A stretch of 64,000 nt of DNA from a virus, in the IMG/VR virus record IMGVR_UViG_3300025104_000001, positions 1 to 64,000 of that record. One strand, given 5' to 3'. Of this stretch, positions 1 through 64,000 are shown one piece after another. The number at the start of each line of letters is the position of its first letter. Within the stretch, counting starts at the first letter, position 1. The translations under genes and the position numbers were made by a program. Under the pieces are notes generated by a model. That model was given only the letters and a program-made list of their open reading frames with translations. It was not told the DNA's origin and made no database searches.

Positions 1-1
1 A

Positions 2-1060
2 GATGCGCTAGAGGCAAAAGAACCAGACGCTATTCGCCGTTTCCAAAAGGCAATGAAGCTCAAGATGGTTACGGGCAAGGGTTATTTTTGTTTCATCGAC
101 AAGATCAATGCCAAGCGTCCCGAGATGTATAAGCGTCTAGGTTTGTTTGTCAAGGCATCCAATCTTTGCGACGAAATCACCCTGTTTGCTGATGACGAGC
201 ACACGTTCACCTGTGTTCTTTCATCAATGAATGTTGCTAAGTATCCAGAGTGGAAAGATACAGATGCTGTATTCTGGGCAACGGTGTTCTTGGATTGTGT
301 CGCGGCTGAACTCATTGAACGAGGTCAGAACATCCCTGGTCTAGAGAAAGCAATTCGCTTCACCCAAAAGGGACGGGCCTTGGGTCTTGGCCAATGCGGT
401 TTCCATACTCTGTTGCAAGAGAAGATGATTCCGTTTGAAAGTTTTGAAGCCCATATGCTTAGTCAGGAGATTGCAAGACACATTTGGGAAGAATCTGAAA
501 AGGCTTCCCGTGATATGGCAATCGAGTTAGGTGAGCCTGAATGGTGCAAAGGAACAGGTCTTCGCAACACTCATCGTATCGCTGTGGCCCCAACAAAGTC
601 AACAGCCCTCCTAATGGGTGGCGTTTCAGAAGGTATCAATCCTGATCCTGCAATGTCATTCACACAAAACACTGCTGGTGGTGAAGTTGATCGCTTGAAC
701 CCAGTATTGCTAAAGCTAATGAAAGAGAAAGGCGTCTATACCAAGAAGCATGTTCAAGAGATCACTGACAAACAAGGTTCTGTGCAGCATGTGTCTTGGC
801 TAACAGATGAGGAAAAAGCTGTATTCAAGACCGCCTTTGAAATCAACCAAAAGGCTATCATTCGTATGGCGTCAGCTCGCGGTCGCTACATCGACCAATG
901 GCAATCATTGAATCTGTTCTTTGCAGCGGACGAAGACCCTGCTTGGATTGCAGAAGTTCATAGCGAAGCTTTCCGCGACCCCAATATTCTTGGACTATAT
1001 TACATCTACACTCAAGCGGGTGTCCAAGCCTCAAAGGGGGAATGCGAGGCTTGTATGTGA
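2..1060 (+). CDS. nrdA: Class Ia ribonucleotide reductase alpha subunit, 5'-truncated by the window edge
   Basis: Frame is open from position 2; catalytic SNLCDEI (NxCxE), APTKST, IDQWQSLN, GLYY tyrosine pair and C-terminal CEAC redox pair. Confidence 0.95.
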   Translation, partial: DALEAKEPDAIRRFQKAMKLKMVTGKGYFCFIDKINAKRPEMYKRLGLFVKASNLCDEITLFADDEHTFTCVLSSMNVAKYPEWKDTDAVFWATVFLDCVAAELIERGQNIPGLEKAIRFTQKGRALGLGQCGFHTLLQEKMIPFESFEAHMLSQEIARHIWEESEKASRDMAIELGEPEWCKGTGLRNTHRIAVAPTKSTALLMGGVSEGINPDPAMSFTQNTAGGEVDRLNPVLLKLMKEKGVYTKKHVQEITDKQGSVQHVSWLTDEEKAVFKTAFEINQKAIIRMASARGRYIDQWQSLNLFFAADEDPAWIAEVHSEAFRDPNILGLYYIYTQAGVQASKGECEACM

Positions 1061-1096
1061 GTTGGTATAGGTTTTAAAATAAAGGAGTTTGTTAAA

Positions 1097-1348
1097 ATGC
1101 AATTGCTAAAGTTTCAAGCCTCATGGTGTCAACCTTACAAGATGCTTTCTAAGACGATGGAAGGCATCAACCATCCTCTAATTGAAAGCAAACAAGAGAT
1201 TGATATTGACGAGGACATGGGGAAAGCCAAGCAATACCATATTCGGGGTGTCCCTACTTTGATCTTGAATGATGATGAAGGCAAAGAAGTGAAGCGCCAA
1301 TTTGGTTACATGAGTGAGTCCCAAATTCTGAAATTCCTAGAGGGTTGA
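1097..1348 (+). CDS. Thioredoxin-like protein with CxxY variant site
   Basis: F-x-A-x-WCQPY, IRGVPTLI cis-Pro motif; follows nrdA; AAGGAG RBS. Confidence 0.85.
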   Translation: MQLLKFQASWCQPYKMLSKTMEGINHPLIESKQEIDIDEDMGKAKQYHIRGVPTLILNDDEGKEVKRQFGYMSESQILKFLEG

Positions 1349-1350
1349 CT

Positions 1351-1358
1351 GATAAATA
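1351..1358 (+). promoter_or_regulatory. T4-type late promoter variant GATAAATA
   Basis: One mismatch to TATAAATA; the same variant precedes gp22 (8894-8901, minus). Confidence 0.55.
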
Positions 1359-1386
1359 TTCTTAGAACTCTTTAGGAGTATTTCAC

Positions 1387-2457
1387 ATGCTAATATCATT
1401 CGGCGAATTTCTAAACGAGGGTGGCAACGTCAAAATCGGTGACGTGGAAGCCACCCGTATCAATCTCAAGGAAGTAGACCGAAAAGACATCGTAAGGATG
1501 CTTGAAAGGTCTCTTGCCGTTATCAACGCTCACTACAAACGTTTTTCGGGTGAGCCTCTTTGGGTCAAAGAACTATTCAAGTCAAAGAAGTTCCTATCTG
1601 GTTCTTCTTTGCATTTCTTCGACCGTAAGATTCCAGACAAAGTATTCGTTGAAAAGAAACCTACTGTTGGTGACATTGATACTCAAATCAACAAGTCCAT
1701 GGCTGAACAGGTAAAGAAGTGGCTCGATTCATTGCATGGCACCAAGCTAGGGTATCTAACATTCGTTGGCTACAAATCTTCTGCGGGCCAATATATCACT
1801 TTGTGGACGATTGACAAATATAACCTGAACATTCAGATTGACCTAGAGCTGGTTGATTATGAAAACAATATGCCTACTGCATGGAGCTCATTCTCTCATA
1901 GCTCATCTTGGGCAGACATTCAGGCATCAATTAAGGGCGTGTTCCACAAGTACATTCTCCGTGCTTTGACAAGCAAGAACATGAGAGAAATTACTTTGTT
2001 GAAGGGTAAGAAGGAAACGCCTACAAAAATAATGACAGGCGAACATTCATTCTCCGTTGCATTGGGTCTTCGTCGGAAACTCCAACAAACAGAAACTCCT
2101 GGCGTGTATCGTGAGATTGCAACCAAAGACTCAAAATACATTACCGACCTGCAGGAAATCTTCAAGACTCTATTCGGTCATTTGCCCAATGCTTCAGAGC
2201 TGGAGCAATTTGAATCTTATGTAGGCGTTTTGAAACTTATCAAGAAGTATTTTACCCCGTCAGAAATTGATAACGTAATTCTAGGATTCTCTTTGCTTCT
2301 ATGGGGCCAAGGCGCACAAGGCCTAGTTCGTGGAAATCCAGAAGAAGATTTTGAGACAAAAAAGGTAGCCTATGATATGATGTTGAAGGAATTGGGTAGA
2401 AAACAACCCAAGGAAGTAGACGCAATGATTGATTCTTACTACAAAGCTTACAAGTAA
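1387..2457 (+). CDS. Putative Pol-beta-superfamily nucleotidyltransferase with capsid-targeting-like N-terminus
   Basis: LSGSS...VGDID motif plus a third Asp in IQIDL; N-terminus MLISFGEFLNE. Confidence 0.6.
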   Translation: MLISFGEFLNEGGNVKIGDVEATRINLKEVDRKDIVRMLERSLAVINAHYKRFSGEPLWVKELFKSKKFLSGSSLHFFDRKIPDKVFVEKKPTVGDIDTQINKSMAEQVKKWLDSLHGTKLGYLTFVGYKSSAGQYITLWTIDKYNLNIQIDLELVDYENNMPTAWSSFSHSSSWADIQASIKGVFHKYILRALTSKNMREITLLKGKKETPTKIMTGEHSFSVALGLRRKLQQTETPGVYREIATKDSKYITDLQEIFKTLFGHLPNASELEQFESYVGVLKLIKKYFTPSEIDNVILGFSLLLWGQGAQGLVRGNPEEDFETKKVAYDMMLKELGRKQPKEVDAMIDSYYKAYK

Positions 2458-3774
2458 ATGGCATCAACTGGTCTAACCAAATTCAACAAATACTTCAGGG
2501 GTAAAGGCGAGGTTGAAACCTTTGCTAAGGGTGAAAAAGGCAAAGACGTCACCGTCTATGAATCTGTTGATGGCAACAAGAAAGTAGATACCTTGAAAGA
2601 CGGTACGCCCATTACCGTTATTGTGGGAAAGGAGTTTCAGAAGCGTTACTTCATCAAATACAAGGGCGGGATGGGTTACATCAGTGACAATAACACGGGT
2701 AAGCCCATCCCTTCCAAGTCAAAGGTGAATGCAGAGCTTTCACGAATTACCGCAAGCGACTTCATCGGAGGCGGGAAGTCCGTCAAATTCAAGTTCATCG
2801 ACCAAGAAGTCGAATGCATGGAATTCATTTCAAAGGATCAGCTTGCGAATTCCATCATTGATTCGATGAAGAAAGTTCGAGGTGTCAGTGACGAGGTTAG
2901 AGAAACTTTTGAACCTTGGCTAAAGGGCAACTTGGGTGACTTTCATTGGGTTACTGGCGTGGCGCCTGAAGAGAAAAACAAATTCGGCGTATACTTCGGC
3001 GAATTGTTCATCGGACTATTTGCTCTTGCAAACAAGACCGCGAATCATGTTACACCCACTCCGTGGCGTGGTAAGGTCAAACGATTCTTGATGCCAACCG
3101 ACCCTTCATTCTCCGGCGTTGATTCGTTCATCGAGTTGGAAGATGGAGAGATTGTTCCGATCTCAAACAAATTCGGTACAGGTGCTGCTGCTTCATTCTT
3201 CAGCAACCTCCTAATCAAGGGTTTGCAATATCACAAGAAACTCCCCAAGTGTATCTTCAAAGACATTGTAGAGACCGCTTTGGACATTGGTGTAACGATT
3301 CAACACCTTGAGAAGAAACAAAAAGCAAAGCCAATTCTTTATGAGTACGGCATTCGTCATGTATTGGGTTTGAACAAGCAGCAGGTTAGAGACACCTACG
3401 AAGTTTTCACGGCCATCAAAATGAAAAAGAATTTTGATGAGAAAAACCTCGTCATTTCAGCTATTGCCAATCGCCGAGGTGTAGACAAACGTATCGTAGA
3501 TTTGCTTGAAGATTCGGTTACCGCCTTTTTCTGTCGAGAGATTGCCGATATGTTGGAAGGCGACAAGGTTAGCATGGACACTATGAAGGAAATCCTTGCA
3601 GGTAAGAGTTATTGGCAGGCCAACCTTCAGATGAACGATTGGGAGAATGGTAAGGTGAAATTCAAGCTGGTCAATTCAGGTTCAGCCAAGCTACAAATCA
3701 TCGGCTCAAAGGCTGCTATGAATGACGTTGAAGCGAAGCAGGGAATGATCAATTATCGACTAACCGTTGGATGA
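2458..3774 (+). CDS. Hypothetical protein; possible SH3-like N-terminal domain plus PD-(D/E)xK-like nuclease fold
   Basis: 438-aa ORF abutting the previous gene; YFGE...VDSF...ISNK pattern resembles restriction-endonuclease-fold motifs. Confidence 0.45.
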   Translation: MASTGLTKFNKYFRGKGEVETFAKGEKGKDVTVYESVDGNKKVDTLKDGTPITVIVGKEFQKRYFIKYKGGMGYISDNNTGKPIPSKSKVNAELSRITASDFIGGGKSVKFKFIDQEVECMEFISKDQLANSIIDSMKKVRGVSDEVRETFEPWLKGNLGDFHWVTGVAPEEKNKFGVYFGELFIGLFALANKTANHVTPTPWRGKVKRFLMPTDPSFSGVDSFIELEDGEIVPISNKFGTGAAASFFSNLLIKGLQYHKKLPKCIFKDIVETALDIGVTIQHLEKKQKAKPILYEYGIRHVLGLNKQQVRDTYEVFTAIKMKKNFDEKNLVISAIANRRGVDKRIVDLLEDSVTAFFCREIADMLEGDKVSMDTMKEILAGKSYWQANLQMNDWENGKVKFKLVNSGSAKLQIIGSKAAMNDVEAKQGMINYRLTVG

Positions 3775-3886
3775 AGAGCAGAACTGGCCCACCCAGCACA
3801 CTCTTTAAAAATGTTTTAGATGGGCCAAGTCTTAAGAAGAATCATTCTTGGTGGTCATTGTAGCACACGACCACCGAATTCTTATA

Positions 3887-4321
3887 TCATTCGTTCAGCA
3901 GTTTCGGTGAATCAACCTTCTTTGAGCCGTTCACAACCAACTTCTTAGAAAAACCAGAAACGCGCTTTAGTTTTACGGTCAACATACCGTTATCCAAATC
4001 TGCCGATTCTGCTTCTAGGTGTTTGCTAATACGGAAATCCAACTGGAATTTTCTGCGAGCGATGCCATGCTGAATAAAGTCATAATCTGTAGGGCGTTCT
4101 TTTACGGAACCTTTAATGCGAAGATTGTCGTCCGTAAATTCAACATCTAATTCATCTTGGTCGTATCCTGCCACAGCGACTTCAATTATCACTTCATTAC
4201 CATCTTTAGATCGAAGGATGTTGTAAGGAGGAAACGACTGTTTGGAAGGAATGAACACTGCCTGATTTAAAAACTCGTCAAGCGCGCTAAAGGTTTCAAA
4301 AGGTGATTTATATAGAGACAT
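3887..4321 (-). CDS. Small heat-shock protein (Hsp20/IbpA family)
   Basis: FPPYNI, IEVAVAGY, HGIARRKF, A-x-LDNGML motifs; GGAGGAG RBS before the ATG at 4321. Confidence 0.93.
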   Translation of the reverse strand: MSLYKSPFETFSALDEFLNQAVFIPSKQSFPPYNILRSKDGNEVIIEVAVAGYDQDELDVEFTDDNLRIKGSVKERPTDYDFIQHGIARRKFQLDFRISKHLEAESADLDNGMLTVKLKRVSGFSKKLVVNGSKKVDSPKLLNE

Positions 4322-4397
4322 ATCTCCTCCTTTGAGCAAGATAGTTACGATGAAATGGTCATCGCAGCCAATCAGTTCTAAATGAACCTGATACACA

Positions 4398-4434
4398 TAT
4401 TTATACAAGAAATCTCTTTATTCCGGTATAAATA
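4398..4434. promoter_or_regulatory. Back-to-back T4 late promoters (TATAAATA on minus 4398-4405 and on plus 4427-4434)
   Basis: Two exact consensus octamers pointing at hsp20 and at the 4543 gene. Confidence 0.8.
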
Positions 4435-4542
4435 TTCAAAATCTTATAGATTCAACCTAGTAGTTTCCGTTATAATGTCTATAAGAAAGGATGTTGACAT
4501 TAGTCTGGATGTTGGCGCACCAAGAGACTTAGGGGTACAGTA

Positions 4543-5433
4543 ATGGGATTCGAGAAGTATCTACAAGAGGCTGAGATTGCAGCATCAAAACGCAAAGGCA
4601 TAATGCATCTAGAAAAAGCCAAGCCATCGGAGTTCTTAGAGCTCGCCCGTGACATTATGAAATCAGGCAACGGGCAAATGAAAGACGTGAAAATCAGCTT
4701 GAAGGTTGACGGTGCTGGTATTCGTTTCGGCAAAGACTCTCAAGGTCGATTCTTCTTTGAAACATCACGCTCTGGCCCTATTCAACAGAAGAAGGCATTT
4801 ACAGCGCACGCTTCACAAAAGGATGGCGTAGACCTAACCAGAGCCAACCATTATGATGATATGTATGACCACATCGAAGCTTCGAATCTCTGGAAAGATT
4901 TGCCTCCAGATACGAAGGTTGTGGCTGAAATATTGTATAATCCGATGGCAGAGATTCTACAGGATAAGATCAAGTTTGTTTCTGTCGCCTATGACAAGAG
5001 CAAGTTGGGTTCTCTAATGACCATCATCCCGCTTGATGTTGTTGTCTCATCCACGGGCAAGACGCATGATGACAAAGACAAGATCATCGAAGGTCTCTTG
5101 AAGAAATCGAATTCTGAAATCAAGGTCGAAAGTGCGAACCTACAAGGAACAACGCTTAATGTCGAAACAATCCTCAAGCCAATCTTTGCACTTGGTTCAG
5201 ACATTGATAGCGTTCTGGCTTCTCGTAAGGCTAGCGACAAAGCGAAGAAAGAACTCTATCAGATCGTGATTCAAAATGTCAAGGATCAATTGGCTAAATT
5301 CATCTTGAATCACCCTGAGATTGTAGGAAAGGATAAATTCGGCCCAGAGATTGAAGGTTTGGTTCTTGACTTGGGTAATAGACAATTCAAGGTGACGACT
5401 TCAGCATTTAAGGCATCGAAGCAAAAGGTATAA
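4543..5433 (+). CDS. ATP-dependent ligase / covalent nucleotidyltransferase-like protein (DUF6267-like)
   Basis: Motif I KVDG, motif IV EGLVL, motif V FKV; N-terminus MGFEKYLQE. Confidence 0.6.
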   Translation: MGFEKYLQEAEIAASKRKGIMHLEKAKPSEFLELARDIMKSGNGQMKDVKISLKVDGAGIRFGKDSQGRFFFETSRSGPIQQKKAFTAHASQKDGVDLTRANHYDDMYDHIEASNLWKDLPPDTKVVAEILYNPMAEILQDKIKFVSVAYDKSKLGSLMTIIPLDVVVSSTGKTHDDKDKIIEGLLKKSNSEIKVESANLQGTTLNVETILKPIFALGSDIDSVLASRKASDKAKKELYQIVIQNVKDQLAKFILNHPEIVGKDKFGPEIEGLVLDLGNRQFKVTTSAFKASKQKV

Positions 5434-5434
5434 C

Positions 5435-5944
5435 ATGAAAACATTTGTGACGTCCGACTCGCACTTCGGGCACCGAAATATCATTAAGTATTGTAATAGA
5501 CCGTTTAAATCAGTAGAGGAGATGGATTATGCCTTGGAGTCTATTTGGAATAGCTTGGTCGGCCCTGAAGACATTGTTTTTCATCTTGGTGATGTTACAC
5601 TTGCTGGTCCTGATAGGTGCGGCGATCTTCTTAATCGTCTGAACGGTAAAAAGATTCTGATTGCAGGGAATCATGACAGAAAATCAATTCAGAACCTCGG
5701 ATGTTGGAAGAAGGTTTGTGAGAACTTCAATTTCAACTACAAAGGCATAGATGTTCATATGCAACATGTGCCGTGGGTCAAGATGAACCCAGGGCATTTG
5801 TACTTGCACGGCCATTGCCACGGAACATTGGGTACGTGGAACAAAGGTCAAATTGACGTAGGTGTGGATTGTTGGGATTATGCGCCTGTTGAGTTGGAAG
5901 AGCTAATAGAATTCTGGAGAACAATGAAAAATGACAACGATTAA
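5435..5944 (+). CDS. Calcineurin-like metallophosphoesterase
   Basis: DSH, GD, GNHD, HGHCH motifs; DVGVD. Confidence 0.92.
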   Translation: MKTFVTSDSHFGHRNIIKYCNRPFKSVEEMDYALESIWNSLVGPEDIVFHLGDVTLAGPDRCGDLLNRLNGKKILIAGNHDRKSIQNLGCWKKVCENFNFNYKGIDVHMQHVPWVKMNPGHLYLHGHCHGTLGTWNKGQIDVGVDCWDYAPVELEELIEFWRTMKNDND

Positions 5945-5990
5945 AGGAATGGTATATGATTCGTTTGGTTTGCCTGCATTTTGTCTAGAC

Positions 5991-6024
5991 AAAAGGAAAG
6001 CTCCGAAAGGAGCTTTCTCTTTTT
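5991..6024. terminator. Bidirectional intrinsic terminator
   Basis: GAAAGCTCC-GAAA-GGAGCTTTC hairpin with A and T tracts between convergent genes. Confidence 0.85.
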
Positions 6025-6027
6025 GAA

Positions 6028-6456
6028 TCATGTCTTGGTTGATTTAAGTTTCCACGCAAATTTATCCAATTGTGAGATGATTTCTTGAACCATGTTTGAG
6101 GACGTTTCGTCTAGAGAATTCAAAAGCTTAGTAAGATCTTCAGTGGATAACAATTTCAATACCATATCAATGTTTCTATCTTCATCTGATGAGGGTGAAG
6201 GTATTTTAGACCCCTCGATACTAATTAATGCTTTATCGTTGATAGCCATAATTCTTTCTGCTATCACGTCAATTTGCTCATTTGAATAGTCGTAAATCTC
6301 TCCAAAAAGAGCATGAAGTTCTAAGAAGTTCTTTCCCCTAACGTTCCAATGCGCTGATTGCGATGCTCTTCTAATATCCTCTAATTTAGTCAAAATTGAA
6401 GATAGTTTTTTAGACGCATCTCTTTCTTCATTCAAAAACCTTGTAAAGCTTTTCAT
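6028..6456 (-). CDS. dps: Dps/ferritin-like protein
   Basis: HWNVRG-x-NF-x-ELH-x-LF, D-x-IAERI ferroxidase motifs; W-x-L C-terminus. Confidence 0.88.
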   Translation of the reverse strand: MKSFTRFLNEERDASKKLSSILTKLEDIRRASQSAHWNVRGKNFLELHALFGEIYDYSNEQIDVIAERIMAINDKALISIEGSKIPSPSSDEDRNIDMVLKLLSTEDLTKLLNSLDETSSNMVQEIISQLDKFAWKLKSTKT

Positions 6457-6505
6457 TTTCGTCTTCCGTTCTTATCTAAGGGCTTCTCAATATCCATTTC
6501 TAGAC

Positions 6506-6532
6506 AAAAAAGAGCCCTTGCGGGCTCTTTTT
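6506..6532 (-). terminator. Intrinsic terminator after gp23
   Basis: AAAAAAGAGCCC-TTGC-GGGCTCTTTTT hairpin. Confidence 0.9.
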
Positions 6533-6550
6533 GATGAAACAACATGCAAA

Positions 6551-7939
6551 TTACATGATGTTCTTGACTGCAGCGATACGGTAGTAACCGTTCTGACGAG
6601 TCCCACCATTGTAGAATGGGTTTGCGACCTTACCATAACGAGTTTTGAAGGCTAGCTTTGGCTGGAAGCTGGCTTGGTCAACTGCACGGTACATTTGTAG
6701 TGGAACGTATGGGCAGTAGAAGTAACCTGCATCGAATGGGCTGTCGCCTTTGTAGCCAACCATGAAGAAGTTAGCTTGTGCATAAGGATCAACATACACC
6801 TTCATACGGCCACCGATGGTACCAACGAAAGTTGACTGGGTCCAATCGGAAGTAACGTTCACTTCTAGAGCGCTTGTTGAAAGGATGTTTGCCATCGCTA
6901 GAGCGGATGCCACGTCTGCGGAAACCACTAGGATGTTGCCTTTACCACGACGAGTGTCAGTGGCGATCTTGTTTGCATCGCGCTCGATCTGGAAGTGTAG
7001 GCCCTTGAAACGTTCTGCTGACCAACGACCATCTGCATCGGCTTGTAGGTCGAACACACCAGGCATTGTGGTATCTTCAACTGCACCTAGCTTAGCCTGA
7101 GCATATAGGGTACGTAGGAATTCCCGGTTGATTTCTGCAAGGATCTCGTTGCTTAGAACGTTTGCCAATTCAGTTTCTGCATCAAGACCATGAACTGCTT
7201 GCATGTCTTGTGCCAATTCAACTGAATACTCAGCCTTCAATGCACGAGTCACTGCAGTAACGCTGATCTTTTCGATTGACACTGCCATTTGAGCAGAAAT
7301 GTCACCTTCGCCTGTTGCAACATCGACGCCGCCGCCGGTGTTTGCCGCGAACGCGAGGTTCACTGCAGTAGCGGTAGCAGTAGCGTTTGCGCTTAGTTCA
7401 AAGGTTGTACCGTTGGTGATAGATGCCACTGTTGCGCCATCTGGAACACCCGCACCGTAAACCAACATACCAACACGTAGGTCGGAAGTGTCAGCCACGG
7501 TAACCGTTGCATCGCCAGCGGTTGTAGCAGCAGCCTTAACGCCTGCAAACATACCTTCGCTGTGAGTGCCTTGACCTGAGAAGTTGGTCAATGCTTCATT
7601 GAACAGTGCTTCTGGGCCTGATTGGTTGTTGTAACGGCTACGTAGAGCGAACACCAAACCAGTAGGCATTGACATTGGCTGAACACCGGCAATGTCGAAA
7701 GCGATCATTGATGGCATTGCACGGCGTACTAGACCGATTAGGACTGGATCCCACTTTGACACACCGCCGGTCACGTTGGTTGGGGTTGCCTCATGTAGGT
7801 GCTTGTTGTTCTCTTGGTTCTCTAGTAGAACAGCAGTGACGGCTTTACGATAAGGATCGCTAATTGGTGCTAGGTCAGCATGTTCCAACACTGGTGCCCA
7901 CTTTTTCACTAGAGCATCTTCTTGAAGAAAATTTTCCAT
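6551..7939 (-). CDS. gp23: Major capsid protein (T4 gp23) with an inserted beta-rich domain
   Basis: KWAPVLE, LLENQE, GVQPM, RALKAEYSVELAQD, YCPYVPL, FKTRYG motifs. Confidence 0.98.
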   Translation of the reverse strand: MENFLQEDALVKKWAPVLEHADLAPISDPYRKAVTAVLLENQENNKHLHEATPTNVTGGVSKWDPVLIGLVRRAMPSMIAFDIAGVQPMSMPTGLVFALRSRYNNQSGPEALFNEALTNFSGQGTHSEGMFAGVKAAATTAGDATVTVADTSDLRVGMLVYGAGVPDGATVASITNGTTFELSANATATATAVNLAFAANTGGGVDVATGEGDISAQMAVSIEKISVTAVTRALKAEYSVELAQDMQAVHGLDAETELANVLSNEILAEINREFLRTLYAQAKLGAVEDTTMPGVFDLQADADGRWSAERFKGLHFQIERDANKIATDTRRGKGNILVVSADVASALAMANILSTSALEVNVTSDWTQSTFVGTIGGRMKVYVDPYAQANFFMVGYKGDSPFDAGYFYCPYVPLQMYRAVDQASFQPKLAFKTRYGKVANPFYNGGTRQNGYYRIAAVKNIM

Positions 7940-7975
7940 TTTTACCTTCCTATGTTAAAAAAATGAATTCTATGT

Positions 7976-7983
7976 TATTTATA
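7976..7983 (-). promoter_or_regulatory. Late promoter TATAAATA for gp23
   Basis: Exact consensus about 37 nt upstream of the start. Confidence 0.88.
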
Positions 7984-7990
7984 GTTTCAA

Positions 7991-8854
7991 TTATTTCTTA
8001 ACAGATTTTGAAATCATGCTTGCATATGCTTGGATGCTTGCAGGAATTTCTTGTTTCTGTTCAGAGATAATCTCTTCTTTCTGTTCTTCTGAAACAGACG
8101 CATCATTCTTGAAGTATGCCTCCTTAATTAGGGTGACACCTTTCTCGAATTCCTCGGCGGTTTCAAATTTCTTTGATTCAACAAGACCCTTTAGTTTTTC
8201 AACGTCAAGTTCCGTCATGCCTTCAGTAATCTTCTTGAATGCCAATTGGCGTCGAGCTTGGTCTAGCTCTTCGCTAATTACCACATTCTTCCTTGCAAGT
8301 GCTTTGACGTCCTCTTCCAAAGCTGCAACCTTTTCCATTAGTTCGTCAACCATAGAGGTTTGTTCTTCTGGAATGTTGAAATTGTGCTCAAGGAATAGGT
8401 CACGCAAACCACCGATGAAACTTTCCATAATGTCAAGTTTCACTTGTTGTTTCAAAGCAACTTCATTCTTGGAAGCCCATTCTTCAACAACATAGCTCAA
8501 GTAAGCATCAGCTTCTTCCTTCAACTCGGCTTCTTTGGCGTCGATTGCAGACTTCATTTCTTCTTCAAGTTTTGCCTTGATTTCAGAAACTCTCTTATCT
8601 GTTTCGTAGCCTACAGCAGCCTCGAATAGAATCTTTAGCTTGTCCTGTGCCTCCTCTGAAAGTTGAGTGCCTTCAAACATAGCAACCAAGTGCTGTTGAT
8701 AGCCTTCTTCTTTCAACTCTTTTTCTTCTTCATCGTCTTCATCGTCTTCGTCATCTTCCATATCTTCAGTATCGGAAGTTTTTGCTTCCTCTTCAGATAG
8801 GAGTTCCTTCAACGCTTGAAGTCTTTTTTGCTTTTCGTCTTCAGATAGTTGCAT
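7991..8854 (-). CDS. gp22: Prohead core scaffolding protein (gp22)
   Basis: Acidic coiled coil, LSEE...FEAAV, YLSYVVEEW...N, ESFI-x-GL motifs; lies between gp21 and gp23. Confidence 0.92.
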   Translation of the reverse strand: MQLSEDEKQKRLQALKELLSEEEAKTSDTEDMEDDEDDEDDEEEKELKEEGYQQHLVAMFEGTQLSEEAQDKLKILFEAAVGYETDKRVSEIKAKLEEEMKSAIDAKEAELKEEADAYLSYVVEEWASKNEVALKQQVKLDIMESFIGGLRDLFLEHNFNIPEEQTSMVDELMEKVAALEEDVKALARKNVVISEELDQARRQLAFKKITEGMTELDVEKLKGLVESKKFETAEEFEKGVTLIKEAYFKNDASVSEEQKEEIISEQKQEIPASIQAYASMISKSVKK

Positions 8855-8885
8855 TTGGTGTATCCTCAAAAGTTAGAAATTCCGT

Positions 8886-9545
8886 TCAATGTTTATTTAT
8901 CAATTGTGCTAAAACATTCTTAACTGACTCAAGCATTGCTTTTTCTCTTTCAGCGCGATTAGCAATGCGCTTTGCTCGTTTCTTGGCTTGCAAGAAAGAA
9001 ACAAATTCCTCATAAAGCAACGTATCATGCAAAAGTGCATCCAATGCCTGTTCATTTTCATAAACTGCTGTAACCAGAGCCTTGGGGGCTGAAGGGTTCA
9101 TAACTGCATCAACAGTGTGTAATTTGAAATCTTCACAAACCTCTGAAACGCCTTCTTTCAGGGTTCTTACTGAACCCGAACCTCTGGTAGATACACCCAA
9201 CACCACGCCACCTTCCAACATGGCTTGCATGATTTTACCGCATGGGGTATCCAGCACTTTAGCTCGACCGATGTAATCTTTGCCTTGTTTTGTCATTGAT
9301 TCAATCAAGATCGCTACACGGTCTGGATTGATTTGAGGGCTATTGGGGTGAGACAATTCACCAACCGCTCTCTTAGTATTTACATATTCGGAAACGAAGG
9401 AATTTACTTCTCTATCAAGGATGCTTTCTCTGTAGATACGCCTGTTCTTGTTTATCACTTCGGCTTGTGCAAACACGCCTTCGATAAACCAAGCTTGTCC
9501 TTCTTTCTTGCTTTCTGCAATTAGTTCGTTTTCGATTAATAGCAT
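8886..9545 (-). CDS. gp21: Prohead protease (gp21)
   Basis: N-x-N-x-R-x-Y, GELSHP, GVSTRG-x-GS, D-x-V-x-x-PSAP motifs. Confidence 0.96.
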   Translation of the reverse strand: MLLIENELIAESKKEGQAWFIEGVFAQAEVINKNRRIYRESILDREVNSFVSEYVNTKRAVGELSHPNSPQINPDRVAILIESMTKQGKDYIGRAKVLDTPCGKIMQAMLEGGVVLGVSTRGSGSVRTLKEGVSEVCEDFKLHTVDAVMNPSAPKALVTAVYENEQALDALLHDTLLYEEFVSFLQAKKRAKRIANRAEREKAMLESVKNVLAQLINKH

Positions 9546-9547
9546 TT

Positions 9548-9880
9548 TTATTTTCCGTATAGTGTTTTCATGCGAACCTTAGAGCGAATCATCGATCTCT
9601 TGGCTTTTATTTTGCGTGCCGATTTACCAACACGCCAAGCCTTACGAGCGGCTCTTCTTCTCGCTCTTTTTTCTTTTTGGGTCATCCTAACGAATTTGAT
9701 TCGATTGCCTTGGCGAACAACCTTATAGCCTTTTCGTTTCACTTTCACTTTACGGACAATCTTGCCCTTGCGAACAACTCGCTTCATTGCAACTTCATCA
9801 AGAAATTCGAGATGATGTGAAGCCTTCCAGTTTTCTAAAAGAGCATCCAGTTTAGCAAGAATTTCTGATTTGTCGAACAT
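9548..9880 (-). CDS. Prohead core protein (gp68-like)
   Basis: Very basic Arg/Lys-rich protein in the gp68 position. Confidence 0.7.
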   Translation of the reverse strand: MFDKSEILAKLDALLENWKASHHLEFLDEVAMKRVVRKGKIVRKVKVKRKGYKVVRQGNRIKFVRMTQKEKRARRRAARKAWRVGKSARKIKAKRSMIRSKVRMKTLYGK

Positions 9881-9881
9881 A

Positions 9882-10349
9882 TTATTTCTTCAACCCTACG
9901 TTTCCGCAAGCTGTAACGTCAACTGAATATGAACCATCTTGGCCCTTAGTTGCAACAACTTTGCCGTTCATTTTTAGAACGCCCGTTTCGTTGTCAAAAT
10001 CAAATTCTTGATCTAGATAATTGTTGTCAGCAAACCAATTCAAAACAGCATCCATGTCCTTCAGTTGGAGAGGTGCTTCGCTTTCCTTGACTCCCAACAT
10101 CTTTTCAAGGGCTTTCTCGGTCACGACCACCAAATCCTTAGAACCCATTTCCTTAACGAAAGCCTGTGCTTTAGCCTTTGATGCAAATGGGCCACCCACA
10201 ACATCTTCAGTTTCTTTGTCAAACACGAAGAAAGCTTCTTCGTTTAGCGAATCAAACATTGCCTGGGCCATTTCGTGGCGCAACATCTCAATCTTCTCGT
10301 GAGCTTTTTCTTGAAGGCTCAAAACAAGTTGTTCTTTGTTGAATAGCAT
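9882..10349 (-). CDS. Prohead core protein (gp67-like)
   Basis: Position directly after the portal gene; late promoter upstream; LNE/LQE protease-site-like motifs. Confidence 0.55.
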   Translation of the reverse strand: MLFNKEQLVLSLQEKAHEKIEMLRHEMAQAMFDSLNEEAFFVFDKETEDVVGGPFASKAKAQAFVKEMGSKDLVVVTEKALEKMLGVKESEAPLQLKDMDAVLNWFADNNYLDQEFDFDNETGVLKMNGKVVATKGQDGSYSVDVTACGNVGLKK

Positions 10350-10377
10350 GCGTAATTCCTTAGTTCAATTTTTTGTT

Positions 10378-10385
10378 TATTTATA
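10378..10385 (-). promoter_or_regulatory. Late promoter TATAAATA
   Basis: Exact consensus upstream of the gp67-like gene. Confidence 0.85.
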
Positions 10386-10397
10386 TCAAAGACAAAA

Positions 10398-11939
10398 TTA
10401 GAATCTGCCTCCACCCATTCCTTCTTCAGGATCGGGTTTAGGTTCATTCTTGATTTGAGAATCAATATCTTTGATTTCTTCATCCGTTAGTGAAAGGACG
10501 TTCTTCTTAATCCATTCTTGAGAGAAGTATTTACCAACATATGGGTCAAGCTGTTGCATCAATGCAGCGCGGGACTGCCACATCTCATTAAACATCAACT
10601 CATCCCAATAAGAGTCTGTCTGCCACTTGAATGACAAATGAGCAGAAATTTCATCAAAATCAGAGTCATCCATAATCTTCTTAGTGATGACCTGAATCTT
10701 CAACAATTGAACGAACGTCTCAGAGAACTTAGAGCGTAGGTAATTGATGAATTTTGAGAACTTAACTTCTTCTCTAGTGATTTCGGCGGAACGTCCCAAA
10801 TTGAACGTTGCTTCACTTTGTAGGCGAGATATTGGAATGTTCAATGATTTGAACAGCTTTTTGTAGAAGTATTCTACGTCTTCCAATTCGCCTAAGTTTT
10901 GACCGCCTTGCAATGTAGTGACTTCTGTACCTCTGCCACCTTCACGACGAGGCAACCAATAGTCTTCCAACATTGAAAGAACATTTCTTTGATTCTTAAT
11001 TTCACCTGTATTAGTATCATAAACCATCTTGTTCTTAAAGCGGTTCATAATACCTTGTAAATATTGCTCTGCCTTGGTCTTAGGCAAGTTACCAACATCT
11101 ACATAGAAGATTCTACGTTCAGGTGCTCTTGCTAGGCGATAAATGACAAGCGAATCTTCCAAAAGGCGCAATTGATTTGCTGCCTTAAGTGCTTTGTCTA
11201 GGTGTGAAATTGCAATGTTGGTTCCGTCTTCTTTTTCTCTGAATAGACCGCTATTTGAATAAGCGATTGCATCAGGATGAACCTTAATTGCTTGCTTTGT
11301 TTGGGTTACGGAGTTACCATAATTGCCTCTGCCTGCAATATAGGAATTGTAAAGGTAATAAACGTCTTTAATGCGTTCAATTTCAATACCTTGCTCATTA
11401 CGAATCTTCTCGGTTTCAACAACCTTTTTGATTGTACGAGGATCAATCCATCTAACACCAATTAGCCCGTTTGCTGGGTTTTTTGAATCCACAATGCCAT
11501 GATAATAATGTTTGCCGTCTATATACCATTGGCGGAATTTATCAGTTGCTGTTCTGTTGAAATTCATCAAGCCAAGAATGTAATTAAATTCTTCTCGTAG
11601 CCTTACTGCGATTTTTTCAGGCAACTTGGTTGATTTAGGAACTTGCAATGAAACGGGAAAATTCACAAAATCAGTTACAATTGCTTCATTCACAATTTCC
11701 TGGATGGCCCAATCCACCTCTGGTCTTGAGGCCAATTCTCTCCAAGATTCAATTAGTTCTTTCTCATTTGTATTACCTTGATCAACAAATTGTATTGCTT
11801 GACTGATAATACCACCCGAGTTCAAAACAATGGTATCATCCAAATTTGGAGGCGCAAATGATTCTTCCTTCTTTTCAGGAATCTGAATTTCTTTTTCGCT
11901 TTTTTTATCAAATTGACTGAAAAAATCAAATAATGCCAT
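10398..11939 (-). CDS. gp20: Portal vertex protein (gp20)
   Basis: WYIDG, RAPERRIFYVDVGNLP, EDYWLPRREGGRGTE, EITREEVKF; GGAG RBS before the ATG at 11939. Confidence 0.98.
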   Translation of the reverse strand: MALFDFFSQFDKKSEKEIQIPEKKEESFAPPNLDDTIVLNSGGIISQAIQFVDQGNTNEKELIESWRELASRPEVDWAIQEIVNEAIVTDFVNFPVSLQVPKSTKLPEKIAVRLREEFNYILGLMNFNRTATDKFRQWYIDGKHYYHGIVDSKNPANGLIGVRWIDPRTIKKVVETEKIRNEQGIEIERIKDVYYLYNSYIAGRGNYGNSVTQTKQAIKVHPDAIAYSNSGLFREKEDGTNIAISHLDKALKAANQLRLLEDSLVIYRLARAPERRIFYVDVGNLPKTKAEQYLQGIMNRFKNKMVYDTNTGEIKNQRNVLSMLEDYWLPRREGGRGTEVTTLQGGQNLGELEDVEYFYKKLFKSLNIPISRLQSEATFNLGRSAEITREEVKFSKFINYLRSKFSETFVQLLKIQVITKKIMDDSDFDEISAHLSFKWQTDSYWDELMFNEMWQSRAALMQQLDPYVGKYFSQEWIKKNVLSLTDEEIKDIDSQIKNEPKPDPEEGMGGGRF

Positions 11940-12010
11940 AGTGTCTCCAATAGATTGGAGGGGATTTGTTCCCTCCAATCTATTTATTTCAGAGATAGAT
12001 CATTCAGAGA

Positions 12011-12529
12011 TCACTTGACCTCATCTGTCTGCCAGTACTGGTAGGCCAAAGTTACAGTAAACTCTTCAACCTGGTCTGTGGAATCAAAAGACAAGTCAAC
12101 TGGAGAAACGTTTGTCGGAAATGCGCCAATCAACTGATAAGTTTTTAGCGCACTGCCATCACGGCCCAATTGAGTAATGTATAGATCAGCCCAATAGTTG
12201 TTAGGATTCACGACCCCTAAGTTGCCTTCGTGGGTGTTCAATAGAGCCATCCAACGCTCGAAAGCATTACGGATTGAGAAGTCAACATCGTTGATGATGG
12301 TCAAGGTCATTTCTTCAAATGTCCGATCACCTGCAACTTTGATTTGACGGCCCATGTAATAGACGTCGATTGGGTTTACCACGTCTGCAGGCAATTGTGC
12401 GCCTTTGCATAGGTATTCCATTTTACGACCAGCGTCACCGCCAACCGCCCCTGGGAAAATTTGTGTGACTCTGAAAAGGGAAGGACGTGCACCACCCTGG
12501 AAGTTTGCTTTGAAGTCGTTGATGTTCAT
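12011..12529 (-). CDS. gp19: Tail tube protein (gp19)
   Basis: GGARPSLF, GRQIKVAGDRTFE, FPT-x-VS, EEFTVT motifs. Confidence 0.97.
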   Translation of the reverse strand: MNINDFKANFQGGARPSLFRVTQIFPGAVGGDAGRKMEYLCKGAQLPADVVNPIDVYYMGRQIKVAGDRTFEEMTLTIINDVDFSIRNAFERWMALLNTHEGNLGVVNPNNYWADLYITQLGRDGSALKTYQLIGAFPTNVSPVDLSFDSTDQVEEFTVTLAYQYWQTDEVK

Positions 12530-12553
12530 TTTACCTTCCTAATTTCCTGATTA

Positions 12554-14464
12554 TTAAGCAATCTCTTCGAAGGCAACACCTGTTGGGGTTGCCACAAAAT
12601 TCAACTGAATAAAGTTGATTGAACGTGCAGGCTTGATGTAGATATCAGCGACAAACCCGTTTGAATCAATAACTTCTGGAGTGTTGTTTGTTGTATCGCA
12701 AACAACTTTGAAGCCCGTTACACCACGGCGTCCTTGAATGTCACGAAGGAATGGCTCAACCATACCAACGAAACGACCACGGGTGAAGGTGTCGTTGAAT
12801 TCAAACATTTGATACTTGGCAGCAGTAGCGATTGCCTTCTCTAGAACGATAAACAAACGGCGCACGTTGATGCGGTCGAATGCACTTGGCTTAGCCTGCA
12901 ATGTCTTGTCACCGAATAGGATAACACCTTCACCAACTTGGCTGGTTACTGGGTTAACGCCATTCACATACAAGGTGTCGCGTTCTGCCTTAGCACCTGG
13001 GTTGTAAGCCAGCTTGATAACGTTCTTGATGAAGCCACGGTTCAAGCCTGCTGGTGAGTACCAAGGATCGGCAACACTGTCAGTGTATGCACACAAACCT
13101 GCAATGTCACCTGATAGTGGAACCCAACGCATCTGGTCATTGTAACGGTCATACATTAGCTTCCAGCCGCTATCTAGAACGGCATATGAGCTTGATGTTA
13201 GTAAATTGCGGAAGTTCAAGATTGCTTGTAGTTCATTCCCCTTATTGTTCACCACAGCATTACGTGGGGGTGAAATCAGTGCAATGCAATCCTTACGAAC
13301 GTTCGCCACGTTTTCGATAACGTAGTTTGAAAGGGCTTGCTGGTCATCTTGGTTGTCTAGACCAGCAACGATCACCAGTGAAACGTCGATTGCCTCTGCC
13401 CTGCTGAACACTTCGTAACCAGCCATGCGCTTGCCAACTGTCACGCCTGTGGTGTTATCAGAAACACCGCCTGTTAGAACCACGCTAACTGGAGCGCTTA
13501 GTGATGAGAAGTTTGAACTTGAATCACCACCCCAGCCTGAAACCTCGTGGGTACCGCCGAACCAAACATACTTGGAATTGCGATTTAGAACATCTGAGTA
13601 GTAAGAAGAAGCGCCTGTATAATCCTTGGCGTCGTAAGCCTTTGATAGACCAACATAACGCTCTAGAACTGTACCAGCAGTGCCTGTCCAAAGACCTAGT
13701 TCGTCAACAACAACCAAGTGCAACTCATCGTTTGAACCACCCTTGGATGCAACGTATGAGCTTGTACCGGGAACACCGGTGTAAGATGTGAAGGTCAACG
13801 CCACATTTGCGCCGGTTGCTGTAGCAGGAGCGGTCAAAGTGATTTTGGTTGCAGAGTCAATTGATAGAATCTTTGCGCCCGAAGGGATGCCAACACCTGT
13901 TACTGACATGCCAACCACTAGGTTGGCTGTGCTTTGTGGAGAAACAAAAGTCACCACATCAGAATTATTGGTGGTAGAAGCGGTCTTATTCAAGGTTACT
14001 GAAGAACCGAACAATGAACGATATTCCCACGTTTCAAAGGTTGCAGAGTCTGCAAATGAAACACGAATTGAATTGCCGAGAGTGCCTGGATATTTGGCGA
14101 TAAACTTCACGCCAGTTAGACCCGAAACCTTTGATTCATAGTCAATGCTGTTTTCGATAACAGGCGCAACAGTGCCACCATTATAAGCGTTTGTGGCTGA
14201 ATTCCCAACCACACGAACAACGCGAAGGTTGTTTGAATATGCCAAGAAAGATGCTGCAGTGAAAAAGTCTGTGGCAGTGTCTGCATCGGGTTCTCCGAAG
14301 ATAGAAACCAAAGTCTTTTCGGAGTCAACGATTGTTGCCTCGTTCACCGGGCCCCATTTGAATACACCAGAGAAAGCCCCGATAGAAGTGGCTACGGCTG
14401 GCACAATCAGTGTAAGGTCGGTTTCCCTTACTTCCACTGACGGAGAAAGACTGAAAATTGCCAT
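12554..14464 (-). CDS. gp18: Tail sheath protein (gp18)
   Basis: SP-x-V-x-V-x-E-x-D, WGP, PWYSPAG-x-NRG, FDRINVRRLF, IKPARSINFI. Confidence 0.98.
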   Translation of the reverse strand: MAIFSLSPSVEVRETDLTLIVPAVATSIGAFSGVFKWGPVNEATIVDSEKTLVSIFGEPDADTATDFFTAASFLAYSNNLRVVRVVGNSATNAYNGGTVAPVIENSIDYESKVSGLTGVKFIAKYPGTLGNSIRVSFADSATFETWEYRSLFGSSVTLNKTASTTNNSDVVTFVSPQSTANLVVGMSVTGVGIPSGAKILSIDSATKITLTAPATATGANVALTFTSYTGVPGTSSYVASKGGSNDELHLVVVDELGLWTGTAGTVLERYVGLSKAYDAKDYTGASSYYSDVLNRNSKYVWFGGTHEVSGWGGDSSSNFSSLSAPVSVVLTGGVSDNTTGVTVGKRMAGYEVFSRAEAIDVSLVIVAGLDNQDDQQALSNYVIENVANVRKDCIALISPPRNAVVNNKGNELQAILNFRNLLTSSSYAVLDSGWKLMYDRYNDQMRWVPLSGDIAGLCAYTDSVADPWYSPAGLNRGFIKNVIKLAYNPGAKAERDTLYVNGVNPVTSQVGEGVILFGDKTLQAKPSAFDRINVRRLFIVLEKAIATAAKYQMFEFNDTFTRGRFVGMVEPFLRDIQGRRGVTGFKVVCDTTNNTPEVIDSNGFVADIYIKPARSINFIQLNFVATPTGVAFEEIA

Positions 14465-14507
14465 TGTTTACCTCGTTTAATGTTGATTATAGTGAAATCC
14501 TACTGGG

Positions 14508-14729
14508 TTATTTATTGTTTACCACTTTTTCGTAAATCTCAACAATAAGCGCCCTTAGGTCTTTCACTTCGTTCTTTAGTGAATTGAATTCGCGTTCCCT
14601 ATCTCGCTCTCTCATTAGATCGAGTTTGCGCTTTCGATAACGTAGCAATTCTTGTTCGTCTTTGTTAAGGATGGCTCCTGTTATGCTATCCCTAACTAAA
14701 CTCTCATTTCCTTTAACTTTTAATTCCAT
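14508..14729 (-). CDS. Conserved small T4-like hypothetical protein
   Basis: KVKG-x-x-x-LVRD-x-x-TGAILN motif followed by a coiled coil. Confidence 0.7.
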   Translation of the reverse strand: MELKVKGNESLVRDSITGAILNKDEQELLRYRKRKLDLMRERDREREFNSLKNEVKDLRALIVEIYEKVVNNK

Positions 14730-14747
14730 TATGAACCCCCAAAACTA

Positions 14748-17700
14748 TCAACTCGCAACTGCAATAGCTCTTAGTTCTTTGATTGAAGGTCGTCTGACGC
14801 TATTCCTTCCTTTTAGAACAATTTTGATCTGGAATTCATCAAATTCTGGAATATCGTCAACTCGTCTTTCGTGTTCAGTATATGTCTCATTGTCATATGA
14901 CACCGCAACATTCAAAGGAGCTATCTTAGTCCATGTTTTTGTTTCCAGATCTCTATTTTTTGCTGTTCTGTAATAAACCTCAATATCGTCTGCTTCTAGC
15001 TTGTTTTCGGTTGTGAAGATTCTCAACGAATCAGCAGCAGTCTTCAAACGAATTGTCCGGGTAACGATCTTACTTGCAGCCTTGCCATCTGCCATATTTG
15101 CAGCGTTTTCATTGTCATTTGAAGGTTTGTTCAATGCCAATGATGCAACAACCACAGAGTTCTCACTCAAGCTTAGTACAGGAGCAACATAGTCGTTTGC
15201 TGTTGTAATGGTGGCTTTGATCTGAATGCTCTTAGATGTTTCGTTCTCAGCAGTTTGAACCAAGGCCACTTCTTGCAGCGCATTCGAGTCCTTGTTCTTC
15301 ACTTGTTGTTCTTTAATCTGAACTTTAGGCGTTTGACCGCCATCAAAATCCTTACCAGTAATTAGGTTCGCAAAATAACGAACATTTGACTCTGGTGGAA
15401 CGAACTCATCAGCCAATAGACGATACATGTAATAATTGATGTTGGAATCAATATAGACATAGCGACCCACATCTTCAAAGTAACCTGTCTTGTTTGCAGG
15501 TGTTGTCACTTCAATTTTGTAATGATTGATGTCTACAACTTCCTTGACAACGTGATTGCCGTAGATCTCGCTCATTGGGATGTTGTTGAACGCCGTTGCG
15601 GGGCTTGCTGAATTGCTTGTTGAACCAACTGCGTTCTCTGGTTGAATCTTAACAATGCCATTCACTTCCATGCCATGGTTGTCGTGTCTCACAGTAATGA
15701 AACGACTACCTGATGTTGTATAGAAGTTTGACAATTGAACACGGCGACGTGCTGCACGACCGTCGTTCTCGAAAATCCAATCCGCTGAAACAGAAGTATT
15801 GAACTTGGCTCGGTAAATGCGGAACTTAATGTCTTCCAATTGGAACGGTGTCCATGTTGAAGCGTTCTGAGACTTAAACAATGAACCCAATGATGGTTGT
15901 TCGCCAACAACCCGATCCTCGTTCACAACCTTTTCTCCCAAGCGTGATATCCATACATGATATCTTGAAGACTTACCGAAGACCACGAAACAGAACTCTT
16001 TGCCTGCTGGAATCCAGATTGGCTTGTCGAATACAAAGGCGGTTGCTGCGGTTGAATCATCGGAAACGTTAACTTGGTCTGGACTCAATCCCACTAGAGA
16101 ACCAGGAATTCTCTCATTGACGGGATAACCGTTATACATTTCACGGAGTTCAAGGAACACTGGCGCCACGGGGTCTTTCTTCCAGAAGAATAGTTCAACC
16201 TTGGTAATGAACATGCCAGCGGCTGGTACGTTGCCAGTGAAGAATGATTGTGCCAATGGGTCGTCGCCGCCACCGCCGTCGAAGACTGGTTGAAAGCCTA
16301 GGTTTGTGAAGGTTGTTGTTTGACGGTTCACTGTAGTGACACGGTTCACTGTAGTAACACGATTGATAGTGTTGACCGTGGTGTTTGTAATGTCAATAAC
16401 TTCCTGCATTGTTCTCAATGTGCCGTTTGCGGTGTATGTAGCAGATGCTTCACACTCTACTGCCGCATCGGGGAACTGAAGAACGTTAGTATCGGCGATA
16501 GCGAAAGTCTTTGAGCCAGTTGAGAACCGACCCGGAGGAATTTGGAAGTCACCCATTAGGCGACCCATAGGGTCTGATACCAAAGGATCGCCCCATGCAC
16601 CCGCAACCTGGGTCACAGGGTTAACTGGCCTGCAGAATTCGTTCACATCAACCGCATCAAATGAAGCCCAATAACGAGTGTTTGGCTTGGATGCTTTCAC
16701 TTCAAAACGAACAGTTCTTGAACGCATGAAAGGAATAACACTGGTACCAATCAAACGGGTTGAACGTGCTTCAGTTGAGGTTGTTACTGATGATGTTGTG
16801 GTTGTAGTGTCGGATCCAACATCACGAGTTGATTGGCCCACAATCACTGTCTCTGGAGCAGGTGCTGACCATCCGAAGAAGCCTGAAACCGAACGTGAAG
16901 AATTAACCACGTTAATGGTATTGTTCACCACAGTGCTCTCATTCACGATGGTTCGAGATAGGTTAGTGATGTTTGTAACAGAAGGCGCCCACTCTGTTTC
17001 AATCCAAGTATCATTTGATGGAGTCAAATTCATGCTTGGATTCCATTTGATGATAAGGTATGGGTTGATTGTTTCTGTTGCAGTGGCGAATGGCTGCTGA
17101 ATTTCAACGACTTCGGTGTATGGTAGGAACACCTTGTCGCCCTTGATAACAAAGTTAGATGATCTGGTTTGATTCAAAACGAGATTAATGTTATCTGAAT
17201 ATTCTAGTGGAATGACCTTGTTCTGCTCAGGAACCAAAGTAGCCTGAAATCCACCGTCAAATGGACTGAATACACCAAAGTCTTGGAAGTCGGATACAAA
17301 GAAACCCGACTTGAAGCGATCTAGACCGTTTGCGTCGGTGATCTTCATCTCCTTTGTCTCTAGTTCCTTCAATGTCAATGTTGTGTAGTATTCTAGGTTT
17401 TCGATACGGCGCTCTAGCTTACCAATGTCTCTCATTGTGTAGCGGCGGTTATCATCTTTCTTATACTTGACGAAAGCAGCCTGACGAGTGTAAGCAGGGA
17501 CAATCAATGTCGCCAATGACATTGCATCCACAGGGGTTTCAGGGTAACGAGTGACACCCGGAACACCGTAGATATACCTGATTTCACCGTTCTTGTAGTA
17601 AACGATACGATCCCAACGGTCTACGAAATATGCAGCGTCATAGATGATCGCCTGTCCTGATTGCGGGGCCCAAACGTTTCTTACTTCTGGGAAGAAAGGC

Positions 17701-20318
17701 TCTGCGGCAGACACTGCAGTATTCACGTTAATAACAGCGTAAACTGTGCCAGTGTATGTAGAGTTAGCAGATGCTACAATCTTCTGGGAGTCAATTGATG
17801 TAACTGTCGTGCCCGCAGCAAATCCATTGCAATGAACCCGTGACAATGGAGCAATGACGTTTGAATAATCGTGCTCCAAGAGGATGTTAGGTGAACCGCT
17901 TGTAACTCGGCCACGTAGGATGAAGAATCCATCGCGTGGGGTTTGACGGAAGTCCAAATAGTCTGATAGGATGTAGGTTTTCTCTTTTGTTGAGAATGTT
18001 GGGATACGACCGATATGAGTTGTGTCGTTTTCATCAACAGGATTATCCCTCAATGATGTATATGAGTCAACCGTGAACACTTCACCTGGGCTGTGTAGGA
18101 AATAATCATACACCACAAGCAATTGACCTGATGGAACAGCGAAGCCCGATTTTGCCTTCAATAGGGTGTTCTGATAGAAGTCAAGAGTGTCGTTGTTCAC
18201 CAACTCAAAATATTGACCAATGTCCGTGTCTGAGGTTGTTGCGGGTGTTGAAAGGTTAGCTGAGACATAGACATGTTTCAGCTTGTAGACGTCCTTGTGT
18301 GCCAATGCAATATGACGTGCTGATGGGACAGCGATTGCGGTGCTACCTTCAGCCAAAGTCTTTGTCTTAACAGAAATAGTCTTGTTCAATGTCGCGCTTA
18401 CAGAGAAGATCGCGTTTGGATAAGAGACGTTGTTGATGACAAGACGCTTACCTTCGTTCTCAATATTTACGATGTTTGAGAAGTAGGCGTTGTCAATTGC
18501 TGTATGTGCTGCAACGGGTTGGCCCGTGAAAACACCGTTTCCTAGGTAATCATAAACGCCGTAGCCTGAAGCGTTTGTGGTGATTGTCACGTTGAAGGCA
18601 ACGTCTGTTGACAATTCAAGGTTACCCGAAGCATCCCTTGTTGTTTTGATGTTAGAGATGCTCAAAGGAATCAAATCACCTGCGCCGCCAGGGAAGGTTT
18701 CCTTGAATTCAATTTTTGCCACATAACCTGAAGCTGCACCCTTCACAACCTGGGTTGCGGTGTTGAACACAGGGGCTGATGATGCTTTCTTGACGTAGAG
18801 AATCTTGTTTGCGCCATCCCACGCATAAGGCGCATATCCTGCATGAGATGTTAGTGGCATGCCATCAGTAACGTTGAAGTTTGACACCACGTTGTCTAGA
18901 GTCACCTTCTGCAAAACGGGACCGTTCTTTAGATCATTTAGCTTCCAACCACCTAAATGCTGCCAACCGTATGTCGAGCTTTGTGATAGGAAGAATGAAC
19001 CGAATAGCTTGAAGATCGTCCGACCCGAGATGTTGATTGCTTCCATGTGCTTTGGAATGCAATAGCCTATGATAGGTGCAGTGTTTTCTTGACCCGTCGT
19101 TAGCCAAAGGATTGGGTGACGAGAAATGTCGATGAATTCGTTACCAGGAGCAAGGTAGATGCATTCTCCGTTTTCGTTGACCTGAATAACATTGTTTGAG
19201 AACTTGATAGCGTCTGGGGTGCGGGCCTTGTCTACTTCAAGGTAAAGGCTTGAATGGTTCTCTACTTCAAATCCCTTGATATACGCCTTGCCTTCACTGA
19301 TTTCAATAGCCATTAGGTTGTCATCGCCGCCATCCGCTGCGCTACGGAAACCTGTTGGGTTACGGTCATCTTTCAAATGGTCGATAACCTTGATGTCTAA
19401 GCCGAATACGGCGTAGTCGCCTGATTCATCGTAAGTGCGACGAGCAAGGGTTTCTTCTAGAACGTTGTATTGGGAGTTTGTCTTTGAAACCTTCAACCAG
19501 TTGTTCTCAATACGAACCAGCTCTAGGAAGTCTGTATCTTCATCGTCCAGAGCAAGGGTTGAAAGCTCAAGGTGAATTGACATACGGTCAGCACCGGGAG
19601 CACCTTCATTAGGGGCACCCGTTGCATTGTCAAACAATGAAGGATCATCGTAAGCAGTAACAATCTCTTTCTTGACAATGAAACCCGCCTTGGCATTTAG
19701 GTTAGTATAGTTCCAACCAATCAAAGTAGATTGGGTTTCAGTGTGGACGAAATACCCATCCACATAGAACACACCCGATTCAACAGTCAAAAATGTTGCA
19801 CGACCTGTACTAGGTTCTCCACCTGGTCCTTGAGCAGCAACGGCAATTGAAATTGTAGGTTCGCCTTCAACAGCGATGGTTAGGTCTGATGAAAACACTG
19901 TAACGTTTACCACCTCACCGGCAACGGTCTTTGTGGCTGAATTGGTATATGAAATGATGGCAAGAATTTGACTACCCAGTGCCTGTGTCATCAAAACAGT
20001 GGCTTCTAGGTTGGTAGCACCAACTGTCTGAAGAAGTTTCTTGCCTACCAATTTTGTAAGCAATTCGGGGTCGTTATCCAAGTTGTTCAAGATGACGTAG
20101 GATGCATTGCGGTTCAATTTTGATTGACCAGGGATAACCATTGAACCATTCTTGAACATATGAGAACCCAAGCGAGCAATTTGCTGTTGGAGAATCTCTT
20201 GCATTTGGTTCATTTCTCTTGCCTGAACCGACACGCCAGGCTTGAAAAGGATTTTATGGAAACCCTTTTCCTTAGAGTAGTCATCGAAATATGGCTTTGC
20301 TGAAAAATCTACTGCCAT
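14748..20318 (-). CDS. VrlC-like (DUF4815) large virion/baseplate protein
   Basis: PYFDD, LFKPG-x-x-VQARE-x-x-Q-x-Q, APGADR, LARRTYDESGDY, RRYTMRDIG-x-LE-x-RI-x-NLEYYT, DPLAQSF. Confidence 0.9.
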   Translation of the reverse strand: MAVDFSAKPYFDDYSKEKGFHKILFKPGVSVQAREMNQMQEILQQQIARLGSHMFKNGSMVIPGQSKLNRNASYVILNNLDNDPELLTKLVGKKLLQTVGATNLEATVLMTQALGSQILAIISYTNSATKTVAGEVVNVTVFSSDLTIAVEGEPTISIAVAAQGPGGEPSTGRATFLTVESGVFYVDGYFVHTETQSTLIGWNYTNLNAKAGFIVKKEIVTAYDDPSLFDNATGAPNEGAPGADRMSIHLELSTLALDDEDTDFLELVRIENNWLKVSKTNSQYNVLEETLARRTYDESGDYAVFGLDIKVIDHLKDDRNPTGFRSAADGGDDNLMAIEISEGKAYIKGFEVENHSSLYLEVDKARTPDAIKFSNNVIQVNENGECIYLAPGNEFIDISRHPILWLTTGQENTAPIIGYCIPKHMEAINISGRTIFKLFGSFFLSQSSTYGWQHLGGWKLNDLKNGPVLQKVTLDNVVSNFNVTDGMPLTSHAGYAPYAWDGANKILYVKKASSAPVFNTATQVVKGAASGYVAKIEFKETFPGGAGDLIPLSISNIKTTRDASGNLELSTDVAFNVTITTNASGYGVYDYLGNGVFTGQPVAAHTAIDNAYFSNIVNIENEGKRLVINNVSYPNAIFSVSATLNKTISVKTKTLAEGSTAIAVPSARHIALAHKDVYKLKHVYVSANLSTPATTSDTDIGQYFELVNNDTLDFYQNTLLKAKSGFAVPSGQLLVVYDYFLHSPGEVFTVDSYTSLRDNPVDENDTTHIGRIPTFSTKEKTYILSDYLDFRQTPRDGFFILRGRVTSGSPNILLEHDYSNVIAPLSRVHCNGFAAGTTVTSIDSQKIVASANSTYTGTVYAVINVNTAVSAAEPFFPEVRNVWAPQSGQAIIYDAAYFVDRWDRIVYYKNGEIRYIYGVPGVTRYPETPVDAMSLATLIVPAYTRQAAFVKYKKDDNRRYTMRDIGKLERRIENLEYYTTLTLKELETKEMKITDANGLDRFKSGFFVSDFQDFGVFSPFDGGFQATLVPEQNKVIPLEYSDNINLVLNQTRSSNFVIKGDKVFLPYTEVVEIQQPFATATETINPYLIIKWNPSMNLTPSNDTWIETEWAPSVTNITNLSRTIVNESTVVNNTINVVNSSRSVSGFFGWSAPAPETVIVGQSTRDVGSDTTTTTSSVTTSTEARSTRLIGTSVIPFMRSRTVRFEVKASKPNTRYWASFDAVDVNEFCRPVNPVTQVAGAWGDPLVSDPMGRLMGDFQIPPGRFSTGSKTFAIADTNVLQFPDAAVECEASATYTANGTLRTMQEVIDITNTTVNTINRVTTVNRVTTVNRQTTTFTNLGFQPVFDGGGGDDPLAQSFFTGNVPAAGMFITKVELFFWKKDPVAPVFLELREMYNGYPVNERIPGSLVGLSPDQVNVSDDSTAATAFVFDKPIWIPAGKEFCFVVFGKSSRYHVWISRLGEKVVNEDRVVGEQPSLGSLFKSQNASTWTPFQLEDIKFRIYRAKFNTSVSADWIFENDGRAARRRVQLSNFYTTSGSRFITVRHDNHGMEVNGIVKIQPENAVGSTSNSASPATAFNNIPMSEIYGNHVVKEVVDINHYKIEVTTPANKTGYFEDVGRYVYIDSNINYYMYRLLADEFVPPESNVRYFANLITGKDFDGGQTPKVQIKEQQVKNKDSNALQEVALVQTAENETSKSIQIKATITTANDYVAPVLSLSENSVVVASLALNKPSNDNENAANMADGKAASKIVTRTIRLKTAADSLRIFTTENKLEADDIEVYYRTAKNRDLETKTWTKIAPLNVAVSYDNETYTEHERRVDDIPEFDEFQIKIVLKGRNSVRRPSIKELRAIAVAS

Positions 20319-20363
20319 CGTATGTCCTTTTCTAATATCTAACCGTTGCTTTTATTTATTGGC

Positions 20364-21635
20364 TCAGAAACTGAAAATTGGTCTTGCTTCCACATTGTCC
20401 GCAATCGACTTCGTTCTCGGATCGAAATATGCCTTGAATATCACGGACCCGCTAATCTTAAATGTCTCATTCGTCACTGTTGATACAGTCCCCGTTGCTG
20501 AACTTGTCTCACCTGTCACTACTCCTGAAGGAACACCATCAAGGCCTGTTAGGTAAAGAGTATCTGCTTCAATGTAAGTGATATATCCGTATCCACCAGA
20601 GAACGTTACCCTTTCGCCTACTACAAATGATCCGCTTACACCCGTCAGCACAACTGTAGAAGTGTTTGCATATCTATAATCGGTTGCGAAAGAATTGTTC
20701 ATCAATTGGGGGTCAGCAACCAACAGAAGTTTTCTAAAGGTCAAATCGCCTTTGATGAGACCACCTTCGTTGCCTTCAATTGTACAGGTTGCCATTACAT
20801 GTGAAGCATAGAGCTCTTCGGCAGGATTGTAACCGTGGCCGAATACGGGAGATAGCACGGCTGTTGCAAATGCACCTGTTCCAGGAACTGCTTGGGGGTC
20901 GGTGATGATAACATTTGCCCAAGTGTAACCTCGGCCTTTATTAGTTACTGAAATCGAAGTGATTGCGCCTGTTGTTGGGTGAATTGTGAGTGATGCTGTT
21001 GCGCCTGTTCCGTCGCCTACAATCGTAACGGTTGTTCCCACGCCATATTTAGAACCACCTTGGACAAGATCAATTCTGTCTATTGTTCCGGGGACAGCCG
21101 CAACCTGTGAAGCATATTGATTTTCGTATCCGACCTCAGATGTGAAGATTTCCTTCACTGGAATCCAATCAGGTGTTAGGAACTTCAATAGGTCGTCACC
21201 GTTAACTGAGAACATATAGCGCCAGACATAACCATCTGCTGTCTGAAAGGGAACGGTATTCACCAGGTTGGGTTCAACTGTAGAAACCGCACCGTTATTG
21301 TTTGAAATGCACTTGTAGACGTGATTGGAACTTGTCAAACAGTAGAAGTCTTTATTCGCAATGAGAGGGTCTCGGTCATTCCATTGGGTGAAAACCTTTT
21401 CTTCCCAATTGACTCTACGAATCACCAAAGAGAAGTTTGACTCAAGAACCTTTTTAGCGAACACCGTCTCATTGAAGTCATTTACAAGGTTGTATGCTGA
21501 CTCTTGAATACCCGTAGGCGCAAGATCAGGAGAACCCCAACTGAAGGTCCTACCTAGAAATGCATAAATGCGTCTGTCTAAGCAATACTGAAGAAAATTT
21601 CTTGCTGAGATAAGAGATAGTTTGTAATTTTTCAT
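20364..21635 (-). CDS. gp8: Baseplate wedge subunit (gp8-like)
   Basis: VYKCISN, S-x-x-EP, DGYVWRYM, KF-x-T-x-x-WIPV, P-x-x-GHG. Confidence 0.88.
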   Translation of the reverse strand: MKNYKLSLISARNFLQYCLDRRIYAFLGRTFSWGSPDLAPTGIQESAYNLVNDFNETVFAKKVLESNFSLVIRRVNWEEKVFTQWNDRDPLIANKDFYCLTSSNHVYKCISNNNGAVSTVEPNLVNTVPFQTADGYVWRYMFSVNGDDLLKFLTPDWIPVKEIFTSEVGYENQYASQVAAVPGTIDRIDLVQGGSKYGVGTTVTIVGDGTGATASLTIHPTTGAITSISVTNKGRGYTWANVIITDPQAVPGTGAFATAVLSPVFGHGYNPAEELYASHVMATCTIEGNEGGLIKGDLTFRKLLLVADPQLMNNSFATDYRYANTSTVVLTGVSGSFVVGERVTFSGGYGYITYIEADTLYLTGLDGVPSGVVTGETSSATGTVSTVTNETFKISGSVIFKAYFDPRTKSIADNVEARPIFSF

Positions 21636-21675
21636 CCTAATATCCAGAGATTCGTTCCATGTAGATATTTATGAG

Positions 21676-21731
21676 GAAGGGGCCCAAGCCCCTTCGTTTG
21701 CATATGTAGTGAAAGGGGCCTAAGCCCCTTT
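21676..21731. terminator. Tandem near-identical hairpins (terminator-like)
   Basis: GAAGGGGC-CCAA-GCCCCTTC and AAAGGGGC-CTAA-GCCCCTTT. Confidence 0.7.
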
Positions 21732-21739
21732 GTTTATTC

Positions 21740-22021
21740 TCATTCCTTGACGTTTAGCTCCACGACTGTTTCATAGAGCGTCTCGAAATTGTTTTGTTCA
21801 TCAACCACATCCTTGAAGTTCTGGCGATGATATGTTCGAGCCATTCGATTCAGAAACTTCTTGGGAATTTCAAACTCTTCTGCCAGAGCTGCAATCTCGT
21901 CTTTGATGAGATCCTTCTCGGCCTCAATACGAGTCATTGACTCTGATACCGTTCGCATAACACGGCGAATCTTCTCACGATCTGCGGGGCTGGATGGGAT
22001 AATAACTTGCTTGGTGCTCAT
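21740..22021 (-). CDS. dsbA: T4 DsbA-like dsDNA-binding protein
   Basis: E-x-S...IEAEKD-x-IK...YH-x-Q-x-F...E-x-LYE pattern and size. Confidence 0.75.
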   Translation of the reverse strand: MSTKQVIIPSSPADREKIRRVMRTVSESMTRIEAEKDLIKDEIAALAEEFEIPKKFLNRMARTYHRQNFKDVVDEQNNFETLYETVVELNVKE

Positions 22022-22036
22022 AATGATTCCCCTTGA

Positions 22037-22717
22037 TTAGTTCATGCCGTTTGCAATCGCCATGAATTCAGCGCGCACCGTCGGATTGCTCTTGAAGGCA
22101 CCGCTAATGTAACTAGTCACAGTTTCAGAGTTTTGATCCTCGACTCCACGACTAATGACACAATAGTGACGTGCTTTGATTGCAACTGCCACATCATCTG
22201 TTTCCAGAATGAATTTCAGAGTTTCCGCAATCTGTTGGGTCAGGCGTTCTTGAACCTGAGGACGGCGGCTGAAATATTCCACAATACGGTTCATCTTCGA
22301 TAGACCCAGAACCTTCTTGTCGGGAATGTATGCTACAGTTGCCAGACCGTCAATTTGCACAAGGTGATGCTCACAATCAGACATGACTCGGATGTTGCGT
22401 TCCACGACCATTTCATCATAGTGCATCTTGTTTTCGATTGTCGTACATTTCGGGAAGTTCTCTGGCTTGAGACCCCAAAACTTCTCGAGGACAAACATCT
22501 TAGCCACTCGCTTAGGAGTATCGACTAGACTGTCATCGGTCAAATCAAGACCGAGGAAAATCATAACATCTCGAATGAGAGGTTCGATGACTGAAATCTT
22601 GTCTTGTTCGGAAATTTGCAGTTTGTTTGTGGTAGGCGTATGAATACCCAATGAACGTAGATGATTCTCTACTGCTTGGCCCAGACTTGGGTCCGTCTTT
22701 GTTTTGTTAAATGCCAT
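22037..22717 (-). CDS. folE: GTP cyclohydrolase I
   Basis: TPKRVAKM, CEHH, GLSK-x-x-R, RPQVQERLT, H-x-C-x-x-x-RGV. Confidence 0.97.
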   Translation of the reverse strand: MAFNKTKTDPSLGQAVENHLRSLGIHTPTTNKLQISEQDKISVIEPLIRDVMIFLGLDLTDDSLVDTPKRVAKMFVLEKFWGLKPENFPKCTTIENKMHYDEMVVERNIRVMSDCEHHLVQIDGLATVAYIPDKKVLGLSKMNRIVEYFSRRPQVQERLTQQIAETLKFILETDDVAVAIKARHYCVISRGVEDQNSETVTSYISGAFKSNPTVRAEFMAIANGMN

Positions 22718-22772
22718 TTGTTCCCTTTCCTTAAACGAGAAACATTATTGTAACACAATTTACACGGACATG

Positions 22773-23303
22773 CTAGTGAAAAAAATCTATGAGGTATTTA
22801 GCTTGGGCGATTGAATCGTCTAGCGCATTGTGGTGAACGCCTTCATCACGCTCAATGTCCACACCGAAAACATTACACACTGTCCGTCCATCATAGACAT
22901 TGTAATATTTCCATGGCATCTTGCCAATCCCTAAAACCTTCATCATTGCTACCTGAGTGATAGGTACATCAAAATGAGGTCCCCTGGCCCATAGGGGTTC
23001 ATTGCGCTTCTTGGACAGATACTCGAAGAACATATTGAGGGCTTCTGCTGCAGGTTTTGCGGTTTTCTGAATACCTCTCAACGCCGCAGGGTTTTGCTCT
23101 CGCCATCATTGAAGTGTATCTTTGTCGTATGTCAAACCATGACGTAGAGAATCTTGTGCATCAATGGTCACATAGAATTCATCATAGATCCGCTTTTGGT
23201 CGATGTTGAAACGGCACGCGCCAATGCTCAAAATAGCACACCCCGGCTCTTTGCCCAAGGTTTCAATGTCAAACATCACGCCATTCAAATGACTAAAACT
23301 CAT
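22773..23303 (-). pseudogene. DEDDh 3'-5' exonuclease (DexA/Rv2179c-like) interrupted by an in-frame TGA
   Basis: DIETLG, SIGA, FD, D-x-RT, HNALDD motifs in one frame; reads DTLQ*WREQ where WW is expected. Confidence 0.85.
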
Positions 23304-23309
23304 AGAAAA

Positions 23310-23804
23310 TCAATCCTCGACAACATCGTTCCAACTATACCCATTGAAAACAAGCTCACGCCCGTTGATTGAATCAATGACGTTCTCAAGGTAATAGTCG
23401 TCCCAAGGCTTGCCTGTTTGAATTGTAACGTGGGGTGAATAGAATTCCCGGGAGTGTTTCGCCCCTAGTTTCTTAAGCCTTTCATGTTCCGCCTGTAAAT
23501 CGGCGCTTTCCAAGGTAATAACGAGAGAGTCTTCGTTCTTACCGTAGAGCTGGATGTCCTTCATTCTTGCTCTGAAGGTTTTTGTTTTCGGGTATGATTT
23601 TTCAGCGGGCGAGTCGTACTTGCTATACATCACAATGCAATGTAGATCATCATAATTGCATTCTGTTCCCAAGACATCAGCAACTGCCGTGATGATGTCT
23701 TTGGAACGTTTGTTTGGCACAACGCTCACATAAAGTCCAGATTTTCCCGTCCAACCATTACGAATCAGCTTTTCTACAATCTGCATTGACTTTTCCTCAA
23801 TCAT
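23310..23804 (-). CDS. 2H phosphodiesterase, Acb1/T4 gp57B-like (anti-CBASS candidate)
   Basis: GLYV, LHC(I)VMYS, GA-x-HS...Y-x-PHVT. Confidence 0.75.
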   Translation of the reverse strand: MIEEKSMQIVEKLIRNGWTGKSGLYVSVVPNKRSKDIITAVADVLGTECNYDDLHCIVMYSKYDSPAEKSYPKTKTFRARMKDIQLYGKNEDSLVITLESADLQAEHERLKKLGAKHSREFYSPHVTIQTGKPWDDYYLENVIDSINGRELVFNGYSWNDVVED

Positions 23805-24685
23805 GAGCCGATAACATTCCCAAATACGTATGTATGGTTTCTAGTTGCGACCATATAGCCACGCTTCATTGCCTCATTCGAGATTTTCGCAATGGTAGAA
23901 CCTTCTTGTTGTTCCTTCGTTGCACCAACAGGCATTACCCAGATGTGCCAATCACTAGGAATTATGGGGATAATCTGCTTCATATACATGTCTAACTCTT
24001 CCCAACATGCATCAGTGCCGTTCACCACAAACTTCAACCAACCCGAGGCTTCCTCAAAATAATCCTCCAAGAGCTTGACGTTCACTGCATTACGTTCGCC
24101 TGAAACGGAGAACAGCTTAGGCGACACGCTAAGATAGAGGTCTGCGGTTGTTGACATGCTATGGAAGTCTTTGAAAGGCTTTGTTCCATTCGTCTCGATT
24201 GTGATCTGAAGCGGAGACATGTCACGCTCCTTGAATTCATCACAAATCGCCTTCATCTGTTTTTGCCAGAGCATGGGTTCGCCGCCTGTAAAACATAGCT
24301 GAACTTTTTGATTGGTTACGGGATGCCTCCAAAAGCCGTTTTTATTATCGGCCTTGAGACCAAGGTTTGCTTCACCCAAAGCGATCAGTTTGTCCACAAG
24401 CTCTCTGACGGACTTCTTGTGAACAAGAGAATCAAACCTCTTAGACCACGAGTATGACGAATCACACCCATGCTCGAAAACAGGCAGTTCTTCAAGGGTC
24501 TTGTACTTGCTGATATCAATTGTCTTGTACGGAAGAACGTAGGTTGATTCGTCCATAGGATTCTTCTGACCGAACCCGTTGCATTCTAGGTTGCAGCCGA
24601 AGAACCGAACCCAGATTGTGGGCATGCCAGCGAAACCCGCTTCGCCTTGAAAAGATGTGAAGATTTCACTGTACTTGATATCCAT
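23801..24685 (-). CDS. queE: 7-carboxy-7-deazaguanine synthase (radical SAM)
   Basis: EIF-x-S-x-QGE, R-x-x-GCNLEC...GCDS, TGGEP, IETNGT, SVSPK. Confidence 0.92.
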   Translation of the reverse strand: MDIKYSEIFTSFQGEAGFAGMPTIWVRFFGCNLECNGFGQKNPMDESTYVLPYKTIDISKYKTLEELPVFEHGCDSSYSWSKRFDSLVHKKSVRELVDKLIALGEANLGLKADNKNGFWRHPVTNQKVQLCFTGGEPMLWQKQMKAICDEFKERDMSPLQITIETNGTKPFKDFHSMSTTADLYLSVSPKLFSVSGERNAVNVKLLEDYFEEASGWLKFVVNGTDACWEELDMYMKQIIPIIPSDWHIWVMPVGATKEQQEGSTIAKISNEAMKRGYMVATRNHTYVFGNVIGS

Positions 24686-24718
24686 GAAAGACTCCTTGAA
24701 AACTGCATTATAGCAGAC

Positions 24719-25327
24719 TTAAGCCATCAATGCAAGGTCAAATTTTTCTTTGAGAATGTCAGAACAAATCTTGACGCGTTCCTCAAAATCTGTTACTTCT
24801 TTCGGCATGACGAAGTACTTATCTTTCGGCAAATACCTGTCTGCGACGTTCAGGAACACCTCGTTCAGAGACTCTTGGATGTCTAGAGAGCAGCTACCCG
24901 CATCATCTTCAAAAGGAATCCCTGGCTGAATGATAAAGGTGAAGTCGATAGAATCGAAATGTTGACGAATCATGCCAAGGTGTGACTCAAAGGCACGAAA
25001 GTCTTCTCGTCCTGCCTTGAAGTCACCCAAGAGGTTGCTAAGGAAGAACTCTGAGTAACAGTAGACGTCAAACGCTGAACGGTCAAAAACAGAGTATTGT
25101 TCGCCTCGCATAATCTGCTGGGTCACATGGTTGCAAATCACGTTTTGCTGAACAATGCGCCAATAAAACCCATCCTTGCCTCGGAGACTTTCTGCTTCCT
25201 TGACAGAGCGTTTCTTAAAGGTCTTCTCGACCCTAGTATAATACATGATGAGATCATGGTCTACTGCAATACGCTCTGCAAGAGTAGTCTTGCCTGTACG
25301 ATGAGCGCCGCTGAAACAAATTTTCAT
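24719..25327 (-). CDS. P-loop nucleotide-kinase-like ATPase (AAA_28/NadR-like)
   Basis: G-x-HRTGKTT Walker A, DRS-x-x-D. Confidence 0.75.
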   Translation of the reverse strand: MKICFSGAHRTGKTTLAERIAVDHDLIMYYTRVEKTFKKRSVKEAESLRGKDGFYWRIVQQNVICNHVTQQIMRGEQYSVFDRSAFDVYCYSEFFLSNLLGDFKAGREDFRAFESHLGMIRQHFDSIDFTFIIQPGIPFEDDAGSCSLDIQESLNEVFLNVADRYLPKDKYFVMPKEVTDFEERVKICSDILKEKFDLALMA

Positions 25328-25360
25328 CGTTGTTTCTCCTTTATGCCACTTTCACCCAAG

Positions 25361-26055
25361 TCACTCACGAATAGCGGCCTCCTGCTGCTCCAGCCTCTTG
25401 AACTCGATCACCCATACCCAAGGGTTGGCGACCCAGCTTTCGGGGCCGTTGATCATCTCCCAGGCTTCTCGGAAGGCGTGCCAAGGTGCGTTGTGTCGCG
25501 TGTATCGCTCGGGCGCAAACCACCCAAACTCATCAAAAAACACGGCTTCACCGTCGCCGAAGGCGTGCCATTTGCCGTCCACTCGCCGCACACCCTCCGC
25601 TACAGCGTCCGCCTCGCTGATGTCCTGCAACCGCTCCACACGCACGCCGGTCACTTCGAGGGTGATGCGCGACAGTCTGCGAGGCATGTGGATGCTTGGC
25701 GACCAGCGCCCACCACTCGGATCGTCTGCATCGGCCCGATACACCGTCTTGGCGGGTCGGCAAGGAATGCTGACGCTCGCCTCCCAGCAGTAGTCGGCTG
25801 GCTCGTGGATGAACGCCTCCCTCACCCACAGCCTGTCTCCGGGCCGCCCGTAGGGGGCAGCGGTCTCCAGGACTTCAGGTAAGGGCTTCCGCTTGATAGG
25901 TCGATGAACCGCTGGGCCCACAACCCGTCTCCATCATCGAACCAACCGATGCAGTCTGCTGAATAGCGCTTCACAACCCGCCTCGTTTGGGTCTTGGCGC
26001 CCGCCAGAATCACCCGGACCATCGGCGCGCTGAAGAGGATGGGACGCTCTTTCAT
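25361..26055 (-). pseudogene. Temperate-phage ASCH-like protein ([13 protein letters not shown] family), frameshifted near 25860
   Basis: KTQTRRV in one frame; PYG[10 protein letters not shown], W-x-PSIHMPR...RITLE, VERLQDISE, NPWVWVIEF in another; GC-rich. Confidence 0.8.
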
Positions 26056-26297
26056 GCTTGCTCCTTCATCGCCAGGATGGCGGCGGAAATGTTGGTACCC
26101 GGACAACTGTCCGTGTACTGCCCCTCGAACTCGAACGCACACTCCTCAAGCGTGACGTTGCGGACGAGGGCAGCGAACTTCAAGAGTTCCTCCGGAGAAA
26201 TAACAAAATTGCCCTCGTCCCAGTCAGTTGGTGGGCTTGTGAATCCGTCATACCCGCCAGCTTTTCGCGCCATCTCGATGACATCGGTTATCGTCAT
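26052..26297 (-). CDS. Hypothetical temperate-phage-type protein
   Basis: IEMARKAG...L-x-x-FAALV...E-x-CA pattern; GAGGAG RBS; GC-rich. Confidence 0.7.
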
Positions 26298-26435
26298 GTC
26301 TTCTGCTCCTCAAGCACACAAAGTACGGCGCTCAGCGTGGAAACCACTTCACATCAAAGCGCAGCTCTAAAGCCCCACCACAGCCTCCACCACAGCCTCA
26401 ACGTCTACCTTGTTCATCATCAGATCTCCAGTGCG

Positions 26436-26510
26436 TTCGTCTTGAATCATGATCTAGGTTCTCCGTTCAACAATGAACGCATTATAAGGCAAGAATCATA
26501 CCATGTCTAG
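26436..26510 (-). repeat. Promoter/RBS/start cassette, copy 1 (TAGACA-N17-TATAAT)
   Basis: Near-identical to 48776-48850 on the opposite strand. Confidence 0.85.
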
Positions 26511-26554
26511 TATGTTTTTGAGAATTTTTACTCGAATATCAAAGTTTGACATGT

Positions 26555-27481
26555 CTACTCCTCACAAGACCCATTCTTCAACCCAGTGGTTGACTCTTGT
26601 TCTCCATTATAAACGTGACCCGGGATTAGCTGACGATGTTGAATCCAACCACGGAAGTTACCTGACCACAGTTGCATGTCTGCGGTCATATGAGTGACTC
26701 CCAACTCCTTCCAATGCTCTGGTTCATATGGGGAACAAGTCTTATCCATAGGCTTAGCTTGATGTTCAAAAGGAGAAGCATGAACAGGTTTTGTCTCCAC
26801 TAGACGACGATAGATGTCTTGTGCTTTTTCAAGACTTTTGTCTAGCTTACGATACGAAACCTGAGCGCAACACGATGAGGAGATAGCCAACGCTTCTTCT
26901 AGGCTATGATCTTGTGAATCAGTCCAATGACCTTGCATGTAATACGGGACATGCCAATCATTGTATCCGAGTTCAAATGGGTCTGAATTAGCTACAGCTT
27001 CTAGCATGGCTTCTGCAAGAGCCTTGATTTCAGGTTGTGCGTCTTTGTGAGCACGGAGATAGAAGAAGTTACCAATTTCGGTTGTCGTCATCACAACCTT
27101 GATGATTTGGAACGGTTCTAGGATACGATTGATGATTTGCTTATGTGCGCCTTCTTCATTCATTAAAGCGGCAATTCTGCAGGCCTCACCCCTTGCTTCA
27201 TCCCAAAGGGACTTTACTCGAGCAAGATTGGGTTCTTGAAGTTCCTCATTGGCTTGCATGCCTGGTTGGTTCTTGCCCCAATGAACCGGCTTTGCTGGAT
27301 TTGTTTGCACCAGCTCAATCATAGACTTGACGGGAATGGCTCGGCTTGATGCTGCGTTTCGTGAGAACATTCGGTGGGTAAGGAGCTCCGCGTGAATGAA
27401 ACGGGGATACTCCAACTCAAAGGTTGTAAGCCGAACACCTGCGGGTGAAATTGAATCTGCGATGATGTTTGCTTTAATCAT
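26555..27481 (-). CDS. thyX: Flavin-dependent thymidylate synthase
   Basis: ELLTHR-x-FSRNAASSRAIP, R-x-H-x-x-AQPEI, HASPFEH; AAGGAG RBS before the ATG at 27481. Confidence 0.9.
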   Translation of the reverse strand: MIKANIIADSISPAGVRLTTFELEYPRFIHAELLTHRMFSRNAASSRAIPVKSMIELVQTNPAKPVHWGKNQPGMQANEELQEPNLARVKSLWDEARGEACRIAALMNEEGAHKQIINRILEPFQIIKVVMTTTEIGNFFYLRAHKDAQPEIKALAEAMLEAVANSDPFELGYNDWHVPYYMQGHWTDSQDHSLEEALAISSSCCAQVSYRKLDKSLEKAQDIYRRLVETKPVHASPFEHQAKPMDKTCSPYEPEHWKELGVTHMTADMQLWSGNFRGWIQHRQLIPGHVYNGEQESTTGLKNGSCEE

Positions 27482-27500
27482 AAAACTCCTTGGTAACAAA

Positions 27501-27650
27501 ATGAACTACCACGAAACTAAAGATTTCGTGGTTTCGGACTTCGTAGACTCTGTTTTACCAACAGACGCCTCCATCCGTTTTTGTTTAGAGTCCGACTTGG
27601 TTCCCAAACCAGACTTAATATACGACTAAAGATCGTGTATTTTTCTCGCT
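27501..27650 (-). mobile_element. Non-autonomous IS200/IS605-type remnant (tnpB 3' tail, omega-RNA region and right-end hairpin)
   Basis: Minus strand ends GAAACCACGAAATCTTTAGTTTCGTGGTAGTTCA and encodes TnpB-tail-like SGLGTKSDSKQKRMEAS...SLVSW*; a second hairpin AATACACGA-TCTTTAG-TCGTATATT lies at its 5' side. Confidence 0.7.
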
Positions 27651-27716
27651 AACTCTTATTATAAAAGGCTGTCAGACATCATATCAGACAACCTTCCTAA
27701 AATCAAGATTTTATTC

Positions 27717-29156
27717 TTATACCGTCAGCCCATCAATGTCATAACGAGGAGAGCTGATTGTCTTCAGCATCACGCTTTCTGGCGTGATTTCCTCTGCCTT
27801 AAGAACGCTTTGCATGATTGCAGGGCTGAACCCAGTAATCATAGTTGTTCCGTTCTCATCAGACTTAACTTGGATGTTTTGACTACGAGCGTTCACGTTC
27901 CAGAAGATGATGTTAGGACGAACATAACCCGCCCTTTCAAACTTCTCATTGATAGCTTGGTAGTTTGTTACCATCTTCTTCCTACCAGAGCAATCTTCCG
28001 AACTCGTAGCGGCGTTGAATTCCATATCTGAGATGATGATGATGTACTCAGGCATGTCGCTTTGAGGTACATTGTTCTCTACAGCAGAGTTCAACAGCAA
28101 ATCAAATGCTGCTTGAATATCAGTAGAACCTCCCCAAGGCAATTTACGAACATAATCCACTTTTTCCTTGATGGTCTTCTGATCGATGTTTGCCCACTTC
28201 GGAGCAGTCTCAAACGTCATCGCCAAGTTCTTGAAGTGACCTTCTTGACGTTCAGCCAAGTAGATACCCAAGGAGATTGCAACGTCCATGCATGACACTT
28301 TACCAAAACCACCTGCAGGACAGTTCATAGAACCAGAAACGTCAATCATAGGAAGCATCTTGGATGCACCATCCAGATAGTCTGGCAGTTCCTTCCATTG
28401 TGCGTCTGCAACTTCAGCATCGCCGAATTGTGCAGTTCGAATAACATCATAAGGGTACAACGCCGAGGCTTTGGCTTTCACCTTGCCGTTTGCAAGAGCT
28501 TCCTTGTATGCAGAGAACCTCTCTTTAGCGTTACGGGCAAAAGCGTTTGTATAGCGAGCCATTGCAACAGAAGGCACTTGGGAGAAATTGATTTCATCCC
28601 ATTGTTTAGCGCACATCTTAGTCTCAACAGTGTTGGAAGTTTCAACCAACAGCTTACGATATGCTTTAGGGCTCAACTTCATCAAACCACGGATGATGGC
28701 AGCTTCTTTACCTTTGCGAGGCAACCACTTTGCAATCAACCCTGCATTGACAGATTTGGTTTCCATAGCAACCTTAAGTTGTTCAGCCAAGTGGAAACGG
28801 ATTTGGGTTGGGATTGCATCATGACACAACAGAGGAACCAAATCGTCAAAACGACCTAGCTCGGGGATCTTACCGCTCAACATGATTGAAGCGACTGCGC
28901 GCTTATCGTTCTTAGCCAACCAATCCATGATTGTACGGAATACCAAACGTTCGCCTGGGCCGCCACGAGCGTCACGCGCCCATAGCAAGATACGTAGCGC
29001 AGTGACAGGGTCCTCGGCATATGCCAGAATGAACTTCTCTAGTGCGTCGTTAGGATTGTTTCGTGCAGAACCGATAACAGCGAACAAGTCAACGTTACGG
29101 TTTAGGGAAGTTGCCAGAGTCTTTGCTCCATTGGCAGTGAAAGCCACGTTTGACAT
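27717..29156 (-). CDS. DUF2828 / TROVE(Ro60)-like protein with vWA domain
   Basis: T-x-NGA, RD-x-RGG-x-GER, AKWLPR, VPS-x-AM, DVSGSM MIDAS, ISDMEF, FWNV, GFSP. Confidence 0.85.
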   Translation of the reverse strand: MSNVAFTANGAKTLATSLNRNVDLFAVIGSARNNPNDALEKFILAYAEDPVTALRILLWARDARGGPGERLVFRTIMDWLAKNDKRAVASIMLSGKIPELGRFDDLVPLLCHDAIPTQIRFHLAEQLKVAMETKSVNAGLIAKWLPRKGKEAAIIRGLMKLSPKAYRKLLVETSNTVETKMCAKQWDEINFSQVPSVAMARYTNAFARNAKERFSAYKEALANGKVKAKASALYPYDVIRTAQFGDAEVADAQWKELPDYLDGASKMLPMIDVSGSMNCPAGGFGKVSCMDVAISLGIYLAERQEGHFKNLAMTFETAPKWANIDQKTIKEKVDYVRKLPWGGSTDIQAAFDLLLNSAVENNVPQSDMPEYIIIISDMEFNAATSSEDCSGRKKMVTNYQAINEKFERAGYVRPNIIFWNVNARSQNIQVKSDENGTTMITGFSPAIMQSVLKAEEITPESVMLKTISSPRYDIDGLTV

Positions 29157-29167
29157 AATAATCTCCG

Positions 29168-29212
29168 CAGGTTGTTTATGATTTCAAGAGATGAATTGCT
29201 GAAAGCAACCTT
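29168..29212 (-). ncRNA. Putative structured ncRNA motif copy 1 (AAGGnnnnTTWCAGCA...nnnnCCTG)
   Basis: AGGTTG/CAACCT closing stem plus TTTCAGCAA; immediately upstream of the DUF2828 gene. Confidence 0.55.
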
Positions 29213-29217
29213 TTATA

Positions 29218-29338
29218 CAGGAACGCTGTGCACTAAGCACTCATGAGGGCTCACGCTCTAACCCAAAAGCATACAAAGGCATGCTAGATCTAAGTTTTAA
29301 TATGTCGGGTTCTTGATCTGCTTGCTGAAACGTTCCTT
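29218..29338 (-). ncRNA. Putative structured ncRNA motif copy 2
   Basis: AGGAACG/CGTTCCT closing stem plus TTTCAGCAA; internal hairpins. Confidence 0.55.
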
Positions 29339-29341
29339 ATT

Positions 29342-29380
29342 GCGTGAAAAATACACGATCTTTAACCGGGTATTAGTTCA
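29342..29380 (+). mobile_element. Isolated degenerate IS200/IS605-type end hairpin
   Basis: GCGTGAAAAATACACGATCTTTA matches the reverse complement of ~27627-27649 with one mismatch; ends in TAGTTCA. Confidence 0.5.
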
Positions 29381-29387
29381 TTATATA

Positions 29388-29816
29388 TCAATCTTGTGCC
29401 TTATAAAAAGAATTTTTTTGTTGATTAACACCTGCTTCAAAAGCAGCTTCCAGCCACTTTACCATCATTCTAGTGGCAGCTTGAAAGTCCTTTGCTCCGT
29501 CAAACATGTAGATCAGAATGTCATCATAGAAACGCTCTGACCTAAATCCGAATCCTTCAATTTCGTGAAACCACCTGAAGAAATCAGTCCCAGAGGCTTC
29601 GGTAATATTTTCCGAACAGGGTCGTTCCACGTCGAATGCGTTCTTCATGCTTACGAATTCCTTCATAGTCGCACTTGTATGTATGGTTAGGGCCGCGTTC
29701 CATTTTGAACAGCTTGGGCTTGCCGTTCTCGTTCCATTCACAGGGCTCCCACTTAATGTCAAACTCACCAGAGCGATAATGTTCTTCCCAGTCGTTGTCT
29801 GGGTGAAGTTGCTCAA
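29388..29816 (-). CDS. Hypothetical protein; true start uncertain, probably only the C-terminal ~65 aa are real
   Basis: F-x-x-WF-x-EIEGFG-x-RSER...WLEAAF looks protein-like; the 5' part overlaps the 29584 gene. Confidence 0.4.
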   Translation of the reverse strand: MSNFTQTTTGKNIIALVSLTLSGSPVNGTRTASPSCSKWNAALTIHTSATMKEFVSMKNAFDVERPCSENITEASGTDFFRWFHEIEGFGFRSERFYDDILIYMFDGAKDFQAATRMMVKWLEAAFEAGVNQQKNSFYKAQD

Positions 29817-30273
29817 ACGCCCAAATCATTTCATCAAGAACCCAATCCCAGCGCTTATGGTGATTGGCGTCAATGTCATATTCATTCTCTTTGGCAGGCG
29901 CTGAAGTTGAACGGAGTTCTTCCGGAACATCCTCATCATCAACGTGAGGTGAACCATGTTTGGTAGCCTTCAGTTGTTTCAGCATAGGTAGAATGATGAG
30001 GGCTAGATTGGCATCCATATTCCATGTGTCATACTTGTCAATACGAACCTTGACCTTACGTTTTCTCTTGGAGTTAATCCACTGGCAGAGTTTCATAAGC
30101 CAAGAATCGTTTCCGTCCTTATCTTCTGCAAGCCAAGTGCCAAAATCATGCACCCAGTCTGGATGACGCATGATTCCATATTCATCAGGAACCTTCTTAA
30201 CCCAAAAGCAAAGCTTCTCAGCAATTTGATAAGGTCCAACCCAATTTACATAAGGGCCAATTTCTACTTTCAT
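29584..30273 (-). CDS. Conserved phage hypothetical protein
   Basis: KVRIDKYDTW-x-MD...LKQLK-x-TKHG-x-P, WDWVLDEMIWAF, LFGKYY-x-x-LWD. Confidence 0.85.
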   Translation of the reverse strand: MKVEIGPYVNWVGPYQIAEKLCFWVKKVPDEYGIMRHPDWVHDFGTWLAEDKDGNDSWLMKLCQWINSKRKRKVKVRIDKYDTWNMDANLALIILPMLKQLKATKHGSPHVDDEDVPEELRSTSAPAKENEYDIDANHHKRWDWVLDEMIWAFEQLHPDNDWEEHYRSGEFDIKWEPCEWNENGKPKLFKMERGPNHTYKCDYEGIRKHEERIRRGTTLFGKYYRSLWD

Positions 30274-30416
30274 TTTGATGCCACCATATAAAGTCCGATG
30301 TTAGCGAAAGCATAACCCGCATATGCGAGCAACATGCCGGTATTGCCTTTCATGCCTTGCTCTAGAGCAACGTAGGCATAAATGATGCCCGTTAGAATAA
30401 TAAGCCATCCACTCAT
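30270..30416 (-). CDS. Small membrane protein (48 aa, not in ORF track)
   Basis: MSGWLIILTGIIYAYVALEQGMKGNTGMLLAYAGYAFANIGLYMVASK; ATGA overlap with the downstream gene. Confidence 0.7.
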   Translation of the reverse strand: MSGWLIILTGIIYAYVALEQGMKGNTGMLLAYAGYAFANIGLYMVASK

Positions 30417-30564
30417 CGCTGTTTCCTTTCACAATTGCATTCGCTACGACCTTGGTTGCAATCGCCACTACAACCGTCAGTTTTTTCAGATATATGGTAC
30501 ATAGTGACAATAAACAAAACGAAACATATAACGCTAGCAACAATTTCAAACATGATATTCTTAC

Positions 30565-30780
30565 TTAGAATAGTGCCTTAGCGGCACCAAGCATATAAAT
30601 CGCAAGCAAACCCGTATTGACAACAATCAAGGAATTTTCTTTGATCCTGACTGCAAAAATCAACCACAGGACGCTACCCGCATTGAAAGCCCAAACATTC
30701 AAAGGATAGGTGTTCAAGGATGTCAAAAGAGCACCCGCAATCGTCAAGACTGTAGCGCTCCACTTCAAAAACGAATTCAA
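30565..30780 (-). CDS. Small membrane protein
   Basis: Hydrophobic, KW-x-AT...YPLN...W pattern. Confidence 0.75.
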   Translation of the reverse strand: MNSFLKWSATVLTIAGALLTSLNTYPLNVWAFNAGSVLWLIFAVRIKENSLIVVNTGLLAIYMLGAAKALF

Positions 30781-30977
30781 GTGATTTCCTTACAATCAGA
30801 AACTTTGAGAACACCTTCAGTCACAATGACTCCGCCTTCAAGTCGTTGATACAACTCGGCAGTCTCTTTGATGTAGAAATGCATGATCTTACCCTTTTCG
30901 GTAATCAGAGTGAAGGGCATAGGATCTTTCTGAACTTGTTCCATGAATAGATTTTCGTTGTTGTTCATCGTCTTCAT
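30777..30977 (-). CDS. Hypothetical protein
   Basis: GGAGG RBS and ATG at 30977 directly after a promoter. Confidence 0.65.
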   Translation of the reverse strand: MKTMNNNENLFMEQVQKDPMPFTLITEKGKIMHFYIKETAELYQRLEGGVIVTEGVLKVSDCKEIT

Positions 30978-30984
30978 GCCTCCA

Positions 30985-31012
30985 TTATAACATGGTTTCA
31001 GACGATGTCTAG
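30985..31012 (-). promoter_or_regulatory. Early-type promoter TAGACA-N16-TATAAT
   Basis: Matches the motif seen repeatedly in this window. Confidence 0.75.
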
Positions 31013-31018
31013 GACTTT

Positions 31019-31661
31019 TTATCCGAGAGCATTGCCATAGATGAGGTGAAGACCGCGGAGCACTTTGTCCAAGTTGTTCCAGCCTCGGAAAACCGACCAC
31101 AACTCAATGTGGTCAACCGCTACGTGGGTGGCCCCACGATCGTAAATCAAAGACTCCGGGCTCCCAACATCCGCTGGTAACTTCGTTCGTACCCAAGGGC
31201 CATAGTCATCTGAGCGACGCTTATACTGGGCAACGAGCCGCCCTTTTCGGGCGGCGTGAGCGGCATCTTGAATAGCCTGCAGCGCCGTATGGATTTCGGC
31301 GGGAGCAGGAGTGATGTGAGGCATGTCATATGATGTCCGGATGCGTTGCACGGTGTCAAAATTGGACCAGCCAGACCTAGCCTGCCACCCCAAGTACATA
31401 ATAGCACAGCGCTTCAATGTTTCGTTTTCGCGTGCAAGTGCATCCCGCTCTTCAAGCAGCTCGCGGATCGTGTCGGGGTTGCAAGCGGCGATCAGATGGG
31501 CGTCTGCCTTAACGTCTTGGGCGGTTCGGCAATGGCGGACTTCGGCCAGAAACCCGTTCGCTCTTTACAAACGTCCCGCTATTGGTAGGGCAAACCCGCC
31601 ACGGGCCCGGCGTCGGCCCCTTCGCTAGTGCCTTGCGGATTTCCTCGTAACGGTCAGCCAT
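31019..31661 (-). pseudogene. Ead/Ea22-like temperate-phage protein, frameshifted near 31550
   Basis: MADRYEEIRKALAKGPTPGPW... continues in another frame as ADAHLIAACNPDTIRELLEERDAL; GC-rich. Confidence 0.65.
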
Positions 31662-31893
31662 TGCGGTTCTCCTTGAACAGTACAGCTTTGGCCTCCTTCA
31701 GCACTTGCATCGGCGTCTCGGGGTCAAACCCCAGGCGGCGATACGTGTCCGCTGATGGAAACCACGAAACCATCGCAGCCAAGGCCTTTCGCAGCCGCTC
31801 ATTCTCGGCTTCCAGCGCGTCACGCTCTGCCATCAGAATCTTGGCATCAACGTCCTTCATGCACATCTCGATAAAATCACCGGTGTTCATCAT
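31654..31893 (-). CDS. Hypothetical coiled-coil phage protein
   Basis: ERDALEAENERLRKAL; AAGGA RBS; promoter upstream at about 31921-31948. Confidence 0.7.
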   Translation of the reverse strand: MMNTGDFIEMCMKDVDAKILMAERDALEAENERLRKALAAMVSWFPSADTYRRLGFDPETPMQVLKEAKAVLFKENRNG

Positions 31894-31967
31894 GTTTCCT
31901 TTCGTTTACCGTATGACTACATTGTACAGCAAACAAAAGGGCCGTCTAGCCTCTTTGTCAAAAAATT

Positions 31968-32441
31968 TCACGACCATTGAACCCCGCCGCTAACGACAAA
32001 GTTCTCAACTTTCAGCTTCACAAAGGTCATACCCTCGTCATCATGAGCCTGACGCTCGATCTCGGCGTTCACTTCAGCTTCGGTTTCATATACCTCGGGA
32101 AAAATATCTAGTCTGATGTAGCCATCTTGGATAAATCCAATCACCCAACCCTTCTTTTGCCCTCGTGCTTGAGCCTTAGCAGTCTCAATAAGCTTAGAAG
32201 CTTCGATTGCTTTTTTTGCCAAATCTTCATGCTTCACATAATCAGACTTGACCCAATTGGTTTTATACTCACGCTTGAGTTGCAGGTTGTAACGGCGAGT
32301 ACCATTCCGAACGCTACCAGACAGGATAGCGAAGGAACCGTCCTTCTTATTGCTCAGCAGTTGACTTGTTTCAGTGTTGAAAAAGTAACCATCAGAGATT
32401 TGACGGAAACCTTCCAAAGAGTTAACAGGGATAAGAGCCAT
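31968..32441 (-). CDS. Hypothetical protein
   Basis: 157-aa ORF with AAGGA RBS and an upstream promoter-like motif. Confidence 0.75.
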   Translation of the reverse strand: MALIPVNSLEGFRQISDGYFFNTETSQLLSNKKDGSFAILSGSVRNGTRRYNLQLKREYKTNWVKSDYVKHEDLAKKAIEASKLIETAKAQARGQKKGWVIGFIQDGYIRLDIFPEVYETEAEVNAEIERQAHDDEGMTFVKLKVENFVVSGGVQWS

Positions 32442-32534
32442 TTCACATTCCTTTCAGAGTTCAGAGCAATAACAACCAACGAAAATTTATTTTATAGGAA
32501 GGTCCTTGGGAAGTCTAGAGGTTGTTGCTGGTTT

Positions 32535-32597
32535 CTTGTATAACTTGTATAACTTGAATAACTTGAATAACTTGTATAACTTGAATAACTTGTACTA
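32535..32597. repeat. Tandem 9-bp repeat CTTG(T/A)ATAA, six copies plus a partial copy
   Basis: Read directly from the sequence. Confidence 0.95.
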
Positions 32598-32599
32598 TT

Positions 32600-33096
32600 C
32601 ACACATTGATTACTAGTTCTTTTTCAAGTTTCATCTCATGGGGAAAACTGCTCCAAGTGCAGGAGCACTATATAATTTAACATTCACCGATTTACCGTAC
32701 TCTACCCAATCCACTGATAGATGGGTAATTCCTTCTTTTACCATGTTGAACCTAAAGTATAACCTTTATATTTTATCCACCTAGATGGGGTAACCCCATC
32801 TAGTCCTCGTTCTTTTGCTAATTTACTCTGTCGTATTTTAAATTCTTCTGTGTAGGGATGCCCTTTTATTGATTTACCCTTATTTGGGTTAATTGGAATA
32901 TCAATACCTAATTCTCTTGCTTTAATGTATTGATTACTTTTTTAGCACCGGGTGGGTGCTTGTTTACACTGTTATGGAAAGATTCCTTTTCAAAATTTGA
33001 AATTCTTCTATTCGGATTTTGTTTACAATATCTCTCATGATTTATTTTTGAATTATTATTCTTACATTCTTTGTTGCAAAAATTACATATTAGCAT
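32600..33096 (-). pseudogene. Degenerate homing-endonuclease-like gene (N-terminal zinc finger)
   Basis: MLICNFCNKECKN...HERYC-x-x-NPN; very AT-rich; broken frame; adjacent to the tRNA cluster. Confidence 0.55.
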
Positions 33097-33121
33097 TTTA
33101 TTATTCTTATAATTACATTTT

Positions 33122-33158
33122 GTAAATTCGTTGCCGTAGACCACTTGGCTAATCCAGC
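33122..33158 (-). pseudogene. tRNA 5' half (no T-arm or 3' acceptor strand)
   Basis: GCTGGATTAGCCAAGTGGTCTACGGCAACG acceptor strand plus D-arm. Confidence 0.6.
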
Positions 33159-33170
33159 ACAATATGCCAT

Positions 33171-33202
33171 AGGCGGCTGCTCTACCAACTGAGTTAAAAG
33201 AA
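33171..33202 (-). pseudogene. tRNA 5' half
   Basis: TTCTTTTAACTCAGTTGGTAGAGCAGCCGCCT D-arm, truncated at the anticodon arm. Confidence 0.6.
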
Positions 33203-33209
33203 TGAATTT

Positions 33210-33284
33210 TGGTGGAGCTGCGGGGAATCGAACCCCGAACTGCGCCTTGCAAGGGCGCTGTGTTCCCAATTATACCACAACCCC
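33210..33284 (-). tRNA. tRNA-Ala(TGC)
   Basis: Full cloverleaf, G3:U70, GCGCC-CTTGCAA-GGCGC, TTCGATT, ACCA. Confidence 0.92.
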
Positions 33285-33320
33285 AAAAATCTACATTGTT
33301 TTGTATATATTCAAAACGTT

Positions 33321-33396
33321 TGGGATGACCCACGGGATTTGAACCCATACTGCCAAGGTCACAACATAGAGTTCTAATCATTACACTAAAGTCACC
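33321..33396 (-). tRNA. tRNA-His(GTG), partly degenerate
   Basis: G-1 and CCCA end, GTG anticodon, TTCAAAT; mismatched anticodon stem, D-loop GA instead of GG. Confidence 0.7.
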
Positions 33397-33407
33397 ACTA
33401 AGCGTTT

Positions 33408-33484
33408 TGGAACGGTTAGTCAGATTCGAACTGACACTTCGGATTTGGAAGACCCGCGTGCTAGCCGTTAAACACTATAACCGC
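33408..33484 (-). tRNA. tRNA-Gly(TCC)
   Basis: GCGGTTA/TAACCGT acceptor, CGGGT-CTTCCAA-ATCCG, U73, CCA. Confidence 0.92.
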
Positions 33485-33495
33485 ATTGAATATAA

Positions 33496-33579
33496 CAGGA
33501 TGGCTCCTACTTTTTGATTAAAGAGAGAAATCGAAACTCTCAACCAGTATATCTTAAAATAACTGCTGTAACCATCCTT
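33496..33579 (-). ncRNA. Putative structured ncRNA motif copy 3 with a T-arm-like hairpin
   Basis: AGGATGG/CCATCCT stem plus TTACAGCAG; internal GAGAG-TTTCGATTT-CTCTC. Confidence 0.55.
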
Positions 33580-33588
33580 AAATTTTTG

Positions 33589-33659
33589 TCTCCGAAGAAG
33601 GAATCGAACCTTCGCCTCATGGCCCCAAACCACGCACGCTACCATTACACCACTCGGAG
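33589..33659 (-). tRNA. tRNA-Pro(TGG)
   Basis: CTCCGAG/TTCGGAG acceptor, CGTGG-TTTGGGG-CCATG, TTCGATT; CAA instead of CCA. Confidence 0.85.
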
Positions 33660-33750
33660 TGATTTCCATTTTTCTACGGTGACCGCTACCAACTCGCTAC
33701 TGAGTTGTATCACAGTTAGTTGGATCACTGCATATGATACTTTTAATCAG

Positions 33751-33843
33751 TGGTGCGGTAGGTTGGATTCGAACCAACAGTGTTTACCACGAGGGACCGG
33801 ATTTACAGTCCGGGGATGCACACGCCATAGCATCAACTACCGC
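33751..33843 (-). tRNA. tRNA-Tyr(GTA)
   Basis: CCGGA-CTGTAAA-TCCGG, long variable arm, TTCGAAT, ACCA; atypical 5-bp D-stem. Confidence 0.85.
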
Positions 33844-33854
33844 ATCTTTGTCGT

Positions 33855-33922
33855 CACCATTTCAAAACACAATATCGGTCCGGGATTCTAACCCATTTCT
33901 AATTTTGTGTTTTGAAATGGTG
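33855..33922. repeat. Perfect 18-bp inverted repeat enclosing a T-arm-like remnant
   Basis: CACCATTTCAAAACACAA (33855-33872) / TTGTGTTTTGAAATGGTG (33905-33922). Confidence 0.9.
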
Positions 33923-34002
33923 CCCCTAGCAGGGTTCGAACCTGCACTCCTTTCGGAAGCGGATTTTGAGTCCGCCGAGTCTACCAGTTCCTCCATAGGG
34001 GC
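33918..34002 (-). tRNA. tRNA-Leu(CAA)
   Basis: GCCCCTA/TAGGGGC, GCGGA-CTCAAAA-TCCGC, variable stem TCCGAAAGGA, ACCA. Confidence 0.95.
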
Positions 34003-34080
34003 AACAAAACAACCTCTAGACTTTTAAAGAACGTTTCGTCTCGGACGTTTGTTAACGTCCTCAACATGTATCCCATTATA

Positions 34081-34368
34081 TCAGAATTCTTCGCTGACAA
34101 CAACTTCTTGCTGATTCTTGAAAAATTCTTTTTCCCCAATCACGTGTCGCTTTTCCTGAATCGTAAGTTTGCCGAAGAACTTACGCGGGTTGCCACACAA
34201 GACACAATTGCTATTCCCACAGGTTACAGTATTTAGCTTATGAAGTCTATGCCCGACACGCTTACCTTTCAACCCCAGCCACTTGGCGATCTTCATCTGT
34301 CTTGCGATATGGCGTTCATCGTTTGCAAGACGCTTGCTGTGTTTCAACCTTTGTTCTACATCGCTCAT
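34081..34368 (-). CDS. Conserved basic phage hypothetical protein
   Basis: CG-x-x-x-C-x-x-CGNPR...TIQE motif; AAGGAG RBS. Confidence 0.8.
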   Translation of the reverse strand: MSDVEQRLKHSKRLANDERHIARQMKIAKWLGLKGKRVGHRLHKLNTVTCGNSNCVLCGNPRKFFGKLTIQEKRHVIGEKEFFKNQQEVVVSEEF

Positions 34369-34503
34369 ATATCTTTCTCCTTGTACGTCGGAGACCCATT
34401 GAACCCTATTATAGGGGCAATTTTCGCTTCACAACAAAAACCATACGGGGTTCTTAGACATTCATTTGAACCACCAAGACCCACACCCCATCCAATCTCT
34501 AAC

Positions 34504-34920
34504 CTAAATCTTTTCTACCTCGACACCTAGCTGCTGAAGAAACTTGATACCATCATCAGAACGATACTGATTTCTGTACCATACCTTCCTGAACCCTGAC
34601 GTCTTGATGGCTTTGGCACATTCGACGCAAGGCGCATGGGTCACAAACAAATCCGCACCGAGAGCACTCTGACCGTCCCGTGCCATTTTGTAGATTGCGT
34701 TTTGTTCTGCATGAATGACCTCAGGCCTTGTTACAGTAGAACCGTCTTCATTCTGTGTCTCACAGACGTTATCAAACCCCGGCGGTGTGCCGTTGTAACC
34801 CACGCTAAGAATACGATGGTCTTTCACAGCAACAGCACCGACCTTGAGCCTTGTAGCGGTTGAAGTCTTGGCAACAACCTCTGCAATCTCAATGTAAAGG
34901 TCTACGAATTTCCGTTTCAT
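34504..34920 (-). CDS. cd: dCMP deaminase
   Basis: VGA, GYNG, HAEQNAI, PCVECAK zinc motifs. Confidence 0.93.
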   Translation of the reverse strand: MKRKFVDLYIEIAEVVAKTSTATRLKVGAVAVKDHRILSVGYNGTPPGFDNVCETQNEDGSTVTRPEVIHAEQNAIYKMARDGQSALGADLFVTHAPCVECAKAIKTSGFRKVWYRNQYRSDDGIKFLQQLGVEVEKI

Positions 34921-34964
34921 TAGGAATGTGCAAAATACGCAATTTTGTTCAAGATGACGGACAA

Positions 34965-35237
34965 TTAGGCGGTCAAGTCTTTTTCACGTTTTGTGGAGTC
35001 ACTTTTTTGTTTTGGTGGAATCTTACGAAGCCATGATGCCGAAAAGTCTGCAAATTTTCCCGAGCCTCCAAATTCAGTCACCAAACCTTGACCTTCACAT
35101 TGCCAGATTCGTCCAAACTCCGGATGCTCACCTTTCAATGCACGAACGGTGACGATCTTTCCTCGATTGGGACTATCTGTCCCGAAAGCGCCGCCGATTA
35201 CTTCACATACATCACCTGTCTTGATTGGTTCTTGCAT
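34965..35237 (-). CDS. Hypothetical protein
   Basis: 90-aa ORF with GAGG RBS. Confidence 0.7.
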   Translation of the reverse strand: MQEPIKTGDVCEVIGGAFGTDSPNRGKIVTVRALKGEHPEFGRIWQCEGQGLVTEFGGSGKFADFSASWLRKIPPKQKSDSTKREKDLTA

Positions 35238-35273
35238 TTGTGTTTCTGTCCCTCATGCAAATACCTTTGTGAA

Positions 35274-35357
35274 TGGCACCCCCTGGAGGAATCGAACCTC
35301 GTGCCGTCCATCCTTCACTAAGGAACGGTTTAGAAGACCGTTGAAGGGACAGGGGGT
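35274..35357 (-). ncRNA. Non-canonical tRNA-like RNA (TCT anticodon loop, no D-arm, 8-bp acceptor / 4-bp T-stem)
   Basis: ACCCCCTG/CAGGGGGT-GCCA, AACGGT-CTTCTAA-ACCGTT, GAGG-TTCGATT-CCTC. Confidence 0.75.
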
Positions 35358-35440
35358 TTAATTTACAAAGGTATTCATACAACTAAGTTTTATGATATTC
35401 GTTTCACCATAGACGCATTGTTCTTCTTACTATATCTTCT

Positions 35441-35737
35441 TTAAAACATTTGAGCAATCAAAGGCGTTTCATCGAGTTCTTCGACGATGTTGGAGTAGTT
35501 ATTCTTAATGTATCGTTCCAACACCTTCTTCTTGGACTTACCATTAATAGACTTCACGTCGATAATAAAAGGATACATGCTTCTATCTTTGCGGTAAGCA
35601 GGTTCAAACTCATAGACATACCAAGTGTCTTCGGGACCTTCCCAACGAGACTTAGGAACAAACTTGTACTCAACCTTAACTGCTTTGTCGATCATTTTGT
35701 ATTCAATGTGCTCCAATGCCTCTATTATGCGGCACAA
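35441..35737 (-). CDS. Hypothetical protein
   Basis: ORF collinear with neighbours; start uncertain. Confidence 0.55.
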   Translation of the reverse strand: MCRIIEALEHIEYKMIDKAVKVEYKFVPKSRWEGPEDTWYVYEFEPAYRKDRSMYPFIIDVKSINGKSKKKVLERYIKNNYSNIVEELDETPLIAQMF

Positions 35738-35749
35738 AAGTTGCTTTGT

Positions 35750-36286
35750 CTACAACCCCGTTCTTGCTATTGCGTAACTGTCTACTATATCATGCGCAGG
35801 GGAAGCAAGTTTGCTCATTTGCATCCATTTTACAATATCTATGCCTTCTTTGTCAAGTAGGGTTTGCACCATGGCTTCCTTGTTGGCGTTGCCCTTTCCT
35901 GTCCAGTGCTTCTTGACCGCCGTGGGTGCAATGATTTCAGGATGCAACCCAAACGACTTCTTGAGGTGATATTTCAACAAGCCAGCATTCTCTGCAATGT
36001 TGAACAACATGCTACCTCGTGCCCCGAAAGCGTAACCTTCTAGGATGATCTTAGAGCCAGCTTCCCAATGCTGTTGTATTTTCTCAACAGACCATTTTGC
36101 TAGGGTTTCATAGCGATCAACGTTATCTGCCCAGTCCTTTTGGATAAGCGTACCCTCATAATTCAGAGCCTTTACACAGACCTTCTTGTTTGCATTTGCA
36201 AAATAGAAAAAGGATGATTTGAAGTCATCCCCTAGAACGCAAATTGATGGACTGGTATAAGAATAGTCTATACCAAATATCTTCAT
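35750..36286 (-). CDS. RuvC-like Holliday junction resolvase
   Basis: GIDYS, LEGYAF, IAEN-x-G, P-x-x-VKK-x-x-TGKGNA-x-K, DIVDSY. Confidence 0.85.
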   Translation of the reverse strand: MKIFGIDYSYTSPSICVLGDDFKSSFFYFANANKKVCVKALNYEGTLIQKDWADNVDRYETLAKWSVEKIQQHWEAGSKIILEGYAFGARGSMLFNIAENAGLLKYHLKKSFGLHPEIIAPTAVKKHWTGKGNANKEAMVQTLLDKEGIDIVKWMQMSKLASPAHDIVDSYAIARTGL

Positions 36287-36616
36287 TTTTCTTTCAGTGA
36301 TTCAGCAAGAAGCTCTCCCTTTTCGTCAAGAGACTCGGATGCTTCTTTCATCAGTCGATAGGCTTGGAACACAGCGACGTTACGCCAATCGTCACCGTAC
36401 TTTTCACGAAATTCTTCTTCACGTTGGAGAATAGCTTGTTTGAGTTTTTCGTATTCCTTGCGCACCCGAGCAGGGAATGAATTCACATCTTTCTCAAAAA
36501 AGAATTCCACATATGAAGTATCATTCGGAGGCGTCCATGGTCCTGAAGTATAATCTTCATCTAACCCAAGTTCTCTTTTTATACGACGCAGATACACGAG
36601 TTTGTCTATTAACATC
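36283..36616 (-). CDS. Hypothetical protein
   Basis: ORF starting MLIDKL, overlapping the primase 3' end. Confidence 0.6.
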
Positions 36617-37612
36617 GGAATTAATCCTTTTCCATTTGGCATACTCCATCATTGCTCTAACATGATGGAAAGTTCTTTTCTTGATTAAGGCATTAACATC
36701 AATGCCGTCTTCCACCATTCTATTTATATCCTTTTGCTGAATGTCATTCGGAAAAATAACAACCCTTTCATTTTGCCGAATTGCATTAGCCATGTATCTG
36801 CAAATATTCACATTACGAGGTTCGTTGTCCCAAATATGAATTGCATTCTTGATACCAAGATTGTATTTCTGATATGCCAGAAGGTTTGCGTCCAATGTTG
36901 CAATGCAATTGTCTAGGAACAATGAATCAATGGCGCCCTCAACTACATAAACAGGTTTTGTGTAATCCAGATCACCCAAACCAAATATCTTGGGATAGCT
37001 CTCGTCAATCTTCAGTGTAATATAGCGAAGCTCTGAACTTTTGAAAGCACGGGCAATCAGAATCTTAAGGTTGCCAAATTTATCTGTTTCTGTCAAGATG
37101 ATTCGAGGGTCGGCCGGGACTGTTTGCTCGAGACCAATCTTCTCAACAAAATCACGAAAGTTAGATGTGTACCAAAACTTCTTGTATTTCTCTTTAGGAA
37201 TTTTGCGTGACTTCAGATATTCAACAGCAGGGTGAATCTTGGACAGCTCTGATATTGGAGTAAGATATTTCGTCCAATCTTTGAGTTCTTCTGGCTCTTG
37301 TTTCTTTTCCTCAACCTTAGATTCTTCTCGTTCGCCTTTGAACGATTCGAGTACATACTCCTTATAGAGTCTCGGGTTTAGGAATTTCAGGAACGTCTTG
37401 AATTTGTGATTCTCTCCGCAATTGTGACACTGAAACGACAACAGACCCGTCTTGTCCTTGTATATGTAGCCACGCGCCTTTGCTTCGCTCTTTTCAGAGT
37501 CGCCGCAATACGGACAACGGAAATTCCACAACAGATTGCCCTTTTGCTTAAAGCGATCTAATTGTGAAGCTACAAACGATAAGAACTTTTGCTGAATGTA
37601 AAGATGTTCCAA
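36557..37612 (-). CDS. gp61: DNA primase (gp61)
   Basis: CPYCGDS...KARG, CHNC zinc finger, TOPRIM VEGAIDSLF, DNEPRN, KDIN. Confidence 0.95.
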   Translation of the reverse strand: MEHLYIQQKFLSFVASQLDRFKQKGNLLWNFRCPYCGDSEKSEAKARGYIYKDKTGLLSFQCHNCGENHKFKTFLKFLNPRLYKEYVLESFKGEREESKVEEKKQEPEELKDWTKYLTPISELSKIHPAVEYLKSRKIPKEKYKKFWYTSNFRDFVEKIGLEQTVPADPRIILTETDKFGNLKILIARAFKSSELRYITLKIDESYPKIFGLGDLDYTKPVYVVEGAIDSLFLDNCIATLDANLLAYQKYNLGIKNAIHIWDNEPRNVNICRYMANAIRQNERVVIFPNDIQQKDINRMVEDGIDVNALIKKRTFHHVRAMMEYAKWKRINSDVNRQTRVSASYKKRTWVR

Positions 37613-37646
37613 GGTTCGCTACTCCTACATGAACCTTGAGAATACA

Positions 37647-38111
37647 TCATTTTTCCTTGTCTGTCAAGGTCTCTTCTTCTTCTTTCCTTTTGCGACGAAC
37701 CATGCCTAAGGGCTTAGGTGAGTCTGTTGAAACAGCAGAGCCTGTCACGTTGGTTGGTGTTTCCTCATGCATGTTGAAGATTGCTTCCTCAATCATTGCC
37801 CATTCACGTTCAGAAATATCTAGCTCTTTCAAACCTTCTTTCAATAGCAACAATGATGCGGTGGCTGCCGCAAGCCATGATTTGCCGCCTGGAACCGTTC
37901 CAAGCAAACGCTTCAGGTTGAACACTATTCGGTGCAAATATGTGAATGAATCTTTCTCTTCAGATGTTTTCAAGTCTCTGAAACGACGAAGGCGTTTGCC
38001 GTCCTTGTCGATTATACCAAACTTGAAAGCTTCTTGCTGTTCCCAAGGGGTAGTTAGAAGTTTGATGATTCTTAAGGCGTATATAAAGTCGCCCATTCTT
38101 GTAATGTTCAT
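37647..38111 (-). CDS. Conserved T4-like hypothetical protein
   Basis: LLTTPW...AFK-x-GIIDKDG, HR-x-VFNLKR, L-x-LLKE. Confidence 0.8.
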   Translation of the reverse strand: MNITRMGDFIYALRIIKLLTTPWEQQEAFKFGIIDKDGKRLRRFRDLKTSEEKDSFTYLHRIVFNLKRLLGTVPGGKSWLAAATASLLLLKEGLKELDISEREWAMIEEAIFNMHEETPTNVTGSAVSTDSPKPLGMVRRKRKEEEETLTDKEK

Positions 38112-38497
38112 AATTCCAAATCTTTGAGAATTATTTTTTGAAATGACTTGTTGATTCGTGTCGGATCAAATTTGATTTTTAGATTGGGGTTGACAACCAC
38201 ATGGCTCTCAATACCCCAAACCGTATTTAGAAACGTCATCACTAAATCATGGTTGTTAGGATGTGACAGAAGAAATAAACTCTTTGCTACAAACTCCACA
38301 CCGAAGCAATTACATGCAATAATAAAATTATTGAAAACAAGACGAGTAGAAAACCTTCCAGTCTCGGAAAATTTTTCAATTTTCCCCGCGACTCTTTTGA
38401 TAAGCGCAAGGTCTTGTTCAAATTCTTCATCCGAGAAAACGGGATTTCTATATAATTTCGCCGCTGTCAGCTTGTAACTGCTTAGAGTGATTTGCAT
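38108..38497 (-). CDS. Conserved T4-like hypothetical protein
   Basis: A-x-K-x-Y-x-NP...EEF-x-x-DL...RL-x-x-N-x-x-II-x-x-N-x-FG. Confidence 0.75.
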   Translation of the reverse strand: MQITLSSYKLTAAKLYRNPVFSDEEFEQDLALIKRVAGKIEKFSETGRFSTRLVFNNFIIACNCFGVEFVAKSLFLLSHPNNHDLVMTFLNTVWGIESHVVVNPNLKIKFDPTRINKSFQKIILKDLEL

Positions 38498-38892
38498 TAT
38501 TCTTTGTCTAGTTCCTCGAAGTATTCGTCATCCATTTCCGTTTCCCAAACGTATTGGAGCTCCATATCAATCTCATATTCACCATCCTCAGAGTCTCGGT
38601 AATAGGTGACAACCAAATTGTATTCGCTTTGGTCACCTTCCTTATAGACTGGGATAATGAAACTAATTGCTTCTTGGGCTGAAGAATCTTCCAAATTGAT
38701 GCGAATATTTTCCACATCGTCATAATTCAAATACAACCCCTTTGACCTCAACAATGAGTCGGCATGCTCGATAAACTTAATGACCTCACCATAATCAGTG
38801 AATGTCTTTTCACAGAAAATGGTTAGTTGGTCATTGATGGCGTCTAGTTCGTCACTGAAATCATCATCAAGATCATAGGTTTCATGCAACAT
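38497..38892 (-). CDS. Acidic hypothetical protein
   Basis: GAGG RBS then MLHETYD; start approximate. Confidence 0.65.
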   Translation of the reverse strand: MLHETYDLDDDFSDELDAINDQLTIFCEKTFTDYGEVIKFIEHADSLLRSKGLYLNYDDVENIRINLEDSSAQEAISFIIPVYKEGDQSEYNLVVTYYRDSEDGEYEIDMELQYVWETEMDDEYFEELDKE

Positions 38893-39193
38893 TTTTACCT
38901 CTACCTCTACGCTTAGCCTTTGGTGCTTCTTCTGCAATTACTTCTACGGGTTGTTCGTCTGCAATGGCGGCTTCCCCTTGGACTGTTTCATCAATCACGG
39001 CATCTTCCACGACTTCTGAAATCACGGCTTCAGCAGTAGGGACCTCGACCAATTGTTCTTCGACTTTGGGAAGAGGTTTAACACCGCCACGAACTGAAAC
39101 AAGCAATTCGCCTGTTACTGGATGACGCCAGCCACGGTCGCTCGGCACAGCATCGGGGCACCAGCTTGGCGGAAAATTAACAATATTCCTCAT
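38882..39193 (-). CDS. Conserved T4-like hypothetical protein
   Basis: PP-x-W-x-x-DAVP-x-x-RGW-x-HP-x-TGELLVS motif with an acidic tail. Confidence 0.7.
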   Translation of the reverse strand: MRNIVNFPPSWCPDAVPSDRGWRHPVTGELLVSVRGGVKPLPKVEEQLVEVPTAEAVISEVVEDAVIDETVQGEAAIADEQPVEVIAEEAPKAKRRGRGKNVA

Positions 39194-39812
39194 TTAGCAT
39201 ATCTCCTAGAAAGTTTTCCAATAGTTCATCCAATTCTTCGTTTAGGACGTCCTGTAGTAATTTATACAATTCTTGGGTGTCCTTTTCCGATGCTTTCTTA
39301 GGCATGCCTTTTCTGAATGATGCATAATCACCCACCTTGACAAAACCTCTCATCTTGGAAGCACTCATGCCTGTTGCATCATCGGCGTCAGGGTCGCGTT
39401 CGCCTGCGCTAATCAATTCAACAACATCAAAGCGTGTCTTGTTACGTTCGGCTATGTCTTTGTAACCTTCCATTCGGTCAGAGCCAGCAAAGAAGTAAAC
39501 TTCTTTGAATCCGTTGTTTGCAATCCAAGTGAATGCATTGATAGGTGTCTTGACATTTGGATCATCCACAAATGTCACTTCAGGAAAGAACTTCTTTGCC
39601 ATTTTGATTTTCACATCAAACGGCAAAGGGTTCTTTTTCTTATCAACGGTTCTAGACAGGAACAATACAGGCATGCCACCTATCTTCTTAGCATGTGCAA
39701 CCAATTTGTCTATAAGTAACTGATGACCTGATGTTGGTGGATTCATCCTACCAAAGGCAAATACAATCTTATCTTTCATTAGTGTTATCCAGTCATGGTT
39801 GATGTTTTTCAT
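39177..39812 (-). CDS. Cytidylyltransferase-like (HIGH-superfamily nucleotidyltransferase)
   Basis: FGRMNPPT-x-GH, KNPL, GSDR, SAG-x-RDPD, MSASKMR; late-type GATAAATA at 39814-39821. Confidence 0.88.
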   Translation of the reverse strand: MKNINHDWITLMKDKIVFAFGRMNPPTSGHQLLIDKLVAHAKKIGGMPVLFLSRTVDKKKNPLPFDVKIKMAKKFFPEVTFVDDPNVKTPINAFTWIANNGFKEVYFFAGSDRMEGYKDIAERNKTRFDVVELISAGERDPDADDATGMSASKMRGFVKVGDYASFRKGMPKKASEKDTQELYKLLQDVLNEELDELLENFLGDMLNEEYC

Positions 39813-39996
39813 TTATTTATCAATGGTCCCCTTATGTCACCTAATATATCATCCCCACCCCATCCCCCATTGATAATCTGCTATAGTTTGAAAATTCTTC
39901 AATAAAATCAACAAGTTAACTTAGATCGTGCTGTGACTTGATATTGTTTGAAACATGCCTTATAATAAGACATCTCGAATAAGAACAGGAGTTAGT

Positions 39997-40593
39997 ATGA
40001 GCACAGAGAAAAAAGCTGGACGCAATTATGTGGACAATGAAAAATTGTATGAATCTTTTTTAGAGTGGCATGCTAAACGTGCTGAGGCTGCTGAACAAGG
40101 TTTGGAAGAACCGCAACCACCAAAGTATATTTCGGAATGCATTGTGCTTATACCTACACGTTTAGCGTCCAAAGGAAATTTCTCGGGCTATTCATTCAAG
40201 GAGGACATGATTGGAGACGCTATTGAGAATATCATCCAATATTACAGAAACTTTGACCCAACAAAGTCTAAGAATCCGTTTGCATATTTCACACAGATCG
40301 CCTATTACGCCTTCCTGCGTAGGATCCTTCGAGAGAGGAAACAATCATATATCAAGCATAAGCTGATTCAAAACAGCGACATCTTGGATAGCATCGTCAC
40401 TCAAGAGCATGATGACAGTATCGACTATCATGTATCGATTGTTGAGACTATGAAGATGAACCTTCGCCCTGAGCTTGAGGAATATTTCGAGAGAAAGAAA
40501 GGCGTCAAGGCAAAGAAGATTGGTAAATCGATTGAGGACTTGCTAGAGGAAGAGCTGCAAGAAGTTGTGGAGGGCCCCGATGACGAAGCGTAA
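39997..40593 (+). CDS. gp55: Late sigma factor (gp55)
   Basis: YVDN, NF-x-x-Y...MI-x-DA-x-EN, F-x-P-x-KS-x-NPFAYFTQI-x-x-x-AF-x-RRI-x-x-E-x-KQ. Confidence 0.96.
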   Translation: MSTEKKAGRNYVDNEKLYESFLEWHAKRAEAAEQGLEEPQPPKYISECIVLIPTRLASKGNFSGYSFKEDMIGDAIENIIQYYRNFDPTKSKNPFAYFTQIAYYAFLRRILRERKQSYIKHKLIQNSDILDSIVTQEHDDSIDYHVSIVETMKMNLRPELEEYFERKKGVKAKKIGKSIEDLLEEELQEVVEGPDDEA

Positions 40594-41668
40594 ACTGAAC
40601 TGGGCTTTCATTACAGATCAACACTTCGGCTGCAGATCTGATAGCAAAATTTTCCACAGGCTGTTCAGGAAGTTCTACACTGAAGTTTTCATTCCGTTTC
40701 TCAAGGAGAATGAAATCAAGACTCTGTTTGTCTTGGGCGACTTCTTTGACCGCAGAAAATTCATCAACTTTGAAACTCTCAAATTGTCAAGGGAAATATT
40801 CTTTGACCCCTTAAAGGAAATGGGAATCAAAGTTCATGCCATTGTGGGCAATCATGATGTAATGTATAAGAACACAAACGCCGTCAATAGCTTGGACTTG
40901 CTTGTTAGTGAACATCATTATGACAACGTGACGGTGTATTCCGAACCTACAACGACTGTGGTTGATGATGTTAAGGTGTTGATGCTACCTTGGATCAACT
41001 CTGAGAACTATGGTCGTTCCATTGATGCAATCAAACATTCAGACGCTCGCTTTGTGTTCGGTCACTTGGAGATGAAGGGGTTTGAATACCATAGGGGCAT
41101 GGTGTCTGAACATGGTCACTGTGACGCCGATTTGCTTGCTAGATATGAGTATGTGTTCTCCGGTCACTACCATCATCGTTCAAGCCGAGGCAACATTCAT
41201 TACCTAGGCACCGCCTATGAGATGAATTGGTCTGATTACAACGACCCAAAGGGCTTTCATACCTTTGACGGACAAAAATTGACGTTTGTAGAGAATCCTG
41301 AAAAGATTTTCATTCGCTTGGTTTACGATGATATAAACCCCAGGCAAATTGAAAAGGACATTGGGGAACTAGGTTCTTTTAAAGATAAATTCGTCAAGGT
41401 GGTGATTCGGAGGAAGGAGCAACCAATCTTATTTGAACGATTCATAGACAAGATTGCAGAGACGGGTCCTTCTGACATAAACATTATTGACGAGACAAAC
41501 TCTGTCAAAGTTCTGGCTGAGGTCGGGGACGAACTTCCTAAAGACACCCTTGAGGTTATCAAGAATTTCATTTATAATGATCTTGAGACAGATTTGTCTA
41601 AGGAGCGTCTGATGCGAAAGCTACAGACAATTTATGTCGCAGCAAAGGCGTTAGCCGATGATGAGTAA
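40580..41668 (+). CDS. gp47: Recombination endonuclease subunit (gp47, Mre11-like)
   Basis: TDQHFG, GD-x-FD-x-R, GNHD, GHLE, SGHYH, W-x-D-x-x-DPKGF. Confidence 0.95.
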   Translation: MTKRKLNWAFITDQHFGCRSDSKIFHRLFRKFYTEVFIPFLKENEIKTLFVLGDFFDRRKFINFETLKLSREIFFDPLKEMGIKVHAIVGNHDVMYKNTNAVNSLDLLVSEHHYDNVTVYSEPTTTVVDDVKVLMLPWINSENYGRSIDAIKHSDARFVFGHLEMKGFEYHRGMVSEHGHCDADLLARYEYVFSGHYHHRSSRGNIHYLGTAYEMNWSDYNDPKGFHTFDGQKLTFVENPEKIFIRLVYDDINPRQIEKDIGELGSFKDKFVKVVIRRKEQPILFERFIDKIAETGPSDINIIDETNSVKVLAEVGDELPKDTLEVIKNFIYNDLETDLSKERLMRKLQTIYVAAKALADDE

Positions 41669-41671
41669 AAC

Positions 41672-43372
41672 ATGTTCTTAGTAAAAAAGATTCGATTCAA
41701 AAATTTCAGGTCATACGGCAATCAATTTACAGAGATAAACCTAATCAAGAGTGGCAGCACTGTTATCACTGCACCTAATGGCAGTGGTAAATCTACCATC
41801 TTGATGGCGATTGAATTCGCACTGTTCGGCAAAGTGTCCAACGGCATCAACAAAAACGACTTGGTCAATACAATCAACAAGAAAGATCTTGTCGTAGAGA
41901 TTGAATGTGAAACGAAGGGCAAAGAGATTCTGATTCGCCGAGGCATCAAGCCTAACATCTTTGAAATCTTCATTGATGGTAAATTGGTTGACCAAGAGGC
42001 GTCTACCAGAGACTATCAAACCCAATTTGAAGAAGAAATCCTGGGGTTCAACATCTCTAGCTTCCGCCAGGTTGTTTCAATCAGCGGCGGTTCATACACC
42101 CCGTTCCTTTTGCTATCTGCGGGGCAACGTAGAAAGATTGTTGAAGAGCTTTTGAACCTAACGGTGTTCTCTAAGATGTATATCATGCATCTTGCATCTA
42201 TTGCACAAACGAAAGAAAATCTGCAATCAGTAGAAAACGAAATCGAGAAACTACAAGCATCGCTTGCTTCATTGAAGAAGGGTCTTGAAACCCTATCAGA
42301 GCAAGAAGAAGGCTATCGGAAAACGATTGAAGAAAACATTGAAAAAGCCAACTCAAAGATTCAGGCCATCAATGACGAGATAAGAGATCAGAATGTTCAA
42401 ATCGAAAAGCTCCAATCACAAGCAGACTCTTATGAAGTAAAAATCGCCAAGAAGACCAAGCTCCAAGAGTATGGACGGGACATGAGGAAGAAGATTCAGA
42501 AGATTACAGACTTCATCTCATTCTTCCGAGATAACGATACTTGCCCAACCTGCACCCAACCTATTACTGAAGACTTCAAGGCGCAAGTCATCGAAGCTAA
42601 AGCAAATAAAAGAACAGAACTTCAGAGTAGCCTTGAAAATCTTAATGCGCTACTTCAAAAGACCGAGTCAGAAATCGAAAAGCTAGATGAAGTCCTAAAG
42701 AAGATTCGTTCTCTTGAAAACAACATCCACACAAACACAAAGCGCATCTCTGACCTTCAGGCATACATTTCAGAGCAACAGAAGATCTTGGGTAAAAAAC
42801 ATTTCAGCTCGGCAGACCTTACAGCAGAAATTAAGAAAACTTCTCAGGATATTTCTGAATTAAAAGCTCGTCGTCTAGAACTTCTTGAAGAAAAACAATA
42901 TAATGAGGTCATCAGTGCAATCATCAAGGACAACGGCATCAAGTCCAAGATCATTGCGCAATATGTGCCTCGAATGAACCAAGAGATCAACAAGTTCCTA
43001 GAGCTATTGGATTTGGGTATTTCATTCGAGATCAATGAGAATTTTGAAGAACGTATTCTTTCACGTTTCAAAGACGAACTTTCATACATGAGTTTCTCTG
43101 CGGGCGAACGTGCGAGAATTGACATTGCAATTCTTTTCACTTGGAGGGAGTTAGCTAAATTAAAGAACTCGCTTAATTGCAATCTGCTCTTCCTAGACGA
43201 GATTTTTGATGCAGTATTGGACGACCAGGGACTAGAATCATTCATAAATCTGTTAAAATATCATCTAAGTGATACGAACGTTTTTCTAATTAGTCATCGA
43301 CCCGAGGTTGTGGACAAATTTGAGAGCAATCTCCGCATTGTCAAATCTGCAAACTTTTCAAGGATAGAATAA
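41672..43372 (+). CDS. gp46: Recombination endonuclease subunit (gp46, Rad50-like)
   Basis: NGSGKST, CPTC zinc hook, FSAGE, LDE, ISH. Confidence 0.96.
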   Translation: MFLVKKIRFKNFRSYGNQFTEINLIKSGSTVITAPNGSGKSTILMAIEFALFGKVSNGINKNDLVNTINKKDLVVEIECETKGKEILIRRGIKPNIFEIFIDGKLVDQEASTRDYQTQFEEEILGFNISSFRQVVSISGGSYTPFLLLSAGQRRKIVEELLNLTVFSKMYIMHLASIAQTKENLQSVENEIEKLQASLASLKKGLETLSEQEEGYRKTIEENIEKANSKIQAINDEIRDQNVQIEKLQSQADSYEVKIAKKTKLQEYGRDMRKKIQKITDFISFFRDNDTCPTCTQPITEDFKAQVIEAKANKRTELQSSLENLNALLQKTESEIEKLDEVLKKIRSLENNIHTNTKRISDLQAYISEQQKILGKKHFSSADLTAEIKKTSQDISELKARRLELLEEKQYNEVISAIIKDNGIKSKIIAQYVPRMNQEINKFLELLDLGISFEINENFEERILSRFKDELSYMSFSAGERARIDIAILFTWRELAKLKNSLNCNLLFLDEIFDAVLDDQGLESFINLLKYHLSDTNVFLISHRPEVVDKFESNLRIVKSANFSRIE

Positions 43373-44109
43373 TGATTTCCAAACAACCAGAATATATTCT
43401 CCGAACCATGTGGGATAGAATCAAAACAACAAATGAAAATCTAGATCAAGATGAAGAAACTCTTGATGAAGTTGTTTCTGAAGATGAGCAGACATCGGTT
43501 TCGGTGTTTGACAAGTTTGCAATCATCCAACTGAATGGCCCTGTATGCGCTGAGACGGTCAATCCGATTGTGGATTTCATTGTCGGGGCAAATTTGTCAA
43601 GTGACAAGAAACTGGATTTGAACGTCATTAACCTTTTCATTGACACCGAGGGCGGCGACCTCCATTCGGCTATGAAATTGATTGATGCCATTCGTATGAG
43701 TGAAATTCCTATTCGCACCATCGGATGGGGTAAGGTGGCATCCGCTGGTCTAATCATTTTCATGACTGGCGCAGAACGTTTCATATCCGAGAACTGTTCA
43801 ATCCTTTCGCACAATGCAACCTTCAATGCGGCTCGTTACTCTGTTCGGGTGAATGACCTTTCACACCAACAAGAGTTCAAGCTCATCATTGACCGAATCA
43901 TGCGTGTCTACAAAGAATGCACCGGCAAGGATGAGAAGTATATCAAGAAGCACCTGTTGCGTGATAATGACGTCTACATGTCCGCTGCCGATGCAATCGA
44001 ACATGGCCTCGGCGACGGGTTCCTTCCAAGAGGCATGTCTTGGCTAAAAAGTTTGGTTAGACAGAGAATGACAGTCGAAGAAGTCCTTGACCCCGAGCTA
44101 AATACCTGA
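43372..44109 (+). CDS. ClpP-like peptidase
   Basis: I-x-T-x-GG, ASAG (Ser), LSH (His), A-x-E-x-GL-x-D. Confidence 0.82.
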   Translation: MISKQPEYILRTMWDRIKTTNENLDQDEETLDEVVSEDEQTSVSVFDKFAIIQLNGPVCAETVNPIVDFIVGANLSSDKKLDLNVINLFIDTEGGDLHSAMKLIDAIRMSEIPIRTIGWGKVASAGLIIFMTGAERFISENCSILSHNATFNAARYSVRVNDLSHQQEFKLIIDRIMRVYKECTGKDEKYIKKHLLRDNDVYMSAADAIEHGLGDGFLPRGMSWLKSLVRQRMTVEEVLDPELNT

Positions 44110-44161
44110 TACAATACAGGTTCAAAAGTGTTGTACAAAAAATCTTTCATGAGGTAACATA

Positions 44162-44827
44162 ATGCAACTTTCCAAGCGTACAATCGAAGTTCTCAAGAAT
44201 TTCGCAACTATCAATCAGTCAATTGTTGTCAAACCTGGTAAGAAGCTTGCGACGATGGCAGTAGCCCGAAACATTCTAGCCGAGGCCGATGTTGAGGAAA
44301 CTTTTCCATCAGAGTTTGCGATTTACAACCTCAACGAATTCCTTTCAGCGTTGTCACTGTTCGAGAATCCCGAATTGGAGTTTGGCGAGAAGTGGGTCGT
44401 GATTCGTGAGAAGGGTGCCAAGCGCGGGGGCGTCAAGTATTTCTATTCAAACAAGGCTCTGATTGTGCATCCCACAAAGTCCATCAAGATGCCTGATGAC
44501 ATTTCTGTGGAGTTCACCGTTACAGAGGCAATCCTGACAAAAATCTCTCGCGCTGCAGGAGTGTTGGGTGTGAGTGACGTTGTGGTTGTGGGTGATGATG
44601 AAGGCATCAGCCTAATCGTTCAGGATCGTAAAAACGATTCTTCAAACGATTTTGAGATTCAGGTCTCTGACAAGGCTCAAGAAAAGCCATTCAAGTTCTT
44701 CTTCAAGCAAGAGAACCTGAAATTCATCCCGGGTGATTATGTTGTTCAAATTTCAGACAAAGGCATTTCGTCTTTCAAGAAAGCAGACGGTACAATGCAA
44801 TACGCCGTGGCTCTAGAAGCCACTTAA
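44162..44827 (+). CDS. gp45: DNA polymerase sliding clamp (gp45)
   Basis: LS-x-x-T-x-x-x-LKNFA-x-IN, FAIY-x-L-x-EFL, NLK-x-x-x-G-x-Y, Y-x-VALE. Confidence 0.96.
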   Translation: MQLSKRTIEVLKNFATINQSIVVKPGKKLATMAVARNILAEADVEETFPSEFAIYNLNEFLSALSLFENPELEFGEKWVVIREKGAKRGGVKYFYSNKALIVHPTKSIKMPDDISVEFTVTEAILTKISRAAGVLGVSDVVVVGDDEGISLIVQDRKNDSSNDFEIQVSDKAQEKPFKFFFKQENLKFIPGDYVVQISDKGISSFKKADGTMQYAVALEAT

Positions 44828-44840
44828 CCAAGGAGACCCA

Positions 44841-46166
44841 ATGCTACACAATAATAGAATGAACTATGTGGCGTCGGGTCTTCAATTTGCCAAGTTCCTC
44901 TACAAGGATGCTCTTAAGAGCAAGGAAATTGTTGACCTGACAGGCCAGTGGCTAAAGCGTTTGGATAACGTCAACGGCCATCGCTTCAGTGTGCTGTTCA
45001 ATGCATTCACTGAGAAGAAGATGGGCCCACAGATTCAAGAGACCATCAAGCCTTATGTCTATGATGTTCATTCGGACTCCGGTGGCCTTCAGATGATTTC
45101 TCGTGGCCTTGCTGTGACGCCTGAGATCAAAAAAGAAATCTATGAAACCCAAGGTAGGTATTCAGATGTGGCTATGTCTTTTGACGAAATCCCAGTCTAT
45201 ACCTTGGTGCAGAAGTCTGAGCTGAAAGATGCGAGCAATAAAGTATTTGATAGGTCTCGTCTTGAGCCTTGCGCTAAGGCAACCGCTCGAAACATTACCG
45301 AGCAGATCCAATCATTCCTTGATAACAAGTCATCGACCCGCCCATTGGCGATCATTCAAGGGAACTGTCTAGAGACTGCTATGATTTGGTCGGATATCCT
45401 GTTTAAGGAGATTCCACAAAACATGCATGAAGTGATTGGAGGTATCGCTATTGGTTCACCTGCTCTAGGCGTCGGTGAATTGGAAGAAGTGAAGAAGGCG
45501 TTCTGGTTCACCCAGATTCCCTTTGACATTAAAGAGAAACATCTTCATATGTTGGGTGTGGGTGCAATGAAGCGATTTGTGCCTACGTTGGTGTTTGTGA
45601 AATCGGGTTTGTTCAAGGATACCTTAGTGTCCTACGATTCAACAACCCATACCAGCATGAACATCTACGGTCGCTATTACTACGGCAAGAAGCCAGGCCG
45701 TCAATATCAGATCGTCTACAATCGTGAATACACTCCAGCGTATGATGAGGTGTATGAAGACATTGTGTCTTTGCTACCAGAGCTAACCCAATGGTGTAAG
45801 AACGGATATGAATTCTTCACATTAATGAACGCCAAGCCAAAAGAATATACCAAGACGAACCCTTCACGGATTCCGCTAATCATGTCAACCGTGGCGCATG
45901 CAATTTCATGTATTTACAACTTCACCAAGCACGTTGAAGATGCACTTCATGATGACGAAATCCTATATGAGATGGTTGATGAAGAAGTAACCGAGCCGAA
46001 GTCTAAGATCAAGTATATTGACAAGACCAAGCGGAACGTCTATAATGAGCTAGGTAAAGTAAAAACCCTTGAGGATTACAAATATTGGGAATCCCATCTT
46101 GGCCGTTTCCTCAATAGCAAGCCTTCTCGTAACGGTCATACAACCTTGGATGATTTTTTCGAATGA
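44841..46166 (+). CDS. TGT-fold base-exchange enzyme, DpdA-like (7-deazaguanine transglycosylase)
   Basis: DSGG-x-Q, D-x-IP, IIQG, GGIA-x-G, HLH-x-LG-x-G, SYDSTTH; no zinc motif of tRNA TGT seen. Confidence 0.8.
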   Translation: MLHNNRMNYVASGLQFAKFLYKDALKSKEIVDLTGQWLKRLDNVNGHRFSVLFNAFTEKKMGPQIQETIKPYVYDVHSDSGGLQMISRGLAVTPEIKKEIYETQGRYSDVAMSFDEIPVYTLVQKSELKDASNKVFDRSRLEPCAKATARNITEQIQSFLDNKSSTRPLAIIQGNCLETAMIWSDILFKEIPQNMHEVIGGIAIGSPALGVGELEEVKKAFWFTQIPFDIKEKHLHMLGVGAMKRFVPTLVFVKSGLFKDTLVSYDSTTHTSMNIYGRYYYGKKPGRQYQIVYNREYTPAYDEVYEDIVSLLPELTQWCKNGYEFFTLMNAKPKEYTKTNPSRIPLIMSTVAHAISCIYNFTKHVEDALHDDEILYEMVDEEVTEPKSKIKYIDKTKRNVYNELGKVKTLEDYKYWESHLGRFLNSKPSRNGHTTLDDFFE

Positions 46167-46567
46167 GCATCGGATATGATCTTGACGGAGTTCTAATCTC
46201 CGATTTGTACTGGCCTGATGGCATGTCTCTTGAAGATTTTCTTAAGATGCGTGCTTCAGAGCCGTATGCCAATTTTGTTCCAAAAGGAAGCTATGTCATT
46301 GTGACTGGTCGAAATTCATCAGATAGACCCTACACTGAAGCATGGATTAGCAAAAACCTTGCAAGCAATCCCCCGTATCGTTTGTTTCATGATTGTCCAG
46401 ATCATAGGCAAGGCGCAGAGTACAAGGCAAGTGTAATTAACCAGAACGGCATCAGGATTTTCATTGAATCAGATGCAAAGCAGGTTGAGTATTTGAAAAA
46501 GCATTGCCCATATTGTCGTGTTTATCATTTCGGGAGCTTTCTAAGTGAAACGTTTTATAACCTATGA
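46163..46567 (+). CDS. HAD-superfamily hydrolase
   Basis: YDLDGVL, VTGR, K, FIESD. Confidence 0.8.
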   Translation: MSIGYDLDGVLISDLYWPDGMSLEDFLKMRASEPYANFVPKGSYVIVTGRNSSDRPYTEAWISKNLASNPPYRLFHDCPDHRQGAEYKASVINQNGIRIFIESDAKQVEYLKKHCPYCRVYHFGSFLSETFYNL

Positions 46568-47027
46568 GGAAATGACTGCTCTGTTAGATGAGCAGATTCC
46601 CAAGATTGAAGCATACGGGTTTGATGAAATCGTTGCTGTGGTTCGTGGTGGTTTGACCGCTGCGCACTACATTGCAAAACAACTTCGCTTACCTGTGGGT
46701 GTTTACTACCCATCAAATGATGCATATTCTACACCTCGTTTGATCCTAGCCAAGAAGAAGGCGGGCAAACTGTTGTTTGTGGAGGACCTTGTTGCGCAGG
46801 GTCGTACTCATGCCGAGCTATATAAGTTCATGAAGGGCTTTCCAGAAGTCGATTGGCATTTCATGCCAGTGCTAGTGGATGGGAAGTATGAGAAGAACTT
46901 CCTTATGCAGTGTTTGAAAACAGACGACTGGATTGTGTTCCCCTACGAAAAGTATGATAAAATGCAGGAAGGTGACAGGGGTCTTTTCCGGATGAATTCA
47001 GATGTTTATGGGGTAGCAAATGGGTAA
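46545..47027 (+). CDS. Type I phosphoribosyltransferase
   Basis: RGGL, LFVEDLVAQGRT PRPP loop, WIVFPYE. Confidence 0.85.
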   Translation: MKRFITYEEMTALLDEQIPKIEAYGFDEIVAVVRGGLTAAHYIAKQLRLPVGVYYPSNDAYSTPRLILAKKKAGKLLFVEDLVAQGRTHAELYKFMKGFPEVDWHFMPVLVDGKYEKNFLMQCLKTDDWIVFPYEKYDKMQEGDRGLFRMNSDVYGVANG

Positions 47028-47940
47028 GAAGATTGTTGTTTTGCACAGTGGTGGTCTTGACTCTACAGTGATGTGGCGTCTAGCGAAAGAGGACATTCGC
47101 AATGAGGTGATCGCCGTATATTTTGACATTGGACACGACTACGCTTGGAAAGAAAAGGCGCAATTGCCGCCGGGCGCACACATCCATGATATGACTTGGT
47201 TCAAAGCCGAAGGCAAAGGCAAGGCGGGCAACGCCATGAATAACATCTTCATTCCTGGTAGGAACATGATGTTTGCTACAATCGCTGCATGTAAGTATCT
47301 GCCTGACGAGATTTGGATGGGCGCGCTCATGGGTGAAATCCATGACCAAGCAACCGACAAGAACCTAGAATATCTCCATCGACAGAACGATATTCTTAGT
47401 TATGTTCTATCGCCCTTCGGAAAAGTGAAGGTGGTGTTTCCTTTCGTAGAACGCCAGTGGGGTAAGCTGCAAGTAACAAGGTGGGCATGCCAAAACGGTA
47501 TGCAACAAGAGATTCTCGCATCGAGTTCATGCATGAGCGGTGAAGCAGGAAATTGTGGTCGTTGCGGCGTTTGTTTGCGCCGTGCAGGCATTTTCCCTCA
47601 ATTAAACATGGAAGAAAGCTACAACGTTGATCCTTGGACAGCCCCCGAGAACCGCAAGCTGATCCACGATTTGATTGTTGCTGAAATCAATCAAGACGAT
47701 TCCCATTATGACCGCTTCCGTAGGGAAGAGATCATCCCCACTCTAATCCGAAACCACAGCGGAAAATCTTTGCAGGAAATTTTGGAGCTTTATACGGATG
47801 GGGCTACTCAAGCTAAGGAAGAAGTTCTACAAGAAACTCCTCAAGAATCCGGGCCTAATCAAACGGAAATGAACCAAGACCAGACCTCGACAAGCACCCA
47901 CAATCCAGACGCACCTCCTCAAGTCACCCATGTTGTTTAA
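47020..47940 (+). CDS. queC: QueC-family ATP pyrophosphatase (7-cyano-7-deazaguanine synthase-like)
   Basis: SGGLDST, IPGRN, D, SC...CG-x-C-x-x-C-x-RR. Confidence 0.88.
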   Translation: MGKKIVVLHSGGLDSTVMWRLAKEDIRNEVIAVYFDIGHDYAWKEKAQLPPGAHIHDMTWFKAEGKGKAGNAMNNIFIPGRNMMFATIAACKYLPDEIWMGALMGEIHDQATDKNLEYLHRQNDILSYVLSPFGKVKVVFPFVERQWGKLQVTRWACQNGMQQEILASSSCMSGEAGNCGRCGVCLRRAGIFPQLNMEESYNVDPWTAPENRKLIHDLIVAEINQDDSHYDRFRREEIIPTLIRNHSGKSLQEILELYTDGATQAKEEVLQETPQESGPNQTEMNQDQTSTSTHNPDAPPQVTHVV

Positions 47941-48790
47941 TACCGCTTACATCATCTCATACCTGCCTAATGATTCTCTCAAGGCCAGGCGCCTTGAGAT
48001 TCATAACAAACAGGTTGACTATTGGCTGGCTAAGGGTTTGAACGTCTTGGTGTATGCCCAAGGATATCAACAAGACGACTTCCGAAAGGACGTCCAGTAT
48101 ATCGTCAATACCCGAGGCGAAACCGATAGGCCCGGGCCCGCTCGTAACGTCTTGCTCCGTGCTTTTTATGATTCGGATGAAGACTTTTGTTTGTTGATGG
48201 ACAACGACATTGTTCTCTATGAGGGTGAGAAGTATTGTGATAGTGACAACCTTGTTCAAATCTTAAAAGACATTCCTCTTGAAAGCCTAGAAGGTGTAGA
48301 TGTATTTGAGCCTTTGAATCCTACACAAACACCTTTCAGTGCTTTCTATGCCGAAAAGAAGGATGTGCTAGCTAACAACCTAATCTTCAAGCGTCGTCCG
48401 AACATCTCAGGATGTTGTTTGTTCATTAGAAATTTCAAGAAGTTTGGTGAAGAGCCATTCTTCTATAATGATTGGTTTGATGAAAAGACAGGTAAGGTTA
48501 TCATGGGAGAAGATGTTGCCTTCGGTCTTAACCTCACGAAAAAGGGCAAGGGTGTCTATTCTTTGATGAATGCCGTCCGAAAGGACATGGGGTGGACGTC
48601 GAGCTCTTGGTGCAAGAGCCCTGAAATCAGAAAGCAATCATTTGAAACTCTGAAGGCGATCCTACCGACTTTGGGAGTGGGAACCAAGAACGGGAACCTA
48701 GATTGGGCAGGTTTCGCCGATCGCTACAAGATCCCACGACAAGTTCTAGCCCCCAAGAAAAAATCCGCAAGCATCCTAGACATGATGTGA
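47930..48790 (+). CDS. GT-A (family 2-like) glycosyltransferase
   Basis: ARN, LMDND (DxD), GED motifs. Confidence 0.72.
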   Translation: MLFNTAYIISYLPNDSLKARRLEIHNKQVDYWLAKGLNVLVYAQGYQQDDFRKDVQYIVNTRGETDRPGPARNVLLRAFYDSDEDFCLLMDNDIVLYEGEKYCDSDNLVQILKDIPLESLEGVDVFEPLNPTQTPFSAFYAEKKDVLANNLIFKRRPNISGCCLFIRNFKKFGEEPFFYNDWFDEKTGKVIMGEDVAFGLNLTKKGKGVYSLMNAVRKDMGWTSSSWCKSPEIRKQSFETLKAILPTLGVGTKNGNLDWAGFADRYKIPRQVLAPKKKSASILDMM

Positions 48791-48850
48791 TTCTTGCCTT
48801 ATAATGCAGTCATTGTTGAACGGAGGACCTAGATCGTGTTTCAAGACGAA
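48776..48850 (+). repeat. Promoter/RBS/start cassette, copy 2 (TAGACA-N17-TATAAT)
   Basis: Near-identical to 26436-26510 (minus). Confidence 0.85.
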
Positions 48851-49060
48851 GCTCTCAAAGAACTTCAAGCTCGTAACGAGGCGCGTGTCAAACAAATGAT
48901 TGAGCAGATGGGCACAAAGTATCTGTGCCATCCTGCAAATTTCATCACCAAGGCAAAGTTCAAGAAAGACCTGCGTAAATCCAAAAAGAAGGCGATGTCG
49001 ATGTCTAAGGACAAGAACCTAAGTTTCGTAGTGCAAAACACTCCAGAAGGTCAAATCTGA
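48836..49060 (+). CDS. Hypothetical protein
   Basis: GGAGG RBS, GTG start; MG-x-KY-x-x-HP-x-N motif. Confidence 0.7.
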   Translation: MFQDEALKELQARNEARVKQMIEQMGTKYLCHPANFITKAKFKKDLRKSKKKAMSMSKDKNLSFVVQNTPEGQI

Positions 49061-49203
49061 ACGAGAAAAGAAGGTTGGCAAGGAAACATAAGCCAAGGTG
49101 CAAGAACAGTCACAAGAATTTTTACAAACTATCTAATTTTTTGTAGACAAGTCGCAAAAACTTCATATAATAAAGACGTCAACAAGCAAACGAGGACAGT
49201 AAA

Positions 49204-49353
49204 ATGCTGAAAGACTTCATTATGTGGATGCAAGAACCCGGCAAATGGAATGACGTCATGGTTATTTGCGGTGTGGTTATTATTGTTTCTTTGATCGGCA
49301 TAATTGTCTGCGAAAAGATTGAAAAGCGTAAAGCTTGGAAAATGGGCCGATAG
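49204..49353 (+). CDS. Small single-TM protein (49 aa, not in ORF track)
   Basis: GAGG RBS, promoter at about 49144-49171, hydrophobic stretch VMVICGVVIIVSLIGIIVC; 3' end overlaps the tRNA. Confidence 0.55.
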   Translation: MLKDFIMWMQEPGKWNDVMVICGVVIIVSLIGIIVCEKIEKRKAWKMGR

Positions 49354-49420
49354 CTTAGTGGCCTAAAGCAGCGGCCTCATAAGCCGTTGATCCTGGGTTC
49401 AAATCCCAGTCGGCCCACCA
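49344..49420 (+). tRNA. tRNA with CAT anticodon (Ile2-like or elongator Met)
   Basis: GGGCCGA/TCGGCCC acceptor (C4:G69, C5:G68 as in Ile2), GCGGC-CTCATAA-GCCGT, ACCA. Confidence 0.92.
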
Positions 49421-49446
49421 AAAATTGATTGAAGGAGGAAAGCAGG

Positions 49447-49635
49447 ATGGTGCATGAAGCAGGAAAGGGCGATGCGCCTCGTAAAGTACGAGACGACAAA
49501 GCCTATTCAGAAGGTTGGGATCGAATCTTTGGAGCTAAACGTGGCAAAGCAAAAGGAAACAATGAAGGTGAAGGTTCCCAAGCCAAGGAACCATCTAGTC
49601 GTGCCAGCGAAAACCAAAAAAGCGGGCAAACATAA
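49447..49635 (+). CDS. Small conserved phage protein
   Basis: GKG-x-x-PR...Y-x-x-GWDRIFG motif. Confidence 0.65.
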   Translation: MVHEAGKGDAPRKVRDDKAYSEGWDRIFGAKRGKAKGNNEGEGSQAKEPSSRASENQKSGQT

Positions 49636-49684
49636 AGACAAAAAACGTGAGATAAAATATAAGCACATTGAAGAACATGTTTAG
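49562..49684 (+). CDS. Small basic protein
   Basis: KPRN-x-x-V...AG-x-H-x-DKK; AAGGA RBS. Confidence 0.55.
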   Translation: MKVKVPKPRNHLVVPAKTKKAGKHKDKKREIKYKHIEEHV

Positions 49685-49889
49685 ACCGAATCCTTATCCT
49701 TGGGTTGAAATCGTTGATCCTAAGCCAGAGCCCACATTTACCTTAGATCAAATCATAGAGAAAATGGTCGAGATGTTTGGTGACAATGTAGCCGATCCAG
49801 ACCATCATCCTCTTATTACGAAATATCAATTCAAGCTTGCTAAGCTTGAATTAACCCGCCAATTTGTTGTGGTGGAACCCCAAGTTTGA
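49677..49889 (+). CDS. Hypothetical protein
   Basis: M-x-E-x-FGD...DP-x-HHP motif. Confidence 0.65.
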   Translation: MFRPNPYPWVEIVDPKPEPTFTLDQIIEKMVEMFGDNVADPDHHPLITKYQFKLAKLELTRQFVVVEPQV

Positions 49890-50219
49890 TTCGTGACGAT
49901 ATGCTTGTGCCAAGGCACGCTCCAATTCGTCGATGCGCTTGTTTGCTTCGCGTAGTTGCTCCATAAGCTCAAGATTCTGTATATGCAGATCTGAAAGCTG
50001 TTTTCTAGTTCTGTCAAGTTCGTCGCTAAGAAGCTTAATTTGTTGCATCAAGCTTTCAACTTGAGCAATCTGGATGTCGCTTTGATTTTTCTTTTCTTCA
50101 ACATCGGTTTTTTTAATCTTAAGCCAGACACCCAGAATTAAGATTCCGAGGCTGACTATGAAGCTCAAAGATGCTGGCAGATGTTGTAAGGTATTGCCTA
50201 AGTCGAGTGCAAGTTCCAT
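49851..50219 (-). CDS. Membrane-anchored coiled-coil protein (lysis-accessory candidate)
   Basis: N-terminal TM segment, long heptad coiled coil; CATAAATA late-like site upstream. Confidence 0.6.
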   Translation of the reverse strand: MELALDLGNTLQHLPASLSFIVSLGILILGVWLKIKKTDVEEKKNQSDIQIAQVESLMQQIKLLSDELDRTRKQLSDLHIQNLELMEQLREANKRIDELERALAQAYRHESNLGFHHNKLAG

Positions 50220-50296
50220 TGAGAAGACCTAAGATAAATTCACCAGAATATTTATGAGGTACTAGACAAGCACAGAACCTATGTTATAATGTAGGC

Positions 50297-50593
50297 ATGA
50301 ATGAGGGAAACATTATGGACAAGACCGAATCGGAAGTTCGTCAAATTCTTATCGAAGCTATGAAGGCTCAGCTTGAGAACCCTACCAGGTCTTATTCCAA
50401 CAGTGAATCATCCTTTGTTGCCTGCCGTCTGCGTAAATCGGGTTACCCCGGAGTCGCTGCACGTTATTGGGCTTGGACTTGCGGCCCCGAGAACCGTGAA
50501 GAATTCGGTGATGAGATTTATGAGCTTCAGATGAAGCTCAAGGAAATTGACAGGGAATTTGTTATGCCTGATTGGGGTACCTATGGAACTTGA
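50297..50593 (+). CDS. Hypothetical early protein
   Basis: Follows a TAGACA-N16-TATAAT promoter (about 50263-50290). Confidence 0.7.
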   Translation: MNEGNIMDKTESEVRQILIEAMKAQLENPTRSYSNSESSFVACRLRKSGYPGVAARYWAWTCGPENREEFGDEIYELQMKLKEIDREFVMPDWGTYGT

Positions 50594-50861
50594 GGAACAA
50601 CATGGGTAGCCTGAGTCTGGCTACTGGGCGAACCGTGGTTATATGAATCGTTCAAGACTGGCAAAGACTGTATGAACATGAACAAGATAATCCAAACAGC
50701 GTATGACCAAGGATTCGACGCTGGTCGCCGTGAGACCAAGCTGCGGGTGGAACAATCCTTGAAGAATATTTACTGATCTTTGCTGATTTCTCTAGACGTG
50801 TTCTTTGGCTGATGCATATAATGAAGGCATACAGTGAACGAAACATCAAAAGGGGTTTGAA

Positions 50862-51032
50862 GTGAACAACGTTAAGAATTTTGCCATGGAACTGGAACAA
50901 GAAGTTCGTCAGTATATCGAAGCCGAGGGCACGGAGCTTGTTCGCCAAGCCTACAATGCACCTGAAGGTTTGACTCTGGACGAGCTGGTTGAATGTTGTG
51001 TGGGCGTAGAATATCAGAACGCTTTCAAGTAA
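50862..51032 (+). CDS. Hypothetical protein (56 aa, not in ORF track)
   Basis: AAGGGG RBS, GTG start, promoter at about 50793-50822. Confidence 0.6.
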   Translation: MNNVKNFAMELEQEVRQYIEAEGTELVRQAYNAPEGLTLDELVECCVGVEYQNAFK

Positions 51033-51038
51033 GGAAAC

Positions 51039-51941
51039 ATGATGCGAGCAATTGTGACCGTGGGGGTTTCGGCCTCGGGTAAGTCGACTTGGGCGTCGGA
51101 CTTTATCAAAGCTGAGGCCTCCAAGGGCGTTATTTGGCAGCGCATTGAACGAGATTGTATCCGCAGGGGTATCTTGATTGAAAAGGGTATCGCTGCGGAA
51201 CTGGAATGGGACAAATGGAATTGGAAATGGGAAAAGGAAGTGAGTGAGCGCGCAGACAAAATACTGGAAGCCGCTGCTCAATCACGCGCCAACGTTATTA
51301 TCTCTGACACCAACCTGAACAAAGAACGACGGAAGAGTCTGATTCAGAAGCTCAAGGAATTTGGCTACACCGTAGACGTTCGACCCTTTCCTATCTCGTT
51401 TGAGGAAGCTGTTAAACGTGACGCCAAGCGCAAGAACGGTGTGGGCGTTTCTGTTCTGGCATCTCAGTTTGAGCAATGGAACAAGCAATTCGTCACTCAG
51501 TATGAAGGCACTAAGGGTGCTCCCAAGGCCATCATCGTTGATATTGACGGCACGTTGGCACAAATGAATCGTGACCGTGGCCCGTTTGAATGGGACAAGG
51601 TTGAACAAGACAAGCTGGATGAAGAAGTGGCAGCAATCGTCAAAGCTCTGGAAAGCTCTGGAGAATGGAAGATTGTTGTTCTGTCGGGTCGCGATGGCGT
51701 CTGCCGTCCTCAAATCGAACGGTGGCTGGCACGGCACGAAATTCGGTACAGCGACTTCTTCATGCGTGCTGAAGGCGATATGCGTAAGGATTCGGTCATC
51801 AAATCAGAAATCTTCTGGTGTGATGTTGCTCCGAAATATGACGTTAAAATGGTCATTGATGGCCGTCCTCAGGTCACCCGTATGTGGCGCAGCATTGGTC
51901 TGAAAGTGCTTCAGGTGGGTAACCCTTACATTGAATTTTGA
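51039..51941 (+). CDS. pseT: Polynucleotide 5'-kinase/3'-phosphatase
   Basis: G-x-x-ASGKST, RD, DTNL; DIDGTLA, SGR, MR-x-x-x-D-x-RKD-x-x-x-K. Confidence 0.93.
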   Translation: MMRAIVTVGVSASGKSTWASDFIKAEASKGVIWQRIERDCIRRGILIEKGIAAELEWDKWNWKWEKEVSERADKILEAAAQSRANVIISDTNLNKERRKSLIQKLKEFGYTVDVRPFPISFEEAVKRDAKRKNGVGVSVLASQFEQWNKQFVTQYEGTKGAPKAIIVDIDGTLAQMNRDRGPFEWDKVEQDKLDEEVAAIVKALESSGEWKIVVLSGRDGVCRPQIERWLARHEIRYSDFFMRAEGDMRKDSVIKSEIFWCDVAPKYDVKMVIDGRPQVTRMWRSIGLKVLQVGNPYIEF

Positions 51942-51988
51942 GTTGTTTTATAATTGGATTTTCAACGTAGACAAAAAGGAACACCTAT

Positions 51989-52465
51989 ATGAAAAACGAA
52001 GCCCTTCAAGCAATCAACCAAAGCCTAGAATCGCTGGCTAGTATGGTCAAATATCTTGATGCTCGCATGAATGCCCTTGAGGATCGTGTGGCCAAGCCAG
52101 TAGCTAAAGTTCGTAATGACGAAAAGAGTCCTCTGATTGTTCGGCATTCACGTTACTTTGATGGGTTCGGTGGGGTGGAAGCCAGGGGCGGCGTGACATA
52201 CGTCTTTGAACTAAACTACAAGAACCGAACCGCCAAGGTGGGTATTGCGGTGTGTTCTCTGAAGGAAAATTTCAACAAGGCCACGGGTCGCAAACTTGCT
52301 GAGGATCGTCTGAAGACCGATCCTATCGTTTTTGGGTACAGCGCGCCTAGCTATGTTGGTCTTGTGGATGCCTTTTGGGACGCTGTGACTCTTGATTCTG
52401 CTAGTATGTCTAAGGACAACCGGCGCATCATCAAAAACATCAAAACAAACTACCTGATTTACTGA
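51989..52465 (+). CDS. Hypothetical protein
   Basis: GG-x-T...A-x-CS-x-x-x-NF-x-K-x-x-GR-x-x-A motif. Confidence 0.75.
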   Translation: MKNEALQAINQSLESLASMVKYLDARMNALEDRVAKPVAKVRNDEKSPLIVRHSRYFDGFGGVEARGGVTYVFELNYKNRTAKVGIAVCSLKENFNKATGRKLAEDRLKTDPIVFGYSAPSYVGLVDAFWDAVTLDSASMSKDNRRIIKNIKTNYLIY

Positions 52466-52469
52466 TTTA

Positions 52470-53114
52470 ATGCATACATATAACAAGGATGGAATAGGCC
52501 GTTTCTATTCTACTCCTAAAGGAGACTATCCCTCGGTTACTACTGTTCTTGGAGCTTATGGTGACGACACCGGGCTCCAAGAATGGCGCGATAAGATTGG
52601 TGCTGAAAATGCAGATCGAATCGTGAAAGAGTCAACGGACATTGGTTCTCATCTTCACTATCTTTTTGAATGTCTACTGCGAAAAGTTGACGCCAAAAAG
52701 TCGGAAACGCCCGAAGAGAAGAAAGCAGAACAAATGTTCAAGGTAGCCAAACCCAAGCTGCTAAAAATTGTTGACCAAGTTCTTTACATGGAAGAACCTG
52801 TATGGTCTGATACGTTCAGAATCGCTGGCAGGTTTGACATGCTATGCAGAACGAAAGAAGGCAAGATTGCGCTGGTAGATTACAAGAATACAAGGCGTAG
52901 CAAGTCTAAGGAAGAAATTTCCTCCTATAGACTACAACTTGCCTTCTATGTTAGAATGATTAAGGAAACGTTGGGGATAGACGTTGAAGAACAGAAGATC
53001 TTTATGGTAAATCGTGAAGGCTTCGTACAGGTATTTAACTTCTATGAACACGAAACACCTAGATCAGAGCTTGTTGCTATCAGGAAAAACTTTTGGGAAA
53101 AGTACGGTTACTAA
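52470..53114 (+). CDS. PD-(D/E)xK exonuclease (T4-like, Cas4/RecB-related)
   Basis: YPSVTTVL, G-x-x-x-H, E, AGR-x-D, DYK, QL-x-x-Y. Confidence 0.88.
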   Translation: MHTYNKDGIGRFYSTPKGDYPSVTTVLGAYGDDTGLQEWRDKIGAENADRIVKESTDIGSHLHYLFECLLRKVDAKKSETPEEKKAEQMFKVAKPKLLKIVDQVLYMEEPVWSDTFRIAGRFDMLCRTKEGKIALVDYKNTRRSKSKEEISSYRLQLAFYVRMIKETLGIDVEEQKIFMVNREGFVQVFNFYEHETPRSELVAIRKNFWEKYGY

Positions 53115-53127
53115 ACTGTTTCTCATT

Positions 53128-53613
53128 ATGATTCTTCTATTGGGCTCTCTAATTCCTTCACATGCTTCAAACTACAAAGCGATTGACGCCATTGAAGCCC
53201 TGTCAAATGCAAACAAAGAAATGGTTTGTCTGGCTAAGGTCATTTATGATGAAGCACGAGGTGAAACGCCTCGTGGCATGCAAGCCGTTGCCCACGTTGT
53301 TTTGAATCGAGCAAAACATCAAGACTACCCTGGTACAATCTGCGGCGTTGCATATCAAAAGCATCGTGGCGTTTGTCAATTCAGCGGAATGTGCAAAAAG
53401 AAGACTAAGCAGTTTGATGCCGAGTCTTTGAATGTAGCATATAGAGTTTTGGTTTTGAAGGACGTAAAAGACCCAACCCGAGGCGCAACACACTTTCACA
53501 ATGATACCACATCACCGCCATGGAGCAAAACATATGTCAGAACAGCAAGAATTGGAAAACACACTTTCTATAAACCAGGCTATCGACAAAATCCAAGTAG
53601 TCGAGGAGATTGA
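53128..53613 (+). CDS. SleB-like cell wall hydrolase
   Basis: CLA-x-x-IY-x-EARGE, VA-x-V-x-LNR, CQFS, T-x-GATHFH, IG-x-H-x-FY. Confidence 0.9.
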   Translation: MILLLGSLIPSHASNYKAIDAIEALSNANKEMVCLAKVIYDEARGETPRGMQAVAHVVLNRAKHQDYPGTICGVAYQKHRGVCQFSGMCKKKTKQFDAESLNVAYRVLVLKDVKDPTRGATHFHNDTTSPPWSKTYVRTARIGKHTFYKPGYRQNPSSRGD

Positions 53614-53800
53614 GAAGATGGCTCTTGAGAAGAAAATTGACTACATTTCCGCAGCCTTAGAACTCGCTCGAAAATTGGATTGGGACCCTGCTTGGATTGC
53701 TCCTTATATCACCGGATCTCTCAAAGAGAAAATCCGTGTAGAAGGTGAAGCACAGGGGCTGTTGAAAAGGACCAGTAGACCCCAGGTGTTGTTTGAATGA
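53534..53800 (+). CDS. gp33: Late transcription coactivator (gp33)
   Basis: IE...YI-x-A...LKEKI-x-x-E; gp33-gp59-gp32 synteny. Confidence 0.8.
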   Translation: MSEQQELENTLSINQAIDKIQVVEEIEKMALEKKIDYISAALELARKLDWDPAWIAPYITGSLKEKIRVEGEAQGLLKRTSRPQVLFE

Positions 53801-54366
53801 CGGGACAAGAGCTTTATCAAATCTTTTTGGGAATGAAGCTCCATTTCACCCAGAAGTCCTATGACTATTTGACATATGGGCCTAAGCGGGTTGATGCGGC
53901 TTCAATGGGCAAATATTATGTCTTGTCTAGTGCCTTAGGACGAAAGTTTGCTACGAGAGAAGCTCTAGAGACTCGTCTGATTGCATTGTTCAAGAACAAG
54001 GTTTGCTGGCTGAACGAAATCTCGACGCCAGAAGCTGAAAAAGCTGAAGCCAAGCATCGCTCGGACCTTAACTGTTTTTCGTACAATTTTGAGAACCACT
54101 TGTCCTTGATTAAAGAGCAATATCCTGATATGATTAGTGTTGTTCGAGTGAACAACGCCTTCGAGGTTCCACCTATTGGGAGGATGCTACTGAACAAGGA
54201 AATCAATATCGAGACATACTGTGCACTTGATTATCTGTTGGACTTTTCAAGACACATCAACGATCTTGTCTGGAAGGCAGAGAAACTTAGGATTGAAAAA
54301 TACAAGGCTTTCTTCACACCAGATAAGGCCAAGATAGCGAAAATTGCCAAGCCTTTCTTCGCATAG
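53797..54366 (+). CDS. gp59: Helicase loader (gp59)
   Basis: K-x-HF...YDY-x-x-Y, I-x-x-ET, KY-x-x-F; synteny. Confidence 0.85.
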   Translation: MTGQELYQIFLGMKLHFTQKSYDYLTYGPKRVDAASMGKYYVLSSALGRKFATREALETRLIALFKNKVCWLNEISTPEAEKAEAKHRSDLNCFSYNFENHLSLIKEQYPDMISVVRVNNAFEVPPIGRMLLNKEINIETYCALDYLLDFSRHINDLVWKAEKLRIEKYKAFFTPDKAKIAKIAKPFFA

Positions 54367-54474
54367 ATATCTAGGTACATCATTGCAAACGTGGATAAAA
54401 TATGTTACACTAAACATTCAGTTGCTTACATCATGCATTTCGTGGATCATTCAATTTTTAAGGAGTAAACATTT

Positions 54475-55422
54475 ATGACAATCAATCGCTCAGCTCTTCG
54501 CCGCAGTACCGCTCAAACCCTTCTAAAGAAAATTCAAGAAGCATCAGTTAAGAAAGGCGAATCTCAAGGTTCAGACGACCGCTTTTGGCAACCCACTGTT
54601 GATAGCAACGGCAATGGTTTCGCCGTGATTCGTTTCCTTCCATCAAAGACAGAAGACACTCTTCCATTTGTCAAGACTTATAGCCATGGCTTCAAGGTCG
54701 GCTCTAAGTGGTTCATTGAAGAATGCCCTACTACAATCGGCGAGAAGTGCCCCGTTTGTGATGCAAACTCTGAACTCTGGAACAGCGGTTATGAGAACGA
54801 CAAGAAAACGGTTCGTGAGCGCAAGCGTCGCCTACGTTTCGTGAGCAATATCATGGTTATCAAGGATCCCAAAAATCCTGAAAACGAGGGCAAGATCTTC
54901 CTGTTCGGTTATGGTCAGAAGATCTATGACAAGCTAGTGACCGCCATGAATCCCCCAGAAGAATACGGCGAGGATCCTCGTGACCCATTCGGCTTTTTCG
55001 ATGGCTGTGTGGTCAAGCTGAAAATCAAGAACAAGGACGGCTATCGTAATTATGATGACACTACAGTTGAACCCGCATCAGACTTGTATGACGGTGACGA
55101 AGAAAAGCTGATGGAAGTCCTAGAGAAGATGTATGACCTCAGTGAATTCACCGATCCTAAGAAGTTCAAGTCCTATGAGCAGTTGAAGACTCGTTTTTCA
55201 CAAGTGTTAGGTGAAGATGCTCCTGCAAAACAGGACAACGATGAAGACGACGCTCCTCGTAGCACAGGTCGTGAATACGGCGCTGCTGCAAGACATAAGG
55301 ACGAGACTCCTCCGTGGGATGATGAAGAAAAGCCTAAGGCTAAGGTTGACTCCAAGCCAAAGGCAGCTGTTGAAGATGACGATGATTTGGCATTCTTCAA
55401 GTCGCTCGCTGAAGACGAATAA
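54475..55422 (+). CDS. gp32: Single-stranded DNA-binding protein (gp32)
   Basis: DDRFW, AVIRFLP, H-x-F, CP-x-T...CPVC, NYD, acidic tail ending FFKSLA. Confidence 0.97.
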   Translation: MTINRSALRRSTAQTLLKKIQEASVKKGESQGSDDRFWQPTVDSNGNGFAVIRFLPSKTEDTLPFVKTYSHGFKVGSKWFIEECPTTIGEKCPVCDANSELWNSGYENDKKTVRERKRRLRFVSNIMVIKDPKNPENEGKIFLFGYGQKIYDKLVTAMNPPEEYGEDPRDPFGFFDGCVVKLKIKNKDGYRNYDDTTVEPASDLYDGDEEKLMEVLEKMYDLSEFTDPKKFKSYEQLKTRFSQVLGEDAPAKQDNDEDDAPRSTGREYGAAARHKDETPPWDDEEKPKAKVDSKPKAAVEDDDDLAFFKSLAEDE

Positions 55423-55433
55423 TTAGCTGCCAT

Positions 55434-56863
55434 ATGGATAAAGATACCCTTGTTAACTTAAGTGTGCCTTCAATTGCAAAAAGGCCAGATGCTCAAAAGG
55501 CTCTGGCCTTTTTTACAGATTACCTACCAGAAGGTTCTTCGCTATCAGAGCGACATTACTGTTTGAAGAATTCACTTAAAGCTAGGCCAAAATGTGAGGT
55601 TTGTGGATCCGAGGTAAATTTCCAGCTAGGTAAATACAATCGTTTCTGCTCTAGGAAATGCAGCATTGCTTTTTACAAGAATGATGCTTCGATAAAGAAA
55701 AAGATTTCAGAATCAAATAAGAGATCAGCCGAGCAGGCTAAAGAAAAAAGAAAAGAAACCAATCTTAAAAGATACGGCGTCGAGTGTACTTTTACTACGA
55801 TTAACAATGACCGAAAAGCTAAGGGTCTAGTTTCTCCGTCTGTCTCCAAGAATGCGGATGTTTCTTCATTGCTGAGCGAATCCGTTCTGAGGGAAATGCA
55901 TCATGAGAAGAAGCTAAATTTGGTTGAGATTGCAAACGAACTGGGTGTTACCGAAAGGGCGATCTGGAATAGATTGAAGATGTTCTCAATAGAACAAATG
56001 TACTGGGGTGGTTCTTCTCTTGAGACTAGAATTTGCGACTTTCTAGAAGGCCTTGACGTGCAGTTCAAGAGGAATTACAAACCCGATTTTCTACAAGATA
56101 AAGAGATCGACATCTGGATTCCCGAATCTAAACTAGGAATAGAGATAAACGGCCTCTATTGGCATAGCGAACATAAAAGACCCAAAACATATTATCATGA
56201 TAAAGCCAAGACATGTCTTAACAACGGTGTCAGATTGATTCAATTTTGGGAGCATGAAATCATAGAAAAGGAAAAATTGGTCTTTTCTATGATTAGGAAT
56301 GCTGTTGGTAGGTCAGAAATAAAATTGAGTGCCAGAGACTGCATTGTTGTGGAGTCAACCAAAGCCGACAGAGAAACCATTAGAACATTCCTAGACGAAA
56401 ACCATCTAAAGGGCTATCATCATTATTCAAGGGCGTTTCTTTTAAAGAACAAAGATGGCGAGATTCTTTCAACCATGACCTTTTCAAAGCCGAGATTTTC
56501 GAAGAGTTCTGGGCTAGAATTGATTAGGTTTTGTTCAAAAATGAACACCACAATTCGAGGCGGGCCAGTAAATTGTGGAAACATTGTACATCTGTTCTTG
56601 AGTCTGATATAATGACCTATGCGGATTTGAGGTACTCTACAGGAAGCATTTACCGAGATGTGTTTGGTATGAAATTTGAAGGCGTAACATCACCTGGATT
56701 CTTTTGGGCAAATAGTAAACTAGAAACCAGGAATCGACTAACACTGATCAATCAGATCGTAAGAAATGAAGGTGAAACCCAGGAGGCCGCTGCCAGGAGA
56801 CTCGGGTGGTTTAAGGTTTTTGATTGCGGTAATCTGAAATTTTCCTCTAAGCGAGAAAGCTAG
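55434..56863 (+). pseudogene. Hef-like homing endonuclease with a 1-nt frameshift near 56573
   Basis: EIDIWIP...IEING-x-YWHS, NHL-x-G, EL-x-RFC, then GG|ASKL, YAD-x-R-x-S-x-G, FDCG in the second frame. Confidence 0.85.
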
Positions 56864-56917
56864 GCAACTAGCCCTTTTTGCTTTATAATGTAGGCTATTA
56901 CTTCGGAGGGTAGACTC

Positions 56918-57799
56918 TTGATCTTAATTGACCTATCTCAGACCCTTTTCTCGGTTATTTTTCAGAACCAGAAGAATGGCGTCAACAAAGACTTGGCACG
57001 TTCCATGATCTTTATGACGTTGCTCTCATATCGCAAACAGTTCGGTTCGAAGTATGGTGCCCCTGTTCTAGCGATTGACTCCAAGACTGGATATTGGCGT
57101 CGAGAAATTTTCGAGCATTACAAGGCCCATCGTAAGAAGGCACGAGAGGCCTCAGACATTGATTGGGATGCATTCTTTGACATTGCAAACACGGTGACAG
57201 CCGAGATTCGTGAGTGTATTCCTTGGAAAACGATCTATGTGGACAAAGCAGAGGCAGACGACATCATTGCAGTTCTGGCAATGAAGTATGGCGACATGCC
57301 CACCTTGATTGTGTCATCGGACAAGGATTACAAACAACTGCACTACAAGAAAGGCGTAGCACAATATTCGCCCATTATGAAGAAATGGATTACGACCGAT
57401 GATCCTAAGAAGGATTTGGTTGAACTGATTCTGACGGGTGACGCAGGCGACGGCATCCCTAACATTCGTTCTGACGCAGATTCGATTGTTAAGGGCAAAC
57501 GTCAAAAGCCGATCTCTCAGAAGTTCAAGGATGAGTTCCATGCAAACCCGGCACGCATTTATCGTGACCACAAGGAACGATATGACCTGAATGAAAAGTT
57601 GATTGATTTCACCAAAATCCCTGAGCACATCCAACAAGCCATCCTTGCAGAGTTTGACAAGAAGCCAGTCGGCTCTATAAATAAACTATATCAGCTTTTC
57701 GTGGCACACAAAATGCCTCGTATGCTATCAGACATCGAACTCTTTAAGGTGAAGGAATCAGACTATGCCGTTTGTGCAGAAGGCAGTTTTTTCCAGTAA
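56918..57799 (+). CDS. rnh: RNase H / 5'-3' exonuclease
   Basis: WRR...YK-x-x-R, EADD, SSDKDY-x-QL, GD-x-x-DGIPN. Confidence 0.95.
   Translation: MILIDLSQTLFSVIFQNQKNGVNKDLARSMIFMTLLSYRKQFGSKYGAPVLAIDSKTGYWRREIFEHYKAHRKKAREASDIDWDAFFDIANTVTAEIRECIPWKTIYVDKAEADDIIAVLAMKYGDMPTLIVSSDKDYKQLHYKKGVAQYSPIMKKWITTDDPKKDLVELILTGDAGDGIPNIRSDADSIVKGKRQKPISQKFKDEFHANPARIYRDHKERYDLNEKLIDFTKIPEHIQQAILAEFDKKPVGSINKLYQLFVAHKMPRMLSDIELFKVKESDYAVCAEGSFFQ
57676..57683 (+). promoter_or_regulatory. Late promoter TATAAATA inside rnh, upstream of the next gene
   Basis: Exact consensus. Confidence 0.55.
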
Positions 57800-58253
57800 T
57801 GGAATTTCCCAGGACCTAGTGGCATTGCTAGGTTCATACGGCGAAACACAAGTCAAAAAGGCTTTTGAGACGGCCAAGAATCCAGAGTATTTGATTGGCT
57901 TGATGAAGGAGGTCCTTTCATACAAGTTCATTGAACTGCCAGAAGGTAGTTATAAAAACAGCACTACCAAGGTGCCTTATCAGTCTATGGAAAGGGCATT
58001 GAAGCAGTTGAAATATTTTACTGTGGATTCGCCTTATTACGCCGATGAGCAAACAAAGTGGCGAAAGCTCTCGATCCTTTTGGAAAGCGTCACCTTTGTA
58101 GAAGCAGAGGCTATAATGAAATTGATCACCGGTGCATATGATGTTGCATCTGTCAAAGCCTTTCTCTACCCTCCCAAGAAGAAGAAAGAAGTTATCAGGA
58201 CGACAGAGGAAACAGAACCACTAAGTCAGACGTTTGTTGTCGATTCCGAGTAA
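57765..58253 (+). CDS. Conserved T4-like hypothetical protein
   Basis: LPEG, L-x-YF, LLES-x-x-x-x-EA pattern; follows rnh. Confidence 0.7.
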   Translation: MPFVQKAVFSSNGISQDLVALLGSYGETQVKKAFETAKNPEYLIGLMKEVLSYKFIELPEGSYKNSTTKVPYQSMERALKQLKYFTVDSPYYADEQTKWRKLSILLESVTFVEAEAIMKLITGAYDVASVKAFLYPPKKKKEVIRTTEETEPLSQTFVVDSE

Positions 58254-58256
58254 GAA

Positions 58257-58282
58257 CAAAAAGCCCCTTTCGGGGCTTTTTC
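58257..58282. terminator. Bidirectional intrinsic terminator
   Basis: AAAAAGCCCC-TTTC-GGGGCTTTTT. Confidence 0.9.
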
Positions 58283-58294
58283 TACGTCCCTTTC

Positions 58295-61200
58295 TTAATC
58301 ATGCAACGCTATTACGGTTCCGGTGATTGTCTTGCCTACGTCAGCTGGATGGAATCTTAATGTTCCGTGCTGATGCAAATAAACCTCACCTTGTAGTGGC
58401 AATGCTTCCGCTTGATAGTTAGAGCGGTTCTTCGTTGTCGGGACTCCGTTCAATTGAATCTTGAAGTCTGATCCCCAATATGAATCCACCGCCAAGAACT
58501 TAGGATGGAATGAACCATTTGCAAAAGCCACTGACCCTACCCTGGAGATATAATCAGATCCGTTTTGGACAATTTCAACTGAAGGTGAAATCAATGGTCT
58601 ATTGATTTTATCGGATGAAGGTCTTTCTTGCCACATTGCAATATAGTGAATACCTGCATGGTCGGTGTAACTAAACTGATTATTAGACCAAAAAATACCG
58701 TTAGTCGTACTAGTATCAATGAAAATATTAGTTCCAACCTTACGGAACCGAACAGCATTTATGTTCGATCCTAGGTTTCCGTTCGACCAAACATCCATCC
58801 ATCTCTGGAATAATAGAGTGTCATTTGCACCAGCCAAGAATCTATAGCCGATGTCTGTCAGGTTGTTGATGACAGGTGCGCTAGTGATACCGAATACCAA
58901 TGATGGGCGCCCATAGTCTCTCATTCTAAACCATGATGGAATGTCGCGGAATACCACAACCCAATCACCAACCAATTCTTTCCTGGCGACGATTCCGCCT
59001 TGCAAGTAGTTACCCGGGAACTTCAAACGAGCACCCGAATAGTCGTTACCACTATTCTGGAATGGCTTATTGGGTAAAGGACTGATGTTGCCGTTGTAAC
59101 GGTCGATACCTTTTGTGATTCTTAGGTTGCTCATATAGCCACGGAAACCGCGCCAGTTGCCACCGAAGTTCTCACTATCCTGTAACCACATGTTCTCAAG
59201 GGAACCGGAAGGTGTATATGTGCCAGGTGTTGTGCCTGAATTCAACATAGCACCCCAAACGTAGCATGCTTCTTCAGTTCCGTTACCAGCCCAGCTTGTT
59301 GTTGGGTTTGTCGAACCTGTTGGACCCCAAGCAAAATATCTTGACACGTTGTTGGAGTTCTCTGTTGCGGTCACCCACAAGCGAACCCAACCGTTGGTCA
59401 AAACTTCTCGTCCCACAGTATGACCTGACCCAACAGTCACAAAGGTGTCGGTGTCAAAATCATACACTGAACGAGTGTCAGTATTGTTGATGCCGGTTCT
59501 CAACATGAAGTAACGACGAGTGCCCTTCTTAGCAAAGATGCTTGAAGTGTATGTGCCTTGTTGCAATGTCTTATACTGATAGAAGTTGTGAACATCAATA
59601 TTTGTGGTGTTAGGGATGAAAGCCTCCGCACTCATAACACCTGATGGGTTCGGATACTTAGTAACAGGTATAGAACCGTTTTGGAGTGTCCAGGTTGTGG
59701 TTCGTGCAAAGCGCTTACCAATATGCAATGGTCTGGTTGAAGGAAAGCCTGTTGAATCTGTCCATGTAGCAACAGATGTGCCGTTCAATGTCATTTCCCA
59801 ATTGTTGTTCGCCTTGCGAACAAGAGTAACAAAGTTCCAAGAATCAGGAATAACCGATGGGCCCGTCTGACCGAAAGTGGTGCTTCCATTCCACCATGCC
59901 AATTGGCCCTGAGTGTTTAGTGACAATGCGCCTATTTCATTTGCCGCACCTCGGAAGTCAACTAGAATCTGTTCCGTTACATTGTAGTTTGTAGGATAAA
60001 TCCACAATTCCAAGGTGAAGTTTCCAGATCCCATTGAATAACGGGTTTGTGAGGCATAGAAAATACCGCTTTCACCATCAAAGTAAGTAGTTGGTTTAGA
60101 TTCACCTGTGCCAGACCAGACAATAGGAACGTCTGAAGATGGCGCTAGTTCACCTTCAATAGCGGTCGGTGGTTGATTCCACTTCTCATCCTTCATACCA
60201 TAATCGCCCGCTTTCTCGAAGTAGTTTAGATACACCACATAGGGGTAGTAGACGTCACCATCTAACACTATAGGCTGTCCGTCATAAGTTGTATCTGGTA
60301 GAGCATCGATGTTCCAGTCCACATTAATGTCTGGGCTGTTCAAAATACCAATTTGATGTGAGCGGTCATACAGCTGAACCGTAGGCGGCGTGAATGTTGT
60401 AACCACCTCTTTTGGTTTGTAGTAAACAGTATCCCTAATCCACATCTTTGAGGAGTTATCTTTGTAATATCCGTCAAAGCAAGTGAATGTATATTGGTCA
60501 GTAGCCACAAAAGATGTGGTAGATGCCGGACCGTTCTCAAACCGTAGACTTATTCCTTTGATGAAGGGTTCGGTTGTAGTATGACCTGTCTTAGAACCAG
60601 GATGATTCTTAACCCAATTTCCACCATCCCAACCCCATAAGGTGGAGTTGAAGGTTTTCCACTGCTTTGAGCTGCCTATGAATTCATGAACACACCAGTA
60701 CAAATAGTAGTGGTTGTAAAAAAGATCTGTTGCTAAAAATCCCAATACTCTGTTCTTACCGATGAAGCAGCAGTTAGTTGCATAAATGTCGCTGTTTGTT
60801 GATCTGTCGGCGTTTTCTACCCAATCTAACATTGCTGTTCTTGATTCATTATGGGCAATGTCAATTACAGCTGGCCCGGTTGATTTAATACCGGGAATAT
60901 AAGCGAACTCTCTATATTCACCAAAATCTGAATCCCATTCATATGCATATTCAATATGACGATACCAGATGCGGTTATAGCCTGAATTTGAGCCAGGTTT
61001 CAAGCGCATGTTCACTCGAGTAGCACCTGCATTGTGTTGGAAAGGAATATACAATACGGTATCAACGTTTATTGCATATTGGGTTGTTCCTGAAATGCCC
61101 GGAGACCGGCTGGTGTATGTGTAGTATGAACCAGAACCCGAACTCCAATCATTCAAGAACATCCACTTATTTTCCAACCGAGAAACAATCATGCTCTGGT

Positions 61201-63100
61201 GACGGTTAGAATTGCGAACAAACGCCAACTGATTTCTGAGTGTGGAGTTTGTAATACCTGTCACGTTTGCTGAAATTTGGTCATACCAACAACCTGCAGT
61301 TGTGGAACCATCATTCACATCTGTGCGCTGTAATAGAAGAATCTGGGCATCGCCGTTACGAACATCTCGGTGTGGATTTACTATCAACCTTGAACAAAAT
61401 CTCCATTTGGAGTTAGTCCCTCCTTCATCAAAATTAGAGAACGAAGGATAGTTGATGATGACGTTAACCCATGTCTGGCCGCCATCAGTTGTGTAGTGAA
61501 GACCTAGGCCCCAGAAGATAGCATAAACGTTTCCGAAATTATCAACGTCTAAAGCATATACCTTAGATTGGCAACCGGGTGGCGCGCCTATATGAACCAG
61601 AGTTGTTTCTGTTTCTGTGATTGTCAGTTTCCACAAACCTGTAGATGCACATGCAACCCAGATGTTGCCGTAAGTGTCAACCTTAACGTCTTGGATGTTT
61701 GTCACAGCCAGGGACGGTGTGGTTGTGGCATCCCAAGACTCAATCTTGCCATAGTAAATGTCATATATCGTAATGCCTGTTTTATCGTAAGTGATAAAGG
61801 CCCTGTCCTCAATCCATTTTCTAACACCCGCATAATATTGGACATGCACATGGTCTGGTCTAGAATACATTATATTCTTAAGGATGTTGTCATATGTGTA
61901 CTGGGCGCCATTTGTCCAGTATTGTGAGGAGTCACGATAGGCATAAGGCAGCAGGTTCAAAATCGCGTCAGGTGATCTATGATACTCTCGGACGTTGTAT
62001 TTCATATCCGAGGCTAATTCTCCTGTCTGCGTGATATAAGCAACAAATTTTGAAGGGAAAGGTTGTTTGATTTCCGCGCCGTTCCATTGGCCTGATGCAT
62101 ACATGCGACCAGAACCCAAGGGAAAGAAGGCGGGGTCAAAGTAGTTAGAGTTCGAACTCGAAGCAGTGCCGAATACGTTACCTATGCCCGTGAAACCTTC
62201 AGGACCGCCAATCTCGGGTGTGAATTTGTCAGGGTGTAGGAGAGACACCATGTAACTAATTCGAGTACGACCCGCGCGAATAACGGTGTTCAAGAAAGTA
62301 TCTTGAATTTGATTATATTGGTTAGGGATATTATCCGGATAGTTGTAAATCTTACGAGCAGAGTACAAAGAAAGATTCAATCCATTTGGATGAACTGTTT
62401 CCTTAGAACCCAGTGAAACATATCCGCCGCTTAGAAAATTGACGTATCCGTTTGCACCCAAATCCTGTTCAATTCGGAATGGATACAATTGAATGTTGTC
62501 GTTTTGATAGAAGCGCTTTGGATTTCTATCTACGTCCAAAAGAAACTGTTCTTTAACCCAATCGTTGTTTGTTGTATCTGTCTCATCTTCAACAAGAATC
62601 AAACGATAGTAAACGTTCAAATATTCAGTGGGTGATTGATAGCAAGGTGGCGACAAATTAATTGCTGTTTTTGCATGGCTAGAATATATCCAACTTGTAT
62701 AACCAACATAAGGTAGTTGATTGTCACCTATGTTGTAACTAATTAGACAAATACAACTAATTGCTGCCGTTGAAGCAGGTGGTGGGAATAGGGAATAATA
62801 TTCCCAATATGCGGGAGATTCGGTTGTTTTTGGAAAGTATTTTTTTAGAGCTGTGCCAGTGGGCGCGTAACCTGTATAAAAGGCACTATTCTCTAGATTT
62901 CCGTAATACGGACTATACCTATTTACCATAGGATAGGTTTCGCTTCCTCTATAGAGGATGGCAAGTCGTTGAATAACAGTCTCGCCTTGAAATAGGTCAA
63001 TATATTTGTCGAGAAAGATGAAATTGTCTCTTTCTTCAACTCGCTTTTCGCCGGTATTAACATCAACGAATTCAAAAATTGCTTTACCTTTGACTTGCAT
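58295..63100 (-). CDS. Large virion/receptor-binding protein with beta-propeller-like repeats and a LamG/ConA-like domain
   Basis: D-x-x-GN-x-W and TTDGG-x-TW repeats; FTLELWIYP...W-x-x-V-x-LVR...GY-x-SNLRITKG. Confidence 0.75.
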   Translation of the reverse strand: MQVKGKAIFEFVDVNTGEKRVEERDNFIFLDKYIDLFQGETVIQRLAILYRGSETYPMVNRYSPYYGNLENSAFYTGYAPTGTALKKYFPKTTESPAYWEYYSLFPPPASTAAISCICLISYNIGDNQLPYVGYTSWIYSSHAKTAINLSPPCYQSPTEYLNVYYRLILVEDETDTTNNDWVKEQFLLDVDRNPKRFYQNDNIQLYPFRIEQDLGANGYVNFLSGGYVSLGSKETVHPNGLNLSLYSARKIYNYPDNIPNQYNQIQDTFLNTVIRAGRTRISYMVSLLHPDKFTPEIGGPEGFTGIGNVFGTASSSNSNYFDPAFFPLGSGRMYASGQWNGAEIKQPFPSKFVAYITQTGELASDMKYNVREYHRSPDAILNLLPYAYRDSSQYWTNGAQYTYDNILKNIMYSRPDHVHVQYYAGVRKWIEDRAFITYDKTGITIYDIYYGKIESWDATTTPSLAVTNIQDVKVDTYGNIWVACASTGLWKLTITETETTLVHIGAPPGCQSKVYALDVDNFGNVYAIFWGLGLHYTTDGGQTWVNVIINYPSFSNFDEGGTNSKWRFCSRLIVNPHRDVRNGDAQILLLQRTDVNDGSTTAGCWYDQISANVTGITNSTLRNQLAFVRNSNRHQSMIVSRLENKWMFLNDWSSGSGSYYTYTSRSPGISGTTQYAINVDTVLYIPFQHNAGATRVNMRLKPGSNSGYNRIWYRHIEYAYEWDSDFGEYREFAYIPGIKSTGPAVIDIAHNESRTAMLDWVENADRSTNSDIYATNCCFIGKNRVLGFLATDLFYNHYYLYWCVHEFIGSSKQWKTFNSTLWGWDGGNWVKNHPGSKTGHTTTEPFIKGISLRFENGPASTTSFVATDQYTFTCFDGYYKDNSSKMWIRDTVYYKPKEVVTTFTPPTVQLYDRSHQIGILNSPDINVDWNIDALPDTTYDGQPIVLDGDVYYPYVVYLNYFEKAGDYGMKDEKWNQPPTAIEGELAPSSDVPIVWSGTGESKPTTYFDGESGIFYASQTRYSMGSGNFTLELWIYPTNYNVTEQILVDFRGAANEIGALSLNTQGQLAWWNGSTTFGQTGPSVIPDSWNFVTLVRKANNNWEMTLNGTSVATWTDSTGFPSTRPLHIGKRFARTTTWTLQNGSIPVTKYPNPSGVMSAEAFIPNTTNIDVHNFYQYKTLQQGTYTSSIFAKKGTRRYFMLRTGINNTDTRSVYDFDTDTFVTVGSGHTVGREVLTNGWVRLWVTATENSNNVSRYFAWGPTGSTNPTTSWAGNGTEEACYVWGAMLNSGTTPGTYTPSGSLENMWLQDSENFGGNWRGFRGYMSNLRITKGIDRYNGNISPLPNKPFQNSGNDYSGARLKFPGNYLQGGIVARKELVGDWVVVFRDIPSWFRMRDYGRPSLVFGITSAPVINNLTDIGYRFLAGANDTLLFQRWMDVWSNGNLGSNINAVRFRKVGTNIFIDTSTTNGIFWSNNQFSYTDHAGIHYIAMWQERPSSDKINRPLISPSVEIVQNGSDYISRVGSVAFANGSFHPKFLAVDSYWGSDFKIQLNGVPTTKNRSNYQAEALPLQGEVYLHQHGTLRFHPADVGKTITGTVIALHD

Positions 63101-64000
63101 TTAGCCCCCAATTTGTCCTGTTGATAGGTCCACGTATTCCTGTATGAAGTATATATTAGGGTTGCCGCCACCGTGGGTTATAGAAGCAACATCTTCTGGA
63201 GTTAAGAATATTCTTGTAATTTCTTCATATTTTTGAGAGTACCATATGTTTTTGTTTGCATTCTGACTTATGCCGTAAACATCACTATCCGGAATACAAT
63301 ACACCGGAAATGATTCTGTTGTTTCTAATAATGAATAAACGTTAGATGACGCTTTAGGCCCATCCAACATTGCATGATCTGCAATGTTCAAATAAGGCAT
63401 CCTGTTATCAAAATGCGCTTGGAAAGGAATTATGTAATTTTCCTTTTCCAACATGGCTCTTGGACGATTGCCGATTCCACTAGAATCTGCGTTCTTATAC
63501 TCAACTTCAATGAAGAATTCATTTTCCTTTTTGCTAATGCAATGGATAGGAATTCTATATACTTCTGAATACTTGAATGGGTTTAGTAATAAATGAGGTT
63601 CTTGATTTCCACCAGGATAATCAACAATCCGCATTTTATCCAATGAGATATGGCCGCTTGGTGATTTAATCCAGACGCTAATTTTCACAATGTCTTTCAG
63701 GTCGTGGTCGAACGTGAAAGTCATATCAACCGTACCACGTCTCAATTCCTCATCTGTTAAGTTGAAATCTGTAGTTGTCAAGAATACAGCATAACAAGGA
63801 TCCTCAGGCACACTAGGTATGACCCATGACCTGTTATTAGACATTTCATATACTTGTCTAATGATGCTAGCTTTAGGATATCCGAAAATTACCCTGCCTC
63901 GCAAATGACTGATTGAATCAGTGAATTGCATGTTCTGGCCCAATTCAAACACTGTAGTGATAATAACACCACTTTGGCTTGAAATGGTCATGTTGCCGAT
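63101..64000 (-). CDS. Hypothetical, probably virion protein; may extend beyond the window
   Basis: Open frame to the window edge; abuts the 1601-aa gene. Confidence 0.6.
   Translation of the reverse strand: MGNMTISSQSGVIITTVFELGQNMQFTDSISHLRGRVIFGYPKASIIRQVYEMSNNRSWVIPSVPEDPCYAVFLTTTDFNLTDEELRRGTVDMTFTFDHDLKDIVKISVWIKSPSGHISLDKMRIVDYPGGNQEPHLLLNPFKYSEVYRIPIHCISKKENEFFIEVEYKNADSSGIGNRPRAMLEKENYIIPFQAHFDNRMPYLNIADHAMLDGPKASSNVYSLLETTESFPVYCIPDSDVYGISQNANKNIWYSQKYEEITRIFLTPEDVASITHGGGNPNIYFIQEYVDLSTGQIGG

What the first reader, a model, noticed from the sequence alone, without database searches (positions are those of the whole stretch)
29168..29338. Covarying ncRNA motif in tandem upstream of a Ro/TROVE-like (DUF2828) gene: candidate phage Y-RNA-like partners
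Seen on the minus strand: three elements share AAGG-nnnn-TTWCAGCAR...nnnn-CCTG, and the n bases covary to keep a terminal helix (TTG/CAA, AACG/CGTT, ATGG/CCAT) around interiors of different length. Two copies sit directly upstream of the DUF2828 gene; the third is in the tRNA cluster. Established: Ro60/Rsr proteins bind Y RNAs via a terminal stem, and bacterial Y RNA genes lie next to rsr. Inference: a DUF2828-ncRNA ribonucleoprotein for RNA quality control or repair (PseT is also encoded), or an autoregulatory leader bound by the protein.
Basis: partly seen in the sequence, partly recalled or inferred. Interest (0 to 1): 0.85.

Follow-up and report, generated by a model that had tools for sequence, protein, structure and literature searches.

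The report
Phage Ro60-like protein's partner RNAs
Three small structured RNA genes in this phage share a conserved "handle" and belong to a widespread RNA family, absent from Rfam, that travels with a Ro60-shaped protein gene in very different phages and probably forms a Y-RNA-like particle with it.

Summary
Three minus-strand elements share one design: a covarying 9-bp closing helix, then UUWCAGCAR, a variable interior, and a 3' CCUG. E1 is 29337-29218, E2 is 29211-29168 and E3 is 33578-33496. E1 and E2 follow a sigma70-like promoter and run into the Shine-Dalgarno of a DUF2828/DUF7788 gene. E3 lies between tRNA-Pro and tRNA-Gly.

Covariance models built here find the same module beside DUF2828 genes in nearly every locus examined. 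All hits at E<=0.1 lie on the gene's strand, mostly within 1 kb upstream. A hand-written descriptor gave 532 upstream hits in 247 loci, against 2 after shuffling. Five phage genomes without the gene had no hit. The protein model folds like Ro60 (Foldseek top hits all Ro60/TROVE).

No Rfam family reaches threshold. The only resemblance is sub-threshold, to Dictyostelium Class I RNAs.

Best reading (about 0.75): these are Y-RNA-like ligands of a Ro60-like protein. Binding and expression are untested here.

This scan has reported the same system on other DNA many times. I found no paper that defines the RNA family, although two papers guess at Y RNAs next to homologous genes.

The parts
29380..29407 (-). 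Sigma70-like promoter (TTTATA-16-TATAAT) about 40 nt upstream of E1
   Evidence: Consensus scan, 10 of 12 matches. Relatives L177 and L194 have TTGACA-17-TATAAT at the same place. Promoter function is inferred.
29218..29337 (-). E1: 120-nt handle RNA (AGGAACGUU-UCAGCAA ... AGCGUUCCU-G) whose interior holds several hairpins
   Evidence: Pattern match, descriptor, MFE helix and R2 at 18.1 bits in full register with filters off. Orthologues in L177, L194 and L178 keep the helix and two inner hairpins with compensatory changes.
29168..29211 (-). E2: 44-nt handle RNA (AGGUUGCUU-UCAGCAA ... AAACAACCU-G), ending 1 nt before the Shine-Dalgarno
   Evidence: R1 39.8 bits and R2 28.1 bits. RF01414 gives 16.2 bits in full register. 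Orthologues show compensatory helix changes.
29163..29166 (-). Shine-Dalgarno GGAG of the DUF2828 gene
   Evidence: Read from the sequence: CCUG-C-GGAG-AUUAUU-AUG.
27717..29156 (-). Gene for a 479-aa DUF2828/DUF7788 protein with a predicted Ro60-like fold (helical ring plus vWA domain with an intact MIDAS motif)
   Evidence: Pfam DUF7788 9.3e-46 and DUF2828 7.7e-29. PHROG 850 'RNA-binding protein' 3.5e-145. AF2 pLDDT 87, pTM 0.87. The top 11 Foldseek hits are all Ro60/TROVE. D272, S274, S276, T345 and D377 are invariant.
33496..33578 (-). E3: 83-nt handle RNA (AGGAUGGUU-ACAGCAG ... AGCCAUCCU-G) with a T-arm-like hairpin, between tRNA-Pro and tRNA-Gly
   Evidence: R2 36.8 bits, E 7e-6 in the whole genome. 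MFE helix plus a GAGAG-UUUCGAUUU-CUCUC hairpin. Flanking tRNAs are at 33588-33659 and 33408-33484.
33210..34002 (-). Cluster of six tRNA genes that hosts E3
   Evidence: ARAGORN and Rfam.
51039..51941 (+). Context only: PseT-type polynucleotide kinase/phosphatase
   Evidence: Pfam HAD_PNKP 2e-44 and AAA_33 7e-18. PHROG 505 6.4e-88.

Best explanation
E1, E2 and E3 are genes for small non-coding RNAs of one family. Each has a conserved 'handle': a 7-9 bp closing helix whose sequence is free but whose pairing is kept, a single-stranded UUWCAGCAR directly 3' of the 5' strand, and a 3' CCUG. The handle encloses a variable 'cargo'. The handle is most likely the binding site for the Ro60-like DUF2828/DUF7788 protein encoded directly downstream, so RNA and protein would form a Y-RNA-like ribonucleoprotein.

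E1 and E2 would be transcribed with the protein gene from the promoter at 29407-29380 and cut out of the leader. E3 would be released when the flanking tRNAs are processed. The cargo is a T-arm-like hairpin in E3 and structured hairpins in E1. In other phages it can be a whole tRNA-like body. It would give the particle its specificity, either by recruiting tRNA- or RNA-handling enzymes or by acting as a decoy. The likely purpose is RNA surveillance or repair, or counter-defence during infection.

Shown here: the RNA family, its covariation, its linkage to the gene, and the protein's predicted fold. Inferred: binding, processing and purpose.
For: Helix covariation:
- In 11 short copies from three phages, 93.9% of cells are paired and 7 of 9 pairs show double changes. 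Slid controls reach at most 48.5%.
- In 45 diverse copies, 92.3% are paired and 8 of 9 pairs are compensatory.

Linkage to the gene:
- R2 gave 220 hits (E<=0.1) in 1.03 Mb of the window and 83 viral loci, all on the gene's strand and nearly all within 600 nt upstream.
- It gave 109 hits in 80 loci from bacterial and archaeal assemblies, all on the gene's strand.
- Further clades also carry it: Listeria, mycobacterial, Campylobacter and Vibrio phages.
- In whole phage records the hits cluster at the gene or in the tRNA cluster.
- A model-free descriptor gave 532 upstream same-strand hits in 247 loci (223 loci positive), against 2 after shuffling.
- T4, T5, phiKZ, SPO1 and N4 have neither the gene nor the RNA.

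Protein:
- The model is confident and its best structural matches are Thermus phage Ro60, vertebrate Ro60 and Deinococcus Rsr, with E 1.6e-9 to 1e-6 and TM mostly 0.5-0.57 (0.34 for Rsr) over the full length.

Topology:
- In other loci the handle replaces the anticodon arm of tRNA-like genes, or encloses a permuted tRNA body. This is the YrlA idea.

Literature:
- Canonical Ro60 genes have Y RNA genes next to them on the same strand (PMC4201824; PMC12135203).
- In Listeria phage CKA15, three unannotated regions within 2 kb upstream of an Rsr-like gene (CKA15_055) are among the most highly transcribed. That gene is presumably the counterpart of the WIL-1 DUF2828 gene, but I did not verify this (PMC12282133).
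- Bas63 gp130 is Ro60-like and lies directly upstream of the tRNA genes. It counters the Ppl defence system (PMC11482910).
Against: There are no expression, processing or binding data for this phage. The scores of the window's own copies are moderate: 36.8, 28.1 and 18.1 bits.

The protein has no Pfam TROVE match, and its vWA_Ro60 match is below cut-off. The similarity to Ro60 is at fold level only, with rmsd about 8 A.

The handle is unlike the bulged Ro-binding helix of Y RNAs, and YrlA (RF02553) does not match the elements.

The last copy regularly abuts the ribosome-binding site, so part of the signal could be cis-regulation. I did not verify that Bas63 gp130 is the DUF2828 orthologue.
Confidence: 0.75

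Rival explanations
1. The elements are only cis-acting leader structures of the DUF2828 mRNA. The protein, or a ribonuclease, would bind them to control its own translation or mRNA stability, and no free small RNA would be made.
For: E2 ends 1 nt before the Shine-Dalgarno. In many loci the last copy likewise abuts the ribosome-binding site. E1 and E2 lie between a promoter-like site and the gene.
Against: E3 lies 4.3 kb upstream, inside a tRNA cluster. In FelixO1-like, Cronobacter and mycobacterial phages the copies lie downstream of the gene. Arrays reach 7-9 copies. Some copies are built into tRNA-like genes. The region upstream of the Listeria phage Rsr-like gene is very highly transcribed.
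Confidence: 0.1
2. The elements are processing or punctuation signals of phage tRNA and early operons, such as ribonuclease entry sites or attenuators. They would sit near DUF2828 only because both lie in the same genome module.
For: The elements are often interleaved with tRNA genes. One interior hairpin of E1 scores as terminator-like.
Against: The tRNA-rich phages T4 and T5 have no copy. Phages with few or no nearby tRNAs still carry copies next to the gene, namely mycobacteriophage Kahlid and Campylobacter F356. A strictly conserved single-stranded ACAGCAA plus a helix free in sequence fits a protein-recognition site better than a nuclease site. Linkage holds across unrelated phage families.
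Confidence: 0.07
3. The elements are decayed tRNA genes or small mobile repeats with no function of their own.
For: Interiors often contain tRNA pieces such as T-arm-like hairpins.
Against: The non-tRNA handle is the conserved part, while the tRNA-like parts vary. Compensatory changes maintain the helix within and between genomes. There are no target-site duplications or terminal repeats. Copies within one genome differ in helix sequence.
Confidence: 0.03

Closest known systems
Ro60/Rsr with Y RNAs: bacterial and mycobacteriophage YrlA (Rfam RF02553; Chen et al. 2014, PMC4201824) and Thermus phage phiLo Ro60 with Yrl1/Yrl2 (PMC12135203)
   Same: A ring-plus-vWA protein by predicted fold. Small RNA genes lie next to it on the same strand, often upstream. 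A closing helix is joined to a variable module that can mimic tRNA. Several RNAs accompany one protein.
   Different: The protein belongs to other sequence families (DUF2828/DUF7788; no TROVE Pfam match). The RNA has a different conserved element: ACAGCAA after a helix of free sequence, instead of the bulged helix and the GNCGAA/CGAA motifs. RF02553 does not match. Arrays can be much larger.
Class I RNAs of dictyostelid social amoebae (Rfam RF01414; Kjellin et al. 2021, PMC7919456)
   Same: A short covarying helix joins the 5' and 3' ends. A conserved, unstructured motif (CCUUACAGCAA in Dictyostelium, UUWCAGCAR here) follows directly after the 5' strand. The interior is variable and the 3' end is CUG. 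Sizes are about 42-65 nt (E2 is 44 nt). Genes occur in clusters. RF01414 aligns E2 and seven elements of other phages end to end.
   Different: All scores are below Rfam's gathering threshold: 16-30 bits against 41.5. The Dictyostelium genes are eukaryotic nuclear genes with their own promoter element, and their known direct binder is an RRM protein. I could not establish whether dictyostelids have a DUF2828 protein.
Bas63 gp130 (PhageMaP preprint, PMC11482910) and Listeria phage CKA15_055 (PMC12282133)
   Same: Both are phage proteins described as Ro60/Rsr-like, placed next to tRNA genes or unannotated highly transcribed regions. In both papers the authors guess that Y RNAs are involved.
   Different: Neither paper defines the RNA family or its handle. 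I did not verify that these two proteins are DUF2828 orthologues. This is likely from their position and from the related FelixO1-like and P100-like loci I examined.

Membership tests
Ro60/TROVE protein family | Sequence match to the TROVE domain (Pfam) or to solved Ro60 proteins | tested here: not met
   There is no TROVE hit, and vWA_Ro60 scores only 16.8 bits against a cut-off of 27.7. phmmer against the PDB found nothing. A profile gave only weak hits to TROVE/Ro60 chains (E 0.08-0.3), confined to the MIDAS region.
Ro60/TROVE protein family | Helical-repeat ring followed by a vWA domain with a MIDAS motif | tested here: met
   AF2 model with pLDDT 87 and pTM 0.87. The top 11 Foldseek hits are all Ro60/TROVE/Rsr, covering the full length with TM mostly 0.5-0.57. 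DxSxS, T and D are invariant in 43 homologues. This rests on a predicted structure only.
Ro60/TROVE protein family | Binds Y RNA through a conserved helix | not testable with these tools
   This needs EMSA, RIP or co-purification.
YrlA-type bacterial Y RNA (RF02553) | Match to the covariance model | tested here: not met
   No RF02553 hit overlaps E1, E2 or E3, even at E<=10.
YrlA-type bacterial Y RNA (RF02553) | Encoded within a few kb of the Ro-like gene on the same strand | tested here: met
   E1 and E2 lie 12-181 nt upstream and E3 4.3 kb upstream, all on the minus strand like the gene. The same holds family-wide.
YrlA-type bacterial Y RNA (RF02553) | tRNA-like domain (T arm, D arm, closed acceptor) | tested here: inconclusive
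   E3 has only a T-arm-like hairpin, and E1 and E2 have none. Full permuted tRNA bodies occur in other phages' copies, for example L003 5353-5479.
Dictyostelium Class I RNA (RF01414) | Score at or above Rfam's gathering threshold (41.5 bits) | tested here: not met
   E2 scores 16.2 bits. Seven elements of other phages score 23.4-29.6 bits.
Dictyostelium Class I RNA (RF01414) | Short covarying terminal stem plus the conserved motif next to its 5' strand, with a variable remainder | tested here: met
   The motif positions reported as most conserved in dictyostelids (T3, C6, C9, A10, A11) are the conserved ones here too.
Dictyostelium Class I RNA (RF01414) | Upstream DUSE promoter element and eukaryotic nuclear expression | tested here: not met
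   This is a phage genome, and a sigma70-like promoter precedes E1.
Phage 'handle' RNA family defined here (models R1, R2) | Match to the model in full register, on the strand of a DUF2828 gene | tested here: met
   E3 36.8 bits and E2 28.1 bits in the whole genome. E1 18.1 bits with filters off. E2 was in the R1 seed; E1 and E3 were not.

The most novel reading that the evidence does not exclude
The phage handle RNAs and the Class I RNAs of Dictyostelium would be one ancient RNA family, and DUF2828 proteins would be its conserved partner across phages, bacteria, giant viruses and eukaryotes. Eukaryotic DUF2828 proteins exist in plants, dinoflagellates, Naegleria, a fungus and a mite.

A concrete test exists. 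The pull-down with Class I RNA DdR-21 recovered a protein of unknown function, DDB_G0281243, which is conserved in all dictyostelids (bioRxiv 10.1101/2020.04.05.026054). If that protein, or any dictyostelid protein, is a DUF2828/DUF7788 member that binds the handle, the function of Class I RNAs becomes approachable. I could not reach its sequence.
Probability: 0.15. Interest if true: 0.92.

Novelty: new variant of a known kind. Interest (0 to 1): 0.78.

Why it matters
Ro60 with its Y RNAs is a classic RNA-surveillance particle, and its bacterial and phage roles are only now being worked out. This work points to a second, much more widespread phage version. It is built from a different protein family and a different RNA handle, and it is present in well-studied model phages: FelixO1-like, P100-like Listeria phages, KVP40-like phages, Campylobacter phages and mycobacteriophages.

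It explains 'spacer repeats', odd long 'tRNAs' and clusters of tiny annotated ORFs next to these genes. It gives covariance models for annotating them. It also ties in with two experimental hints: very high transcription upstream of the Listeria phage gene, and a counter-defence phenotype of the Ro60-like gene of Bas63.

If the resemblance to Dictyostelium Class I RNAs reflects common descent, it would also give a protein partner to an RNA class that has been unexplained since 2004.

Tried and rejected
- **Rfam.** Only tRNAs pass at gathering thresholds. At E<=10 the only relevant match is sub-threshold RF01414, and there is no YrlA match at the elements.
- **Megablast.** The locus has no match in the phage collection.
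- **First descriptor.** My strict descriptor required an AG start and missed most loci. The helix start varies between clades (AGG, AGA, GGGAC, GUGAC), so I replaced it with covariance models and a looser descriptor.
- **A fourth candidate.** The hit at 34350-34220 lies inside a coding ORF and neither model finds it, so I rejected it.
- **Permuted handles.** I found no convincing permuted (tRNA-embedded) handle in this genome.
- **Whole bacterial genomes.** Searching them with R2 was too insensitive to use as a co-occurrence test, because only 150 of more than 800 candidates were scored.
- **The look-up of encoding contigs.** Close relatives came from the metagenome scan instead.
- **Dictyostelium DUF2828.** Searches for 'DUF2828' and 'UCP015417' found no relevant paper. 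The proteome supplements of PMC7919456 are truncated and lack DDB_G0281243. The protein atlas was uninformative. Profile searches gave eukaryotic homologues, but no dictyostelid among those whose names I could see. This does not show absence.
- **Bas63.** My accession guess returned another phage.

Full report
**Observation**

On the minus strand the window holds three elements with one design. E1 is 29337-29218 (120 nt), E2 is 29211-29168 (44 nt) and E3 is 33578-33496 (83 nt).

Each element starts with A-G-G, followed by four bases that differ between copies, then UUWCAGCAR. Each ends with the complement of those bases followed by CCU-G. With AGG/CCU and the frequent pairing of UU with AR, the closing helix has 9 bp. 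Thermodynamic folding recovers it in all three.

E1 begins about 40 nt after a promoter-like site, TTTATA-16-TATAAT. E2 follows after 6 nt and ends one base before the GGAG of the 479-codon gene at 29156-27717. E3 fills the gap between tRNA-Pro and tRNA-Gly in a six-tRNA cluster. The genome held for this window is a single 90.8-kb viral contig.

**The same module elsewhere**

tblastn found the protein in 711 phage records from many host groups. Reading two of them showed the module at once.
- Aeromonas phage LAh_9 has seven tandem copies running into the gene's ribosome-binding site.
- A FelixO1-like phage has four copies in the tRNA cluster just downstream of the gene.

In both, each copy has a different helix sequence but the same (U)UACAGCAA and 3' CUG.

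An alignment of 11 short copies gave 93.9% paired cells and compensatory changes at 7 of 9 pairs. Partners slid by 1-3 columns gave at most 48.5%. A second alignment of 45 diverse copies gave 92.3% paired and 8 of 9 compensatory pairs. That alignment was fitted to the model, so it leans towards the structure.

**Linkage to the gene**

Model R2 was run over the window plus 83 viral loci (1.03 Mb, both strands). It gave 220 hits at E<=0.1, every one on the gene's strand and nearly all within 600 nt upstream of the start codon.

In whole phage records the hits cluster at the gene or in the nearby tRNA cluster. In this genome only E3 and E2 are found. E1 scores 18.1 bits, in full register, once the speed filters are turned off. 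Its long interior costs it score.

Eighty independent loci from bacterial and archaeal assemblies gave 109 hits, again all on the gene's strand. Listeria, mycobacterial, Campylobacter and Vibrio phages also carry the module next to the gene.

A descriptor that uses no model asks only for a 7-9 bp helix, the CAGCA core, and a G after the 3' strand. In 247 loci it found 532 same-strand hits within 1.5 kb upstream, in 223 loci, against 2 after local shuffling. It found 59 hits on the opposite strand over 2.5 Mb.

T4, T5, phiKZ, SPO1 and N4 (774 kb in total) have neither PF11443 nor any R2 hit at E<=1.

**Close relatives**

Metagenome contigs whose protein is 56-78% identical keep the same order: promoter (TTGACA-17-TATAAT), E1, E2, Shine-Dalgarno, gene.
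- The E1 helix is AGGAACG/CGTTCCT in three genomes and AGGAACA/TGTTCCT in the fourth.
- The E2 helix has a C.A mismatch here. It is a clean A-U pair in L194, and the helix is GGGUUGG/CCAACCC in L178.
- Two inner hairpins of E1 also covary, while the length of E1 ranges from 120 to about 210 nt.

**The protein**

Pfam places it in DUF2828 plus DUF7788 and gives no TROVE match. Sequence searches against solved structures give only weak hits to Ro60/TROVE chains, around the MIDAS motif.

The AlphaFold model is confident, with pLDDT 87 and pTM 0.87. Its 11 best Foldseek matches are all Ro60-type proteins: Thermus phage phiLo Ro60, human and Xenopus Ro60, and Deinococcus Rsr. They align over the full length with E 1.6e-9 to 1e-6 and TM mostly 0.5-0.57. 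The MIDAS residues are invariant in 43 homologues.

It therefore works like, and is probably a distant relative of, Ro60. By sequence criteria it is not a member of the TROVE family.

**Variant topologies**

In several other loci the handle sits inside tRNA-like genes. The acceptor stem, D arm and T arm are intact, but the anticodon arm is replaced by ...CAUG-loop-GUG...-YUACAGCAA. Here the two ends of the handle are joined by a small loop, and Rfam's tRNA model reports 115-127-nt 'tRNAs'.

In the FelixO1-like phage one handle encloses a permuted tRNA body. This parallels YrlA, where the Ro-binding stem takes the place of the anticodon stem (PMC4201824). In this window only E3 carries a tRNA-like piece, a T-arm-like hairpin. 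I found no permuted copy here.

**What is known**

Rfam 15 has no family for these RNAs. The only relevant match is to Dictyostelium Class I RNA (RF01414). It aligns E2 and seven elements of other phages end to end, at 16-30 bits against a threshold of 41.5.

Class I RNAs are described as 42-65 nt. A 6-bp covarying stem joins their ends, and an unstructured 11-nt motif CCUUACAGCAA follows the 5' strand. They were reported as unique to dictyostelids (PMC7919456). The resemblance is real, but it may be convergence.

'DUF2828' occurs in only five papers of the library, none relevant. Two papers come close.
- In Listeria phage CKA15 the Rsr-like protein CKA15_055 was found in virions. Three unannotated regions within 2 kb upstream are very highly transcribed, and the authors suggest Y RNAs (PMC12282133). 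In the related phage WIL-1, R2 hits lie in such a region, which is annotated there as tiny ORFs.
- In the FelixO1-like phage Bas63, gp130 is Ro60-like by structure, lies directly upstream of the tRNA genes and counters the Ppl defence system. The authors suggest that some 'tRNAs' are Y RNAs (PMC11482910).

I did not verify the orthology of these two proteins with the DUF2828 gene.

**Earlier notes of this scan**

The scan's notebook shows the same DUF2828-plus-ACAGCAA system reported on other DNA in more than 260 genomes, several times with the Class I resemblance. I read those notes only after reaching the same reading myself, and I re-tested the main claims here. One later check there rated the bold Dictyostelium reading at 6 in 100.

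**The Dictyostelium lead**

The preprint version of the Class I paper names the proteins pulled down with Class I RNA DdR-21: GuaB, NdkC, the RRM protein CIBP/Rnp1A, and DDB_G0281243. The last has unknown function and orthologues in all dictyostelids.

Whether DDB_G0281243 is a DUF2828 protein would decide much, but I could not reach its sequence. Eukaryotic DUF2828 proteins do exist, in dinoflagellates, plants, a fungus, Naegleria and a mite. No dictyostelid appeared among the ten composition-picked hits whose names I looked up or the named hits. This is weak evidence either way.

**Mechanism**

The most likely reading is that the handle is the protein's binding site and the interiors are exchangeable cargo. 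I hold it at about 0.75. Co-transcription with the gene (E1, E2) or with the tRNAs (E3) would supply the RNAs. The last copy next to the ribosome-binding site may also allow feedback on translation.

The phage also encodes a PseT-type kinase/phosphatase and a 2H phosphoesterase of the Acb1/LigT type. Related phages place RtcB and RNA ligase genes beside the DUF2828 gene. These fit a role in RNA repair, surveillance or counter-defence. The purpose remains inference.

**Limits**

All evidence is computational. E-values from my models are rough. The loci were found through the protein, so the survey cannot see handles that occur far from any DUF2828 gene, apart from what the whole records and the five negative controls show.

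Noticed in passing
window 33855-33922 (-): The spacer between tRNA-Leu and tRNA-Tyr folds into a near-perfect long hairpin (about 19 bp outer stem) capped by a T-arm-like GGGUUAGAAUCCC hairpin. MFE is -32.2 kcal/mol, z = -6.3, and 0 of 200 shuffles fold as well. It has no ACAGCAA handle. It may be another small RNA or a processing signal.
   Followed up: partly
window 32900-33205 (-): Directly after tRNA-Ala there is a tRNA-like 5' fragment (D-arm AGCUCAGUUGGUAGAGC) that ARAGORN does not call. It is followed by a short Cys-rich ORF that looks like the start of a homing-endonuclease-type gene. This may be a disrupted or intron-bearing tRNA.
   Followed up: no
window 22037-27499 (-): The genes downstream of the DUF2828 gene are ThyX-like thymidylate synthase, a P-loop kinase, a QueE-like radical SAM protein, an Acb1/2H-phosphoesterase-like protein (PF23474, 3.4e-15) and GTP cyclohydrolase I. 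This looks like a 7-deazaguanine modification and nucleotide module with a possible anti-CBASS enzyme.
   Followed up: partly
L008, L078, L009, L064 (about 5400-5830); L002 346-462; L012 4895-5016 and 5195-5321: These are tRNA-like genes of 115-127 nt in which the anticodon arm is replaced by a loop-closed handle (…CAUG-N3-GUG…-YUACAGCAA). Rfam's tRNA model scores them 45-54 bits, so annotation pipelines may call them tRNAs.
   Followed up: partly
L167 (Listeria phage WIL-1) 1229-5911: The region upstream of the DUF2828 gene is annotated as some 25 tiny ORFs of 22-45 codons on both strands. R2 hits lie at 5614-5882 and 2074-2175. The ORFs are probably mis-annotations of an RNA region. RtcB, an RNA ligase and a tRNA amidotransferase follow the gene.
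   Followed up: partly
L001 (Cronobacter phage S13) 4875-5268: The annotated 'tRNA-Ser' of 121 nt and 'tRNA-OTHER' of 113 nt just downstream of the DUF2828 gene lie next to or over handle elements (descriptor hits 4926-5045 and 5133-5268). They may be handle RNAs rather than tRNAs.
   Followed up: no
P0124, P0133, P0144, P0152 (eukaryote-like or long DUF2828 proteins): Some long homologues carry extra domains: U-box (PF04564) or KH (PF07650, PF00013). The KH domains would fit an RNA-related role in eukaryotes.
   Followed up: no

What the first reader, a model, noticed from the sequence alone, without database searches (positions are those of the whole stretch)
33496..33579. Third motif copy is a tRNA mimic embedded between tRNA-Pro and tRNA-Gly
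Seen: inside the conserved closing stem are a D-loop-like ACTGGTT and a T-arm-like hairpin GAGAG-TTTCGATTT-CTCTC, with no anticodon arm or CCA. Established: YrlA-type Y RNAs carry a tRNA-like D/T module. Inference: it is co-transcribed and processed with the tRNAs, linking the Ro-like protein to the tRNA pool.
Basis: partly seen in the sequence, partly recalled or inferred. Interest (0 to 1): 0.7.

Follow-up and report, generated by a model that had tools for sequence, protein, structure and literature searches.

The report
Phage Ro60-partner small RNA among tRNAs
The 84-base spacer between two phage tRNA genes belongs to a widespread, apparently undescribed family of small structured RNAs that travels with a Ro60-shaped phage protein and with tRNA clusters, and it closely resembles the 'Class I' RNAs so far thought unique to social amoebae.

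Summary
Between tRNA-Pro and tRNA-Gly lies 5'-AAG-GAUGG(U)-UACAGCAG...CCAUC-CUGU-3'. Inside are an ACUGGUU and a hairpin GAGAG/UUUCGAUUU/CUCUC.

A covariance model built only from distant phage contigs ranks this element first in the 64-kb window (21.7 bits, E 0.012, all 9 pairs formed).

The family is a terminal stem with compensatory changes followed directly by (U)UACAGCAA. It piles up on the gene's strand next to DUF2828/DUF7788 genes and between tRNA genes. It occurs in T4-like, Felix-O1-like, Campylobacter, Listeria and mycobacterial phages.

The window's DUF2828 protein folds as Ro60: the top 11 PDB matches are all Ro60.

The element is not YrlA. It has no Rfam hit, no GNCGAA motif and a different arm order. 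T-arm-like plus GGUU modules do recur in part of the family, so 'tRNA mimic' is partly supported.

The only recurrent non-tRNA Rfam match to family members is Dictyostelium Class I RNA, always below threshold. The anatomy is the same, including the AAG start and CUG(U) end.

Protein binding, processing with the tRNAs, and conservation of this particular copy were not shown.

The scan's first stage had already noted the two sister copies in this window.

The parts
33494..33581 (-). The finding: stem-UUACAGCA small RNA element (copy 3), 5'-UU AAG GAUGGU UACAGCAG ... GCCAUC CUGU-3'
   Evidence: Sequence. Fold with a 9-bp terminal stem. Top hit in the window of model R2, which was built without any window sequence: 21.7 bits, E 0.012, all 9 pairs formed.
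33572..33578 (-). 5' arm of the closing stem, AGGAUGG (7 bp, the length of a tRNA acceptor stem)
   Evidence: The stem covaries across the family.
33564..33571 (-). Invariant family motif UUACAGCA, directly after the 5' arm
   Evidence: CAGCA is invariant in alignments A1 and A2. The motif is enriched upstream of DUF2828 genes.
33542..33548 (-). ACUGGUU ('D-loop-like'; GGUU recurs upstream of T-arm-like hairpins in other members)
   Evidence: Co-occurrence table of T-arm-like hairpin and GGUU: 17/14/16/99.
33523..33541 (-). T-arm-like hairpin GAGAG/UUUCGAUUU/CUCUC
   Evidence: Found in 1.2-2.7% of shuffles. 85% identical over 13 nt to the T arm of the neighbouring tRNA-Pro (repeat D19).
33497..33503 (-). 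3' arm of the closing stem, CCAUCCU, followed by GU (so the RNA ends CCUGU)
33588..33659 (-). tRNA-Pro (UGG), 8 nt upstream of the element in the direction of transcription
   Evidence: ARAGORN and Rfam.
33408..33484 (-). tRNA-Gly (UCC), about 10 nt downstream of the element
33210..34002 (-). tRNA cluster Leu-Tyr-Pro-[element]-Gly-His-Ala, with no predicted internal promoter or terminator on this strand
   Evidence: A candidate extended -10 (TGATATAAT) at 34083-34075 was read directly from the sequence.
29219..29337 (-). Sister copy 1: AAG-GAACG-UUUCAGCAAG...CGUUC-CUGU, in the leader of the DUF2828 gene
   Evidence: Conserved in L081 and L098. L082 has a compensatory AGGAACA/UGUUCCU stem. A TTGACA-17-TATAAT promoter lies upstream in L081 and L098.
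29168..29211 (-). Sister copy 2: AAG-GUUG-CUUUCAGCAAU...CAAC-CUG, ending 1 nt before the GGAG ribosome-binding site
   Evidence: RF01414, 16.2 bits; second-best R2 hit. Conserved in L081, L082 and L098.
27717..29156 (-). DUF2828/DUF7788 protein with the Ro60 fold (HEAT-repeat ring plus vWA domain)
   Evidence: Pfam. AF2 model with pLDDT 89.5. The Foldseek top 11 are all Ro60, E 9e-10 to 2e-5, TM up to 0.63.

Best explanation
The 84-nt spacer is a gene for a small non-coding RNA of a phage family that I call here stem-ACAGCAA RNAs. A 7-9 bp helix joins the 5' and 3' ends. It is followed immediately by single-stranded (U)UACAGCA(A), then by a variable interior that in some members carries tRNA-like arms.

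Most likely mechanism (inferred): the RNA is transcribed as part of the polycistronic tRNA precursor. It is freed by the same host enzymes that mature the flanking tRNAs: RNase P at the 5' end of tRNA-Gly, and 3' end trimming after tRNA-Pro. The terminal stem plus ACAGCA module is then bound by the phage's Ro60-fold DUF2828 protein, as a Y RNA is bound by Ro60. The variable interior, here GGUU plus a T-arm-like hairpin, would act as the tether or specificity module that brings the particle to tRNA-handling enzymes or to RNA substrates.

Shown: the element is real; it is a member of the family; the family is linked to DUF2828 genes and tRNA clusters; the protein has the Ro60 fold.

Inferred: expression, processing, protein binding and function.
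For: - Model R2 was built from 31 elements of distant IMG/VR phages only. Its top hit in the whole window and in the 90.8-kb genome is this element.
- The closing stem covaries: 80.1% of cells paired against 65.0% in shuffles, 53 double-change cells against 20.8, and 32-46% when the partner is slid.
- Simple stem+CAGCA elements number 351 within 1 kb upstream of DUF2828 genes on the gene's strand, against about 3 per 250-nt bin elsewhere.
- R2 found 150 hits in 80 independent metagenome loci. All are on the gene's strand and nearly all lie within 600 nt of the gene.
- The family is present next to DUF2828 genes in Campylobacter phage CPX (43.4 bits), mycobacteriophage Archie (34.4 bits), Listeria phage LMTA-94 (28.5 bits), Cronobacter phage S13 and Felixounavirus LinBro.
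- Members abut tRNA genes in L063, L091, L103, L109, L160 and LinBro.
- In L091 a YrlA-like RNA (41.5 bits, E 8.6e-8) lies directly upstream of the DUF2828 gene, next to a family member.
- The protein has the Ro60 fold.
- No promoter or terminator is predicted inside the tRNA cluster.
Against: - There are no expression data and no binding data.
- This particular copy could not be traced in a close relative. L098, whose protein is 78% identical, has only a tRNA-Arg in its 7 kb upstream.
- R2's score for the element is modest, and the E-values of these quickly calibrated models are rough.
- Copies 1 and 2 lie in the mRNA leader, so the motif could act in cis.
- Aeromonas phage Aeh1 and Vibrio phage nt-1 have the protein but no convincing R2 hit.
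- The IMG/VR and metagenome loci are dominated by one gut-phage group, so hit counts overstate the number of independent cases.
Confidence: 0.55

Rival explanations
1. It is a cis-acting protein-binding or processing site, not a stable trans-acting RNA. On this reading the stem-ACAGCA module is an operator through which the DUF2828 protein controls its own mRNA (copies 1 and 2 in the leader). Copy 3 would then couple the maturation or decay of the tRNA precursor to the same protein.
For: - Copies 1 and 2 lie between a sigma-70-like promoter and the ribosome-binding site of the gene, and copy 2 ends 1 nt before GGAG.
- Most family members sit directly upstream of the gene.
Against: - In mycobacteriophage Archie and Cronobacter phage S13 the elements lie downstream of the gene.
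- In LinBro, L109 and L160 they lie kilobases away among tRNAs, spaced like tRNA genes.
- Two to five tandem copies with different interiors fit separate RNAs better than a single operator.
Confidence: 0.2
2. It is a decayed tRNA gene or plain spacer. The 7-bp stem would be a former acceptor stem, the hairpin a former T arm, and the match to the motif chance.
For: - The hairpin is 85% identical over 13 nt to the T arm of tRNA-Pro.
- The stem has 7 bp.
- The hairpin alone arises in 1-3% of shuffles.
- Conservation of this copy is untested.
Against: - It is the top hit of an independent family model, with all nine pairs formed.
- It shares AAGG..UU(A/U)CAGCA..CCUG with the two copies at the Ro60-like gene.
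- Cronobacter phage S13 has a very similar element: an AGGAUGC/GCAUCCU stem, UACAGCAAU and an internal T arm.
- The family as a whole may well descend from tRNAs, and that does not make this copy a dead gene.
Confidence: 0.1
3. It is a tRNA-arm decoy that works without the Ro60-like protein. On this reading it soaks up host anticodon nucleases, tRNA-modifying enzymes or CCA-adding enzyme.
For: - By the strict screen (5-bp stem, 7-nt YUNNNRN loop), 22 of 70 distinct members have anticodon-arm-like hairpins, against 1.3 in shuffles. A looser 4-bp screen of 146 members shows the loops are often CUGUUAA or CUGCUAA.
- T-arm-like hairpins occur in 8 of 70 distinct members, against 0 in shuffles.
Against: - The invariant part is the stem plus ACAGCAA, not the tRNA-like arms.
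- The tight genetic linkage to DUF2828 genes across phage families argues for a shared function.
- This copy has no anticodon-like loop.
Confidence: 0.1
4. It is a YrlA-type Y RNA.
For: - It lies on the same strand and 4.4 kb from a Ro60-fold gene.
- It has a T-arm-like hairpin.
Against: - There is no RF02553 hit on it at E <= 10.
- It has no GNCGAAN0-1G motif and no T/acceptor-like/D arm order (PMC4201824).
- A YrlA-like RNA, where one exists (L091), is a separate gene beside a family member.
Confidence: 0.03

Closest known systems
Dictyostelid Class I RNAs (Rfam RF01414; Kjellin et al. 2021, PMC7919456)
   Same: - A short terminal stem joins the 5' and 3' ends. Its structure is conserved but its sequence is not, with compensatory changes.
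- A conserved single-stranded motif (C)CUUACAGCAA lies directly after the 5' arm.
- The loci start with AAG and end with CUG(U).
- The interior is variable.
- RF01414 is the only recurrent non-tRNA Rfam match to family members: 12 sub-threshold hits, each on an element that lies on the DUF2828 gene's strand.
   Different: - Every hit is below the gathering score of 41.5 bits. The best is 28.9 bits, and the finding itself gets no hit.
- The phage stems are 7-9 bp rather than 6.
- The phage RNAs are often longer than 42-65 nt (this one is 84 nt) and can carry tRNA-like arms.
- The hosts are phages rather than amoebae, and there is no DUSE promoter.
- The known direct binder in Dictyostelium is the RRM protein Rnp1A/CIBP. 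I could not test whether Dictyostelia have a DUF2828 protein.
Ro60 / Y RNA particles, including bacterial and phage YrlA (RF02553; Chen et al. 2014, PMC4201824; Thermus phage phiLo Ro60 with Yrl1/2, PMC12135203)
   Same: - Small RNAs are encoded in one or more copies beside a Ro60-fold gene, on its strand.
- A terminal helix formed by the two ends is combined with a variable or tRNA-like module.
- The RNAs can be processed from a common precursor.
   Different: - The protein is DUF2828/DUF7788, not Pfam TROVE.
- The RNA lacks the GNCGAA/GGUCCGA Ro-binding motif and the YrlA arm order. Its conserved motif is UUACAGCAA.
- Binding has not been shown.
Phage T4 stable RNAs rnaC and rnaD (species 1 and 2) in the tRNA cluster
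   Same: - They are non-tRNA structured RNAs encoded head to tail with tRNA genes in a T4-like phage.
- rnaC ends in a T arm.
- Their function is unknown.
   Different: - R2 does not hit them.
- T4 has no DUF2828 gene.
- They are 119-139 nt long.
- The only resemblance is a CACAGCAG following a hairpin in rnaD.
tRNA
   Same: - A 7-bp terminal stem.
- A T-loop-like UUCGAUU.
- A position in a tRNA operon at tRNA-like spacing.
   Different: - It has no cloverleaf, no anticodon arm and no CCA.
- The T-arm-like hairpin is not stacked on the terminal stem.
- ARAGORN and RF00005 do not call it.

Membership tests
Phage stem-ACAGCAA RNAs linked to DUF2828 (defined here by model R2) | A terminal helix of 7-9 bp joining the two ends, with compensatory variation | tested here: met
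   All 9 model pairs are formed in the element. Family covariation is shown.
Phage stem-ACAGCAA RNAs linked to DUF2828 (defined here by model R2) | (U)UACAGCA(A) directly 3' of the 5' arm | tested here: met
   UUACAGCAG at 33571-33563. The last base is G where the consensus has A.
Phage stem-ACAGCAA RNAs linked to DUF2828 (defined here by model R2) | Encoded on the strand of a DUF2828 gene, next to it or inside its tRNA cluster | tested here: met
   Same strand, 4.4 kb upstream of the gene, between tRNA-Pro and tRNA-Gly. Parallels in L109, L160 and LinBro.
Phage stem-ACAGCAA RNAs linked to DUF2828 (defined here by model R2) | Significant score with a model that did not see the window | tested here: met
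   21.7 bits, E 0.012, rank 1 of 128 kb searched. The next hit scores 13.7 bits and is copy 2. E-values are rough.
YrlA (RF02553) | GNCGAAN0-1G motif near the 5' end | tested here: not met
   The motif is absent from the 84 nt. The criterion comes from PMC4201824.
YrlA (RF02553) | T arm, acceptor-like stem-loop and D arm in that order inside the terminal helix | tested here: not met
   There is only a GGUU followed by a T-arm-like hairpin, and no acceptor-like stem-loop.
YrlA (RF02553) | Rfam score at or above 69 bits | tested here: not met
   No hit on the element at E <= 10. The weak 19.8-bit hit at 33151-33261 is the tRNA-Ala T arm plus a downstream D-arm-like piece.
Dictyostelium Class I RNA (RF01414) | A short terminal stem with the 11-nt motif CCUUACAGCAA adjacent to its 5' arm | tested here: met
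   The stem is followed by UUACAGCAG, which matches 8 of the 9 core bases of UUACAGCAA. Consensus taken and PMC7919456.
Dictyostelium Class I RNA (RF01414) | Conserved AAG at the start and CUGU at the end of the locus | tested here: met
   AAG at 33579-33577 and CUGU at 33498-33495. The true RNA ends are unknown.
Dictyostelium Class I RNA (RF01414) | Length of 42-65 nt | tested here: not met
   The element is 84 nt. Copy 2 is about 45 nt.
Dictyostelium Class I RNA (RF01414) | Rfam score at or above 41.5 bits | tested here: not met
   No hit on the element. Copy 2 scores 16.2 bits. Relatives score 22.7-28.9 bits.
Dictyostelium Class I RNA (RF01414) | DUSE promoter about 60 nt upstream; dictyostelid genome | tested here: not met
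   This is a phage genome, and the element lies inside a tRNA operon.
tRNA (RF00005) | Cloverleaf with an anticodon arm | tested here: not met
   Not called by ARAGORN or by Rfam, even at E <= 10.
Ro60 (for the partner protein) | HEAT-repeat ring plus a vWA domain with a MIDAS motif | tested here: met
   Full-length Foldseek matches to human, Xenopus, D. radiodurans and phage Ro60. DxSGSM is invariant in the alignment.
Ro60 (for the partner protein) | Sequence membership of Pfam TROVE | tested here: not met
   Pfam gives DUF2828 and DUF7788, plus only a sub-threshold vWA_Ro60 hit. The PDB profile hits to Ro60 are not significant.
Ro60 (for the partner protein) | Binds the neighbouring small RNAs | not testable with these tools
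   Needs RIP, CLIP or EMSA.

The most novel reading that the evidence does not exclude
The phage stem-ACAGCAA RNAs and the Class I RNAs of dictyostelid amoebae are one RNA class. Its ancestral partner is a Ro60-fold DUF2828 protein, a family shared by phages and many eukaryotes. On this reading Class I RNAs are a second, unrecognised type of 'Y RNA', and phages carry them together with tRNAs. The unexplained DdR-21 pull-down protein DDB_G0281243 (bioRxiv 10.1101/2020.04.05.026054) is one candidate to check.
Probability: 0.25. Interest if true: 0.9.

Novelty: new variant of a known kind. Interest (0 to 1): 0.78.

Why it matters
- DUF2828 proteins occur in at least 711 sequenced phages, including Felix O1-like, Listeria, Staphylococcus, Campylobacter and mycobacterial phages, and in plants, fungi and dinoflagellates. 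They have no known function. Showing that they have the Ro60 fold and travel with a conserved small RNA gives a concrete, testable model of a Ro/Y-type particle.
- This would enlarge the Ro60/Y RNA world beyond TROVE-annotated proteins and YrlA.
- It offers an explanation for part of the 'extra' structured RNAs and over-long tRNA genes in phage tRNA clusters.
- The near-identical anatomy of Dictyostelium Class I RNAs challenges the published view that they are unique to social amoebae. It points to a possible protein partner and function for them.

Tried and rejected
- **Close relatives in phage records.** A blastn search of the tRNA region found only tRNA matches.
- **Exact-pattern scans for copy 3.** The viral-contig scan found nothing.
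- **The look-up of encoding contigs.** The closest relatives of the protein (87-95% identical, from Logan assemblies) could therefore not be fetched, and conservation of copy 3 stayed untested.
- **Single-sequence AlphaFold.** It failed with pLDDT 40. The run with an alignment worked.
- **Sequence searches of PDB.** No significant hit.
- **YrlA membership.** Rejected.
- **tRNA or pseudo-tRNA calls.** Rejected.
- **T4 rnaC and rnaD as family members.** Rejected, because R2 does not hit them.
- **A DUF2828 protein in Dictyostelium.** The atlas search, two further homologue searches and literature searches showed plants, fungi and dinoflagellates but nothing either way for Dictyostelia.
- **Avesson 2011 and Aspegren 2004.** These papers are not held.

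Full report
**What is there**

The window is part of a T4-like phage contig: 90.8 kb, an IMG/VR record that CheckV rates at about 49% complete.

Six tRNA genes lie head to tail on the minus strand:

| tRNA | Coordinates (minus strand) |
|---|---|
| Leu | 34002-33918 |
| Tyr | 33843-33751 |
| Pro | 33659-33588 |
| Gly | 33484-33408 |
| His | 33395-33321 |
| Ala | 33284-33210 |

The finding is the spacer between Pro and Gly. Read on the minus strand it is 5'-AAG GAUGGU UACAGCAG ... ACUGGUU GAGAG-UUUCGAUUU-CUCUC ... GCCAUC CUGU-3'.

- RNAfold closes the molecule with a 9-bp terminal helix and forms the GAGAG/CUCUC hairpin. The energy is -20.9 kcal/mol with z = -2.2.
- The exact AGGATGG..CCATCCT pair occurs once in the window, where 0.01 is expected.
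- The hairpin is only T-arm-like. Its loop has 9 nt, which becomes UUCGAUU if a U-U pair closes it.
- A comparable hairpin arises in 1.2-2.7% of shuffles of the interior.
- The element has no anticodon arm and no CCA, and neither ARAGORN nor the Rfam tRNA model calls it.

**Sister copies and the protein**

Earlier notes of this scan pointed to two related elements upstream of the gene at 29156-27717. I confirmed them:

- Copy 1: AAG-GAACG-UUUCAGCAAG...CGUUC-CUGU at 29337-29219.
- Copy 2: AAG-GUUG-CUUUCAGCAAU...CAAC-CUG at 29211-29168, ending just before the GGAG ribosome-binding site.

The gene product matches Pfam DUF2828 and DUF7788, with only a sub-threshold vWA_Ro60 hit.

- An AlphaFold model built with 53 homologues reaches pLDDT 89.5.
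- Its 11 best Foldseek matches in the PDB are all Ro60 proteins over the full length: human, Xenopus, D. radiodurans Rsr and Thermus phage phiLo. E-values run from 9e-10 to 2e-5 and TM-scores reach 0.63. Isolated vWA domains follow.
- 'Ro-like' is therefore right at the level of fold, although the sequence lies outside Pfam TROVE.

**A conserved RNA family**

The protein has homologues in 711 phage records, none closer than 46% identity. I fetched 80 IMG/VR loci.

- TT(A/T)CAGCA occurs 257 times where 58 are expected. The occurrences stack at fixed places just upstream of the gene, on its strand.
- A simple search for 'stem, then [AT]CAGCA, then the complementary arm' finds 351 elements in the 1 kb upstream of the gene, against about 3 per 250-nt bin elsewhere.
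- The stems differ while pairing is kept, for example UGGGACGCU/AGCGUCCUG, GUGACGCU/AGCGUCAU, ACAACGCA/UGCGUUGU and UGGAUGCGU/GCGCAUCCA.
- On a 35-sequence alignment the nine stem pairs are 80.1% paired, against 65.0% in shuffles and 32-46% when the partner is slid. There are 53 double-change cells against 20.8 in shuffles.

These loci are dominated by one group of gut phages, so the counts overstate independence. The pattern nevertheless recurs in clearly different lineages, as shown under 'Breadth'.

**Is the finding a member?**

I built covariance model R2 from 31 IMG/VR elements only, with no window sequence.

- With filters off, its best hit in the 64-kb window and in the whole 90.8-kb genome is 33493-33581 on the minus strand: 21.7 bits, E 0.012, all nine pairs formed.
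- The runner-up, at 13.7 bits, is copy 2.
- In 80 independent metagenome loci R2 finds 150 hits at E <= 0.1. Every one is on the gene's strand and nearly all lie within 600 nt upstream of the gene.

Closer relatives keep copies 1 and 2:

- L081 (75% identical protein) and L098 (78%) have both copies behind a TTGACA-17-TATAAT promoter.
- L082 (56%) carries a compensatory AGGAACA/UGUUCCU stem.
- L098 has only a tRNA-Arg in its 7 kb upstream, so copy 3 itself could not be followed.

**Breadth**

| Phage | R2 or Rfam hits | Position |
|---|---|---|
| Campylobacter phage CPX | 43.4 and 20.8 bits | Between tRNA-Tyr and the gene |
| Mycobacteriophage Archie | 34.4, 22.7 and 19.7 bits | Just downstream of its 'Ro-like RNA binding protein' |
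| Listeria phage LMTA-94 | Three tandem copies | Upstream of the gene; an RtcB ligase gene lies 1.3 kb downstream |
| Felixounavirus LinBro | RF01414 at 26.7 bits | Two elements (AAG-ACCAA-UUACAGCAA..UUGGU-CUG and AAG-ACCGU-AUUCAGCAA..ACGGU-CUG) between tRNA-Glu and tRNA-Asn |
| Cronobacter phage S13 (T4-like) | R2 at 18.2 bits | AAG-AGGAUGC-C-UACAGCAAUUA..GCAUCCU-GUUU with an internal T arm, after two over-long tRNA genes |

The S13 stem differs from the window's by one compensated pair.

Aeromonas phage Aeh1 and Vibrio phage nt-1 gave no convincing hit.

**Link with tRNAs**

In other loci, members sit 1-15 nt from tRNA genes on the same strand:

- L063: tRNA-Met, element, tRNA-Asn, element.
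- L091: tRNA-Asp, then an element.
- L103: tRNA-Pro, then an element.
- L109: an element, then tRNA-Tyr, 4 kb from the gene.
- L160: two cases of tRNA-Leu followed by an element.

In the window no promoter-like or terminator-like site is predicted on the minus strand inside the cluster. A TGATATAAT lies about 70 nt upstream of tRNA-Leu. Co-transcription and release by tRNA-processing enzymes is therefore a reasonable inference, but it was not shown.

**How tRNA-like is the element?**

- Of 70 distinct metagenome members, 8 have a strict T-arm hairpin (at least 4 bp closing a UUCRANY loop) against 0.0 in shuffles. Their stems compensate: ACGG/CCGU, AAGG/CCUU, GCGG/CCGC, GUGG/CCAC.
- 22 of the 70 have an anticodon-arm-like hairpin of 5 bp with a 7-nt YUNNNRN loop, against 1.3 in shuffles.
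- Members with a T-arm-like hairpin tend also to have an upstream GGUU. The table is 17/14/16/99, an odds ratio of about 7.5. The sequences are not independent.

It is not YrlA:

- The Rfam model gives no hit on it.
- The GNCGAA motif and the arm order that define YrlA are absent.
- A good YrlA-like RNA does exist in L091, directly upstream of the DUF2828 gene and beside a family member: 41.5 bits, E 8.6e-8, below the gathering score of 69. This supports the Ro60/Y RNA analogy for this protein family.

**The unexpected resemblance**

In permissive Rfam scans the only non-tRNA family that repeatedly matches members is RF01414, the Dictyostelium Class I RNA.

| Locus or copy | Score (bits) |
|---|---|
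| L009 (two hits) | 23.7, 23.6 |
| Window copy 2 | 16.2 |
| L017, L091, L104, L137, L139 (seven hits) | 22.7-28.9 |
| L091, re-searched in 601 nt | 28.9 (E 0.0024) |
| LinBro | 26.7 |
| LMTA-94 | 23.1 |

- Every hit lies on an element on the DUF2828 gene's strand, either just upstream of the gene or, in LinBro, in its tRNA cluster.
- The E-values are corrected for 4227 families, so for this one family they are about 4000 times smaller.
- All hits are below the gathering score of 41.5 bits, and the finding itself is not hit.

Kjellin et al. (PMC7919456) define Class I RNAs by:

- a short terminal stem that keeps pairing through compensatory changes;
- an 11-nt motif next to its 5' arm (Rfam consensus GaUcuC-CUUACAGCAAU...GagAuC-UG);
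- a conserved AAG start and CUGU end;
- a variable interior.

They report these RNAs as unique to Dictyostelia. The window's three copies and the LinBro, S13 and Listeria elements show the same AAG..stem..UUACAGCAA..stem..CUG(U) layout.

DUF2828 proteins also occur in eukaryotes: plants, fungi and dinoflagellates. I could not establish whether Dictyostelia have one. I also could not establish what DDB_G0281243 is. [quoted passage not shown] Shared ancestry or a shared partner is a hypothesis, not a result.

**Verdict**

- The element is very likely a real member of a widespread phage small-RNA family linked to a Ro60-fold protein and to tRNA clusters. That family is apparently undescribed: it is absent from Rfam 15 at curated thresholds, and no paper turned up in searches for DUF2828, for Class I RNA with phage, or for TROVE/Y RNA in phages.
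- The YrlA label is wrong.
- 'tRNA mimic' is partly right.
- Binding, processing and function are inferred.

Noticed in passing
L009:4895-5016, 5072-5189, 5195-5321; L063:7433-7552; L006:5653-5772; L281:4875-4995 and 5005-5117 (Cronobacter phage S13, annotated tRNA-Ser and tRNA-OTHER); L282:7157-7278 (Aeh1 'tRNA-Val', 122 nt): Over-long tRNA-like genes of 113-127 nt lie next to DUF2828 genes. They have normal acceptor, D and T arms. The anticodon region is expanded by 50-60 nt and holds a 7-bp hairpin followed by (A)ACAGCAA or AUUCAGCA. So the family motif is also built into tRNA-like molecules (seen in the L009, L063, L006 and S13 genes; the Aeh1 'tRNA-Val' is listed on its annotated 122-nt length only, its sequence was not read). 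Some keep a small anticodon-like loop downstream.
   Followed up: partly
L091:4132-4246: A YrlA-like RNA lies directly upstream of a DUF2828 gene: RF02553 at 41.5 bits, E 8.6e-8, below the gathering score of 69. It has T, acceptor-like and D arms in YrlA order. A Class-I-like element and a tRNA-Asp lie just before it.
   Followed up: partly
window 33844-33917 (-): The spacer between tRNA-Leu and tRNA-Tyr folds into a long perfect-looking stem, with 21-nt arms that are 95% complementary. The stem encloses GGGUUAGAAUCCC, another T-arm-like hairpin (z = -3.2; 0 of 200 shuffles fold as well). It has no ACAGCA motif.
   Followed up: partly
window 33660-33750 (-) and 33120-33209 (-): Two further spacers contain tRNA-like pieces. 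The Tyr-Pro spacer has a GUAUCAU..GUGAUAC-type hairpin like those in the over-long tRNAs. The stretch after tRNA-Ala has a D-arm-like CUCAGUUGGUAGAG. Together with the tRNA-Ala T arm, that piece gives a weak YrlA hit (19.8 bits), probably the false positive expected from two adjacent tRNA arms.
   Followed up: partly
Family members, e.g. L108:7791-7857, L153:5601-5667, L109:3808-3873, L091:3824-3887: Many members carry a 4-6 bp hairpin with a 7-nt loop, such as CUGUUAA, CUGCUAA, CUUUUAA or CUGUCAA. These look like anticodon loops for GUU, GCU, UUU and GUC. In L091 the loop has GUC and the neighbouring gene is tRNA-Asp(GUC).
   Followed up: partly
L284:5054-5172 (-) (phage T4 rnaD): T4 species 2 RNA has a hairpin followed by CACAGCAGAAAC near its 3' end, a layout like the insert of the over-long tRNAs. 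T4 has no DUF2828 gene, and the family model does not hit rnaC or rnaD.
   Followed up: partly
window 32535-32597 (+): Seven tandem copies of a 9-nt unit, CTTG(T/A)ATAA, in a non-coding stretch downstream of the tRNA cluster.
   Followed up: no
P0136, P0146 (eukaryote-like DUF2828 homologues): Some longer DUF2828/DUF7788 proteins carry KH domains (PF07650, PF00013). A fused KH domain is a classical RNA-binding module, which fits an RNA-related role for the family.
   Followed up: no
window 26555-27499 (-), 34504-34920 (-): The neighbours of the locus are nucleotide-metabolism genes: a ThyX-like thymidylate synthase and a dCMP deaminase.
   Followed up: no
window 32908-33381 (-) and 33514-33891 (+): Two mechanical ORFs of 157 and 125 aa overlap the tRNA genes and the element. 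Pfam gives no hit for the 157-aa ORF; the 125-aa ORF was not scanned. Both are almost certainly not genes.
   Followed up: partly
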